In this document: positions 1 to 40,614 of the stretch, piece after piece
Numbering within the stretch: the first letter of the stretch is position 1
How the letters are laid out: each line of letters starts with the position of its first letter
Assembly (NCBI GenBank): GCA_050943415.1
Contig: JBMNPD010000005.1
Coordinates: forward strand, 1 to 40,614
Source of the DNA: Candidatus Dojkabacteria bacterium
GTDB lineage: Bacteria; Patescibacteriota; Dojkabacteria; SC72
Length of the DNA: 40,614 bases
Reading direction: 5' to 3'
Translations under genes and position numbers: made by a program
The notes under the pieces: model-generated
Database searches by the model: none
What the model was told of the DNA's origin: nothing
What the model saw: only the letters and a program-made list of their open reading frames with translations

Positions 1-69
1 GTTAAAATTATCTCTGAGCAATATCTCAATTGCCCCTCTGTCTGCAGCAGTTAGATGTTTGTTTCTCAT
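1..69 (-). CDS. Probable IS30-family transposase, N-terminal fragment (runs off window start)
   Basis: Manual translation of the - strand from ATG at 69 gives MRNKHLTAADRGAIEILLRDNFN, resembling the IS30 HTH_38 start (KHLTxxERxxIExL). Not in the ORF track. Confidence 0.7.
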   Translation of the reverse strand, partial: MRNKHLTAADRGAIEILLRDNFN

Positions 70-107
70 ACTTACATTTTAACTGTTGCAGTTAGAAGTA
101 GAAAGTA
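1..107 (-). mobile_element. Left end of a probable IS30-family element with terminal inverted repeat at about 84-107
   Basis: TGTTGCAGTTAGAAGTAGAA at 84-103 resembles IS30-type IR ends and lies just upstream of the transposase start. The partner IR is outside the window. Confidence 0.55.
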
Positions 108-143
108 GATTCTCATTTATGAGACAAACTTTGTGGTAGAATA

Positions 144-2549
144 ATGCTTGTGAAAGACAATTCTCTTGTACACATAGTAGCAGAGAGTTATATTCCTCTT
201 AAAGAGGAGATTCTTTCATGCAAAAAAATTTCTGGTGTAGAAAGCGAATTCTACGAATTTACTGCAGAATTATTGGGATACATACTAAAAAAAGGAGTTT
301 GGCTCTCAGTAGGTAAAGAAGAAAGTCATAATCAGCTACAGTTAAGCATTGGGGATAAATTCGATCTAAATCCTTTCCTTAATCTTGGGTATCAGAGAGT
401 AGAGAGAGTATGGAACGAGGGAGAAATATCCATACTTGGAGATGTTGTCATAATCTGGCCATTTAGTATGGATAGCCTTGTACGTCTTTCCATTTTAGGC
501 GAAGAAGTTGAAAAAATTGATTTAGTAGAAGTATCTAGTAGAAAGAAATTTAGTTCTGTAGAAAGAAAAGTCTTTCTTGATGATTCATCTTCTGTAGTTG
601 TTGGTAATGAAAATCAAAAAGATTTTTTTAAGGTAGAGGTAAGTACAGATATTGGACAGGAAGAGGGTGTACATTTTGGAATTAGGAAAATAGCAGGCAT
701 GGATACTTTTGCCTCTGTCAAAGTAGTTTGGGAGATAGTTACCAATTACAAAAATCGCGGATACAAAGTAATATATTACACTTCAGATATTGATAACTAT
801 GATTTCGATTTAACAGAGCAGGAAAGGAAGAATATTGATGAAGTTATTTTGAAAAAAGATAGTGAGCACAGATATATTAGTAGAGGATTTGTATCTACTG
901 TTGGCAAAATAGTGGTACTGACAGACAGAGAAGTCCTAGGAGAGGTAGATTTGTCAGAATTTGAAAGTCGAAATATTGGGATTGATCCTGCATCTGTTGA
1001 TATTTTGAAGAAGATAGTACCTGATGACTATGTTGTACATAAAGATCATGGTATTGGTAAATATGTTGGAATTCACAAAAAAGAAAGTGGATACTACATG
1101 GAGATAGCGTATGCAGGTAAAGATAGGTTGTTTGTCCCGCTAACAGCATCAGAAAAGATTACAAAATATATTGGTGCTGGAAAAAGTAGACCAATTTTGA
1201 CAGGTTTGAATAGTGGAGTATGGAGGAGAATCTCTAGGAAAGCTAAGGAGAAGGCAGAGGAGATAGCAAGAGAGCTTCTACAGCTATATGCTTTGCGTAA
1301 GGCTCAGAAAGTAGATCCTGTAATTGATTCTGATTTTTCTCTTGATGAGCTAAATTCTTTTGTTAATGATTTTGAATTTAAAGATACCGATGATCAGATA
1401 TTGGCAACCAAACATATTGTGAATGATTTGCAACAAAACAAGCCAATGGACAGGCTACTTGTAGGTGATGTTGGATACGGTAAGACAGAAATAGCTATGA
1501 GAGCTATATTTGCTGTGGTAAATGCAGGCTATCAGGCAGCTATGTTAGTTCCTACAACTATACTAACTCAACAGCATTTGTATACTTTGCAATCTAGATT
1601 TAAAGGCTATCCTTTTAAGATTGCTTCTCTGTCTAGATTTGCTTCATCTAGGGAGAAAGAGAAAGTGTTAGAAGGACTTAAGAGTGGTGATATTGATATT
1701 GTTGTTGGGACTCATGCTTTGTTAAGTGATTCTGTTGAGTTTAAGAACTTAGGTTTACTTGTTGTAGATGAAGAGCAGAAGTTTGGAGTTAAGCAGAAAG
1801 AGAAAATTAAGTCTAAAAGGGTATCATGCAATGTTCTTTCTTTAACTGCTACACCAATTCCTCGAACTTTAAATATGGCGTTACTTGGTATTAGGGATAT
1901 ATCTGTGTTAGCTACTCCTCCAGCTGGTCGTTTGGAGATCATTAACAGTTTTGAAAAGTTTAATTGGGAGAGTGTAGAGAAAGCAATTAGCCTAGAATTG
2001 AAAAGAAATGGCCAAGTATATTTCTTACATAACCGTATAGAAACGATAGAGTATGTGTATGAGAAATTGACCAAGATGTTTCCTCAGCATAAAGTGGGGG
2101 TTGCTCATGGACGCATGGGTGTTCAAGATTTGTCTAATGTAATGAAGCAATTTAATGAAGGAAAGATTGATATTCTGCTTTGTACCACCATTATTGAGAA
2201 TGGTTTAGATGTTCCTAATGTTAATACTTTAATCATAGATGACATGAGTATGCTTGGTCTCTCTCAGGCGTATCAAATTAGAGGTAGAATAGGGAGGGCA
2301 AAGATTCAAGCGTATGCGTATTTCTACTACGAGAAGCTGAGAGGTAACTCTAAGCTTCGTCTTGATGCCATAAGGAATTCGCAAGAATTAGGTTCTGGTT
2401 TCTTGCTTTCTAACAAAGATTTAGAGATACGAGGAGCGGGAGATATACTAGGACATAATCAGTCCGGAGCGATAAATTCAGTTGGTTACGGCTTGTATTC
2501 GGAAATGTTAAATGAAGCAGTATCAAGGTTAAAGTCGATGAGTAAATAA
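144..2549 (+). CDS. mfd: Transcription-repair coupling factor (short form)
   Basis: CarD/RID-like VVHKDHGIGKY, MDRLLVGDVGYGKTE, DEEQKFG, TATPIPRT, QIRGRIGR and TRG motif DLEIRGAG. The true start may be GTG at 150. Confidence 0.92.
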   Translation: MLVKDNSLVHIVAESYIPLKEEILSCKKISGVESEFYEFTAELLGYILKKGVWLSVGKEESHNQLQLSIGDKFDLNPFLNLGYQRVERVWNEGEISILGDVVIIWPFSMDSLVRLSILGEEVEKIDLVEVSSRKKFSSVERKVFLDDSSSVVVGNENQKDFFKVEVSTDIGQEEGVHFGIRKIAGMDTFASVKVVWEIVTNYKNRGYKVIYYTSDIDNYDFDLTEQERKNIDEVILKKDSEHRYISRGFVSTVGKIVVLTDREVLGEVDLSEFESRNIGIDPASVDILKKIVPDDYVVHKDHGIGKYVGIHKKESGYYMEIAYAGKDRLFVPLTASEKITKYIGAGKSRPILTGLNSGVWRRISRKAKEKAEEIARELLQLYALRKAQKVDPVIDSDFSLDELNSFVNDFEFKDTDDQILATKHIVNDLQQNKPMDRLLVGDVGYGKTEIAMRAIFAVVNAGYQAAMLVPTTILTQQHLYTLQSRFKGYPFKIASLSRFASSREKEKVLEGLKSGDIDIVVGTHALLSDSVEFKNLGLLVVDEEQKFGVKQKEKIKSKRVSCNVLSLTATPIPRTLNMALLGIRDISVLATPPAGRLEIINSFEKFNWESVEKAISLELKRNGQVYFLHNRIETIEYVYEKLTKMFPQHKVGVAHGRMGVQDLSNVMKQFNEGKIDILLCTTIIENGLDVPNVNTLIIDDMSMLGLSQAYQIRGRIGRAKIQAYAYFYYEKLRGNSKLRLDAIRNSQELGSGFLLSNKDLEIRGAGDILGHNQSGAINSVGYGLYSEMLNEAVSRLKSMSK

Positions 2550-2591
2550 GATCCACTTGGCAAGACTCTCTCATTCGTTTAGTATATATTC

Positions 2592-4169
2592 ATGTCTTCA
2601 GTATTGTATCAAAAATATCGAGCGCAGAATTTTGACGAACTGTACGGTCAGGATAATATTGTTAAGCTTCTAAAAAATGCTGTTAAGAAGAATCAGATAG
2701 CCCAGGCGTATCTTTTTGTTGGTTCTAGAGGTACTGGAAAGACATCTACAGCTAGAATATTAGCTAAGGCAATCAATTGCTTGAATTTGAAAAAAGATGG
2801 TAATCCGTGTGGAGAGTGTGAGAATTGTAAGAACATCACAGATGGTAGGTTTTTGGATCTCATAGAGGTTGATGCTGCATCAAACAGAGGTATTGACCAG
2901 ATTAGGGAGTTGAAAGAGAAGATAGAGTTTTCTCCGTCTGAGGGTAAATACAAGGTATATATCATTGACGAGGTACATATGTTAACCACAGAGGCGTTCA
3001 ATGCACTTCTTAAAACATTAGAGGAGCCTCCTGCACATGTTGTTTTCATACTGGCAACTACAGATGTACATAAGTTACCTCCAACAATTCTCTCTAGATG
3101 TCAGAGGTATGATTTTAGACTTGGTAGTGATGATGAGATTAGGAAATTGATAAAAGAGGTGTTGGAGAAGGAGAAGGTAAAGATGTCTGATGATGGTATC
3201 AACATTATTGTTCAGAATGCAAAAGGTAGCTACAGAGATGCTCTCTCTATACTTGATGTTGTGCATAGTGGTCAAGATGTTAAGGATAATGAAATAACTG
3301 TGGAAGAGATTAGGAAAGTTTTAGGACTGCCAGATTTTGACAAGGTGGTGCTTCTGCTTAAGTATCTACTCGAGGGTAACGGTGTAAAGGCTTTAGGTGT
3401 CATATCTTCTCTTGAGGAGCTTGGTGTTAATCTTCAACAATTTACGCAGTATGTTCTTGATATATTACAAAATGTTCTAACAGAGAAGATTAAAGGAAGT
3501 ATGAGTAAAGAGTACAAATTTGCAGAGCAGGTTGATCTTCGTACTATCCATAAGCTAATTAATCTTTTTCTTGAGGCAGAGAACAAGATTAGATATGCAA
3601 ATAATCAGGTATTAGTATTAGAGATGATTATTCCAGAGATGATGAAGCCAAGTGTAAATACAGATGTTGAAATGATTAACAAGGATGTTAAGAACAAGAT
3701 TAAAAAGGTAGAGAAGAAAGAAGAGGAAACTAAAGAAGAAGTTGAAGTAGAAACAGATTCTGTTTGTTGTGATATTCCACTTAATGAAATTAAGGAGAAG
3801 TGGGATTTGTTCATTACAGAAATTAAGCCGTTTAATGGTCATCTCTACGCTTTCTTGAGTGGTGCAAATGTGTTGTCTTTTGAAAAAGGAATCATTTATT
3901 TAGAAGTTCCTTTTCAATTTCACAAAGAAAGGATAGAGGTTCCAAAGAGTAGAAATGTAATCTCTCGAGTGTTCAAGAAAGTATACGGCACAGGATGTAA
4001 GGTAGATTGTAAAGTGAATTCAGCCATAAAGCCAGTAGAAAAATCAGATGCTAACTTTGTATTAAGGAATTTACCAGTTACTCCGAAAAAGGAAGAGAAA
4101 AAGGTAGATACAAATGATACACCTCAGAATTTCAACAAAAAGATAGAGGCAATATTCGAAGGAGTGTAA
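2592..4169 (+). CDS. dnaX: DNA polymerase III subunit gamma/tau
   Basis: LYQKYR, GSRGTGKT, Zn cysteines, IIDEVHML, ILSRCQ; upstream of ybaB-recR. Confidence 0.97.
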   Translation: MSSVLYQKYRAQNFDELYGQDNIVKLLKNAVKKNQIAQAYLFVGSRGTGKTSTARILAKAINCLNLKKDGNPCGECENCKNITDGRFLDLIEVDAASNRGIDQIRELKEKIEFSPSEGKYKVYIIDEVHMLTTEAFNALLKTLEEPPAHVVFILATTDVHKLPPTILSRCQRYDFRLGSDDEIRKLIKEVLEKEKVKMSDDGINIIVQNAKGSYRDALSILDVVHSGQDVKDNEITVEEIRKVLGLPDFDKVVLLLKYLLEGNGVKALGVISSLEELGVNLQQFTQYVLDILQNVLTEKIKGSMSKEYKFAEQVDLRTIHKLINLFLEAENKIRYANNQVLVLEMIIPEMMKPSVNTDVEMINKDVKNKIKKVEKKEEETKEEVEVETDSVCCDIPLNEIKEKWDLFITEIKPFNGHLYAFLSGANVLSFEKGIIYLEVPFQFHKERIEVPKSRNVISRVFKKVYGTGCKVDCKVNSAIKPVEKSDANFVLRNLPVTPKKEEKKVDTNDTPQNFNKKIEAIFEGV

Positions 4170-4216
4170 GTTTTCCTGTATAATGTACCGTAAATTTAAA
4201 TTCAATTTTTAAAAGT

Positions 4217-4510
4217 ATGTTAAATCCTGTTGAATTAATTAAGATGCAGAATGAAGCTAAGAAGCTGCAAAACAAGATGAGAGAGAAAAAGATTAAGGGT
4301 GAATCTAAGAACGGAATGGTTCGAATATATATGAACGGTGCTCAAGAGCTTGAAGATGTACATATAGATGAAGAGTATTTAGATCCAGATATGATGGATG
4401 ATATAAAGAAAGGGTTTAAGGAGGCGTTTAAGGATTACCAGAAGAAGTTACAGAAAGAGATGGTACAAGACATGGATCTAGATCAGTTAAAGAGTATGTT
4501 TGGAAAGTAA
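4217..4510 (+). CDS. ybaB: YbaB/EbfC nucleoid-associated protein
   Basis: 97 aa with GESKNGMVRIYMNG; located between dnaX and recR. Confidence 0.85.
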   Translation: MLNPVELIKMQNEAKKLQNKMREKKIKGESKNGMVRIYMNGAQELEDVHIDEEYLDPDMMDDIKKGFKEAFKDYQKKLQKEMVQDMDLDQLKSMFGK

Positions 4511-4517
4511 GTAAAAT

Positions 4518-5141
4518 ATGTCAATATTACCTCCTAGTGTAGAAAAAGTAATAGAGGAGTTTGGAAGATTACCGGGTGTAGGTCCTAAGTCTGCATCTCG
4601 TATGACTTACCACTACCTTCGTTCTCCTAACAAAGATGCTTCTAAGTTAGCTAATGCTCTCATAGAGATGGAGAATACTGTTAAGAATTGTAGTAAATGT
4701 TTTAATGTAACAGACAAGGATGTATGTGAGATATGTTCTAGTCCTCTAAGAAAAAAGGACAAGATATGTGTAGTGGAAGAGCCTTTAGATGTTGTTGCTT
4801 TTGAGAATTCAGCTGTTTTTGATGGAGTATATTTTGTGCTAGGTGGTGTAATCTCTCCTGCTGAGGGAATAGGGGCAGAGGAGTTAAGATTTAAGGAATT
4901 AAGAAGTAGGGTAGATGAACTCTTGAAGGATAGTGATGTTGTTGAGGTTATTGTTGCAACCAACCCTAGTCTTGAGGGTGAGGCTACTGCAAACTACATA
5001 GTTGATCTCTTTAAGAATCTACTTAAAGAAGGTAAAATTAAAATTACTAGATTAGCAATGGGTCTGCCTACAGGTGCAGATCTAGAATATGCTGATAGAT
5101 TAACTTTAAAACGAGCTCTAGAAGGAAGGAGGGATATTTAA
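4518..5141 (+). CDS. recR: Recombination mediator RecR
   Basis: LPGVGPKSA HhH motif, C4 zinc finger, ATNPSLEGEAT, ITRLAMGLP. Confidence 0.97.
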   Translation: MSILPPSVEKVIEEFGRLPGVGPKSASRMTYHYLRSPNKDASKLANALIEMENTVKNCSKCFNVTDKDVCEICSSPLRKKDKICVVEEPLDVVAFENSAVFDGVYFVLGGVISPAEGIGAEELRFKELRSRVDELLKDSDVVEVIVATNPSLEGEATANYIVDLFKNLLKEGKIKITRLAMGLPTGADLEYADRLTLKRALEGRRDI

Positions 5142-6589
5142 TGAAATTGTATTCTACTCTAGACAAAAAGATTGTTGATATTATTCCAAACAAGGATGGT
5201 TTGATAAAGATTTATAATTGTGGACCAACTGTTTACTACGACATGCATCTTGGTAATATCCGTGCATATGTTAACTGGGATATCCTTCATAGAGCATTGA
5301 TATATCTAGGATACGATGTTCAGCGTATTATGAATATGACAGATGTTGGTCATATGACTTCTGCTGATGACTTCGGTGATGACTTCGGTGAAGAGAAGAT
5401 GGACAGACAAGCAAAGAAAGAGGGTCTCCAACCTATCGATATCGCAAACAAATATATTGATTCAGTATTATATGACTTTAGAGCTCTAAATATTTTGGCA
5501 CCTAATGGTGAGGAGATACCTGAAGATTTAAATCATGATGGTATTGCAGAGTACGGTTGGACAAGAGCAACAGAGTATATTGATGAGATGATATCAATAA
5601 TTAAGAAGATTGAGGAGAATGGATATACATATGAGACTGATCAAGCTTTGTATTTTGATGTATCAAAGCTTGAAGATTACACCATATTCACAGGGCAGGA
5701 GTTAGAAGAGAAAGAGGAGGGAGCAAGGGATACTGTTAATGTAGATCCACAGAAGAAAAATCCAGCAGATTTTGTACTTTGGATGAAAAGAGTTGGTAGA
5801 TACAAAGACCATATTATGAATTGGGATTCTCCATGGGGTAACGGCTTTCCAGGTTGGCATATAGAGTGTTCTGCTATGAGTACAGCAATACTAGGAGAGT
5901 ATTTCGATATTCATACAGGTGGTGTAGACCATATTCCTGTTCACCACAGTAATGAAAGAGCACAGAATATTGGAGCATTTGGGCATCCAGTTGTTAAATA
6001 CTGGGTGCATAATGAGTGGTTAGTTAACAAGGATAATGAAAAGCTTTCTAAGAGTAAAGGAGCAGATACTTTAGAAGAGATTATGGAAATGGGATATGAT
6101 GCTATGGATGTCCGATATCTATTTATCTCCGTAAACTATCACAACAAGATAAACTTCTCTTTTGAAGCTCTAGATGGTGCTAGGAACTCAAGACTTTCTT
6201 TGGTAAACAAAGTAGCAGAGTTAGGTGAGAATGTTGGTAATATTCTTCCAAAATATGTTGATTTGTTCAAAAAAGAGTTGGAGAGCAACTTAAATATATC
6301 TGGTTGTTTGGCAATCATAAATGAGATGCTTAAATCTGATGAGAAGAAGGAAGACAAGCTAGCTACAATACTAGATTTTGACAAGGTATTAGGATTAAAT
6401 CTACATATGAGTAGTTCTAAAGAAGAAGAGGTTGTAGAGGATGAGAAGTTGACAGCTTTACTTAATGAAAGGGAGAATGCTAAGAAGAGTAAGGAGTATG
6501 ACAGAGCTGATGCTATTAGGGCAGAGATAGCTTCTTTAGGGTATTCGGTCATAGATACTGTTGACGGTCAAGAAATTAAGAAAATCTAA
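5141..6589 (+). CDS. cysS: Cysteine--tRNA ligase
   Basis: CGPTVY, HLGN, PGWHIECSAM, KLSKS, C-terminal ADAIR. Confidence 0.97.
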   Translation: MKLYSTLDKKIVDIIPNKDGLIKIYNCGPTVYYDMHLGNIRAYVNWDILHRALIYLGYDVQRIMNMTDVGHMTSADDFGDDFGEEKMDRQAKKEGLQPIDIANKYIDSVLYDFRALNILAPNGEEIPEDLNHDGIAEYGWTRATEYIDEMISIIKKIEENGYTYETDQALYFDVSKLEDYTIFTGQELEEKEEGARDTVNVDPQKKNPADFVLWMKRVGRYKDHIMNWDSPWGNGFPGWHIECSAMSTAILGEYFDIHTGGVDHIPVHHSNERAQNIGAFGHPVVKYWVHNEWLVNKDNEKLSKSKGADTLEEIMEMGYDAMDVRYLFISVNYHNKINFSFEALDGARNSRLSLVNKVAELGENVGNILPKYVDLFKKELESNLNISGCLAIINEMLKSDEKKEDKLATILDFDKVLGLNLHMSSSKEEEVVEDEKLTALLNERENAKKSKEYDRADAIRAEIASLGYSVIDTVDGQEIKKI

Positions 6590-7476
6590 TGTTACATAAC
6601 ACAGTTTCAATACAGCTAAATAAAGAGCAAGTAAGTTCAGTAAAGGATATTCTTGTTGATTCTGGTTGGGAGTTATTACCATCAAAGAATGAATATATCG
6701 TCCTTTTTATGAAGAACTCTAAAGGTTCTGCGTGTTCTTTGTACTCTAGTGGAAAAATTGTATTTCAAGGTGCAGAGGATTTCTCTAGTATTGTTGAGAT
6801 GATTAGGGGTGATGTAAATAAAGATGTTACTCCACATATTGGGGTTGATGAAGTAGGTAAGGGTGATTACTTCGGCCCATTGGTAGTTGTTGCTTGTTTT
6901 GTTAATGATGAATTTGCTTCTAAGATTACATCTTTAGGAGTAATGGATTCTAAAAAGCTTTCTGACAGCAAAATTCGTGATATATATTCTAAGCTTAAAG
7001 ATTATCCATATTACTATGTTTCTGTTGTTAAGCCAGAGGAGTACAATAAATTGATTTCGGAAACGGGAAATGTAGCTATTCTTTTAGCAAAACAACACTC
7101 TAAGGTCATTGAGATGGCTTTGGAGGATTTGCAATCTAAAGGTGTTGAGTGTGACCACGTTGTAATTGATCAGTTTTCTAACAGGGCTGATAGAGTTAGT
7201 AGAGAGTTAGGTGTTTTAGGTAAGAAAGCTAAGTTCTACCAATTCCATAAAGGTGAATCAGATATTGCTGTTGCATGTGCATCTGTATTAGCAAGGGGAG
7301 TCTTTCTTGATGAGATGGAGAAGATGGAGAATGAGTACTATTTCAAATTTCCAAAGGGTGCGACACATGTTGTTGATACAGCCAAGGATTTCTTAAGTAA
7401 GCATGGAAAAGTGGAGCTTGGAAAAGTTGCTAAAGTTACTTTTAAAACAACAAGAGAGGTTCTTTCTAATTCTTAG
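6589..7476 (+). CDS. rnhC: Ribonuclease HIII
   Basis: TBP-like N-terminus (YSSGKIVFQG), IGVDEVGKGDYFGP, DSKKL, VIDQF. Confidence 0.92.
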   Translation: MLHNTVSIQLNKEQVSSVKDILVDSGWELLPSKNEYIVLFMKNSKGSACSLYSSGKIVFQGAEDFSSIVEMIRGDVNKDVTPHIGVDEVGKGDYFGPLVVVACFVNDEFASKITSLGVMDSKKLSDSKIRDIYSKLKDYPYYYVSVVKPEEYNKLISETGNVAILLAKQHSKVIEMALEDLQSKGVECDHVVIDQFSNRADRVSRELGVLGKKAKFYQFHKGESDIAVACASVLARGVFLDEMEKMENEYYFKFPKGATHVVDTAKDFLSKHGKVELGKVAKVTFKTTREVLSNS

Positions 7477-8386
7477 GTTTCTTCTTTATACTTGAATATA
7501 TATCCTTTACCACTATGATGATTATGTAGATGAATACTAATGGAATTAGAACAGTAATTATCTGAATAATTGGATTTGTTTTGTACTGTATGTTTACAAA
7601 TTTGTAATCGCTCTCTATACCGTTGTAGAAACGTCCAACAATTTCTTTAGGATAGAAGATGTCTTGCCATGTCCACTCTGAAACAGAGAATTCTTCTGAC
7701 ATTTCTCCACCCGGATATATTTTCTTCTCCTCTTTGTTAACTCTTAAATATATTGGGTTTGAAGAACTTTTTTCATTAAATATCTGGATTTCTCCAGATG
7801 GTTTGTTTACATAGTAAGATGTGTTTTTTATCTTGTACATTATCTTCATTGGTCTAATAAACGGTATCCCATTATCTACAATCTCCATCTCTACAGTAGA
7901 TTGTTCTTTTAATGTTTCTTCTTCGTTAATTAAGTTCATAACAACAAGATGGGAAAGATTAGGGGCAATTCCTACATTTAATGGTTTGGTGCTGGTTGAA
8001 AAAGAATCTGTTCTTAGAACAATGAGATTGAAGTATGTTCCTCCATTTAGGTTTTCAAATGGTTTGATAGTGTAGGGTATTTCTACAGTTTGATTAGGTT
8101 TTACAGTAAAGCTCTTTTCTTTAATCTCTACAAAAATATTTGTTTTAGAATCAATCATTTGTTGATTCTGTGCATCGTATGAGAATATTACTAGGGTTAC
8201 AGTTATGGTAGATGGTTCGTTATTTTTAAATGTGACTGTCTGAGTAAGCTTTTCTGTGTTTTTAATTGTTACTTCGTTTGTAAATGGGTGTAGTTCTACA
8301 GAGGCTAGGGTAGGAGTAGATAAAAAAACAAAGAAAAAGAAGACAGTTAAGATTGTTTTAGACAGTTTTTTTAGGAACATAGACAT
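7466..8386 (-). CDS. Secreted membrane-anchored protein, DUF916/WxL-interacting-like
   Basis: Signal peptide, beta-rich body with GGTYFNLIVL, C-terminal TM and Lys tail; distant paralog of the adjacent gene. Confidence 0.5.
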   Translation of the reverse strand: MSMFLKKLSKTILTVFFFFVFLSTPTLASVELHPFTNEVTIKNTEKLTQTVTFKNNEPSTITVTLVIFSYDAQNQQMIDSKTNIFVEIKEKSFTVKPNQTVEIPYTIKPFENLNGGTYFNLIVLRTDSFSTSTKPLNVGIAPNLSHLVVMNLINEEETLKEQSTVEMEIVDNGIPFIRPMKIMYKIKNTSYYVNKPSGEIQIFNEKSSSNPIYLRVNKEEKKIYPGGEMSEEFSVSEWTWQDIFYPKEIVGRFYNGIESDYKFVNIQYKTNPIIQIITVLIPLVFIYIIIIVVKDIYSSIKKKPKN

Positions 8387-8391
8387 ATATA

Positions 8392-9375
8392 TTAAGAAGA
8401 TTTTATTTTCTTCTTGTATTTTCTTACTTTAACCAAAGCTACAATTAGTATTATTGCTAATATGAAGATCAAGATGTATTTCCAAGGTATTATCCAGAAA
8501 GTTGTTTCTGCAAGTAGTGGTGCAAAGCCTGGTTGGAATTCTCTGTATGTTAATACTAGATTTGCTTTTATCGGTCCTACGGCTAAATGTCTATCTTTTG
8601 TAATTAATTTCTCTTTCCAGAGGGTAGTATAGTCTCCGATATTATCTCTAAGTAGACTTTGAGAATCTTCATTAAATTTAATTCTTCCTATTTCTTTGTT
8701 AAACATATTTTGTAGAACAATTTCACCCATAGGAGCAATGTGTGTATCTCCTATATTATTTATCTTTGTTATGAATTCAACAGTAGGTTTTTCATAGTAT
8801 GTTTCTGTCGTTTTAAATTCTAGTAATTCAGCATTTTCTATGAAGTCTTTACCTACTTTTATGAGTATTGGGACTCCTGATGAGAGTGTAGTTAATGCTG
8901 CTGTACTATCTGAATTCTGTGAGTTTTCAGATACTAATGAGATAATTGCATGATATTCTCCTTTTGTAATGTTTGTAGGAACATTTATTTCATACAGTAT
9001 CTTTTCATTTTTGTTAGGTACTAATTCTACAGATTCTCTATTTACAGCTATCCAAGATGAAGCAGAGTAGAGGCTCTGAAGTTCTTCTTCCTCAGAGAGC
9101 ATGATAGCAGTACCAGGTTTGTTTTCAATTTGTCTAAATCCTCGTACTAATATTTTGTAGTTTGTAGTTTCATTTGCTAAATTCCAAGTAACTACCTCTC
9201 CATTGTATTTGTCTCCCGGTTGAAGTTCTAATACTTGAGAAGTAGGAGATAGTCCTATGGATATATCGCTTTGTGCATTAGCTTTACAAAGCAAATTTGA
9301 AAGTATTACATATACCATTAGGGGTATTAGTAATATTCTTAATACCCCTTTGTATTTCATTTCTTCTTCTCTCAT
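8392..9375 (-). CDS. DUF916/WxL-interacting-like cell-surface protein
   Basis: Signal peptide, INVPTNITKGEYHAII, NIGDTHIAPMGEI, FWIIPWK followed by TM and basic tail. Confidence 0.65.
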   Translation of the reverse strand: MREEEMKYKGVLRILLIPLMVYVILSNLLCKANAQSDISIGLSPTSQVLELQPGDKYNGEVVTWNLANETTNYKILVRGFRQIENKPGTAIMLSEEEELQSLYSASSWIAVNRESVELVPNKNEKILYEINVPTNITKGEYHAIISLVSENSQNSDSTAALTTLSSGVPILIKVGKDFIENAELLEFKTTETYYEKPTVEFITKINNIGDTHIAPMGEIVLQNMFNKEIGRIKFNEDSQSLLRDNIGDYTTLWKEKLITKDRHLAVGPIKANLVLTYREFQPGFAPLLAETTFWIIPWKYILIFILAIILIVALVKVRKYKKKIKSS

Positions 9376-9390
9376 TTAATTTCCTTTTCT

Positions 9391-10533
9391 CTAGTAATAT
9401 CCTCCACAAACAAAAGTTACGGTTTCTTGGTATGTACCTGCTTGTGCTAGTGGACCTGCTTTTGCTCCGTATGTAATAGTTGATGTTTCTTGAGAAGCTT
9501 GAGCGTCCTGTTGGGAGAGAAGTAACTTTGCTCCTGCTACACCTCTGTCTAATGCTCCGAAAACACCAAGTGTAGTATCTGCAAATGTGGTAGCAACTGT
9601 AGCTGATTCTCCTGCGTCAGGATCTGAAGCAGTCATACCGAATCCTTGTGTTCCAACTCCTCGTAAGTCAACGGTTGTTGAACCTGTTGATGGAATTAAG
9701 TATGTTGTAGCAGTACTTTTCCAAAGACCTGCGTCTGTTGAGCCATCACCTTTTCCGTAAACTGCCCAGTAGTATCCATTTGCAGAGGACGTTGTTTGTG
9801 TTGAGATTGTATGTTGTCCTGTTGTAAATGCACCTCCTGGATACATAGAACCTAGGTCGATAGCATTTGTACTAATTGTGCATGAGACTGAGGGTACTGA
9901 AGAAACTGTTGCAGTAACAACTACCTGGTCGTTACTGACTAGATATATACCAAATGTAGAAGAGTCGGCTACTGTGCCATTTCTTGCCTCTACAGTTACA
10001 TTATGTACTCCAGCAGTATCATCTGTTCCTAAAACTCCAGTACTACCAGCACCATTAGCAAGCTTAACTCCATATACTGTACCTGCTGTAAGAGCTCCTA
10101 CATTTGTAATAGTTATTGTGTCTGCTGAGCTTCCTCCCGATCCTTTACTACATGTAGCTTCTAAAGTAGTATCACCTGGTAGAGCAGCATCTATACTCCA
10201 GTCTCCTTGATCAGGATTGGCTGCTGTAACTCCTGTTACAGTTAATGCACCAGCAGTTCTACACCAATTCCCATCATCATCATCTGGAAACACAATTGTT
10301 ATATTTCCCTTTGTCGAAATGCCTTGTCCAGTAGAGAAAGCTAATACCATTTCTACATTATTAGCTGCATCTGCGCCAGTGAGATTGGTCTTCATTCGAC
10401 TAAGGTATAGGTATGCAGAAGACAATGCACCTGCATTTGATTTGAAGACTAAAGGCATTGAAAGTAAAAGGGCCATAAGTACAACGGAAAGAATTATCCC
10501 GTACTTAGTGAAAATATTTTTTGTCTTGCTCAT
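9391..10533 (-). CDS. Secreted Thr/Gly/Ala-rich surface protein with WxL-like C-terminus
   Basis: Signal peptide; ends AQAGTYQETVTFVCGGYY, matching a WxL-like G-x-Y-x-x-x-x-T-F terminus. Confidence 0.55.
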   Translation of the reverse strand: MSKTKNIFTKYGIILSVVLMALLLSMPLVFKSNAGALSSAYLYLSRMKTNLTGADAANNVEMVLAFSTGQGISTKGNITIVFPDDDDGNWCRTAGALTVTGVTAANPDQGDWSIDAALPGDTTLEATCSKGSGGSSADTITITNVGALTAGTVYGVKLANGAGSTGVLGTDDTAGVHNVTVEARNGTVADSSTFGIYLVSNDQVVVTATVSSVPSVSCTISTNAIDLGSMYPGGAFTTGQHTISTQTTSSANGYYWAVYGKGDGSTDAGLWKSTATTYLIPSTGSTTVDLRGVGTQGFGMTASDPDAGESATVATTFADTTLGVFGALDRGVAGAKLLLSQQDAQASQETSTITYGAKAGPLAQAGTYQETVTFVCGGYY

Positions 10534-10606
10534 TATTTAAATAAGGCAGAATTTATATACTTACAGGCTACATGTTTTGTAGTTGTTTGTCAATTTTTTA
10601 AAAAGA

Positions 10607-11824
10607 TTAATATAACGGTACTATTGTAAAGAAAATCTCCTCACCATAATCTGTTGCTGGAGTAATATCTGTTCCAGCTTTAGCCTTGAGATACATACCC
10701 ATTCTTCCATTAACCAATGGACCATTAGCCTCGTAAATTTTTGAAGCATTCTGTCCAACTATGCCTACAACATTACCAGTGCCTGAATAATTAGATGTTG
10801 CTGTGAGTGTTCCTGTGTAGCTAGAAACGTCAGTAAAACCAATATAATAGCTTTGTAAACCGAATCCCTCAGAACCGAGTGTGTCCAAATCTCCATTAGA
10901 TGAAACGATAGTCTTACTGGTTGTAGGACTATGTAAGCCACCGTATCTTCCAAACTGTATGATTGAGACACCTCCGTATGCATTACTATCTGCATCTAGC
11001 CAAATCAAATCTGTATTTGTAGTTGTTGCAGCTCCTGCTATTAGTACATCATCACCTGTAAAGGATATGGAGTATGGAGAGGAAGATTCAACTGTTGTAC
11101 CTGTAGCTTCTGCAATATCTATATCAAAGCTAATTGTAGCAGGGGAGGTAGTAGCATTCCAAATCTTAGTGTAGTCGGATTGTGTAAAATCACCATGCAG
11201 AGCAGTTGTTCTAATATAGTATGTTGTATTTGCATTTAATCCTTTGATATTGAAAGTCTCAGTCTCCCAGTAGTTTTCTGTTCTAAAGTCATTAATATTA
11301 CATTTTGCATCTTTAGGAGTAAATGTTGATGCATTGATACATTTAATATCATTCACAAAATTATCAATTGATATTTCTACAGCGTAAAGCGTGTCTGCAG
11401 GGTTTGATAATGGATTAATTTCAAATCTTGCTCTGTCGTAACAACCTGAAGGACCACAAACAGCTTTCATGCCTCCAGTAATGATTGCACTAGGTGCAGA
11501 GTTACATTGTGTTCCCGCTCCATCAGTATTAGTCTCAAAGCATTGAATCATTGGAATTGCTGCTACAAAATTAGCAGAAGGATCCTGGTTCATTTTGTAA
11601 TTGGTAGAGTAGTTGCTAGGATTTGCAGATACCTCTCCAGCTATTAACATAAGGCTGTAGTTTGTTGAGTCTCCAAGTCCTCCTCCAGAATTAGCTGTAA
11701 TTCCTACAATTTTGTAGTTAGGTGATGTTACTTCGGTAGCTAGGATAGGTGATGAGAGAGTCATCAAAATGAATGTTGCTGATATGGCTAACTTTGTAGT
11801 TTTGTATAATTTTGGCAGATTCAT
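10607..11824 (-). CDS. Secreted surface protein with FN3-like strand and WxL-like C-terminus
   Basis: Signal peptide; IKGLNANTTYYIR (FN3-like); ends PATDYGEEIFFTIVP. Confidence 0.55.
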   Translation of the reverse strand: MNLPKLYKTTKLAISATFILMTLSSPILATEVTSPNYKIVGITANSGGGLGDSTNYSLMLIAGEVSANPSNYSTNYKMNQDPSANFVAAIPMIQCFETNTDGAGTQCNSAPSAIITGGMKAVCGPSGCYDRARFEINPLSNPADTLYAVEISIDNFVNDIKCINASTFTPKDAKCNINDFRTENYWETETFNIKGLNANTTYYIRTTALHGDFTQSDYTKIWNATTSPATISFDIDIAEATGTTVESSSPYSISFTGDDVLIAGAATTTNTDLIWLDADSNAYGGVSIIQFGRYGGLHSPTTSKTIVSSNGDLDTLGSEGFGLQSYYIGFTDVSSYTGTLTATSNYSGTGNVVGIVGQNASKIYEANGPLVNGRMGMYLKAKAGTDITPATDYGEEIFFTIVPLY

Positions 11825-11867
11825 GATATATAATAATAGGTATAAAGTGAGTAATTAGTCAACCTAG

Positions 11868-12860
11868 ATGAAGAAAGTTATAGAAGTTCAAAATTTAACT
11901 AAAAGATTTAGTGTGGAGAAAAGGAGCGGTCAAAAGTTTCCTCTGAACATTCTCAAAAGAAAGTATGAGGATATACTTGCTGTTAATAATATATCATTTG
12001 ATATTAACAAAGGGGAGTTTGTTGGTTTCATTGGTTGCAATGGAGCAGGTAAAACAACAACACTAAAATGTTTGTGTGGACTTTTAAGTCCAGATGATGG
12101 AGAGGTTAATGTACTTGGATACAGACCGGTAGAGAGGAGTCATGATTTGTTGAAAAGAATGTCTTTGGTAATGGGGAATAAGAGTCAACTATGGTGGGAT
12201 TTACCTTCTGTAGATACTTTTTTGTTAAACAAGGAGGTATATGAAATAGATGATAAGGAGTATGAGGAGAATTTAAATATGATGGTAGATGTTCTTGGGA
12301 TAAAGAATGTTGTAGATATTCCAGTAAGGAAGCTTTCATTAGGAGAAAGAATGAAGTGTGAGTTAGCAGCTTCTTTACTACATTTTCCAGAGGTTGTTTT
12401 TCTTGATGAGCCAACTATTGGTTTAGATGTTTTTTCTCAACAAGCACTTAGGAACTTTCTAAAAGAGTATCGTAAGGAGCGTAACGCTACCATTGTTCTA
12501 ACCAGTCATAATATGGAGGATGTTACTAATCTGTGTGAGAGGGTATTAGTGATAGATAGTGGTGAGATAATATATGATGGTAAGTTAGATGAGTTGACAA
12601 AGTCGTTTGTTAAAAAGAAGTATGTTAAGTTCTTACTAAAAAAAGAGGTGAAAGTTAATGAAATATCCAAGATAGGGGAGGTTGTTTCTTTTAATGGAAT
12701 GGAGGGCGTTGTAGCTGTAGATAGAGAAAATATTACTAATGTTTTGGCTAAATTTCTAAAGGAATTTGAGGTAATAGATATAGATGTAGAAGAACCCTCT
12801 TTAGAGGATGTTGTTAGGAAGATTTTCAAATCAGCCAAAGAGTCAACCTCTCTAGGTTAA
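11868..12860 (+). CDS. ABC transporter ATP-binding protein (DrrA/NatA-like)
   Basis: GCNGAGKTT, LSLGERM, FLDEPTIGLD, SHNM, EPSLEDV. Confidence 0.92.
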   Translation: MKKVIEVQNLTKRFSVEKRSGQKFPLNILKRKYEDILAVNNISFDINKGEFVGFIGCNGAGKTTTLKCLCGLLSPDDGEVNVLGYRPVERSHDLLKRMSLVMGNKSQLWWDLPSVDTFLLNKEVYEIDDKEYEENLNMMVDVLGIKNVVDIPVRKLSLGERMKCELAASLLHFPEVVFLDEPTIGLDVFSQQALRNFLKEYRKERNATIVLTSHNMEDVTNLCERVLVIDSGEIIYDGKLDELTKSFVKKKYVKFLLKKEVKVNEISKIGEVVSFNGMEGVVAVDRENITNVLAKFLKEFEVIDIDVEEPSLEDVVRKIFKSAKESTSLG

Positions 12861-13181
12861 ACCTAGGTCCAACCTAAAGTTAATATTTCCTCAAGTATTA
12901 TGCCCACGATAAGGGTTTATGTGCTCTAACCATCGAAAATATTTTTGCATAAAAAAGGAGATTTGGTAGAGAGAAATCAAGTAGTAAAGGGTTAACTTAA
13001 ATATCAGGTTACACCTAGGTGTAACCTTAAGTAGAAAGTTAGCTCTTTGTTGCCTGGTTTTATTCATATAAATTCGTTGATTTGTTGGTACAATGCTAAT
13101 GTATGGTAGAACACAAAAACCGTTATTGAGAATATTATTTCTTTGGCTATTTTGGTTTGAGGTCTAGCCTAGGTTTAACCT
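12854..13181. repeat. Three 22-bp palindromic repeats (AGGT-N3-ACCT)x2 at 12854-12875, 13006-13027 and 13160-13181
   Basis: AGGTTAAACCTAGGTCCAACCT; AGGTTACACCTAGGTGTAACCT (perfect palindrome); AGGTCTAGCCTAGGTTTAACCT. Confidence 0.85.
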
Positions 13182-13197
13182 TGGAAGGGGAATAGTA

Positions 13198-13206
13198 TGG
13201 TATAAT
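13198..13206 (+). promoter_or_regulatory. Extended -10 promoter of tRNA-Ser
   Basis: TGGTATAAT, 11 nt before the tRNA. Confidence 0.7.
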
Positions 13207-13217
13207 TACTTGCTTTT

Positions 13218-13304
13218 GGAGAGATGCCTGAGCGGTCGAAAGGGACGGTCTTGAAAACCGTTGTACGGTCTTCCGTACCCAGGGTTCGAATCCCTGTCTC
13301 TCCG
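13218..13304 (+). tRNA. tRNA-Ser(TGA), CCA not encoded
   Basis: Acceptor GGAGAGA/TCTCTCC, anticodon arm ACGGT-CTTGAAA-ACCGT, long variable arm GTACGG/CCGTAC, T arm CAGGG-TTCGAAT-CCCTG. Confidence 0.97.
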
Positions 13305-13365
13305 TATCTTGATATATAGTGTATACTTTGACAATTATCTAAATTCTAATCTACTTTACACAGAT

Positions 13366-14268
13366 ATGAATAAAGAAATCTCCTTGTTTGTTCTTGCAGC
13401 TGGTATGGGCAGTAGATATGGTGGTTTGAAACAGATGGAAGGATTTGGTCCAAATGGTGAGACAATAATAGACTACTCCATATATGATGCTTTGAAAGCT
13501 GGATTTACAAAAATTGTGTTTGTAATCAAACCTGATATGGAGGATGCTTTTAATGAGATCTTCATGAGTAAATATAAAGATAAAGTAAATATTTCATACG
13601 TCTTTCAATCTTTAGATAAAGTTCCTGATTGGTATGAAGTTCCTGTTGAACGAGAGAAACCTTGGGGTACAGGACATGCTCTTCTAATGGCTAAAGATGT
13701 AATTAAAGAACCCTCTCTCATTATTAATGGTGATGATTTTTACGGTAGAGAAGCATTTGAGATTTCTGCTAAATTCCTAAGAGAAGAGTGTAACGAAGAT
13801 CTTTACGAAATTACAGCGTACAAGTTAAAGAATGTTCTCAGTGAGAACGGTACAGTAAAACGAGGAGTATGTGAAGTAGAAGAAGGCTTACTAAAGAGAG
13901 TTGAGGAAATATTTGAAATAGGTAGGGGAGACGATGGAGTAATACGAGGTGCAAAAATAAATGGAGAAGAGGTTGTGTTAGATGAAAATGCAAGTATATC
14001 TATGAATATGTTTGGAGTTCATCCGTCAGTGTTCGAAAGTCTAGAAAAGAAGTTTGGTGAATTTCTTAAAAACAACAAAGATATTTTGAAAGGAGAATTT
14101 TTGTTACCTACAATATTCAATGATATGGTATCTAAAAATGAGGCTAAATTTAAGATTTTGCAAAGTGATGCAGAGTGGTTTGGTGTAACATACAAAGAAG
14201 ATGCTCCATATGTTAGAGAAAGATTAAAGAAGCTTGTGGACGAAGGAGTATATCCTTCTCCATTGTAA
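13366..14268 (+). CDS. Sugar-phosphate nucleotidyltransferase
   Basis: LAAGMGSRYGGLKQ, KPWGTGHA, INGDDFYG. Start moved to 13366 because the longer ORF overlaps tRNA-Ser; TTGACA (13328) and TACTTT (13352) lie upstream. Confidence 0.88.
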   Translation: MNKEISLFVLAAGMGSRYGGLKQMEGFGPNGETIIDYSIYDALKAGFTKIVFVIKPDMEDAFNEIFMSKYKDKVNISYVFQSLDKVPDWYEVPVEREKPWGTGHALLMAKDVIKEPSLIINGDDFYGREAFEISAKFLREECNEDLYEITAYKLKNVLSENGTVKRGVCEVEEGLLKRVEEIFEIGRGDDGVIRGAKINGEEVVLDENASISMNMFGVHPSVFESLEKKFGEFLKNNKDILKGEFLLPTIFNDMVSKNEAKFKILQSDAEWFGVTYKEDAPYVRERLKKLVDEGVYPSPL

Positions 14269-14304
14269 TTACTTAACTTTATCTATGATATATTCTAATA
14301 GTAT

Positions 14305-15912
14305 ATGAAGAACAAAAATTTAACACCTAAAGGTAAAGATGGTGGATTTCCATCAAAAATGTCACATCGTAAGAGAAGAATCTTTGAAATGTTACCAGGA
14401 CTGTATGTATGGACACTTCTTCTTCTTCCTGTTGTTTTTGCAATATTCAAACTAAATACATGTTTAGTAATATATATATCTTTTCTAGTAGCATACTGGT
14501 TCTTTAGAACAATTAAGTTTGTTGTAGGAACTTGGATTGGTGTTAAGAGAATGGAGCATGATGTTCAAGTTGATTGGTTAGAAGAAATAGAGAAGTTGGG
14601 TGTTGAAGAAAAGAAGAAATTTGATGAGATGCGCTTTATCTATCTCTGTCCTGTATATGCAGAGAGTCTTGAAGTGCTAGAACCTTCATTTGAAGCTTGG
14701 TCTAAGAGCGATATTGGTGGAGAGAAAATAGATGTGGTTATGGCCATGGAGGAAAAGAAAAAGGATATGCAGATAGAGAATTTCAAAAAGTTAGAAGAGA
14801 AGTACGGTAAAAAGTTTGGGAGTATGCAGTACTATGTGCATCCGTTTGGAATAGAGGGAGAGGTAGCTGGTGTAAAAGGAGCGAATATTAACTGGGCTAC
14901 AAGACATTTTGTTGAGAAATTGGAGAAAGAAGGAAAGGATGTTTCTAGATATTTGTTAATAACGTGTGATTCTGACTTGCGACCACACGAAAAATATCTT
15001 TCAGCAATTATGTACAAATATCTTACAACTACGTTACCTGATCAGACTTTCTATGCATCTGCTGTTCATACATTTAACAATAATATATGGAGTGTACCTC
15101 CTTTAGTTAGAAATCAGTCAAATATGTTGACTCAGGTTATGATGCATCAGTGGGTGTTTGATCAGTATATCAAGATTCCTTTTACAAAAGAGTTTGTAAC
15201 TGGCAAAGAAACATTCTCCTCATATGTTGTTAATTTGAAAACTTTAGAAGAGTTCGAATTCTGGGATCCTGAGATTCCCAATGATGATACAGCTTTTTAC
15301 TGGAACTCTATGGTAAAAAGTAAAGCAATGATTAAGAGTGAGGCTGTATTTATTCCAACATATAGTGATGCTGTAGAGAATGAAAATTTTTGGAAAACAC
15401 ATGTTTCTTACTACAAGCAACAGTACAGGTGGGGATGGGGGATAATTACACATCCAATAACTTTGGCAGCTCTCTCTTTGGAGGAGGATTTTCCTGTTAG
15501 AAGAAAGTTAGCAATGCTTAGCAAGATGATGGAGTATCTCTGGTTTCTAACAGTTGTGTTTGTTTTAGCTACTGGTACAAATATTATGCATTTGTTTAAT
15601 ACAGATTACCAATATACTGCTTTTTCACATAATTTACCTAAAATACTTAGTTATGTGTTTACTGTAGTGATGTTGTCGAATTTTGCAATTGTTTACTACA
15701 AAAGTAAAATAACTCCTATACCTAAGGGGTGGAAGTGGTACAGATATGTTTGGGATTTTTTGGAAACATATTTGATAACTATAAATATGTTGACCTTTTC
15801 TTTTATTCCGTACATACAAGCTATTACTGAAATGATGTTTGGATTTAGTAAGTTTAAACGACATTTTTATGTTACAGACAAGGTTCGTATAAAAGACAAG
15901 AAAGATAGTTAA
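14305..15912 (+). CDS. Membrane glycosyltransferase, GT2-like
   Basis: TM segments at both ends, KGAN, DSD, QQYRW (QxxRW) motif. Confidence 0.8.
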   Translation: MKNKNLTPKGKDGGFPSKMSHRKRRIFEMLPGLYVWTLLLLPVVFAIFKLNTCLVIYISFLVAYWFFRTIKFVVGTWIGVKRMEHDVQVDWLEEIEKLGVEEKKKFDEMRFIYLCPVYAESLEVLEPSFEAWSKSDIGGEKIDVVMAMEEKKKDMQIENFKKLEEKYGKKFGSMQYYVHPFGIEGEVAGVKGANINWATRHFVEKLEKEGKDVSRYLLITCDSDLRPHEKYLSAIMYKYLTTTLPDQTFYASAVHTFNNNIWSVPPLVRNQSNMLTQVMMHQWVFDQYIKIPFTKEFVTGKETFSSYVVNLKTLEEFEFWDPEIPNDDTAFYWNSMVKSKAMIKSEAVFIPTYSDAVENENFWKTHVSYYKQQYRWGWGIITHPITLAALSLEEDFPVRRKLAMLSKMMEYLWFLTVVFVLATGTNIMHLFNTDYQYTAFSHNLPKILSYVFTVVMLSNFAIVYYKSKITPIPKGWKWYRYVWDFLETYLITINMLTFSFIPYIQAITEMMFGFSKFKRHFYVTDKVRIKDKKDS

Positions 15913-15979
15913 TGATTCGGTTCATCTAGATTTAATTTCTGCAAGCTAACATATTCCTATTAAATTTAGGAATATCGTT

Positions 15980-17332
15980 ATGCTTAAACTTATCTTTACA
16001 ATTTTTCTTCTTTTTTCATTTACAAGTAGTAGGATACTTGCTGATGATTTTACAGGTACAGGTGATAATACTGGTAATAGGTTTTACCAAACAGTAGCGT
16101 ATACAATTGGAGCATATCCGTCTGAATTAACTGATCATATAGTTGGATATGACCAAAATGATGTTGTTGGTATGGATATAAATACCTTTCTTACTACACA
16201 TACTCTGTCATCAATTACAGATTTTGGTGGAAACAGGACAATATCTGGAGTGGCTGATAGGGTATCTCTCCCTCCTGAGTCAAAGATAGATGTAGTATAT
16301 CTGTATAAAAATGAGGCAGGACACGGCATAAATCTTTCGCACATCCTTATACCTCTCTCTTCAAGTACCGAAGAGGATGCAGGTTTGTTGGATATAGTAA
16401 GGTTGAATTCTACTCCTGTAGATATGGAGGTAAATATTATAAGAGGTGGTTTATTTATGGGTAGAAAAGGAAAATATTTAGTAGCAAATAACATCGCGAG
16501 TGTTCAAGATAGGGCTGACGATAAAATGGCTATTACAACTCTGTATGTCAAGAATCCTTTAGAAATTAAGATGATACATACTGTGAATGTTGATAAATCG
16601 GTTAAGGTAACTCTGAATGTAGAAAATATATCAAAGAAATATTTGCATAATATTTACTTTGAACATCATGGTCATACCGAAGAGTTTGATCTTTCTGGCA
16701 AAGGGAGTAGACATATAGAGTATGTTTTAGAGAATGTGTTAGATACGGAAGATCTGGAAATAGATTTGGGTAGTGCAATTATCAGAAATCCAAATAGTAT
16801 TAAAGGGTGTGCAGTTGGTGAAGAAGAGAATTTTAGGTTGCTTGGATTGTACACAACTTCTGTTTTCTCTTACAGGTTGGATGGTGGATATGCTCTTGGT
16901 GCTATGACAGCACCAGATATGGGGAATTTCTGTGTTACAGTAATTCCATATACCATGAGTTCTGAAAATATTGTTGTTTCGAATGCTCCTCAGGAAAATG
17001 GTGGAGATGGTGATGGTGTTGAAAATGGTAACAATGTAGTTCCACCTCCATATATTGATAATCCTGAGTATATGTTTGAAGATCTTTTGAGTAACAATGG
17101 AACAAATAATCACTCTGTTTTAGGTGTTGGTGATATGAATGGTGATACTGATGGGAAAAAGAACAATGTTTTTGTTTTGCCTAAGACTTTTGTTAGACAT
17201 TGGTGGGTTCTTTCCTTGCTTGTTGTAGATGTATATCTTTGGTATTCTTACTTTAGAAACAAAAAAGTATATGAAAATCAAAATGAAGATACCAAAATAT
17301 GTACAGAAAGCAGCAAAGATACTCATAGATAA
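15980..17332 (+). CDS. Secreted protein with LPxT-like C-terminal sorting signal
   Basis: Signal peptide; Asn/Gly/Pro linker; LPKTF followed by a hydrophobic stretch and RNKK. Confidence 0.6.
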   Translation: MLKLIFTIFLLFSFTSSRILADDFTGTGDNTGNRFYQTVAYTIGAYPSELTDHIVGYDQNDVVGMDINTFLTTHTLSSITDFGGNRTISGVADRVSLPPESKIDVVYLYKNEAGHGINLSHILIPLSSSTEEDAGLLDIVRLNSTPVDMEVNIIRGGLFMGRKGKYLVANNIASVQDRADDKMAITTLYVKNPLEIKMIHTVNVDKSVKVTLNVENISKKYLHNIYFEHHGHTEEFDLSGKGSRHIEYVLENVLDTEDLEIDLGSAIIRNPNSIKGCAVGEEENFRLLGLYTTSVFSYRLDGGYALGAMTAPDMGNFCVTVIPYTMSSENIVVSNAPQENGGDGDGVENGNNVVPPPYIDNPEYMFEDLLSNNGTNNHSVLGVGDMNGDTDGKKNNVFVLPKTFVRHWWVLSLLVVDVYLWYSYFRNKKVYENQNEDTKICTESSKDTHR

Positions 17333-18707
17333 TGGGTATGAATGTTATCTAGTTGGAGGAGCACTAAGAGATATTGTGATAGGTATAGAGCCACATGACT
17401 ACGATTTAGCAACTAATGCATTACCTGATGAAATGCTAAATCTGTTTCCTAAATCTGTTTCTACAGGAGTTAAGTTTGGTACAGTCATAGCTTTGATGCA
17501 GGATGATTTTGGAGAAACTCATGAAGTAGAGATTACTACTTTTAGAAGTGAGTCTGAATATATTGATGGAAGATGGCCTGCAAGTGTAGAATTTGTACAG
17601 GATATCGATAAGGATTTGGGAAGAAGAGATTTTACATTCAATGCTATGGCAGTAGATCTTTCGCTACTGGATTTGGATGATGATAACGAAGAAAAAGAAG
17701 TAGAAATATATGATCCTTTTGATGGAGTAGGTGATATAGAGAAGAAAGTTGTGAGAGCAGTAGGTACTCCTCTTGAGAGATTCAAAGAAGACGGATTAAG
17801 AGCATTTAAAGCTTGTAGACTTGCTTCTCAATTTGGATTTACGATTGAGGAAGAAACATTTAAGGCCATAAAAGAGTCGGTAGCTGTTGCATCTCTTGTC
17901 TCTATGGAAAGGATTCGAGATGAATTTATGAAAATGCTGCTTAATTCTCCAAAACCATCTGTTGGTATAGATTTAATGAGAGAGTGTGGTTTACTGGCTA
18001 TCTTCATGCCAGAACTTTTAGAAGGTGTAGGTGTCGAACAGAAACTATTTCATACAGATGATGTGTATTGGCATTCCCTGAAAACTTGCGATGTTGCTCA
18101 TGATTCTGTAAAACTTGCTGCACTTCTACATGATATAGCTAAACCGAGGACTGATATGGGTAACGGTCACTTTTACGGTCATGATCAAATGGGAGCAAGT
18201 ATGGCAGAAGAGATTATGAAAAGAATGAAGTTCTCCCATACTGAAATTAACAGAGTGAAGAGATTAATCCTCAATCATATGTTCTACTATCCACATATTG
18301 AAGAAGAAATGAGCGATGAAGAGAAGAAGAATATAGAGGAGCATAAGTGGAGTGATTCTGCTGTAAGACGATTCATACAGAGAGTAGGAGAGGAGAATAT
18401 TGAAGATTTGTTTAAGCTTAGATTAGCTGATGCACTTTCTAATCCAAGTACTAGTTTTAAACCAGAAGAAATAACCATATTGCAAAACAGAATATCTGAG
18501 ATAAGGCAACAAGATATGGCACTAAAGGTTACAGATCTAAAAATAAATGGAGATGATCTTGTACAGTTAGGTATAGAGAGAGGCCCAGTTATGGGTACCA
18601 TACTAAAAGAACTGTTAGATCTTGTATTAGATGATCCTTTAATGAATACGAAAGAAAAGTTAAGCGAAAAAGCATTAGAAATAAATGAAAGGGTAAAAGG
18701 GTTGTAA
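17271..18707 (+). CDS. cca: CCA tRNA nucleotidyltransferase with HD domain
   Basis: LVGGALRD, DYD, DLGRRDFTFNAMA, EDGLR, LLHDIAK. Start is 17271 or 17283 rather than 17229. Confidence 0.9.
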   Translation: MKIKMKIPKYVQKAAKILIDNGYECYLVGGALRDIVIGIEPHDYDLATNALPDEMLNLFPKSVSTGVKFGTVIALMQDDFGETHEVEITTFRSESEYIDGRWPASVEFVQDIDKDLGRRDFTFNAMAVDLSLLDLDDDNEEKEVEIYDPFDGVGDIEKKVVRAVGTPLERFKEDGLRAFKACRLASQFGFTIEEETFKAIKESVAVASLVSMERIRDEFMKMLLNSPKPSVGIDLMRECGLLAIFMPELLEGVGVEQKLFHTDDVYWHSLKTCDVAHDSVKLAALLHDIAKPRTDMGNGHFYGHDQMGASMAEEIMKRMKFSHTEINRVKRLILNHMFYYPHIEEEMSDEEKKNIEEHKWSDSAVRRFIQRVGEENIEDLFKLRLADALSNPSTSFKPEEITILQNRISEIRQQDMALKVTDLKINGDDLVQLGIERGPVMGTILKELLDLVLDDPLMNTKEKLSEKALEINERVKGL

Positions 18708-18763
18708 TTTGTCCCCCATATCCATTATCATATATCAATCAGATAATTCTTTTTAACTGCCTA

Positions 18764-20173
18764 ATGACTATACAATTTCTAGGAGCAACAAAAACAGTGA
18801 CAGGTTCATGTTTCTATGTACAGAATGATACTTTTAAGTTCTTGGTAGATTGTGGAGCGTTTCAAGGATCAGATGAACTAGAGAAGAAAAACTACGATCC
18901 ATTTCCATTTAATCCTGCCGACATAGATTACATCTTTCTAACACATGCACACTTTGATCACTCAGGTAGAATACCTCTTTTAGTTAAACAAGGATTTAGA
19001 GGAAGAATAATATGTACACAGCCAACTAGAGATTTAACAAGGATAATTCTTCTGGATTCTGCAAATTTACAAGAGGAGGAAGCAAAAAGATGGGAGTCTA
19101 AAGTCAAACGTGGGGAAGAAGGGAATGAAAAAAAGGAAGTTCTGTTTACAGAACAAGATGTAGAGGAAAGTATGAAATATTTTGAGGTATATCCATATGG
19201 TAACTCTGTAAATCTTACACCTAAATTAGAATTTAGAATGAGAGATGCAGGACATATTCTTGGATCTTCCATATTTGAATTTTGGGTAAAAAATGAGGCA
19301 AACAGGGAAAGAAAAATTGTGTTTTCAGGAGATTTAGGACAACCTGGTGCAAGGATAGTAAATGATACAGATATGATTAGGGAAGCTGACTATATTATCT
19401 GTGAATCTACATACGGTAACAGATTACATAAAGATAGGAATGAGACAGTATTAGAACTGCTAGCAGCTTTGCAAAGTGCTCAGCGAGATGGAGGGAATGT
19501 TCTCATACCATCATTTGCCATAGAGAGAACTCAAGAAGTGTTGTATGAAATCAATCTTTTCATTGAAAACAAAATACTTGAGAAAATACCTGTATATTTA
19601 GATAGTCCAATGGCATCCAAAGCTACAGAAATCTTTAGAAGATATCCTGATTACTACGATGAAGATGCCAAAAGATTGTTAAAGAAAGGAGATGATCCTT
19701 TCGATTTTGAAGGCCTACATAAAATAGAGTCGGTAGAAGAATCTAAAAGATTAGTATCGAAGAAAGGAGTAGTAATCATAGCTGGAAGTGGTATGTGTAC
19801 AGGTGGAAGAATAGTGCATCATATTAAGAACAATATTTCTGATCCTAAGACCCATATGGTCATAGTAGGTTACCAAGTTAGTGGTACTTTGGGTAGAAAG
19901 ATAGTAGATGGAGAAAAAATACTACATATAATGGGAGAGGATGTGGAAAATAACGCAAAGCTATATACCTTGAATGGCTTCTCAGGACATGGAGATCAAC
20001 GAGATCTTAGATATTGGTTAAGAGGCTTTGGACACTCTCCAAAACAGATTTTCTTAGTCCATGGTGATGAGGATATAACTGAAGCTTTTGCAAAAAACAT
20101 AAGTGAGGAGTTTAAGAGTTTTAATGTTGAGATAACAATTCCAAACTATCAGGAAGAATTTAGATTAGAGTAA
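18764..20173 (+). CDS. Metallo-beta-lactamase/beta-CASP ribonuclease
   Basis: THAHFDHSG, AGHILGS, FSGDLG, ESTYG, GFSGHGD. Confidence 0.92.
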   Translation: MTIQFLGATKTVTGSCFYVQNDTFKFLVDCGAFQGSDELEKKNYDPFPFNPADIDYIFLTHAHFDHSGRIPLLVKQGFRGRIICTQPTRDLTRIILLDSANLQEEEAKRWESKVKRGEEGNEKKEVLFTEQDVEESMKYFEVYPYGNSVNLTPKLEFRMRDAGHILGSSIFEFWVKNEANRERKIVFSGDLGQPGARIVNDTDMIREADYIICESTYGNRLHKDRNETVLELLAALQSAQRDGGNVLIPSFAIERTQEVLYEINLFIENKILEKIPVYLDSPMASKATEIFRRYPDYYDEDAKRLLKKGDDPFDFEGLHKIESVEESKRLVSKKGVVIIAGSGMCTGGRIVHHIKNNISDPKTHMVIVGYQVSGTLGRKIVDGEKILHIMGEDVENNAKLYTLNGFSGHGDQRDLRYWLRGFGHSPKQIFLVHGDEDITEAFAKNISEEFKSFNVEITIPNYQEEFRLE

Positions 20174-20180
20174 AAATATT

Positions 20181-21134
20181 ATGCAGAAATATCCAGAAAT
20201 AGAAAAAATATATAATGATATACAAAAGTTGAACATTCAGGGAGCTACCAATGTATGTATCTCTACCTTCGAAGGTATGAAGTTGTACTTGAAAATAACT
20301 AAAGAAAGTGATCCTAAAGTTGTTAAGGAGGAATTTTTTAGAATAGGGAGTGATCTTGCACATGCAAGAGAGAACGAACCTCTAGCTAGAAATGGTGTAA
20401 CATTTGTAAAATATTTTTTTGAAAAAGAGTTTACTGTTTTACCATCTTTAAATAGTATGAAACAAAGGCTAGATGCCCTTTGTGATCAGTATTTGGACAT
20501 GGTAGAGAGTTCTAAAAGAGAGTTAATAGATATTGGGACAAACAATCTGTATAACTTCGACAAGATATTGACGCACTGTCATTCATCTACAGCAGTATCG
20601 TTGATTAAATCATTGGGTAAAGGAGATAGACAGTTTGAAGTAGTATGTACAGAAACAAGACCTCTCTTTCAGGGTAGAAAAACAGCTAAGAGTTTGTTGG
20701 AGGCTCGTATTAAGACAACTATGATAGCTGATAGTGCAGCAGAATCATTTGTGATTGGTAGAGGTAGTAGTAAGGTGGAAGCAGTCTTGATAGGTTGTGA
20801 TGAGATAATTTCTGGAGGACATGCGATAAACAAGATAGGGAGTTGGGGAATAGCTATGGCGGCACATTATGCAGGTATTCCTTTGTATGTAGTAACACCA
20901 TTGCTTAAGCTTGATGAGGAATCGGACAAAACTGTAAAAATAGAAGTACGTGAGAGTAAAGAACTTTGGAAAGATGCTCCTAAAGGTCTTGTAATGTACA
21001 ACCCTGCGTTTGAAATAATTGATAATATGTTAATAGCAGGATATGTTACGGAGATAGGTATAATAAAGCCGCAAGATTTGGAAAGGGAAACAGAGCTTAG
21101 ATATCCTTGGGTATTTGAAAATGTCAAAATATAG
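20181..21134 (+). CDS. Ribose-1,5-bisphosphate isomerase (eIF-2B family)
   Basis: IQGAT, LTHCHSS, ETRPLFQG, NKIGS, NPAFE; adjacent to AMP phosphorylase. Confidence 0.85.
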   Translation: MQKYPEIEKIYNDIQKLNIQGATNVCISTFEGMKLYLKITKESDPKVVKEEFFRIGSDLAHARENEPLARNGVTFVKYFFEKEFTVLPSLNSMKQRLDALCDQYLDMVESSKRELIDIGTNNLYNFDKILTHCHSSTAVSLIKSLGKGDRQFEVVCTETRPLFQGRKTAKSLLEARIKTTMIADSAAESFVIGRGSSKVEAVLIGCDEIISGGHAINKIGSWGIAMAAHYAGIPLYVVTPLLKLDEESDKTVKIEVRESKELWKDAPKGLVMYNPAFEIIDNMLIAGYVTEIGIIKPQDLERETELRYPWVFENVKI

Positions 21135-21156
21135 TTAAATTAATTCTACTTTTAAA

Positions 21157-22680
21157 ATGGGTTTCTATCTAAAAAGCAAAAACTTAGATCTTGGAGAAGA
21201 TGATGATTTTAATGTGGTACTTAACAGGCAGGATGCTCGTAGAATAGGAGTAAAGGAGGGGGAGTCAGTAATGATTGGGTTTGGAGAGGTAGAATTGTAC
21301 GCGGATGTAATGGAAACAGATTCGCAGGTTCCTGAAGGAAGTATAGGTTTGTTTGAAGAGATATGGAAAGAATACAACATTGATTCTGGAAGTACAATTT
21401 TTGTTGATTTGCATCAACCTAGTGCTTCTTTGGAGGCAATTAGTAAGAAATTAATGGGTAAGACTTTGAGCAAAAGTGATTTAGAGGGTATTATGAAAGA
21501 TATTGGGTCAAGGAGGCTTAGGGAAACAGAGATAGCATTCTTCGTCTCAACTTTCTTTAATCCTGGTTTTAACGATGATGAGATATATTGGATGACAAAA
21601 GGTATGGCCGAATCAGGAGACACACTTTCTTTTAAAGGAATAAGAGGTAATGGAGATTTGGTTGCAGATAAGCACTCAATAGGTGGAGTAGCTGGTAAAG
21701 CAATTACTCCAACATTGGTTCCAATACTTGTTGCAGGTGGTTTAATTGTTCCAAATACTTCTACTAGAGCAATTACATCTCCTGCAGGAACTACCGATAT
21801 TTTGGAAGTAGTTATGCCAATAGCTCTCACAAAAGAGCAGATAATGGATGTAGTTAAAAAAACAGGTGGTTGTATGTTCTGGGGAGGTTCTCTAGAACTT
21901 TCTCCTGCTGATGATGTAATTATTAATGTTGAAAGGTCATTAAGAATACAGGAGTTTCAAAAAGTGTTGGTAAGTATTGTGGCAAAGAAAGTATGTATGG
22001 GAATAACGAACATCTTAATTGATCTTCCTTACGGTAAGGGTTCGAAGGTAGAGAGTGCTGATGCTGTAGATATGTTAGACAAACAATTTAGAAAGCTTTT
22101 TAAGAAATTTAACATAGAGTGTGAGACAATCAAAAGAGCTATTAAAGGTCCTGATGGAAGAAGTATAGGTCCTAATCTTGAGATAAGGGAGGCTCTTCGA
22201 ATATTAGAGAGAACAGATGATAGGAGTTTAGAGTTAGAAAAAGTTATTATTGAAATGGCATCTAGACTTTTTGAGAATACAAAGAAAGCAGAGATAGGGG
22301 AGGGTAAGAGAATGGCTGAAGAGATTTTAGAATCAGGAAAAGCTTTAGAGAAGTTCTGGGAGATAGCTTTTGCACAAGGTGCAACTAAAAGATTGAAATC
22401 TACCGATATTAAAAGTGCAAAGCTTGAGTATGATTTACTTTCAGATAGAGATGGTGTAGTTAGGAGAATTGACAATGTTGCGTTGGTATCAATAGCTAGA
22501 GCATTAGGAAATCCTAAGATAAAAGATGCTGGTATTCGTATTAACAAAATGCCGGGTGAGAGTGTTAAGAAAGGGGAAGTACTTATGACTCTTTATGCAG
22601 CTACAGAGAATCGTTTGGCTGGTGGTAAAGGGTTGTTAGATATTGATAAGCTATTTACTTTTAGAACTCTTTCTAAGTAG
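21157..22680 (+). CDS. AMP phosphorylase (archaeal-type thymidine phosphorylase family)
   Basis: N-terminal extension, DKHSIGGVAG, TRAITSPAGTTD, LSPADD, SIVAKK. Confidence 0.88.
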   Translation: MGFYLKSKNLDLGEDDDFNVVLNRQDARRIGVKEGESVMIGFGEVELYADVMETDSQVPEGSIGLFEEIWKEYNIDSGSTIFVDLHQPSASLEAISKKLMGKTLSKSDLEGIMKDIGSRRLRETEIAFFVSTFFNPGFNDDEIYWMTKGMAESGDTLSFKGIRGNGDLVADKHSIGGVAGKAITPTLVPILVAGGLIVPNTSTRAITSPAGTTDILEVVMPIALTKEQIMDVVKKTGGCMFWGGSLELSPADDVIINVERSLRIQEFQKVLVSIVAKKVCMGITNILIDLPYGKGSKVESADAVDMLDKQFRKLFKKFNIECETIKRAIKGPDGRSIGPNLEIREALRILERTDDRSLELEKVIIEMASRLFENTKKAEIGEGKRMAEEILESGKALEKFWEIAFAQGATKRLKSTDIKSAKLEYDLLSDRDGVVRRIDNVALVSIARALGNPKIKDAGIRINKMPGESVKKGEVLMTLYAATENRLAGGKGLLDIDKLFTFRTLSK

Positions 22681-24540
22681 ATGCTTGTTTAAATCTTTGT
22701 TAGTAAGTTGTTTCTTGGAATTGTTATTCTTTGTTTTATGATATACAAATCTCGCAAGTGTGATTAACGCAACTATTAGTAGAATAGAAGTAAGGACAGG
22801 TATTGTTATGAGTAGTGCTCTTCCTGCGACTGTTGCTTTTAAGAATGTGTTAAACCAGTTAGATACTTTGTATTGATTGCGATTCTCGATTACCTGATTC
22901 TCTTGTGGCAAAAGATCGGCATATGCTTTTAATACTGTTAAGTCTGGTTGTTCTGTTACAGCGTATATTTTTAATGAAAAACCTTTGTTATCTAAGTTAC
23001 CTAATAGGTCAGCAGAGTAAATCATTATGTTTGAAAGAGAATCACTATTGAAAGTCTCCCAAAGTACTCTGTCTATCATTTGCCCAATCTTCATATTTTC
23101 ACTCTCAAAAGTAGGATCGACAGATAACCAACCGTAATCAGGTACCCATATCTGTACCCACTGATGTCTAATCTGTTCTTTGTTATCTTCTATTATATTT
23201 GCATAACCAAGTGCTGCTCTTGCAGGAATACCTTGTGCTCTCAATATGGCTATCATGGAGTCTGCATACTCCATACAAACAGATCTGCCTCCTGCTAATG
23301 CTGCTATTGCACCAATTCTTTCGTTGTCTGAATTTGCTTTCTCGTTGTCATACTCCAAAGTATCATTTATAAATTTGTAATCTGACCTAATTACATCAAG
23401 AAGAGTACCTTGATCCTTTAGTAGATTGCTTGCTGTTTGAACAATATATGAATCTGTACTCTGCCAGAACTTAGTAGGTCTCAAGTATGAGTTAGCTAAC
23501 TTCCACTCTTTTATCTTTGCAAAATATTGCTCTAAATTGATATTAAGAGCGTCACTCTGCTTCTCGTATTCATTCTGTTGAACAGTAATATATCCTGAAA
23601 TTGTAATTTGACTTTCTTGATTTGCAGGTACTTCAAATGTAGCTAACATATTACCCTCATCATCTATATGGATCTTCGTAGGAGTAGGGGAAACATTCTC
23701 GAAATATACTTTTTGATTAGTTTCTGCAAACTCTCTAGGTAAAGATATCTCATATATATTTGTTGATATGGATTGTAGTAGACTTGCAACCGGAGTTATC
23801 TTGTCCGTTTTAGGAGTGTTGTATGACAGCTCGAATTTGTATGTTGCTTTTGTCCCAAATTCAAGTATTGGAGGATTTTCTATTCTGTCACCTTGAGTAA
23901 AGCTGTAATATGTGTTTGTGTTGTTTTCTGATTTAGTAAATTTAGGATATATCTTACTAAGTGGAGGAATATTCTTGTCAGTACTTATGGTAAAGTTGTA
24001 GGTGTAACTTGTAACTGTTCCGTTAACGTCATCAGTTTCTTCAAACTTAATGTCTTTTGGAAGTGATGTTCCAATTAGTGTGATATATTCTCCTGCCTTT
24101 AGAACATAGTCGTGAGTATTGTATGTCATTATTATTCGATATGGAGATGTGCGAGTTGTTGTACGGTAGTTTTTTACCTTGATGTAAATGCCATCGTTTG
24201 TAGGAAGATTCTCTACCTCGTAAGAGAGATCTTTTTTTAATTCGTTCTTTACTGTAAGAGAAGATATTTTGAATTCTCTTTCCTTTGCAATGCTTTCTTC
24301 TGATCCTGTTGTGGCATCAGGTATATGGAATATTCTTTCTCCATCTGCAGGGAAGTAGTAGTTAGCATTCTCTACTGTACGAATATATTCTGTTGTTACA
24401 GTAACATAGTCGTTACCTGTGATGTAAGAGAATTCTGTATCTGTAGTAATTGTAAAATCTGCTTTCTTAGCAGAGTAAACTGGTAGAGTAAAACCAAGAG
24501 TAATTAGCAAAGAAAGAAGTATTTTGTATTTCCATTTCAT
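22651..24540 (-). CDS. Transglutaminase-like domain membrane-anchored protein
   Basis: VCMEYA...LRAQGIPAR, HQWVQ, GWLSVDPT catalytic triad; signal peptide and C-terminal TM. Confidence 0.88.
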   Translation of the reverse strand: MKWKYKILLSLLITLGFTLPVYSAKKADFTITTDTEFSYITGNDYVTVTTEYIRTVENANYYFPADGERIFHIPDATTGSEESIAKEREFKISSLTVKNELKKDLSYEVENLPTNDGIYIKVKNYRTTTRTSPYRIIMTYNTHDYVLKAGEYITLIGTSLPKDIKFEETDDVNGTVTSYTYNFTISTDKNIPPLSKIYPKFTKSENNTNTYYSFTQGDRIENPPILEFGTKATYKFELSYNTPKTDKITPVASLLQSISTNIYEISLPREFAETNQKVYFENVSPTPTKIHIDDEGNMLATFEVPANQESQITISGYITVQQNEYEKQSDALNINLEQYFAKIKEWKLANSYLRPTKFWQSTDSYIVQTASNLLKDQGTLLDVIRSDYKFINDTLEYDNEKANSDNERIGAIAALAGGRSVCMEYADSMIAILRAQGIPARAALGYANIIEDNKEQIRHQWVQIWVPDYGWLSVDPTFESENMKIGQMIDRVLWETFNSDSLSNIMIYSADLLGNLDNKGFSLKIYAVTEQPDLTVLKAYADLLPQENQVIENRNQYKVSNWFNTFLKATVAGRALLITIPVLTSILLIVALITLARFVYHKTKNNNSKKQLTNKDLNKHLLRKSSKSK

Positions 24541-24609
24541 AATTCAATCATGATATCATTTTTCTCTACATTATCATATTCTTCATTTTTGGTATATAAT
24601 CAGCTGATT

Positions 24610-25716
24610 ATGTCACTGAAAAGATCACACAATCTTTCACTAGGAGTAGTAGGTTTGCCTAATGTTGGTAAGTCTACTATTTTTAATGCTTTAACAAAGT
24701 TGTCTGTTCCTGCTGAGAACTTTCCTTTCTGTACGATAGATAAGAATGTGGGGATTGTTGAAATTCCTGATGAGAGGTTGGATAGGTTAGCGAAGTTTTT
24801 CAAAGCACAGAAGGTTGTTCCTTCTGCTATTACTTTTGTAGATATTGCAGGTTTGGTTAAGGGTGCTTCTAAAGGAGAGGGTTTGGGTAATCAATTTTTG
24901 GGTCATATTCGTGAGGTTGATGTAATTATGTATGTTCTTAGGGCATTTGAGAGTAAGAGTATTGTACATGTATATGACAGGATAGATCCTGTACGGGATT
25001 TTGAGATTGTACAATCAGAGTTGATTCTGAAGGATATAGAGACTGTAACTAAAAGAGTTGGTGTGGTAGAGAAATTAAGTAGGATAGGGGATGAGAAAGG
25101 TAAGAAGGAGTATGATGTTTTGAAGAGGGTTTTAGATAGCTTGAATGAAGATATTCCTGTTATAGATATGAAGTTGTCGGAGGTAGAGCAAGAGATTCTG
25201 TATGATTTGCATTTGTTAACTAACAAGAAGAGGTTGTTTGTTTTGAATTGTAAGGAGGGTTTGAATATGGGTGTTGTTAATGAATGGAAAATAGAGTTAG
25301 AGAAGAGAACAGGTGATATTGTTAAGGTAGTTGATGTTAAGTTGATACAGGATATGGCTGATTTAGATGAGAATGAAAAAAGAGAGTATTTGGAACTTCT
25401 TGATGGTACTCCAACTGTAGCTGAGGATATTGTAATGGGAGCATACGATACTCTTAATCTCATAACTTTCTATACAGGGTCTGAGAAGGAGTGTAATGCA
25501 TGGAGTATTGAAAAAGGTGCTAATGCTAAAGAGGCAGCAGGTGCAATTCATACAGATTTGATGAATGGTTTTGTGAGTGCAGAGGTTGTAAATGTTGATA
25601 CACTTTTAGATTGTGGAGGTTGGAATGGAGCAAAGGAGAAAGGTTTAATTAAAAGTGTTGGTAAGGAGTATATAGTGGAGGATGGTGAGTATATGGTGGT
25701 TTTGGCTAATAAATAG
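24610..25716 (+). CDS. ychF: Redox-regulated ATPase YchF
   Basis: GLPNVGKST, NFPFCTI, DIAGLVKGASKGEGLGNQFL, AAGAIHTD. Start set at MSLKR (24610), downstream of TATAAT 24595-24600. Confidence 0.95.
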   Translation: MSLKRSHNLSLGVVGLPNVGKSTIFNALTKLSVPAENFPFCTIDKNVGIVEIPDERLDRLAKFFKAQKVVPSAITFVDIAGLVKGASKGEGLGNQFLGHIREVDVIMYVLRAFESKSIVHVYDRIDPVRDFEIVQSELILKDIETVTKRVGVVEKLSRIGDEKGKKEYDVLKRVLDSLNEDIPVIDMKLSEVEQEILYDLHLLTNKKRLFVLNCKEGLNMGVVNEWKIELEKRTGDIVKVVDVKLIQDMADLDENEKREYLELLDGTPTVAEDIVMGAYDTLNLITFYTGSEKECNAWSIEKGANAKEAAGAIHTDLMNGFVSAEVVNVDTLLDCGGWNGAKEKGLIKSVGKEYIVEDGEYMVVLANK

Positions 25717-25777
25717 GTTGAATTCACGGGGTTTTATTTGTTTTAATTGTAAGAATTTAATGGTATAATTAGATATA

Positions 25778-25850
25778 ACAGGCTAGGCACACTCCTCTGC
25801 AACATTGAAATAATATGTGTAAAAAAGCGGAGGGTTACTACCTAGTCTGT
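25778..25850 (+). ncRNA. Candidate small structured RNA convergent with the nuclease gene
   Basis: TGGTATAAT at 25761-25769, then nested stems ACAGGCTAGG/CCTAGTCTGT and CCTCTGC/GCGGAGG with G-U pairs that work on the + strand. Confidence 0.45.
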
Positions 25851-25851
25851 G

Positions 25852-26520
25852 TTACTTCAGTACAATCTCTATGATTTCTCCTCTGGTAAATACTAAGATT
25901 CTGGTGGCTTTATTCCCTTGAGTTCTTCTATTAAATTTAGAAAGTTGAAATGCTAATGTTCTGGTTAGTTTCTTTCTTCCTAGATCTATCATGAAATTTC
26001 TTTTGCCTCTCTTGATTGCATGTCTTACAGTTTTTGAAATAGAGCTGTATTTTGCATACTGAACTGTTTTTAATTCCCATTGATTGTTGTTCCAAACAAA
26101 ATCGTTAGTTGGTTGTGCAATTTTCCCTTTTCCTGAGGTATCAGGCTTAATCCATCTAATTGAATATCCTAAATTTGTAAATCTCTGAGCAAAATCTTTC
26201 TCTTGTGCCTTGAAGATATTCTCATCATTATACTCTTCTAAACTTAATTCTATCCTCTTGTGTAATGGTGTTCTTCTTATTTTGTTGAACTCTTTGCTTG
26301 TTAACTTAGGTTTAGGCAGTGTTTTAGCTACAGATTTGTCAGGTTTATCATATCTCCATAGTCTGTACTGTTTCTTCATTTCTTCCCACTCTTTTTGGTT
26401 GGTATATTTAAACTTTAGAAAATCTTCAAAAGTTGTAGGAAGGTTAGGTATTCTAGCTTTCCTGTAGTATTCAAACTGTTTTTTAGCAAATGGTATGTTA
26501 GTAAGATGTTTTTTAGACAT
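25852..26520 (-). CDS. Putative PD-(D/E)XK nuclease, CdiA C-terminal tRNase-like toxin domain
   Basis: PTNDFVWNNNQWELKT...SKTVRHAIKRGKRNFMIDL pattern; N-terminal QFEYY..PTTFEDFLKFKY..EWEEMK resembles segments preceding toxin domains in phage MuF proteins (pattern recall). Confidence 0.55.
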   Translation of the reverse strand: MSKKHLTNIPFAKKQFEYYRKARIPNLPTTFEDFLKFKYTNQKEWEEMKKQYRLWRYDKPDKSVAKTLPKPKLTSKEFNKIRRTPLHKRIELSLEEYNDENIFKAQEKDFAQRFTNLGYSIRWIKPDTSGKGKIAQPTNDFVWNNNQWELKTVQYAKYSSISKTVRHAIKRGKRNFMIDLGRKKLTRTLAFQLSKFNRRTQGNKATRILVFTRGEIIEIVLK

Positions 26521-26777
26521 ACCTTTAATTATATTTAAACAAAGAGATAAAAGAAAACAGGTTGTAGTAAGGATTTAATGAACTCTTAATGAAAAAATGT
26601 TGGTATATTTCCTCTTATTTAGGTAACATTATTTTTATCTAACGGTGGAGAGGATGATAGAATTGAGGAACCTAGCAGGAACTAGGCTAATATTATTGGA
26701 GAGAAGTAGGTTTAAAAGTGTAAGGAAATTATAGTTGAAGAAGTAAGGGAGGGTTTTAAGATTTAAATATTTTAGTA

Positions 26778-28319
26778 ATGCTTAAGATCACAAATCTAAC
26801 AATAGAGACTGAGGAACATAAACAGATAGTTAACGGATTAAATATCTCTCTAAAGAAAGGAGATAAACTTGCAATTATAGGAGAGGAGGGTAACGGTAAA
26901 AGTACCCTACTCAAAGTTATTAACAACTCCAAAGATATTGATAAATACTGTAAAGTATCTGGAGAAATAGAAACTTTCAATCAAACAATAGGATATTTAG
27001 AACAATCCCTAAATAGTGATTGGAATGACAAAGAAGTATATGAGTATTTTGTAAAGAATTCTCCGTATGATGAAATAGAGTATGAAAAATTTCATGACAT
27101 GAATATCTTTGTAGAACAATTGGTTAAAGTTGGAATTCAACCTTCCATTTTGGATAGTACACAAAAAATAGGTTCATTAAGTGGAGGAGAAAAAGTAAAG
27201 ATTCAGATTGCTAAATTACTTTCTGCTAAGCCAGAAATCTTACTCTTAGATGAGCCGACAAATGATTTAGATTTGGAAACCTTAGAATGGTTAGAATCAT
27301 TTATACAGCAACAAGAAAATATAATTATCTTTGTTTCGCATGATGAAACTCTTCTTGAAAGAACTGCTAATATGATATTACATTTAGAATATTTGCAAGG
27401 CAAAAAGGAAGCTAGACATACATGGTCAAAAACAGATTATGCAACATATGTAAAAAACAGAAAAATCAGATTAGAAAAACAAGAGCAATCGTATGGTAGA
27501 GAGAAAAGAGAATATTTAGAGGATAAAAGAATATTAAGTCGTCAGAAAAGTGCTGTTAGAACTGCTCAGATAAAAGTTAAAGATTCAAAAATAAGAAGGT
27601 TATTGAATAAAAAAATGAAAAACATTCTTGTTCAAGAAAGGAAAGCAGAGGAGAAGAAAAAAACAGAGAGAGTGGAAGTAGAAGAACCAATATTTATGAA
27701 ATTTAATGAGGAAATTGAAATGCCAAGTGGTAAGGTTGTTTTAGATATGAAGTTAGACAAGCTTGAAGTTGGTGGTAGAGTTCTGTCCAAAGATATAAAT
27801 CTTTTTGTAAAAGGAGCGGAGAAAGTTGGAATAATAGGAAAAAATGGAGTAGGGAAGACAACGTTGCTTAAGAAAATTAAGGAAAACTTTGAAAGTAGAG
27901 AAGATATTTCTTTCGGATATATGCCACAAAACTACAATGAAGTTCTACCATCTGATATTAAATCTATTGATTATATATTAAGTGCTCTAGAAGAAGAGGA
28001 TTCTGAGTTGATTACTGCATATATGGGGAGAATCAAATTAACTTGGGAAGAAATGAACACAATTACTTCAAAGCTTAGCTTAGGTCAAAAGGCAAAGTTA
28101 ATTTTGTTGTATATGATGCTCTCTAAAAATAATGTATTGCTTCTAGATGAACCCACAAGGAATATAAGTGCTTTGTCAAATCCTGTTGTCAGAGAAATTT
28201 TACAATCATATAAGGGAGCGATAATAAGTATCTCACATGATAGAAAATATTTGTCAGAGGTATGTGATACTGTATACGAACTAACCGTAGATGGATTGAG
28301 AAAACATTTGATAACATAA
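26778..28319 (+). CDS. ABC-F family ATP-binding protein
   Basis: Two NBDs (GEEGNGKST/LSGGE/DEPTN and GKNGVGKTT/LSLGQ/DEPTR), no TM segments. Confidence 0.9.
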   Translation: MLKITNLTIETEEHKQIVNGLNISLKKGDKLAIIGEEGNGKSTLLKVINNSKDIDKYCKVSGEIETFNQTIGYLEQSLNSDWNDKEVYEYFVKNSPYDEIEYEKFHDMNIFVEQLVKVGIQPSILDSTQKIGSLSGGEKVKIQIAKLLSAKPEILLLDEPTNDLDLETLEWLESFIQQQENIIIFVSHDETLLERTANMILHLEYLQGKKEARHTWSKTDYATYVKNRKIRLEKQEQSYGREKREYLEDKRILSRQKSAVRTAQIKVKDSKIRRLLNKKMKNILVQERKAEEKKKTERVEVEEPIFMKFNEEIEMPSGKVVLDMKLDKLEVGGRVLSKDINLFVKGAEKVGIIGKNGVGKTTLLKKIKENFESREDISFGYMPQNYNEVLPSDIKSIDYILSALEEEDSELITAYMGRIKLTWEEMNTITSKLSLGQKAKLILLYMMLSKNNVLLLDEPTRNISALSNPVVREILQSYKGAIISISHDRKYLSEVCDTVYELTVDGLRKHLIT

Positions 28320-28359
28320 GTATTGGTTAATGACATAAAACAGGGTATAATCTCCCAAC

Positions 28360-28443
28360 GGTCGAGTGGTGGAATAGGCAGACACGCGGGACTCAAAATC
28401 CCGTGCTAGCAATAGCATGAGGGTTCGATTCCCTCCTCGACCA
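28360..28443 (+). tRNA. tRNA-Leu(CAA), CCA not encoded
   Basis: Acceptor GGTCGAG/CTCGACC plus discriminator A, anticodon arm CGGGA-CTCAAAA-TCCCG, variable arm, T arm GAGGG-TTCGATT-CCCTC; TATAAT at 28346-28351. Confidence 0.97.
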
Positions 28444-28469
28444 TGTTCTTAATTAATAAATAATTAAAA

Positions 28470-29156
28470 ATGGAGCAGTTCATATTAGATTTCTTTGGTT
28501 CAGTTGGCAAAATAGATTTTGATTTTGTCATCAAAACACTTTCAATAATGTTAGTAGTTTTTTGGATAGTAGTAATATATTGGGTGTGGTTTGATGCATC
28601 TGAAAGAACATCAAACAAATGGGCAAAGATAGGGTATGTAGTGTTAACAACTCTGTTAAATATCATAGGTTTGTTAATATATCTCCTCATTAGACCAAGT
28701 AGAACAATAGAGGAAATATATTGGGCAGATCTAGAAAGAAGATATTTAAAGTATGAGACATCAGAGTTAGGTGATTGTCCTAAATGTGGTACTCAATTAG
28801 AGCCGGGTTACAAGTTCTGTCCTAACTGTAGATACAAATTGAAAATTAAATGTCCAAGCTGTGGAGTATATGTAGAAAGACACTCTAAGTACTGTGCTAA
28901 TTGTGGTAATGAATTAAATGGAAACAAGAAATTCGTTCCAAAAGAAGTACCTTCTAAAGAAGTTATGGAAGAACAAATAGCAACAACTAAAGAGCAAGTA
29001 GTAGAAGCAGTAGAATCAAACAAAGTTAAGTATTCTTCAGGGAAAGGTATTGCAGTTAAATTAAGTGATATGGCTCTTAAGCTTCTTGCTCCATTTAAAA
29101 AGACAGAGAAAGAAAAAGAAATTAAAAAGGAGAAGAAGAGTAAAAAGAAAAAATAG
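28470..29156 (+). CDS. Membrane protein with double zinc ribbon
   Basis: Two TM segments (WVWFDA...IYLLIRP) followed by four CxxCG/R motifs. Confidence 0.8.
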   Translation: MEQFILDFFGSVGKIDFDFVIKTLSIMLVVFWIVVIYWVWFDASERTSNKWAKIGYVVLTTLLNIIGLLIYLLIRPSRTIEEIYWADLERRYLKYETSELGDCPKCGTQLEPGYKFCPNCRYKLKIKCPSCGVYVERHSKYCANCGNELNGNKKFVPKEVPSKEVMEEQIATTKEQVVEAVESNKVKYSSGKGIAVKLSDMALKLLAPFKKTEKEKEIKKEKKSKKKK

Positions 29157-29208
29157 TGTGGTAAATATTGTGCTATTATTATTCTATTAAAGTAATATTA
29201 ACAACTCT

Positions 29209-30045
29209 GTGTTTGAACAAATATCTCAAAAAATCTTCTCGTATATTCCAAATTTAAGCCCATTACTTTTCTTTGTTTTAACTCTATTCATCTGTTTGTA
29301 TGTTTTTTGGAATGAGTGTGCTAGAACTAGAAAAAACAATTCATCAGTATTTGATGCATTCTTTGTATCTATCATATTTGGTGTTATTTTAGGAAGAATA
29401 TTCTACATTATTGGGAATTGGGAAGATTTCTCTAAATATATTTGGTATTGGTTACCGTATGAAAAGTATGGAGATGAAGTTTTTCTCTTTAGGGTACTAC
29501 CTTGGAGATTCTTTAGAGTATGGGATCTAGGTATAGATATACTCTTTCTTCTAGTAGGATTCTTCTCAATGTGTACAGTTTGGGTCTTAGTTGTGAAAAA
29601 ATGGACATGGAGTCATCTCTTTCCAGCCATCTATCTTTCTTCTTTTTCAGTATTAGCAGTATCATTCCTCTTCATTGGAAAGATGATTGGAAACAGTAAG
29701 TGGGGTACACAAGGTTTAATTATGGTTATCCTCATACTTCTGTTTCTTCTAATCAAAAAAATCCTCATCAAAGCATTAGTAGGAGTCAATGAAATGAAAG
29801 CGTTGTTAGGTGTAGATTCATTCTTCGTACTGTTGTCTACAGCAACAATTGTATTGATATATGCTAAATCAGAAATATTGATGATGGATGCTGTGGCTTT
29901 AGGAATATTTGTAATTTGGTCTCTTGTCGGATTGTTAATGCATATCTCTGACACTCGTAAAGCTACAGTTACCATAGAAAGGGTGTCTTCTGTGAGGCAT
30001 ATTTCCATAGATGAGGTTAAAAAGAATATTAGATTACCGAAATAA
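29209..30045 (+). CDS. Lgt-like multi-pass membrane protein
   Basis: GVILGRIFYIIGNW and FFRVWDLG resemble the Lgt N-terminal half; the C-terminal Lgt signature was not recognised. Confidence 0.5.
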   Translation: MFEQISQKIFSYIPNLSPLLFFVLTLFICLYVFWNECARTRKNNSSVFDAFFVSIIFGVILGRIFYIIGNWEDFSKYIWYWLPYEKYGDEVFLFRVLPWRFFRVWDLGIDILFLLVGFFSMCTVWVLVVKKWTWSHLFPAIYLSSFSVLAVSFLFIGKMIGNSKWGTQGLIMVILILLFLLIKKILIKALVGVNEMKALLGVDSFFVLLSTATIVLIYAKSEILMMDAVALGIFVIWSLVGLLMHISDTRKATVTIERVSSVRHISIDEVKKNIRLPK

Positions 30046-30050
30046 ATAGT

Positions 30051-31025
30051 ATGAAAGTATGTAAGAATGATATTGGAAAGAGAGCAGATCAGTTTGTTTT
30101 AGAGAAATTGAAAGATATGACAATTAGTAGGACTTTCTTGGTTGAGAATTGGAACACTCTTTTTTTGTTAATTAATGACAAAAAGGTTAAGCCTTCATAC
30201 AGAATTAGAGAGGGTGATAAATATTGGATAGATGAGGAAAAAATTAAAGAGATTCGAAAAGAGAAGAGTAGGGGTATGAAAATTTCAGGAGAGATAGGAG
30301 ATTTGGAAATAGTTTATGAAGATAGTGATTGCTTGGTAGTTAACAAACAGAGTGGTGTAGTTATTCATCCAGGTGTAGGCAACAGAGAAGGTACATTGGC
30401 AAATTTTGTAAAAGGGTGTCTAGAGAAGAAAGGTGAGTTTGATTCTAATGTTAAAAGAGCAGGTATTGTACATAGATTAGACAAAGGAGTCTCTGGTTTG
30501 GTACTGTTTGCTAAAAATTCTAAATCTCAAATATGTTTTCAGAAGCAGTTTGAAAATCATACTGTTCAAAAAATATATCATGCGAAAATAGAAAATGGAG
30601 AGGAGAGTAAGGAGTTAAAAGAATTTGTTCCTAAGAAGAAGAAAAATATTAAAGATGAAATTGAGCAACTGAAAAAGAGTAATTTTCTATGTGATGATAG
30701 TTGGATGAAAGTAGAGGGATATATTGGTAGGAGTAAGAGAAATAGGATGAAAATGGAGTTTACGAGATATGAAAAAGGGGGTAGTAGGTATTCTCTTACA
30801 TATATTAGGCCTCTTTCTGATGATGAGTTGTTAATTAAGATAGAGACAGGAAGAATGCATCAGATTAGGGCTACACTAGAGTATTTAGGTGTAAATATTG
30901 TCGGTGATACACTATATAAAAGTAAGAGTGGTACAGGTGGTATTCCTGATACAATATCTCTGTCATCTGTCTTAATCTCATTAAAGAGGCTAGATGGGAG
31001 TGATTTAACTATTTCTTTGTACTAA
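30051..31025 (+). CDS. RluA/RluD-family pseudouridine synthase
   Basis: VVNKQSGVVIHP, GIVHRLDKGVSG, ETGRMHQIR, IVGDTLY. Confidence 0.92.
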   Translation: MKVCKNDIGKRADQFVLEKLKDMTISRTFLVENWNTLFLLINDKKVKPSYRIREGDKYWIDEEKIKEIRKEKSRGMKISGEIGDLEIVYEDSDCLVVNKQSGVVIHPGVGNREGTLANFVKGCLEKKGEFDSNVKRAGIVHRLDKGVSGLVLFAKNSKSQICFQKQFENHTVQKIYHAKIENGEESKELKEFVPKKKKNIKDEIEQLKKSNFLCDDSWMKVEGYIGRSKRNRMKMEFTRYEKGGSRYSLTYIRPLSDDELLIKIETGRMHQIRATLEYLGVNIVGDTLYKSKSGTGGIPDTISLSSVLISLKRLDGSDLTISLY

Positions 31026-31032
31026 TAATGAT

Positions 31033-32238
31033 ATGCGTAAACGTTTAAGAAAAGAAAACAAACAAAAATCTAGAAAGGTAAATCTGCAGATTCTGGGAAG
31101 AGTTGTTCTATTCTTACTACTCCTTTCTGTATTAATATTAATAGGTAGGGGTGTAATAAATATTCTCTCTATTAAGGTAATAGATTACACTAAGATTAAT
31201 TCTTCTACTGAGTATATTTTGTCAAAAAATAGTACTGATTTGAAAAAGACATTGATAGTTTTCGAAGAAGGATTAGGAGAGAAGAGAAAAATATCTCATG
31301 CATATCTATATGTTGAAAACAGTAAAAAGAAGAATGGTATGTTGGTATATATTCCTAGTAACCTGTATTTTAATGGCCTTGAGGAGGAGTTTGGTAACAA
31401 GATACCTATCTCTTCTTTAAGGTATGCAGGTGATTATCTTCAAAAAGGAAGAGGAGTTGAGTATGCTCTGTGGCAATTTGCCCAGCTTCTTGGTCTAAAA
31501 TATGATGATTATATTTGGATTACTTCAGAGGGAGTAAGTGCTCTAAATCAAACATACGGAAATGTGAGTGATGTTGATAGTGGCTTAACTAATATTTATT
31601 CATATGAGAAAGATTTTAAGTGTGAGAACGATTTCTTGTTTCTAAACTCTGTATCTAAAAAAATTAATTTCTCTAGAACATTAATATATTCAGACAAATT
31701 GAGTGATTTAAATGGAGAAATATATTCTAGTAAGTCTTTCTCAGATATTATGAATTTGTTAAAGGGAATCAACAGAAAGGTAAAGGAGTACAAGGTATAT
31801 ACTTTAGATCTAAGTAATGAGATGTATTCTAAAGAGGAAGATTTGAATAGTGGAGGTAAGGCTAAGGTCTTGGATAGTAAAGCGTATGATGAAGTTTTTA
31901 GAGAAAGGTACGGTAAGATGATTGGAAGTGCTCTTGAGAAAGAGAGAGGGAGGATAGAAGTATACAATGGGAGTGATATATCAGGTATAGCATCTCAGCT
32001 TGGAAGAAAAATAGAAAATTCTGGTGGAGATGTAATCAGATATGGAAATGCTCCTTCATCTGTAGAAAAAACGAAAGTATATGTTCCTAATATTGGTGAG
32101 TATGGAAATACATTCAAACTAGTATCTGAAATTTTGTCTGGTAGATTTGAGGTTGTAGAGGATCGTCCTTCTTTTATGACTACTGGTGATGTGGTTATTA
32201 TACTGGGTAAGGATATCAAATTTATGTATAGTTTCTAA
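31033..32238 (+). CDS. LCP-like protein with LytR C-terminal domain
   Basis: N-terminal basic region plus TM; IEVYNGSDISGIAS...GNA...DVVIILGKD. Confidence 0.75.
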   Translation: MRKRLRKENKQKSRKVNLQILGRVVLFLLLLSVLILIGRGVINILSIKVIDYTKINSSTEYILSKNSTDLKKTLIVFEEGLGEKRKISHAYLYVENSKKKNGMLVYIPSNLYFNGLEEEFGNKIPISSLRYAGDYLQKGRGVEYALWQFAQLLGLKYDDYIWITSEGVSALNQTYGNVSDVDSGLTNIYSYEKDFKCENDFLFLNSVSKKINFSRTLIYSDKLSDLNGEIYSSKSFSDIMNLLKGINRKVKEYKVYTLDLSNEMYSKEEDLNSGGKAKVLDSKAYDEVFRERYGKMIGSALEKERGRIEVYNGSDISGIASQLGRKIENSGGDVIRYGNAPSSVEKTKVYVPNIGEYGNTFKLVSEILSGRFEVVEDRPSFMTTGDVVIILGKDIKFMYSF

Positions 32239-32278
32239 ATGTTGCTAATTCTTGAGTTTTAATCTAGAATTTTAACGT

Positions 32279-34816
32279 ATGTTAATCATCATTCTAATTA
32301 TATTAATAATTTCGATTCTGTTTGTTGTTTTCCTTATGATATGGGGAAGAAAAAATGTTGAGAAAGTTGAGGTATACGAAGATTTAAGAAATCCATGTGT
32401 TATGCAGGTACTTGTTCCTAGAGAGAATGATAAGTCTGCACTTGCTGCTGAGCAAATGTTTGCTTCCATACATGGTGTTTTAGAGGGTAACAAAAAGTGT
32501 CTTGATGTTGTGAGTTTGGAGATTGTGTCTATTGAGGATAGTGGTATTAAGTTTTTCATAGTAGCACCAAATCACTTAGCAAAGTTTGTAGAAGGTCAGG
32601 TATATGCTCAGTATCCTAATGCAGATATTCGTTTTGTTTCTGATTATGTGAATGAGAAGGTTGGTAGTAATGATAGTTTTGTTACAACTGGTGAGATTGA
32701 GATGGAAAAGGATTCCATATTTCCAATTAAAACATTTAGAAATTTTGAAGTAGATCCTCTTGCTGCAATAACTGGAGCTATGTCTAAATTGAATATGGGG
32801 GAACAGGTTTGGTTACAAATTATCATTCGTCCTGTGTCTAACTATTGGCAGGCTGAATCTAAAAACTACATAACAGCAATTAAGGAAGGATTAGATCCTA
32901 ACGGTATGTCCTTTGGTGCTTTGCTTGGTAAGATGGTTGGCGGTATAGGAAAGGCTTTGACGACATCTCCAGATGAAAAACCACAGAAGGAGGTTGTTAA
33001 ATTACAGCCAGGACAGGAGGAGGAGTTGAGTGAGATAGAGAATAAGACTTTGAAGGTAGGTTTTGAGTTTAAGATAAGGATAGTGACTAAAGCACAGGAT
33101 CAGTTTAGATCGGAACAAATCTTACGTGATGTGGTAGCAAGTTTTAAACAGTTTACTACAGCTCATCTTAATAACTTTATACATGCTGAACCAGAGAAGT
33201 CTGGTAAAGAGATATATGATGAGTATGTGGCAAGACATATGGAGGATGGTCAGGATATTGTAAATATTGAAGAGTTGGCATCTTTGTATCACTTGCCAAA
33301 TATCTCTGTAGAGACACCGAACATTGCTTGGAGTAGGTCTAAGAAATTAGAACCTCCTATGAATCTTCCAAAAGCGACTGATGGTGATGTTACTATATTT
33401 GGAGAGACAGATTATCGTGATGTTAAGGTTCAGTTTGGTTTGAAGAGAATGGATAGGCAGAGGCATTTCTACTTGCTTGGTAAAACTGGTACTGGTAAGT
33501 CTACACTGTTTAAAAATATGTTCATATCTGACATCTTGTCAGGAGATGGAGCTTGTTTTATTGATCCTCACGGTGATACTGTAGAAGAATTACTTCAATA
33601 TATTCCTCCTAACAGGGTAGAGGATGTTGTGTATTTTAATCCTGCTGATGTTGAGCGTCCAATCGGGTTTAATCTTCTTGAGCTAAAAGATCAATCACAG
33701 AGAGATTTAATTGCAGATGGGGTGGTAGAGGTGTTTAAGAAGCAGTTCGGAGATTCGTGGGGGCCTAGACTACAATATATTTTGACTAATGCAGTAGCTA
33801 CTACTCTAGAAGCTCAGGGTACAACTCTTTTGGCTGTTACGAGAATTTTAATAGATGCTAACTATCGTAAATTTATACTAAAACAGGTAAATGATCCCAT
33901 ACTGTATAAATTTTGGGTAGATGAATTTGCACAGATGTCACAGAACAATAAGTTACTTTCAGAGACGGTTTCTCCTATACAGAACAAGGTTGGTAGGTTC
34001 ATATCTTCTGCTGTTACAAGAAATATTGTGGGACAGGTGAAATCAACTATTGATTTGAGAGAGATTATGGATAACAAGAAGATCTTGTTGGTAAATTTAG
34101 CACAAGGTAAATTAGGTGAAGAGACAGCTTCTTTGTTAGGAGGAATGATTATTACTAGATTACAGGCTACCGCTATGGAGAGAGTAGATGTTCCAGAAGA
34201 GGAGAGAGAGGATTTCTTCTTGTATGTTGATGAGTTTCAGAATTTTGCGACTGAGTCTTTTGCAAAGATTCTTTCTGAAGCTAGAAAATACAAACTAGAT
34301 TTGACTATGACTAACCAATATATTGATCAACTTCCATTAACTGTAAGACAGGCTATATTTGGTAATGTTGGAACTTTGGGTTCTTTTGTAGTTAGTCAAT
34401 CTGATGCAAGTATATTGGAGAAAGAGTTTGCACCTATGGTTAGTGCAGGAGATTTGGTTTCTCTTGATGCGTACTCTATGTATGTAAAACTTTGTATTGA
34501 TGGAATGACATCAGTTCCGTTTAGTGCTAAATCTTTACCTATTAGGTATGAGAAGTTCGGATTAAGTGAGGAGATAATAGCTCATTCTAGGGAAAAGTAC
34601 GGCACTTCTAAGGTTGAGATAGAGGAGAAGATAGCTAAGTGGAGTAGTCAAACATATAGTGATAAGGGGAATAGGAGTAATATGAATGTTAAGCAGGAGC
34701 AAGGAAAACCTAAATCTCAAGAAAAGAAAGAAGTAATATCTAATACAGCTGAACAGCAGGAAGGTGGAGAGAAAGTTGATCAGGAAAATACTGCTAAACT
34801 AGAAAAAGACGAGTAG
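32279..34816 (+). CDS. VirD4/TraD-like (HerA/FtsK superfamily) membrane-anchored ATPase
   Basis: N-terminal TM, HFYLLGKTGTGKS, IDPHGD, LYVDEFQNF, LSEARKY, NQYIDQL. TTGCTA-17nt-TAGAAT promoter at 32242-32270. Confidence 0.85.
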   Translation: MLIIILIILIISILFVVFLMIWGRKNVEKVEVYEDLRNPCVMQVLVPRENDKSALAAEQMFASIHGVLEGNKKCLDVVSLEIVSIEDSGIKFFIVAPNHLAKFVEGQVYAQYPNADIRFVSDYVNEKVGSNDSFVTTGEIEMEKDSIFPIKTFRNFEVDPLAAITGAMSKLNMGEQVWLQIIIRPVSNYWQAESKNYITAIKEGLDPNGMSFGALLGKMVGGIGKALTTSPDEKPQKEVVKLQPGQEEELSEIENKTLKVGFEFKIRIVTKAQDQFRSEQILRDVVASFKQFTTAHLNNFIHAEPEKSGKEIYDEYVARHMEDGQDIVNIEELASLYHLPNISVETPNIAWSRSKKLEPPMNLPKATDGDVTIFGETDYRDVKVQFGLKRMDRQRHFYLLGKTGTGKSTLFKNMFISDILSGDGACFIDPHGDTVEELLQYIPPNRVEDVVYFNPADVERPIGFNLLELKDQSQRDLIADGVVEVFKKQFGDSWGPRLQYILTNAVATTLEAQGTTLLAVTRILIDANYRKFILKQVNDPILYKFWVDEFAQMSQNNKLLSETVSPIQNKVGRFISSAVTRNIVGQVKSTIDLREIMDNKKILLVNLAQGKLGEETASLLGGMIITRLQATAMERVDVPEEEREDFFLYVDEFQNFATESFAKILSEARKYKLDLTMTNQYIDQLPLTVRQAIFGNVGTLGSFVVSQSDASILEKEFAPMVSAGDLVSLDAYSMYVKLCIDGMTSVPFSAKSLPIRYEKFGLSEEIIAHSREKYGTSKVEIEEKIAKWSSQTYSDKGNRSNMNVKQEQGKPKSQEKKEVISNTAEQQEGGEKVDQENTAKLEKDE

Positions 34817-34868
34817 TGATATGTTTCTATTAGTGTTTTCATACTTTCTTGGTGTATAATCAAAACAT

Positions 34869-35648
34869 ATGTCAGGACATTCCAAGTGGGATACAATTAA
34901 ACATAAGAAAGCAATAAATGATGCTAAGAAAGGTAAGAGTTTCTCCAAGATATCAGCCTTGATATCTCATGCTGCTAAGCAAGGTGGTGGTGATCCTAAT
35001 ATGAATCCTACTTTGAGATTGTATATATCTAAAGCAAAGGAGTTGGGTTTTGCTACAGACAAGATAGAGAAAGCTATACAGAAAGGTACAGGAGAGAGTG
35101 GAGATGGAGTAATCTTTGAAGAGGTTACATATGAGGGGTTTGGTCCTTTTGGTATTCAGATAATTGTAGATACTTTGACGGATAACAAGAATAGAACGGT
35201 AGCTGATTTAAGGCAAATGTTTGATAGTATAGGAGGAAATATGGGTGATACAGGGTCTGTTTCTTGGAATTTTGAAACAAAGGGATATATTCAAATATTT
35301 TCAGGGCATATGGAGAAGTCACCTAAGTATGGTGAGGCAGATATTTATGTAGAGGATAATCCAGAAGAGGTTATGCTTTCTTTGATGGATATAGATGGTG
35401 TACTGGATATTGAAGAGATAGAGGAGAATGGTAAGAAAGGTTTTGTAATATATACCAAGTATGATAGTTTTGGATTTGTAAGAGATGAGATAGGTAAACT
35501 TGGGTATGTTATGAAGGATGCTGAGTTAATAAAGGAAGCGAATATCATAAAAGAATTATCACCAGAAGAGTATGAGAAAGCACAAGGAGCTATATCCAAA
35601 TTAGAAGAACATGATGATGTACAGAATGTTTGGAGTGATATAGAATAA
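34869..35648 (+). CDS. yebC: YebC/PmpR family protein
   Basis: MSGHSKW, DPNMNPTLR, YEGFGP, TDNKNRT, LEEHDDVQNVW. Confidence 0.96.
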   Translation: MSGHSKWDTIKHKKAINDAKKGKSFSKISALISHAAKQGGGDPNMNPTLRLYISKAKELGFATDKIEKAIQKGTGESGDGVIFEEVTYEGFGPFGIQIIVDTLTDNKNRTVADLRQMFDSIGGNMGDTGSVSWNFETKGYIQIFSGHMEKSPKYGEADIYVEDNPEEVMLSLMDIDGVLDIEEIEENGKKGFVIYTKYDSFGFVRDEIGKLGYVMKDAELIKEANIIKELSPEEYEKAQGAISKLEEHDDVQNVWSDIE

Positions 35649-35676
35649 GGACAAAAACCCTATGGCATAGTATAAT
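35648..35676 (+). promoter_or_regulatory. Cassette 1 promoter
   Basis: AGGACA-17nt-TATAAT. Confidence 0.65.
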
Positions 35677-35765
35677 ACGGTCATATCTATTATCTTAGAT
35701 ATAGGTATGTAGTTCATTCACAACAAAGGGTTGAAAGATTAGAAAATAAAACGAAAGGAGATGTT

Positions 35766-36119
35766 ATGAAAATAAAAGGAAACGTGTTGTTTGATAAAAG
35801 TTATGAGATTTTGTGTTATACAATAGTTCTTGTTTTTGCTTGTATCGTAGGGCTAAGTATAATAGATTTTGAACGATTTGTGATGGTTTTTCCGTTCCTT
35901 TGTTATATTCTAGCTATTGTTATGATTTTTGTTGGATTAGTTGGTTTTGTTACACAACAAAAACCTCTTTGTATAAAGGTATGTGCTTGGGGTATTGCTG
36001 GGGGATTAATCTGTATTGCTGGCGGATTAATTACCAGTGGTTTGGTGCTAGATTATACAATACTAGCAATTGTATTAATACTCTCACTAATCATAGCTTT
36101 TATTAGCTTGTTTTTGTAA
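35766..36119 (+). CDS. Small 4-TM membrane protein (cassette 1 cargo)
   Basis: 117 aa with four hydrophobic segments; SD AAAGGAG at 35754-35760. Confidence 0.8.
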   Translation: MKIKGNVLFDKSYEILCYTIVLVFACIVGLSIIDFERFVMVFPFLCYILAIVMIFVGLVGFVTQQKPLCIKVCAWGIAGGLICIAGGLITSGLVLDYTILAIVLILSLIIAFISLFL

Positions 36120-36138
36120 TTCAATCCTTGTTGTTACA

Positions 36139-36190
36139 AAGGGATTCTATATACATGTATTCATACAGTGTAAAGAATCCCTTCTTTTTT
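36139..36190 (+). terminator. Intrinsic terminator of cassette 1
   Basis: AAGGGATTCT/AGAATCCCTT stem followed by CTTTTTT. Confidence 0.75.
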
Positions 36191-36246
36191 ATATTCAAAT
36201 TAGAAGAGCATGATGATGTGCAGAATGTTTGGAGTGATATAGAGTA

Positions 36247-36275
36247 AAGACAAAGACCCTATAGTGTGGTATAAT
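36247..36275 (+). promoter_or_regulatory. Cassette 2 promoter
   Basis: AAGACA-17nt-TATAAT with extended TG. Confidence 0.7.
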
Positions 36276-36452
36276 ATGGTCGTATATGTACTATCTTAGT
36301 ATAGATATATAGTACGTTAACAACAAAGGATTATATATATTCTTCTTTTAATTTCACATATGCTGTATTTAGTTATTAAATATCTTTATTTAATAATTAT
36401 ATTCAGCATATGCTGAATACTTTGAAGGTCCTAATGAGAAAAGGAGAAAAAA

Positions 36453-36731
36453 ATGAATAAAAGAATAGTCATTGGTTTTAAAAAATTATTGGGAGGAAAG
36501 ACAGATGAAGCGGTGGAAAAAATCCGCATTGTAGGGAGAAGTGATGAAGTGGAAAACCGTATTAAAATCTTGGTAAGAATAGTGGTATTCAATGCTAAAA
36601 CGGGAAAAAAGGTCATGAACCTTTTTTACTTATCAGATGCAGAAATCACTAAACTAAAGGAATGGTTCGCTTCGAAGGATATGCATGTTCGTGAGGGAAT
36701 AGTTAAGGAGGTACAGATTACAATAGAATAA
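36453..36731 (+). CDS. Hypothetical 92-aa basic protein (cassette 2 cargo)
   Basis: SD AAGGAG at 36441-36446; stop codon overlaps the 3' arm. Confidence 0.75.
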   Translation: MNKRIVIGFKKLLGGKTDEAVEKIRIVGRSDEVENRIKILVRIVVFNAKTGKKVMNLFYLSDAEITKLKEWFASKDMHVREGIVKEVQITIE

Positions 36732-36747
36732 TAATCCTTTGTTAATA

Positions 36748-36788
36748 GGAGGAACTTTTTACAAAATACAGTAAGAAGTTCCTTCTTT
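36748..36788 (+). terminator. 3' hairpin of cassette 2
   Basis: GGAGGAACTTTTTAC/GTAAGAAGTTCCTTC (15 bp, 2 G-U) followed by TTT. Confidence 0.65.
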
Positions 36789-36812
36789 ACAATATATTTT
36801 CATCTAATAATA

Positions 36813-36841
36813 TTGTATCTAAACCTATAGTATGATATAAT
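36813..36841 (+). promoter_or_regulatory. Cassette 3 promoter
   Basis: TTGTAT-17nt-TATAAT with extended TG. Confidence 0.75.
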
Positions 36842-37027
36842 AAGACTAGATATCTAATATATCTTAGTATATATAGATATTACTGCTCATTAACAACAAA
36901 GGATTATATTTCTCCTTTTAATTCCACATATGCTGTATTTAGTTATTAAATATCTTTATTTAATGATTGTATTCAGCGTATGCTGGAAAAATAAAAAACC
37001 TCTGACAAAGAGAAAAAGGAGAGAGAA

Positions 37028-37357
37028 ATGGAAAACACAGTAAAAATTTTTGAGCAAATCACTCCTAATATCATTCTGGAGTGGAAGAGTGAAAGAGACA
37101 TTGTAATTCATGTCTCAAGCCCCATAATGGGTGTGAAATTGTCCGCGTATCTAGACGATACTTTGGACCAGAAGGTCTTAAACAGAATGTATGGATTAGC
37201 GGGCGTCAATTGTGTAAAAATCGATTTTTACACAATTGAAGTAAACATCGGATTGTTTTTCACTTTTGGAGCAAGAGAAGACGAAAAGTCTCTCTTGAAC
37301 AAACTGATTGACATTGCAATTGAAGCAGTGGAGATCAGCAAAAAACCTCCCTACTAG
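37028..37357 (+). CDS. Hypothetical protein, Nfu_N-like fold (cassette 3 cargo)
   Basis: SD AAGGAG; MYGLAGVNCVKIDFYTIEVNIG aligns by eye with the 38059 ORF. Confidence 0.7.
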   Translation: MENTVKIFEQITPNIILEWKSERDIVIHVSSPIMGVKLSAYLDDTLDQKVLNRMYGLAGVNCVKIDFYTIEVNIGLFFTFGAREDEKSLLNKLIDIAIEAVEISKKPPY

Positions 37358-37371
37358 ATCCTTTGTTGTTC

Positions 37372-37417
37372 GAGGGAACTTCCTTACATGTTTTTGTTTT
37401 TTGTAAGAAGTTCCCTC
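37372..37417 (+). terminator. 3' hairpin of cassette 3 (no U-tract)
   Basis: GAGGGAACTTC(C)TTACA/TGTAAGAAGTTCCCTC. Confidence 0.5.
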
Positions 37418-37521
37418 TAGAACACCTCTTTAGTATGTGTAAAAATATCTCTTTAATAGATATACAAGACTTTATCCAATTATAAATAAAAGAACGTTAA
37501 TATATACAATGTTATATAACA

Positions 37522-37550
37522 TTGAGGTATAACCTATAGAGTGATATAAT
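37522..37550 (+). promoter_or_regulatory. Cassette 4 promoter
   Basis: TTGAGG-17nt-TATAAT with extended TG. Confidence 0.75.
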
Positions 37551-37733
37551 GTGATCAGATATCTACTATCTTAGTATATAGATATTTGTTCATTAACAAC
37601 AAAGGATTATATATATTCTTCTTTTAATTCCACATATGCTGTATTTAGTTATTAAATATCTTTATTTAATGATTGTATTCAGCGTATGCTGGAAAAAATT
37701 TAAAAATATCCCTAATAGGGAAAGGAGAAAATT

Positions 37734-38042
37734 ATGTTGGTCAATCCTACTTATATCTCTTTAATCTCTCTAGAGATTAATAGAGAATCAGTCTCTGAGG
37801 GAAAGAGACGTAAAGTAAATTCGTATGGAAATAAAATTGAGAGGTTCTTTGAATTGAACTACTCAATTATTGGAGATGAGAAAAAAGAAAGATTCATTCA
37901 AGAATTGAAAAAATCTTTCGATGAATATGTTGAGGTTAAATTCCTCAGCAATAGTGAAATTGTAATTAGGAAAAAGAAGTCGGAATGGACTGAAGCAGAG
38001 CTTAGTTCTGTTTTACGTATTCTACACCAATTTGAAAGATAA
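37734..38042 (+). CDS. Hypothetical protein (cassette 4, cargo a)
   Basis: SD AAAGGAG at 37721-37727; 102 aa. Confidence 0.7.
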   Translation: MLVNPTYISLISLEINRESVSEGKRRKVNSYGNKIERFFELNYSIIGDEKKERFIQELKKSFDEYVEVKFLSNSEIVIRKKKSEWTEAELSSVLRILHQFER

Positions 38043-38058
38043 TAAAAAAGGAGAAAAA

Positions 38059-38466
38059 ATGTCAAATTTATCTGAAATTGACGAATCTCTCTTAAATAGG
38101 GTAAGAAGTAGCCCAGAAACTTTTGATGAGAGATTAGAATCAGGTATCACTATTGAATATTATCCATATGACTATGTTATCTCATTTCATGTTCCTTGGA
38201 AAATATCAGACAAAAATTTCTCATTGTGGAGAGCACAGTTCTATAAGCTTTCTACTGAGTTTACTGATGTTGATCCTGATGAGATGTGTAAACAAATAAT
38301 GTCGCAGATTTCTGAGATAGAAGGAGTAACAGATATAACTGCGAGTTATAATGAATTATCGGTATCAAAAAACCGGCTGTATAGCTGGGGTTGTAAAGAT
38401 GACAGGGAAAGTATACTTTTTAAGATTATTAAAATCTTAGAGAATTCTCGCCCTAATAGGGGGTAA
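38059..38466 (+). CDS. Hypothetical protein, Nfu_N-like fold (cassette 4, cargo b)
   Basis: Start moved to ATG 38059, after AAGGAG at 38048-38053; ISEIEGVTDITASYNELSVSKNRLYSW resembles the NifU N-terminal domain pattern. Confidence 0.72.
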   Translation: MSNLSEIDESLLNRVRSSPETFDERLESGITIEYYPYDYVISFHVPWKISDKNFSLWRAQFYKLSTEFTDVDPDEMCKQIMSQISEIEGVTDITASYNELSVSKNRLYSWGCKDDRESILFKIIKILENSRPNRG

Positions 38467-38504
38467 GGAGAATCAAAAACATAAAAATTAATCCTTTGTT
38501 GTTC

Positions 38505-38548
38505 AGAGGAACTTCTCTACATTTTTGTTTTTTGTAAGAAGTTCCTCT
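38505..38548 (+). terminator. 3' hairpin of cassette 4 (no U-tract)
   Basis: AGAGGAACTTCT/AGAAGTTCCTCT plus an inner TACA/TGTA stem. Confidence 0.5.
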
Positions 38549-38602
38549 TGACCATTCACTTGGTATATACAAAACCCCCTTTCTAGCATAGAATAATAGA
38601 AT

Positions 38603-39097
38603 ATGAGAATACTAGGATTAGACCCAGGAGTAGCTACAACAGGATGGGCAGTAGTTGATTTTGATCAACATTCATCTCCACATATAATAGATTACGGTTG
38701 TATACTAACAGAGAAGGGCTTAACACTCTCCCAAAGATTGAAAGAAATATACTGTGATATTAAAGAAATTATCAATACACATAAACCAGAATATGCAGGT
38801 ATTGAAACCCTCATATTCTGTAACAACGCTAAAACAGCAATAGCAGTAGGAGAGGCTAGGGGAGTTCTTCTTCTTGCATTAGAAGAAGAAAACATTCCCA
38901 TTCGAGAATTCACTCCACTACAAGTAAAAAACTCCATAGCAGGATATGGAAAAGCAGGTAAAAAACAAGTCCAAGAAAATGTAAAACTACTCTACGGATT
39001 AGATGAAATACCAAAACCTGATGATGCAGCAGATGCACTAGCCATAGCTATGGCTGCAGAGGTGGTTATTTCTAGAGAACAAATAAATCCTGTATAA
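38603..39097 (+). CDS. ruvC: Holliday junction resolvase RuvC
   Basis: ILGLDPG, GEARGV, TPLQVK, DDAADALA. Confidence 0.97.
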   Translation: MRILGLDPGVATTGWAVVDFDQHSSPHIIDYGCILTEKGLTLSQRLKEIYCDIKEIINTHKPEYAGIETLIFCNNAKTAIAVGEARGVLLLALEEENIPIREFTPLQVKNSIAGYGKAGKKQVQENVKLLYGLDEIPKPDDAADALAIAMAAEVVISREQINPV

Positions 39098-39104
39098 TAT
39101 ACAT

Positions 39105-39686
39105 ATGATTACATACATAACTGGAAAAATTCTAAAAACAAACATAGCTAAAGATTCATATGTAGATCTAATAACAACATCAGGCGTAGGATACAGAGTA
39201 AACATTCCCAATTCATACATATGTCCAGAATCAGGAACAGAATACTCTCTGTATACATATTTACATGTTCGAGAAGACTCTCAAACCTTGTACGGATTTG
39301 AAAAAGAAGACGAAAGAGACTTCTTCATTGAACTAATATCAGTATCAGGAGTGGGGCCTAAAATTGCTTTAGCTGTACTTTCGAATTTCTCTAGAAGAGA
39401 GTTAGAAGAACTCATTAACGATGGAGATGCTAGAGCATTAAGTAAAGTACCAGGTTTAGGATTAAAGAAAGCACAGAAGATCATACTAGAGTTAAGAGGC
39501 AAGATAGATCTAAATATTACTGATAGAAAGGGAGGTTCCATAATAAAGGAATTAAAAGATGCTCTAAAGACTCTTGGTTTTGTTGGTGATTCATTGAAAG
39601 AGAAAGTTACTTTAGCTGAAAATATCCTAGAGGTTAATGATGATATTCAAATAGAGGATTTAATAAAGAGAGTATTAAGTGAATAA
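39105..39686 (+). CDS. ruvA: Holliday junction branch migration protein RuvA
   Basis: GVGYRV, HVREDSQTLYGF, VSGVGPKIA, VPGLGLKKA. Confidence 0.96.
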   Translation: MITYITGKILKTNIAKDSYVDLITTSGVGYRVNIPNSYICPESGTEYSLYTYLHVREDSQTLYGFEKEDERDFFIELISVSGVGPKIALAVLSNFSRRELEELINDGDARALSKVPGLGLKKAQKIILELRGKIDLNITDRKGGSIIKELKDALKTLGFVGDSLKEKVTLAENILEVNDDIQIEDLIKRVLSE

Positions 39687-40614
39687 TGATTTCTTCAAGT
39701 AAAGATAAACAAAAGAATAATCAGAATAAAGAGCAGGTTGAAAGTTCTGTTAAGAAGTCTACCTTGTATGAGGAGAAAATTAGGCCTTCAAAGTTAGATG
39801 AGATAATAGGTAGAAATTTGGAGAAGGAAACACTAAAGATGATGATTAATTCTGCTAAACGCAGAAAGGAGGTCATTGATCATATACTTTTCTACGGTCC
39901 CCCCGGTTTAGGAAAGACAACATTTGCAATGGCCATAGCAAATGAAGTCGGTGCATCTGTTAAGATTACATCTGGTCCTGCCATTGAGAGACAGGGTGAT
40001 CTAGCTGCGATATTAACAGGGCTTAAACCACATGACATACTATTCATAGATGAGATACATAGATTACCTAAAGTAATAGAGGAGGTTTTGTATCCGGCTA
40101 TGGAGGACAGAGTGCTTGATATTGTAATGGGCAAAGGGCCTTCTGCTAAGACAATTAGACTATCATTAGAACCATTTACGCTAATAGGGGCAACTACTCA
40201 GATTGGGAAGATTAGTTCTCCTATGAGAGATAGGTTTGGTTTAATACAGAGGCTTGATTTCTTCACAGAAGAAGATTTAGCATCCATACTCTCTAGAGCT
40301 TGTAGATTGTGGAATATCCAGATAGATGATGATGCTCTTGCAATTCTCTCTGGTTGTTCTAGAGGAACAGCTAGGGTAGGGCTAAGGCTTTTAAGAAGGA
40401 GTAGAGATTACGCAGAGAGTAAAGGTAAGAATCATATTGACAAAGATATTGTTAACAAAACAATTAAGATGTTAGGTGTAGACAAGTATGGTTTAGAAAG
40501 GATAGATAGGGAGTTACTGCTCTCGCTGTTACATAACTTCGCAGGAGGTCCAATTGGTCTTTCTACTCTTGCAGCATCTGTTTCAGAAGATGAAGTAACT
40601 GTAACAGATGTAAA
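39686..40614 (+). CDS. ruvB: Holliday junction ATPase RuvB (runs off window end)
   Basis: Manual translation from ATG 39686 gives IRPSKLDEIIG, YGPPGLGKTT, FIDEIHRL, MRDRFG. Absent from the ORF track because there is no stop codon in the window. Confidence 0.96.
   Translation, partial: MISSSKDKQKNNQNKEQVESSVKKSTLYEEKIRPSKLDEIIGRNLEKETLKMMINSAKRRKEVIDHILFYGPPGLGKTTFAMAIANEVGASVKITSGPAIERQGDLAAILTGLKPHDILFIDEIHRLPKVIEEVLYPAMEDRVLDIVMGKGPSAKTIRLSLEPFTLIGATTQIGKISSPMRDRFGLIQRLDFFTEEDLASILSRACRLWNIQIDDDALAILSGCSRGTARVGLRLLRRSRDYAESKGKNHIDKDIVNKTIKMLGVDKYGLERIDRELLLSLLHNFAGGPIGLSTLAASVSEDEVTVTDV

What the first reader, a model, noticed from the sequence alone, without database searches (positions are those of the whole stretch)
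35648..38548. Array of four standardised expression cassettes (conserved RNA scaffold, exchangeable ORFs) between yebC and ruvC
Seen: four tandem units share an ordered non-coding frame while carrying different ORFs. The frame is -35/17 nt/TATAAT with conserved CCTAT(A/G)G, a hairpin with TATCTTAG, an ACAACAAAGG arm, an AAGGAG SD, the ORF(s), a complementary ATCCTT(T)GTT arm and a long 3' hairpin. In units 1-3 the stop codon touches the 3' arm. Established: yebC-ruvC-ruvA-ruvB is a commonly contiguous cluster, so the array interrupts it; integron cassettes are usually promoterless and use attC sites, which do not match this layout. Inference: this may be an undescribed gene-cassette system in which a fixed transcript chassis captures or exchanges small genes. 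It could be moved in trans (no integrase, RT or transposase nearby) or be a family of specially handled mRNAs.
Basis: partly seen in the sequence, partly recalled or inferred. Interest (0 to 1): 0.92.

Follow-up and report, generated by a model that had tools for sequence, protein, structure and literature searches.

The report
Conserved mRNA chassis with variable genes
A tiny uncultured bacterium carries many copies of one elaborate non-coding frame (promoter, hairpins, a 5'-3' closing helix, terminator-like hairpin) wrapped around unrelated, fast-changing small genes, which looks like a standard expression chassis for its accessory genes.

Summary
Window 35649-38549 holds four co-oriented transcription units between yebC and ruvC. 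They share an ordered non-coding frame but carry different ORFs.

The frame is not local. The same genome has two more canonical copies and two variant ones. The 5' frame model hits 14 of 23 genomes of the genus and 20 of 100 of the family. Titled relatives are Candidatus Dojkabacteria (CPR).

Cassette numbers in the three gaps ATPase-yebC-ruvC-ruvA vary from 0/0/0 to 2/4/3 between species. In 33 of 33 analysed cassettes the 5' arm is complementary to a 3' arm lying at the last stop codon, and at least 10 different arm sequences co-vary. The leader hairpin shows strong covariation and a sense-strand bias, so it acts as RNA.

Frames are as conserved as housekeeping genes, while cargo sits at or near random similarity. 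No Rfam, integron, transposon or phage match was found.

Best reading: a lineage-specific structured-mRNA chassis for stability or translation control in an RNase Y/J organism. Its repeats also serve as homology for duplication and shuffling, as PeSLs do in T4-like phages. Active capture "in trans" is not shown. No read or RNA data could be examined.

The parts
35591..35648 (+). 3' end of yebC (stop 35646-35648). This is the original copy of the segment duplicated at 36190-36247.
   Evidence: ORF 34869-35648 with Pfam TACO1/YebC domains. Repeat D3 35591-35686 vs 36190-36285, 88%.
35649..36190 (+). Unit 1. Promoter-like CCTATGG 35659-35665 and TATAAT 35671-35676. 5' hairpin 35683-35708. 5' arm 35719-35735. 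SD 35755-35761. ORF 35766-36119 (117 aa, 4 TM-like segments). 3' arm 36120-36135. 3' hairpin 36139-36183 with T-tract. No leader hairpin.
36190..36247 (+). Duplicated yebC tail (encodes ...KLEEHDDVQNVWSDIE*). It forms the junction between unit 1 and unit 2.
   Evidence: By my reading of the two printed strings, the 3 differences inside the coding part are synonymous.
36248..36790 (+). Unit 2. CCTATAG 36258, TATAAT 36270-36275. 5' hairpin around the loop at 36292-36299. 5' arm 36319-36333. Leader hairpin 36357-36412. SD 36441-36447. ORF 36453-36731 (92 aa). 3' arm 36731-36743. 3' hairpin about 36747-36786.
36814..37425 (+). Unit 3. CCTATAG 36824, TATAAT 36836-36841. 5' hairpin around 36860-36867. 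5' arm 36892-36906. Pyrimidine tract (candidate anti-SD) about 36909-36919. Leader hairpin 36927-36982. SD 37016-37022. ORF 37028-37357 (109 aa). 3' arm 37358-37370. 3' hairpin about 37374-37419.
   Evidence: In the fold of the whole predicted mRNA, both the MFE and the centroid contain the 5' hairpin, a 14-bp arm helix, the leader hairpin and the 3' hairpin.
37523..38549 (+). Unit 4. CCTATAG 37533, TATAAT 37545-37550. 5' hairpin around 37567-37574. 5' arm 37595-37609. Leader hairpin 37633-37688. Pre-SD mini-hairpin 37710-37720. SD 37722-37728. ORF 4a 37734-38042 (102 aa). ORF 4b 38059-38466 (135 aa, Nfu_N-like C-terminal module). Vestigial pre-SD hairpin plus SD 38451-38471. 3' arm 38489-38503. 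3' hairpin about 38507-38549.
38603..39097 (+). ruvC, the right boundary of the array. ruvA follows at 39105 with no cassette between them.

Best explanation
Each unit is a self-contained transcription unit built on one conserved 'chassis'.

Chassis order:
- A cassette-specific promoter (CCYATAG, 5 nt, TATAAT, mostly with an extended -10).
- A hairpin that starts at about the first transcribed bases.
- A conserved single-stranded linker (YTGYTCWTTAA).
- A 5' arm.
- A pyrimidine tract.
- A long leader hairpin of about 21-35 bp.
- A mini-hairpin next to a strong SD.
- One to three small ORFs.
- A 3' arm at the last stop codon, complementary to the 5' arm.
- A stable 3' hairpin.

Shown: the anatomy, its spread through a genus and family of Candidatus Dojkabacteria, covariation of the arms and of the leader hairpin, and the mosaic of conserved frame and unrelated or fast-evolving cargo.

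Inferred mechanism, part 1 (RNA). The frame works in the mRNA. The 5'-terminal hairpin, the 10-18 bp 5'/3'-UTR closing helix and the 3' hairpin tie both ends of the message together. They would protect it from a Bacillus-type decay machinery: RNase Y, J and III are present and RNase E/G was not found. The leader, which in predicted folds pairs the SD region with the upstream pyrimidine tract, gives all cassettes a common translational or processing control. A ribosome terminating at the stop would open the closing helix, coupling stability to translation.

Inferred mechanism, part 2 (DNA). The roughly 200 nt and 70 nt conserved frames are portable homology. Cassettes are duplicated, lost, converted and reshuffled by ordinary homologous or illegitimate recombination in intergenic gaps next to housekeeping genes, as PeSLs are in T4-like phages.

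The cargo is a pool of ORFan accessory proteins of unknown function. About 30% have TM-like segments, and some share an Nfu_N-like module.
For: Spread:
- The same genome has full copies between an S1-domain gene and a Clp gene (C2) and between tsf and frr (C30). Variants lie upstream of rpoB (C11) and on C23.
- CCYATRG-N4-7-TAKAAT occurs 6 times in 800 kb, and all 6 are at cassettes.
- Model R1 of the 5' frame hits 14 of 23 genomes of the genus and 20 of 100 of the family, in 5 of 21 genera.

Occupancy of the gaps ATPase>yebC / yebC>ruvC / ruvC>ruvA: G000 0/4/0, G077 2/4/3, G076 1/0/0, G082 2/0/0, G086 1/1/0, and G074, G071 and G080 each 0/1/0.

Arms:
- 33 of 33 analysed cassettes have a 3' arm with 8-18 Watson-Crick pairs to their own 5' arm, lying -16 to +40 nt from the end of the last stop codon.
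- At least 10 different arm sequences each pair with their own partner.
- Own-partner score averages 23.8 against 16.6 for other cassettes' partners.
- Orthologous cassettes in G061 and G065 differ by a compensatory change.

Leader:
- 21 pairs, with 96.1% of cells paired against 83.6% in shuffles (0 of 500 shuffles reach it) and 35-50% when slid.
- 10 pairs change on both sides, and G-U is the commonest pair at 3 positions.
- The sense strand folds better than the antisense strand in 27 of 27 leaders (mean -33.1 vs -24.5 kcal/mol).

5' hairpin: 33 of 33 frames have at least 6 pairs, starting a median of 5 nt after the -10 hexamer, with mean z of -2.9.

Whole unit-3 mRNA fold: the closing helix appears in both MFE and centroid, z=-13.

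Mosaic identity:
- Unit 3 vs unit 4: arm 95.5%, leader 92.3%, 3' frame 83%, cargo at the random baseline.
- G061 vs G065: 5' UTR 85%, 3' frame 91%, yebC 79.5%, cargo 58.6%.

Recombination scars: the yebC-tail duplication, a vestigial SD, and a solo promoter plus hairpin in G085.

RNases: III, Y and J were found and E/G was not.
Against: - The promoters, transcript ends, RNA pairing and any stabilising effect are therefore all predictions.
- The arms themselves do not distinguish RNA from DNA: 413 Watson-Crick pairs, 8 G-T and 11 A-C oppositions under symmetric scoring.
- The 3' hairpins show no strand bias (sense more stable in 16 of 33). Only 14 of 33 have a T-rich tail, so many are poor intrinsic terminators.
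- SD/anti-SD pairing appears in 23 of 27 predicted folds but is not better than composition-matched shuffles (mean z -0.8; 5 of 27 at p<=0.05).
- The generic promoter scan is not enriched over shuffles.
- Recombination between frames is inferred from patterns. No circles, empty or filled strain pairs, or breakpoints within frames were observed. The metagenome scan found no relative closer than 78% YebC identity.
- Some cargo is distantly related: an Nfu_N-like module in about 7 of 44 and tandem paralogues at 33% identity. Part of the cargo diversity may therefore be divergence in place rather than exchange.
Confidence: 0.6

Rival explanations
1. Paralogous gene family, or regulon, evolving in place. 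The cassettes arose by tandem and dispersed duplication. The UTR frames are kept by purifying selection and gene conversion, while the ORFs diverge extremely fast. No cargo exchange or capture takes place.
For: - Orthologous cassettes keep their frames while the cargo drops to 40% amino-acid identity.
- Adjacent G077 cassettes carry 33%-identical paralogues.
- An Nfu_N-like module links unit 3, unit 4b and two other cargo families.
- The ftsK-rpoB cassette is syntenic in 4 genomes.
- dN/dS is about 0.9 and 0.7 in two of three pairs.
Against: - 44 cargo ORFs fall into 37 BLAST clusters, mixing multi-TM and soluble proteins of 56-374 aa.
- ORF number per chassis varies from 1 to 3. One chassis holds 3 ORFs in G077 and only the last of them in G076.
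- A vestigial SD follows unit 4b.
- Near-identical leaders flank cargo at random similarity.
Confidence: 0.22
2. A true mobile cassette system. The complementary arms, or the hairpins, are recombination sites used in trans by a site-specific recombinase or a Y1 (HUH) transposase acting on single-stranded hairpins.
For: - Occupancy of three neighbouring gaps is variable.
- Inverted arms bracket the cargo.
- The genome encodes 2 tyrosine recombinases and 3 Y1_Tnp homologues.
Against: - Arm sequences differ between cassettes of one genome yet always match their own partner, which is not expected of a protein recognition site.
- The most conserved parts (promoter, 5' hairpin, linker, 3' hairpin) lie outside the arms.
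- No target-site duplication was seen at filled versus empty gaps.
- No recombinase hit lies on the window's contig.
- The Y1_Tnp genes are flanked by different palindromes.
- No resolvase, RT, rve, DDE_Tnp_1 or TnpB hit was found.
Confidence: 0.08
3. Type I toxin-antitoxin-like modules. The 5'-3' long-distance interaction locks the mRNA of a toxic small membrane protein until 3' processing.
For: - There is a 5'-3' closing helix, and the SD is paired in predicted folds.
- 13 of 44 cargo proteins have TM-like segments, including unit 1.
- Long-distance 5'-3' pairing is described for hok and aapA toxin mRNAs (PMC6733600, passages read).
Against: - Most cargo is soluble and 90-374 aa long, and several cassettes are polycistronic.
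- The 3' arm pairs with the 5' arm about 100-130 nt upstream of the SD, not with the SD.
- I did not search for an antisense RNA or promoter.
- PADLOC gave only weak single hits.
Confidence: 0.06
4. Chromosomal integron cassettes or a phage-derived moron array.
For: Tandem array of small ORFan genes with repeated boundary elements.
Against: - Each cassette has its own promoter-like element.
- No integrase lies next to the array.
- The boundary repeats are a promoter plus hairpins, not attC-like sites.
- The frame pattern found only 2 chance-like matches in viral contigs.
- Flanks are housekeeping genes.
Confidence: 0.02

Closest known systems
PeSLs (promoter-early stem-loops) of T4-like phages: mobile regulatory cassettes (PMC2839356, abstract and section 13 read; PMC4122927, abstract read)
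   Same: - Repeated composite promoter plus stem-loop plus SD motifs sit between ORFan genes in hyperplastic regions.
- Conserved regulatory repeats flank unrelated genes.
- Indels and replacements are attributed to recombination between the repeats.
   Different: - The present case is in a cellular (CPR) chromosome between housekeeping genes, not a phage.
- The frame is much larger (about 200 nt 5' and 70 nt 3').
- It contains a 5'/3' closing helix and a covarying leader hairpin that PeSLs lack.
- Mini-circles and promoter or terminator activity were demonstrated for PeSLs and are untested here.
B. subtilis hbs mRNA: 14-bp 5'/3'-UTR interaction modulating RNase Y cleavage, with protection from RNase J1 (PMC5737220, abstract read)
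   Same: - A long-range 5'-UTR/3'-UTR helix of similar length (10-18 bp here).
- A structured 5' UTR and a strong SD.
- The organism has RNase Y and J and lacks RNase E/G.
   Different: - hbs is one gene; here a whole family of cassettes shares the design.
- The position of the 3' arm at the stop codon, the 5'-terminal hairpin and the long leader hairpin are specific to this family.
- No experimental data exist here.
Type I toxin mRNAs with a 5'-3' long-distance interaction, e.g. hok/Sok and aapA/IsoA (PMC6733600, passages read)
   Same: The ends of the mRNA pair. The default fold is predicted to occlude the SD. Some cargo is small membrane protein.
   Different: In those systems the 3' end itself sequesters the SD and an antisense RNA is part of the module. 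Here the 3' arm pairs with a distant 5' arm, most cargo is not toxin-like, and no antisense RNA is known.
Integron gene cassettes (general knowledge; PMC8876359 seen only in a search listing)
   Same: Arrays of small, diverse, often ORFan genes separated by repeated structured boundary elements.
   Different: Integron cassettes are generally promoterless, end in attC sites and depend on an adjacent IntI integrase. Here every cassette has its own promoter-like element and no integrase is adjacent.
REP/RAYT elements and MITEs (general knowledge; PMC3184786 seen only in a search listing)
   Same: Repeated intergenic hairpins and inverted repeats. The genome does encode Y1 transposase homologues.
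   Different: Those repeats are short and non-coding, and they have conserved ends. The REP-like palindromes next to this genome's Y1_Tnp genes are different sequences.

Membership tests
Integron gene cassette | Adjacent IntI-type tyrosine integrase with attI | tested here: not met
   The only PF00589 hits in the genome are on contigs C9 and C31, not on the window's contig C10.
Integron gene cassette | Promoterless cassette ending in an attC site | tested here: not met
   Each unit starts with CCYATRG-N5-TATAAT, and three of the four score 10/12 in the promoter scan. The boundary repeats are a promoter plus hairpins. attC was judged by inspection only; no attC model was run.
PeSL-type regulatory cassette | Repeated composite sigma-70-like promoter plus stable stem-loop plus SD, lying between ORFan genes | tested here: met
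   Cargo is without family in Pfam for 40 of 44 ORFs.
PeSL-type regulatory cassette | Located in hyperplastic regions of T4-like phage genomes | tested here: not met
   Flanks are yebC, ruvC, tsf, frr, rpoB and similar genes. There were no real matches in viral contigs.
PeSL-type regulatory cassette | Recombination between repeats causing indels, replacements and mini-circles | tested here: inconclusive
   Mosaic identity, variable occupancy and a duplicated yebC tail fit this.
hbs-type 5'/3'-UTR interaction | Long-range base pairing between the 5' and 3' UTR of one mRNA | tested here: met
   Met by prediction and covariation only: 33 of 33 cassettes, at least 10 co-varying arm variants, and the helix in the MFE and centroid of the unit-3 mRNA.
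hbs-type 5'/3'-UTR interaction | Modulates RNase Y cleavage and RNase J decay | not testable with these tools
   RNase Y and J genes are present and RNase E/G was not found. No RNA data.
Type I toxin-antitoxin | Small hydrophobic toxin (typically under 60 aa) | tested here: not met
   Cargo is 56-374 aa, and 31 of 44 lack any TM-like segment.
Type I toxin-antitoxin | 3' end sequesters the SD; cis or trans antisense RNA antitoxin | tested here: not met
   The 3' arm pairs with the 5' arm upstream of the leader, not with the SD. I did not search for an antisense RNA.
TIR transposon / MITE | Conserved terminal inverted repeats, target-site duplication, cognate transposase | tested here: not met
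   The arms vary between copies. No target-site duplication was seen at filled versus empty gaps, by inspection. There were no rve, DDE_Tnp_1 or TnpB hits.
Any Rfam family | Match at gathering score | tested here: not met
   Only two tRNAs in the window at gathering score. The E-value scan of 35600-38620 gave two hits at E 0.52 and 0.99.

The most novel reading that the evidence does not exclude
This would be a cellular counterpart of the phage PeSL system, but richer. A portable, self-insulating transcription-unit chassis would form the dedicated platform on which an ultra-small symbiont keeps, trials and turns over its ORFan accessory genes. Any ORF placed between SD and 3' arm would at once be transcribed from a strong private promoter. 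Its message would be closed 5'-to-3' and placed under one shared post-transcriptional switch, the covarying leader and linker read by a single trans factor or RNase. The whole accessory gene pool would then be controlled as one unit, and the conserved frames would be the recombination handles that move cargo.
Probability: 0.2. Interest if true: 0.85.

Novelty: new variant of a known kind. Interest (0 to 1): 0.72.

Why it matters
CPR/Patescibacteria have tiny genomes, are almost entirely uncultured, and almost nothing is known about their gene regulation or about how they renew their accessory genes.

This finding offers three things:
Rfam has no match, and my literature searches found no description.
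- A natural family-wide use of 5'/3'-UTR pairing, which is otherwise known from single genes.
- A chromosomal analogue of phage promoter/stem-loop shuffling cassettes, marking the fastest-evolving genes of the lineage.

It makes several things directly testable in metatranscriptomes and reporters: which signals CPR use for strong expression, how their mRNAs are stabilised with an RNase Y/J machinery, and where new genes enter these genomes. The chassis could also serve as an expression tool for these organisms.

Tried and rejected
Known RNA families. The Rfam gathering scan of the window and the E-value scan of the array found nothing relevant.

Integron, transposon or retroelement.
- Family searches in the own genome found tyrosine recombinases only on other contigs.
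- No resolvase, RT, rve, DDE_Tnp_1 or TnpB was found.
- Three Y1_Tnp genes are flanked by unrelated palindromes.

Phage origin. A frame pattern scan of viral contigs gave 2 chance-like matches.

Cargo function.
- Pfam on 7 and then on 44 cargo ORFs gave only Nfu_N, in 4 of 44.
- PADLOC gave only weak single hits.
- The unit-3 cargo has no homologue in 99 other genomes of the family.
- Unit 4b finds only itself in the 5.8-billion-protein index, which is limited by its word filter.
- ESM Atlas models of the unit-3 and unit-2 cargo are low-confidence (pLDDT 0.55 and 0.47) and uninformative.
- No structure prediction, complex prediction or representative-profile search was run.

RNA versus DNA for the arms. 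Symmetric scoring gave no G-U excess.

SD/anti-SD pairing. It is predicted but not better than shuffles.

Strain-level comparison. The metagenome scan with YebC found no close strain; the best hit was 78% identical. More distant loci often have other ORFs in the yebC-ruvC gap without a recognisable frame.

Literature. These searches found no description of such cassettes:
- 'Dojkabacteria'
- 'candidate phyla radiation / gene cassette / intergenic / inverted repeat'
- 'Patescibacteria / untranslated region / promoter / structured RNA'

Supplementary files were not consulted.

Rows dropped before counts.
- Arm analysis used 33 of the 40 nhmmer frames.
  - L036:4973 is identical to L035.
  - For L038:8065, L042:4976 and L044:4380 I did not resolve the cargo and 3' end. 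In one search the best matches for the first two were not beside a terminal hairpin, and L044 had no anchor.
  - L050:4522 is near the contig end.
  - L057:5593 has a run of N.
  - L058:678 is a solo remnant.
- Leader strand test used 27 of 34 UTRs. The 7 with leaders shorter than 80 nt were left out.
- Covariation alignment A5 used 21 of those 27. I left out L035 (near-duplicate), L047 and L051 (a different hairpin type), and L050, L054 and L059 (atypical). This favours a clean alignment.

Full report
**1. What is in the window.**

Reading 34800-39400 and listing ORFs shows yebC (34869-35648) and ruvC (38603-39097) separated by 2.95 kb. Pfam confirms TACO1/YebC, RuvC and RuvA, and shows that the upstream 845-aa protein is a TrwB/HerA-like ATPase.

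The interval holds four co-oriented units. Each has these elements, in order:
- CCYATRG, 5 nt, then TATAAT
- a hairpin whose loop carries TATCTTAG
- the linker TTCATT(A/C)
- the arm ACAACAAAGG(A/G)TT
- in units 2-4, a long hairpin CATATGCTG...CAGC(A/G)TATG
- a small hairpin next to AAGGAGA
- the ORF or ORFs
- the complementary arm
- a 3' hairpin whose 3' strand is preceded by GTAA

The ORFs are 117 aa (4 TM-like segments), 92 aa, 109 aa, and 102 plus 135 aa.

- The junction of units 1 and 2 contains a second copy of the last ~57 nt of yebC (36190-36247), inside a 96-nt repeat at 88% identity. By my reading of the two strings, its three coding differences are synonymous.
- A vestigial pre-SD hairpin plus SD overlaps the stop of the last ORF (38451-38471).

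**2. It is a dispersed family.**

The assembly is 800 kb in 32 contigs and 99% complete.
- BLASTN of the unit-4 5' frame finds units 2 and 3 (E about 1e-57 to 1e-60).
- It also finds full copies on C2 and C30 (E 9e-37 and 6e-29).
- By Pfam, these sit between an S1-domain gene and a Clp gene, and between EF-Ts and RRF.
- A variant lies between ftsK and rpoB on C11, and another variant-looking frame is on C23.
- The promoter word CCYATRG-N4-7-TAKAAT occurs 6 times in the genome, always at a cassette.

A sequence-only covariance model of the first 80 nt (R1) gives:
- hits in 14 of 23 genomes of the genus at E<=1e-3, 43 matches in all
- hits in 20 of 100 genomes of the family at E<=1e-4, in 5 of 21 genera

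A pattern scan of species-representative genomes returned records titled Candidatus Dojkabacteria that carry real cassettes, plus single chance matches in unrelated taxa.

**3. Occupancy is variable.**

With the window's ATPase, YebC, RuvC and RuvA as probes and by reading the junctions, the cassette numbers are:

| Genome | ATPase>yebC | yebC>ruvC | ruvC>ruvA |
|---|---|---|---|
| G000 (this window) | 0 | 4 | 0 |
| G077 | 2 | 4 | 3 |
| G076 | 1 | 0 | 0 |
| G082 | 2 | 0 | 0 |
| G086 | 1 | 1 | 0 |
| G074 | 0 | 1 | 0 |
| G071 | 0 | 1 | 0 |
| G080 | 0 | 1 | 0 |

- In G076, yebC and ruvC are only 3 nt apart.
- G082 has an unrelated palindrome-flanked insert in the yebC>ruvC gap.
- G086 is the nearest relative (ATPase 91% amino-acid identity), and its cargo differs from the window's.
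- G088 and G092 are partly unresolved.
- G085 keeps a solo promoter plus 5' hairpin fused to the yebC upstream region.
- All frames run in the direction of the flanking genes.
- I saw no target-site duplications. The cassettes sit between the upstream stop codon and the downstream gene's own promoter region.

Among 15 metagenome loci with YebC 61-78% identical:
- two have yebC and ruvC 8-14 nt apart
- three carry recognisable frames
- several carry other ORFs without a frame

So this gap is a general hot spot. In contrast, the ftsK-rpoB cassette is syntenic in 4 genomes.

**4. The arms pair.**

I analysed 33 cassettes; 7 of the 40 nhmmer frames were dropped, as listed under Tried and rejected. 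For each, I searched the 75 nt around the last stop codon with the cassette's own 5' arm, scoring G-T and A-C oppositions alike.
- All 33 have 8-18 Watson-Crick pairs, starting -16 to +40 nt from the end of the stop codon.
- Own-partner scores average 23.8, against 16.6 for other cassettes' partners.
- At least 10 distinct arm sequences each match their own partner. Examples of 5' arms are AACAAAGGATTAT, ACAACAAGGGGTT, ATTAAGTATT, ATTAAGGTCTATA, AAAATGGTTAG, ATTTCTTATTAAT and GAATTACAACTT.
- Orthologous cassettes in G061 and G065 (another genus) differ by a compensatory change in both arms.
- Totals are 413 Watson-Crick, 8 G-T and 11 A-C. This test alone therefore cannot say whether the pairing matters in RNA or DNA.

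Folding the whole predicted unit-3 mRNA (577 nt) puts the following into both the MFE and the centroid (z=-13.2 against 100 shuffles):
- the 5' hairpin
- a 14-bp arm helix
- a helix between the pyrimidine tract and the SD
- the leader hairpin
- the 3' hairpin

**5. The leader and the 5' hairpin behave as RNA.**

Leader:
- 27 of 34 5' UTRs have a long leader, and RNAfold gives -18 to -46 kcal/mol hairpins.
- The sense strand is more stable than its reverse complement in 27 of 27 (mean -33.1 vs -24.5 kcal/mol; 126 vs 51 G-U pairs).
- These copies are related, and the strand is G+T-rich, so the test overstates independence.
- An alignment of 21 leaders of three sequence types gives a 21-pair consensus with 10 pairs changed on both sides.
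- 96.1% of cells are paired, against 83.6% in shuffles (0 of 500 reach it) and 35-50% for slid partners. The covariation score is 0.45 against 0.21. G-U is the commonest pair at three positions.

5' hairpin:
- It is predicted in 33 of 33 frames with at least 6 pairs.
- It starts a median of 5 nt after the -10 hexamer, with mean z of -2.9.
- Its stem sequences differ between variants while staying complementary.

SD pairing:
- The SD core is paired to the pyrimidine tract in 23 of 27 predicted folds.
- This is no better than composition-matched shuffles (mean z -0.8).
- I treat it as a hypothesis.

3' hairpins:
- They are stable (mean -17.5 kcal/mol).
- Only 14 of 33 have a T-rich tail, and they show no strand bias.

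**6. Conserved frame, volatile cargo.**

- Unit 3 vs unit 4: arm 95.5%, leader 92.3%, 3' frame 83.1%, promoter part 74.7%. Cargo is 37%, against a shuffled baseline of 51% for equal-length sequences.
- Orthologous cassettes in G061 and G065: 5' UTR 85.1% and 3' frame 90.7% identical, against 79.5% for yebC, 82.4% for the ATPase 3' end and 58.6% for the cargo CDS (40% amino-acid identity).
- 44 cargo ORFs fall into 37 BLASTP clusters.
- 13 of 44 have TM-like segments.
- Pfam recognises only Nfu_N, in 4 of 44. The homologue of unit 4b scores 32.2 bits, above the cut-off of 27.
- Small profile searches link unit 4b, unit 3 and one other family through that C-terminal module.
- Rough dN/dS is 0.24, 0.94 and 0.70 in three pairs.
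- One chassis carries three ORFs in G077 and only the last of them in G076.

**7. What it is not.**

- There is no Rfam match.
- The tyrosine recombinases lie on other contigs.
- No resolvase, RT, rve, DDE_Tnp_1 or TnpB was found.
- The three Y1_Tnp homologues have different flanking palindromes.
- There are no real matches in viral contigs.

**8. How it most likely works.**

The genome encodes RNase III, RNase Y and RNase J, and no RNase E/G was found. This is the decay machinery of the organism in which a 14-bp 5'/3'-UTR interaction modulates RNase Y cleavage of hbs mRNA, and in which 5' structures and an SD-bound ribosome block RNase J1 (PMC5737220, abstract).

I therefore read the chassis as an mRNA design:
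- The ends are hairpinned and tied together.
- The closing helix abuts the stop codon, so terminating ribosomes would open it.
- A shared leader gives common control.

The conserved frames would also be natural substrates for homologous recombination. That would explain the arrays, the gain and loss, the yebC-tail duplication (as expected from a single crossover of a circularised fragment, or from unequal exchange) and the solo remnants. It resembles what was shown for PeSLs in T4-like phages (PMC2839356, PMC4122927).

Both halves are inference.

**9. Verdict.**

The 'specially handled mRNA family' reading is well supported by covariation. The 'exchangeable ORFs' reading is supported as a pattern. 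'Capture by a dedicated mobile machinery' is not supported.

I file it as a new variant of known kinds: regulatory promoter/stem-loop cassettes combined with 5'/3'-UTR pairing. It is undescribed in Rfam and in the literature I could search.

Noticed in passing
G000 contigs C19:27054-27395(+), C19:44113-44406(-), C25:227-565(-): An 800-kb genome carries three Y1_Tnp (IS200/IS605 or RAYT-like) homologues. At least two are flanked by GGTTTAACCTAGGTTAGACC-type palindromes, suggesting a REP/RAYT-like system in a CPR bacterium.
   Followed up: partly
L038 about 4890-5120 (G082, yebC-ruvC gap); L041 about 3940-4190 (G071, ATPase-yebC gap): Short inserts of about 200 nt are bounded by CAGACCTGGTCTG / GGTCAGGCCTAGGTCAGGCC-type palindromes. 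They look like MITE- or REP-like elements using the same intergenic gaps as the cassettes.
   Followed up: no
G000:C18:2367 (+): A tRNA gene is preceded by ATATAGTATGGTATAAT, nearly the cassette promoter word without the CC. The cassette promoter may therefore be a variant of the organism's strong stable-RNA promoter.
   Followed up: no
G000:C8:8756-9070: The RNase J C-terminal domain match is reported with one in-frame TAG inside the match (open frame 564 aa). I did not check whether this is a gene boundary, an error or a recoding.
   Followed up: no
window 13218-13304 and 28360-28443: Two tRNA genes are the only Rfam matches in the window at gathering score.
   Followed up: no
all frames, e.g. 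window 37586-37596: The single-stranded linker between the 5' hairpin and the 5' arm (YTGYTCWTTAA) is among the most conserved parts of the frame across all variants, even where the arms are entirely different. It is a candidate protein- or RNase-recognition site.
   Followed up: no
L088, L092, L097 (metagenome loci), yebC-ruvC gap: More distant relatives carry 2-3 other small ORFs in the same gap. A small hairpin follows yebC, but there is no recognisable chassis. The last ORFs appear related to each other by their similar C-terminal regions.
   Followed up: no

Follow-up and report, generated by a model that had tools for sequence, protein, structure and literature searches.

Four small gene units follow one another between yebC and ruvC in a genome of Candidatus Dojkabacteria, and in all four (4/4) a short sequence upstream of the coding region, the 5' arm, is complementary to a sequence at its end, the 3' arm. 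What is this complementarity for, and does it act in the RNA or in the DNA? We analyzed these questions in a window of 40,614 nt (the whole stretch of DNA under study), in the genome from which the window comes (G000, 99% complete) and in a collection of 39 units from four genera of one Candidatus Dojkabacteria family.

Organization of the units

All elements described here lie on the forward strand of the window, and they follow a common order: a promoter, then P1, a hairpin or palindrome located where transcripts are predicted to start, the 5' arm, an optional structured leader, one or more open reading frames (ORFs) that are unrelated between units, the 3' arm at the stop codon, and a terminator hairpin. 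Unit 1 starts with a promoter (35648-35676; AGGACA and TATAAT separated by 17 nt, with 10 of 12 consensus matches) that begins on the final base of the yebC-like stop codon. It is followed by P1 (35682-35709, with a predicted helix of 35682-35690 and 35701-35709) and by a 5' arm (35720-35735) that forms 7 + 8 bp with the 3' arm (36120-36134), interrupted by one bulged A and including one G.U pair. This unit has no leader hairpin. Its ORF (35766-36119) encodes a hydrophobic protein of 117 aa with no assigned family, the 3' arm is immediately 3' of the stop codon, and the terminator hairpin with its T-run occupies 36139-36190 (predicted helix 36139-36148 / 36174-36183, approximately -21 kcal/mol).

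The promoter of unit 2 (36247-36275; AAGACA, 17 nt, TATAAT, with a TG before the -10), found by a consensus scan, lies within a duplicated copy of the 3' end of yebC (35591-35686 versus 36190-36285, 88% identical). A fold prediction and an alignment both place P1 at 36286-36317. The 5' arm (36319-36334, of which 36322-36334 is paired) forms 13 perfect base pairs with 36731-36743, a 3' arm whose first base is also the final base of the stop codon. Between the arms are a leader hairpin (36357-36412), consisting of a stem, a conserved internal loop and another stem, and an ORF of 92 aa with no assigned family (36453-36731); the terminator hairpin (36747-36786) has a predicted 16-bp stem.

In unit 3, the promoter (36813-36841; TTGTAT, 17 nt, TATAAT, with a TG before the -10) was read from the sequence; it is under the cut-off of the consensus scan and aligns with the promoters of the other units. 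A predicted P1 (36849-36881) precedes the 5' arm (36892-36906), for which 14 pairs with 37357-37370 are predicted: 13 perfect base pairs between 36892-36904 and 37358-37370, and a G.U as the 14th. Within the leader (36909-37024), an anti-Shine-Dalgarno (anti-SD) stretch (36909-36919) is placed opposite the Shine-Dalgarno (SD) region (37014-37024), around a leader hairpin (36927-36982). The ORF (37028-37357; 109 aa, no assigned family) ends in TAG, the 3' arm (37358-37370) follows immediately, and a terminator-like hairpin without a T-run is predicted at 37372-37417.

Unit 4 has a promoter from the consensus scan (37522-37550; TTGAGG, 17 nt, TATAAT, with a TG before the -10), a predicted P1 (37556-37588) and arms that form 15 perfect base pairs (37595-37609 with 38489-38503). 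Its leader (37616-37729) resembles that of unit 3, with an anti-SD stretch (37616-37623) opposite the SD region (37722-37729) around a hairpin (37633-37688). Two ORFs follow: the first (37734-38042) encodes 102 aa with no assigned family, and the second (38059-38466) encodes 135 aa from an ATG behind its own SD and possibly has an Nfu_N-like fold, which we mention as a lead only. The terminator-like hairpin (38505-38548) again has no T-run, and ruvC starts at 38603. The arm coordinates given in a preliminary description of this locus, its perfect helices of 13, 13 and 15 bp in units 2, 3 and 4, and the variant arms of unit 1 are all confirmed in the sequence. That description also had each ORF enclosed by the arms; the enclosure holds, but what is enclosed is the leader together with the ORF or, in unit 4, two ORFs.

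The same geometry extends to the 26 curated units, among which the 3' arms of four were located by eye between stop codon and terminator. The distance from the end of the -10 to the GG of the arm is 49-59 nt (26/26), for 21 of 26 units that from the end of the stop codon to the CC of the 3' arm falls between -10 and +11 nt (median 4), and the arm is 4-15 nt from the terminator hairpin (26/26). The 5' and 3' arms are 340-1860 nt apart. A conserved single-stranded linker, UGUUCAUUA, separates the 5'-terminal hairpin from the 5' arm, and P1 is almost invariant in sequence over the 26 units, while the terminator stems covary between units. Because several terminator hairpins in G000 have no T-run, the 3' ends are uncertain. 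The encoded proteins are 71-374 aa long (47 aa for one frame nested inside a longer ORF) and mostly soluble, the few hydrophobic ones including those of unit 1 and of unit G011_h, and a unit may hold up to three ORFs. A covariance model of the 5' module finds six copies in G000, and a seventh, diverged cassette in this genome was recovered through complementarity alone. One relative has an empty site. At gathering scores, Rfam covariance models detect only two tRNAs in the window, and nothing close to threshold in 35600-38620.

Covariation between the arms

Several observations suggest that the pairing is not accidental. The exact 12-mer AACAAAGGATTA occurs five times in the 40.6-kb window, always within 36322-38500; with up to two mismatches there are 21 matches where 9.9 are expected, a number that none of 100 shuffles reaches. 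A perfect 5'/3' helix of at least 12 bp is found around 6 of the 736 ORFs in G000, compared with approximately 1.2 after permutation, and these six include units 2 and 3 and the seventh, diverged cassette.

We then compared each unit's own pair of arms with arms swapped between units. Among the 26 curated units, the mean duplex energy of the distal part is -7.66 kcal/mol for own arms versus -5.54 for swapped ones, and the number of contiguous pairs after the GG is 4.04 versus 1.92; neither observed value is reached in 20000 permutations (0/20000 each). When the four arms located by eye are left out, the observed values are reached by 5 and 0 of 20000 permutations, and when permutation is confined to units in the same class by first variable base, which is a weaker test, by 201 and 526 of 20000 (roughly 1-3%). 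Since the units fall into few scaffold lineages, part of this covariation signal reflects shared ancestry.

The substitutions themselves are informative. In the column after the GG, the pairs are AU (14 units), UA (7), GU (2), GC (1) and UG (1), with a UU in the remaining unit, so that 25 of 26 units are paired. The preliminary description had pointed to a TTGAA/TTCAA change on both sides of unit 1, and this compensation is genuine, one among several double changes of independent origin that in relatives include GGATTAT/ATAATCC, GGTTTT/AAAACC, GGGGTT/AACCCC, GGTTAA/TTAACC, AAGACAAAGG/CCTTTGTCTT and AATTAAGGTCTA/TAGACCTTAATT, among others. Indeed, arm sequences vary widely among the 39 units while each unit's own 5' and 3' arms still match. 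Another 12 units are more diverged and have other arm sequences; each of them (12/12) has a complementary partner where stop codon and terminator meet. Scanning 750-2510 positions per unit, this partner ranks first in seven units and within the top three in nine; in the other three it was identified by inspection. The covariation in further copies that had been proposed as a test is therefore present, and the comparison of sequences establishes that compensatory changes have preserved the complementarity in no fewer than 39 units, with its geometry fixed with respect to the promoter, the stop codon and the terminator.

It might be supposed that the complementarity has no function and is a relic of the scaffold's origin, for example in an inverted duplication, kept by ancestry and by template-switch repair. 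The small number of related scaffold lineages and the sequence conservation of the arm core (ACAAAGG / CCUUUGU) are what such a history would leave. However, from genus to genus nearly the whole arm sequence has been replaced, and the diverged units still retain both complementarity and position, the double changes arose several times independently, and arms 340-1860 nt apart are too distant for quasi-palindrome correction. We consider this explanation very improbable.

RNA or DNA

The chemistry of the arms does not distinguish between the two levels. The arm duplex in the sense orientation differs from that in antisense by a mean of -0.06 kcal/mol over 38 units (more stable in 17, less stable in 21; Wilcoxon p 0.88), and G.U pairs are used 46 versus 47 times. 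Because there is no strand asymmetry, the arms alone indicate neither RNA versus DNA nor the strand. Our preference for the RNA level comes instead from where the arms are: in all 26 curated units they are inside the unit bounded by promoter and terminator, and these two elements, although conserved with the unit, are outside the arms.

Contigs from RNA libraries of three studies match the ORFs of units 1, 3 and 4 without differences (spanning 37010-37347 in unit 3 and 38082-38398 in unit 4), with the caveat that these are assembled, low-depth contigs that cover ORF interiors only and could stem from DNA carry-over. The contigs from another sample part from the window sequence at 36487 and 38040, and the cassettes therefore turn over.

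This turnover is one reason to take seriously the possibility, already raised as an alternative in the preliminary description, that the arms are inverted repeats in DNA that serve site-specific inversion, excision or cassette exchange, with inversion acting as an on/off switch of the ORF relative to the promoter. A requirement for identical partner sites would also yield unit-specific matching, the arms are essentially Watson-Crick and free of strand bias, units G011_h and G011_C6 combine near-identical 5' modules with unrelated ORFs, and an empty site exists. However, the ORF is in sense relative to the promoter in 39 of 39 assembled units, with no inverted copy among them, and no joints of inverted or excised forms were seen in assembled DNA contigs, which is weak evidence. 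In one and the same genome, arms carry bulges, mismatches and unit-specific extensions, unlike the sites of a single recombinase. No serine recombinase is present in G000, and its two tyrosine recombinases are on contigs C9 and C31, away from the array (there is none on contigs C10, C2, C30 and C11). Arms match less well across the intergenic region, as in an attC site, than across the ORF: of 11 tandem junctions, 5 have no contiguous distal pairs between the 3' arm of one unit and the 5' arm of the next. Although the lack of strand bias stands, a role in DNA is disfavored overall, and we regard it as improbable.

Three known types of DNA element were considered, and none of them fits well. 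The array does resemble an integron in its tandem small cassettes with unrelated ORFs, its conserved short inverted repeats and its fixed chromosomal hot spot, here yebC-ruvC. Unlike integron cassettes, each unit has its own promoter and terminator, and the repeats enclose the ORF rather than forming an intergenic recombination site; no integron integrase was found, none adjoins the array, and there is no attC-type pairing where arm types differ. An invertible segment is disfavored by the recombinase results above (no serine recombinase in G000 and no tyrosine recombinase nearby). A retron, with its closing a1/a2 repeats, would need a reverse transcriptase, for which there is no RVT_1 match in G000.

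A proposed helix that closes the message

In minimum-energy folds of whole transcripts (464-1343 nt), the arms are paired in 24 of 24 cases, with a pair probability above 0.9 in 21 of 24. For an alignment of 10 whole units (794 columns), RNAalifold predicts the arm helix as the sole consensus structure. Taken with the comparison of own and swapped arms, these results support the within-unit panhandle with a looped-out ORF that had been envisaged. The closing helices are short (10-16 bp), often bulged, with energies of -12 to -25 kcal/mol. Within the leader hairpin, 9 of 21 pairs show double changes, and there are many G.U pairs on the sense strand.

We infer that a helix closing each message is the most likely purpose of the maintained complementarity. 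The explanation that we find probable, by analogy to hbs, is a long-range helix joining the 5' UTR to the 3' UTR, as part of a portable UTR scaffold that governs the fate of the message. Each unit would be an independent transcription unit on this shared scaffold, in which 12-16 nt located about 40 nt from the mRNA 5' end would base-pair with a segment that lies after the stop codon and before the terminator hairpin. The pairing would close the entire message, leader and ORFs included, as a panhandle whose outer end joins the 5' hairpin and the terminator hairpin. It could in this way keep the protected ends next to each other and shield the leader against RNase Y or RNase J. Because the stop codon is inside or adjoining the 3' arm, a terminating ribosome would open that arm, and stability would therefore be linked to translation. 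A nuclease or some other protein may, in addition, recognize the linker and the conserved core.

The model for this reading is the hbs mRNA of Bacillus subtilis (Braun, Durand, Condon 2017, PMC5737220), which has a 14-nt interaction between 5' and 3' UTR (-19 kcal/mol); its 5' stretch closely follows a 5' hairpin and its partner closely precedes the terminator. An interaction of this type would form in vivo and alter RNase Y cleavage and transcript stability, and compensatory mutants would restore it. The cassettes are similar in the placement, length and energy range of their arms, and in a host with both enzymes: G000 encodes RNase J (506.7 bits, contig C8) and RNase Y (519.4 bits, contig C19), each above the curated cut-off, and no RNase E/G was found in it. 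However, hbs is one gene, while the cassettes are a scaffold common to at least 39 units with unrelated ORFs and comparative covariation; their 3' partner abuts or overlaps the stop codon, and their pairing is predicted from sequence and folding. The stabilizing role is borrowed from one studied gene in another phylum.

RNase III, whose gene is present in G000, suggests a further role. Precursors of rRNA are processed by this enzyme at their closing stalks, and the closing helix of the cassettes might likewise be a double-stranded substrate, perhaps stacked on the anti-SD:SD helix, whose cleavage would yield a matured mRNA without 5' hairpin and terminator, or the onset of decay. In units 3 and 4, the closing helix of 14-15 bp is followed after 3-6 nt by one of 8-11 bp, giving about 25 bp in total, and the conserved arm core could be a determinant of reactivity. 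However, the closing helices by themselves reach only 10-16 bp and are often interrupted by bulges, and leaderless units (unit 1, G004_a) have no stacked second helix in the same form. We consider processing by RNase III rather unlikely, though it is compatible with the hbs-like explanation and not exclusive of it. A precedent is the icaR mRNA of Staphylococcus aureus, in which a pyrimidine-rich, anti-SD-like motif in the 3' UTR pairs with a purine-rich motif in the 5' UTR, a duplex within the gene's own mRNA that is an RNase III substrate (PMC3868564) and, in the cassettes, possibly one too. The partner of the icaR 3' UTR is the real SD, and this blocks initiation. We rejected pairing of that type for the cassettes: their 3' arm has as its partner not the gene's own SD but an SD-like stretch that precedes the start codon by some 40-150 nt, and a local anti-SD stretch pairs with the real SD.

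That local pairing recalls type I toxin mRNAs, to which the units had been likened. The 5' arm, which carries an SD-like AAAGGA, is separated from the start codon further downstream by about 40-150 nt. In predicted folds (units 3, 4, C2 and others), the real SD is paired with a run of pyrimidines that follows the arm within 3-8 nt. Such an order matches that of tac/fbi, ucb and SD in hok mRNA (PMC9841398), as do an upstream pyrimidine box paired with the SD and the 5'-3' closing of the full-length transcript, which in the cassettes is predicted. The end-paired transcript might then be translationally inert until 3' trimming frees the 5' arm, which would capture the neighboring anti-SD stretch and release the ribosome binding site. 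The architectural part of the analogy stands; the switch is not supported in silico, and the products do not fit. When 3' arm and terminator are deleted in silico, the ribosome binding site stays closed (19 units, thermodynamic folding only), its mean unpaired probability going from 0.28 to 0.26 in unit 3 and from 0.20 to 0.25 in unit 4, with mixed directions over the 19 units. The ORF of a type I toxin is single, small (about 60 aa or less) and hydrophobic, whereas the cassette ORFs, with the sizes given above, are mostly soluble and sometimes number two or three per unit. No antisense RNA and no conserved antisense promoter were found; one antisense promoter-like site in unit 2 (36357-36330) depends on the ATTATA arm variant and is not conserved in other arm variants. 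We therefore view a hok-like lock as quite unlikely.

A bolder version of the hbs-like explanation would treat the unit as a natural Dojkabacteria "mRNA chassis" with a slot for ORFs: a promoter, 5' hairpin, 5' arm, regulated leader concealing the site of ribosome binding, ORF slot, 3' arm and terminator. At a hot spot of the chromosome, accessory genes unrelated to one another would replace each other in this slot. The helix would be obligatory and would circularize the message, and ribosomes terminating within the 3' arm would open it and be returned to the nearby start site. This is a speculation, and an unlikely one; if true, bacteria would have their own equivalent of the eukaryotic closed loop, with decay, translation and re-initiation coupled to one another.

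In the literature consulted, long-range 5'/3' pairing of bacterial mRNAs is described for a handful of individually studied genes (hbs, icaR and hok-type toxins). We found no paper connecting Dojkabacteria with UTRs, and no mention of Patescibacteria among the papers listed by a loosely matched search on long-range mRNA interactions. In the cassettes, one helix is retained through compensatory substitutions in dozens of messages whose coding regions are unrelated, in a lineage that combines a minimal genome with RNA decay machinery of the Bacillus type. The units provide a natural series of arm variants for testing how end pairing affects stability, processing and translation, and they point to a modular expression of fast-changing accessory genes in uncultivated Patescibacteria.

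Layout of the cassette units

Flanking the cassette region (35650-38600) are a yebC-like gene (34869-35648) on one side and ruvC, ruvA and ruvB (from 38603) on the other. The genome that contains this region, G000, comprises 800 kb in 32 contigs, with a G+C content of roughly 34% and a completeness of 99%; the window is its contig C10. Each of the four units in the region is a complete transcription unit with its own promoter, and one layout is common to all four. The promoters are sigma-70-type, with a -10 element that is mostly TG-extended, and a palindrome or hairpin that we call P1 begins where the transcript is predicted to start. From P1, a conserved linker, TGTTCATTA, leads to the 5' arm, i.e., the first of the two complementary stretches that close the unit. 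After this arm come a leader (in units 2-4), one or two ORFs, the 3' arm and a G+C-rich terminator hairpin.

The arms themselves are confirmed. All those listed in the preliminary description are present in the four units: a perfect 13 bp in unit 2, a perfect 13 bp in unit 3 (where the 14th predicted pair is G.U), a perfect 15 bp in unit 4, and 7 + 8 bp with one G.U pair and one bulged A in unit 1. The exact 12-mer core of the arms occurs five times in the 40.6-kb window, always within the cassette region.

From searches of the genome, its relatives and metagenomes, we curated 26 non-redundant units, in 4 of which we located the 3' arm by eye, in the interval from stop codon to terminator. The distance from the end of the -10 element to the GG of the arm is 49-59 nt in all 26 units, and that from the arm to the terminator hairpin is 4-15 nt, again in all 26. 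Measured from the end of the stop codon, the CC of the 3' arm is found at -10 to +11 nt (median 4) in 21 of the 26. Given this tight geometry, the arms lie inside the transcribed part, with the promoter and terminator outside them.

P1 occupies 35682-35709, 36286-36317, 36849-36881 and 37556-37588, and has the sequence ATATCTA..TATCTTAGTATATAGATAT. This sequence is nearly invariant across the 26 units and exhibits no covariation; P1 may be a protein operator instead of, or besides, an RNA hairpin.

Covariation and predicted folding

The preliminary description had proposed that the arms pair within the transcript to form a panhandle from which the ORF is looped out, and had named covariation as one check. 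The arms have a conserved core, ACAA(A)GG / CC(U)UUGU, and a distal part (beyond this core) that varies, yet matches within its own unit. Distal variants include, as 5'/3' pairs, GGATTAT/ATAATCC, GGTTTT/AAAACC, GGGGTT/AACCCC, GGTTAA/TTAACC and GGGTTGAA/TTCAATCC, and there are unit-specific extensions, e.g., AATGTTT/AAACATT and TTCTTAA/TTAAGAA. Column by column, between 20 and 26 of the 26 units are paired at positions -6 to +5, and the first variable column is paired in 25 of 26, using five pair types.

We evaluated this matching by swapping 3' arms among units in 20000 permutations, scoring the distal duplex energy and the number of contiguous pairs after the GG. The mean distal duplex energy is -7.66 kcal/mol for cognate arms vs -5.54 kcal/mol for swapped arms, and the mean number of contiguous pairs is 4.04 vs 1.92. 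With all 26 units, neither observed value was reached in any permutation (0/20000 for each score). When the 4 arms placed by eye were removed, the counts were 5/20000 for energy and 0/20000 for contiguous pairs, and when swaps were confined to classes sharing the first variable base, they were 201/20000 and 526/20000, respectively. Where adjacent units have different arm types, a unit's 3' arm fails to match the following unit's 5' arm; the ORF, and not the spacer, is therefore what the helix encloses. On the same grounds we rejected attC-like pairing across the intergenic region.

A further 12 units, found by model search, are more diverged and carry very different arms (AAGACAAAGG..., AATTAAGGTCTA, AACATAGGATTAGT, AAAAAGGATCTAG, TTAATAACGAT, ATTAAGTATT). 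A complementary partner is located at the junction of stop codon and terminator in 12 of 12. When 750-2510 downstream positions were scanned blind, this partner ranked first in 7 of 12 units and in the top three in 9; the remaining 3 partners were recognized by inspection. Covariation thus supports the proposed panhandle, as a structure predicted from sequence.

Predicted folds are consistent with this structure. We folded whole predicted transcripts (464-1343 nt) for 24 units, leaving out two longer ones, and the minimum-energy structure pairs the arms in 24 of 24, with a pair probability above 0.9 in 21. RNAalifold, applied to 10 whole short units aligned with MAFFT (794 columns), gave the arm helix as the sole consensus structure, with 11 pairs, 2 of which have double changes. 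In unit 1, an additional complement, a perfect 14 bp, joins the two ends of the coding region (35793-35806 with 36091-36104) and lengthens the predicted panhandle far into the ORF.

Across G000, a scan for perfect 5'/3' helices of at least 12 bp detected 6 ORFs, vs about 1.2 after permutation, and recovered units 2 and 3 along with a seventh cassette of this genome. Apart from the cassettes and a small number of others, the distribution follows the permuted null, and we therefore rejected the idea that such a helix is a general property of the genome's genes. Scanning by gapped duplex energies proved uninformative, since the highest-ranking matches were shadow ORFs with loose duplexes.

Units 2-4 also contain a 56-nt, two-stem leader hairpin (36357-36412, 36927-36982 and 37633-37688, respectively), enclosed by pairing of a pyrimidine stretch with the region of the Shine-Dalgarno (SD) sequence. 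The pyrimidine stretch directly follows the 5' arm, and pairs 36909-36919 with 37014-37024 in unit 3, and 37616-37623 with 37722-37729 in unit 4. As a result, the ribosome binding site would be hidden in the default predicted fold. The hairpin is found in 20 of the 26 curated units and its internal loop is conserved (5' side UAUUURG or UAUAUGA, 3' side UGUAUU). According to RNAalifold, it has 21 pairs, of which 9 exhibit double or compensatory changes, and many are strand-specific G.U pairs. No Rfam family matches the hairpin, and the window's cassette region as a whole contains no known RNA family. We consider it a candidate for a new cis-regulatory RNA that might be a binding site for either a protein or a ligand.

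Distribution and turnover of the cassettes

In G000, the 5' module occurs six times: four times in the window and once each at C2:6793 and C30:6436, on other contigs. The seventh cassette (C11:16218-16574, minus strand) is diverged and surfaced only via the scan for 5'/3' complementarity; it has the promoter and P1 module, the arm pair GAATTACAACTT/AAGTTGTAATTC, and an ORF whose 118-aa product contains a hydrophobic stretch. Elsewhere in G000 (C30:43569-43868, minus strand), a 99-aa ORF has a 12-bp 5'/3' complement overlapping its stop codon, lacks the P1 module and sits between copies of a direct repeat roughly 100 nt long. This is a different type of repeated cassette.

A search with the 5' module gave matches in 13 of the 22 other genomes of the genus, and in one of these relatives (G011, contig C22) at least eight units form a tandem array around yebC and ruvC. 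A covariance model of the 5' module matched 16 of the 120 genomes of the order, including G000, all in one family; by genus, matches occur in 10/22 genomes of g1, 3/9 of g15, 1/10 of g2 and 1/3 of g11. Scanning metagenomes with the P1 motif, which leaves the arms unconstrained, yielded 61 loci, about 10 of them true units (in 9 distinct places). A contig search with a degenerate arm pattern gave mostly chance matches in unrelated taxa, among the matches listed. In another relative (L261, contig C43 of G018, approximately 595-700, minus strand), the promoter and P1 lead straight into the region upstream of yebC. This is an 'empty' site, with neither arms, ORF nor terminator. Several relatives have a 3'-arm-like stretch (ATCCTTTGTGTT) upstream of yebC.

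The five cassette ORFs of the window gave no match at a curated cut-off or with a convincing E-value in Pfam, PADLOC or PHROGs, and few of 27 cassette proteins were linked in an all-against-all BLAST comparison. Unrelated ORFs follow near-identical 5' modules. Moreover, DNA contigs from another bioreactor sample (run X3) track the window up to 36487, just inside the unit 2 ORF, and up to 38040, where the first ORF of unit 4 ends, and then continue into unrelated sequence, which suggests that related strains differ in cassette content. It follows that the scaffold persists while the content of the cassettes turns over. The final 58 bases of the yebC-like gene, together with the promoter behind it, are duplicated downstream of unit 1 (35591-35686 vs 36190-36285, 88% identical). 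Unit 1 therefore resembles an insertion or a tandem duplication in which the end of the gene was carried along.

As a lead only, the second ORF of unit 4 (38059-38466) resembles proteins of the ESM Atlas with an Nfu_N (PF08712) domain (feature score 0.86; TM 0.65 for the structure). By eye, several other cassette proteins have a similar C-terminal strand-helix motif. The product of the gene upstream of yebC (32279-34816) is 845 aa long and weakly matches type IV secretion coupling protein and HerA-type ATPase domains.

RNA or DNA, and possible roles of the helix

It is important to consider whether the arms act in RNA or, as inverted repeats for excision or inversion, in DNA. Three 5'G:3'U pairs beside the core initially looked promising as proof of RNA. 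However, sense and antisense arm duplexes of 38 units have equal stability and equal G.U use, with no bias, and we therefore dropped this argument. By themselves, the arms do not discriminate between RNA and DNA. The RNA reading is based instead on their context: their position is fixed within the promoter-terminator unit, the 3' arm adjoins the stop codon, bulges are tolerated, the covarying leader hairpin with its strand-specific G.U pairs is next to the arm, and the terminator stems covary. Arm sequences also vary among the units of one genome, which a single DNA-binding recombinase would not accept. As for a DNA-level role, all 39 units share one orientation, DNA contigs contain no joints, and G000 has neither a serine recombinase nor a reverse transcriptase; the two tyrosine recombinases that it encodes lie elsewhere than on this contig. 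Portions of the ORFs of units 1, 3 and 4 are matched with zero differences by RNA-library contigs from three studies, although these contigs are shallow and leave transcript ends undefined. Some portions of the region are covered by no RNA contig, which is uninformative.

For the RNA helix, the closest studied case is the hbs mRNA of B. subtilis. As described in excerpts of that study (PMC5737220), 14 nt just 3' of a 5' hairpin are paired to a segment immediately upstream of the terminator (-19 kcal/mol); this interaction holds back cleavage of the leader by RNase Y and is restored in compensatory mutants. G000 encodes RNase Y, RNase J and RNase III and lacks RNase E/G, which is a Bacillus-type decay set. 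We infer a function for the arm helix by analogy with hbs: it would keep the two hairpin-protected ends together, and could shield the conserved single-stranded linker and the leader from RNase Y/J. Terminating ribosomes would have to enter the 3' arm and transiently open the helix, and the fate of the message would thereby be tied to its translation. The arm helix is also compatible with a role as an RNase III stalk.

Two other mechanisms were rejected on the basis of predicted structures. For a switch like that of hok (PMC9841398, in excerpt), folds with and without the 3' arm revealed no consistent change at the ribosome site, which remains paired to the local anti-SD stretch in either case. 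Pairing with the true SD, as in the icaR mRNA (PMC3868564, in excerpt), does not fit the predicted structure. According to part of a preprint (PMC12697547), B. subtilis mRNAs contain anti-SD-like stretches whose action is long-range, so base-pairing over such distances is plausible in vivo.

Our literature search found nothing on UTRs of Dojkabacteria, and none of the matches listed on long-range mRNA interactions named Patescibacteria. Long-range 5'/3' interactions are of a kind already known. What is new is such an interaction as a conserved, covarying component of a portable UTR scaffold, one used by dozens of cassettes whose ORFs are unrelated and which occupy a hot spot prone to recombination in a lineage of Patescibacteria.
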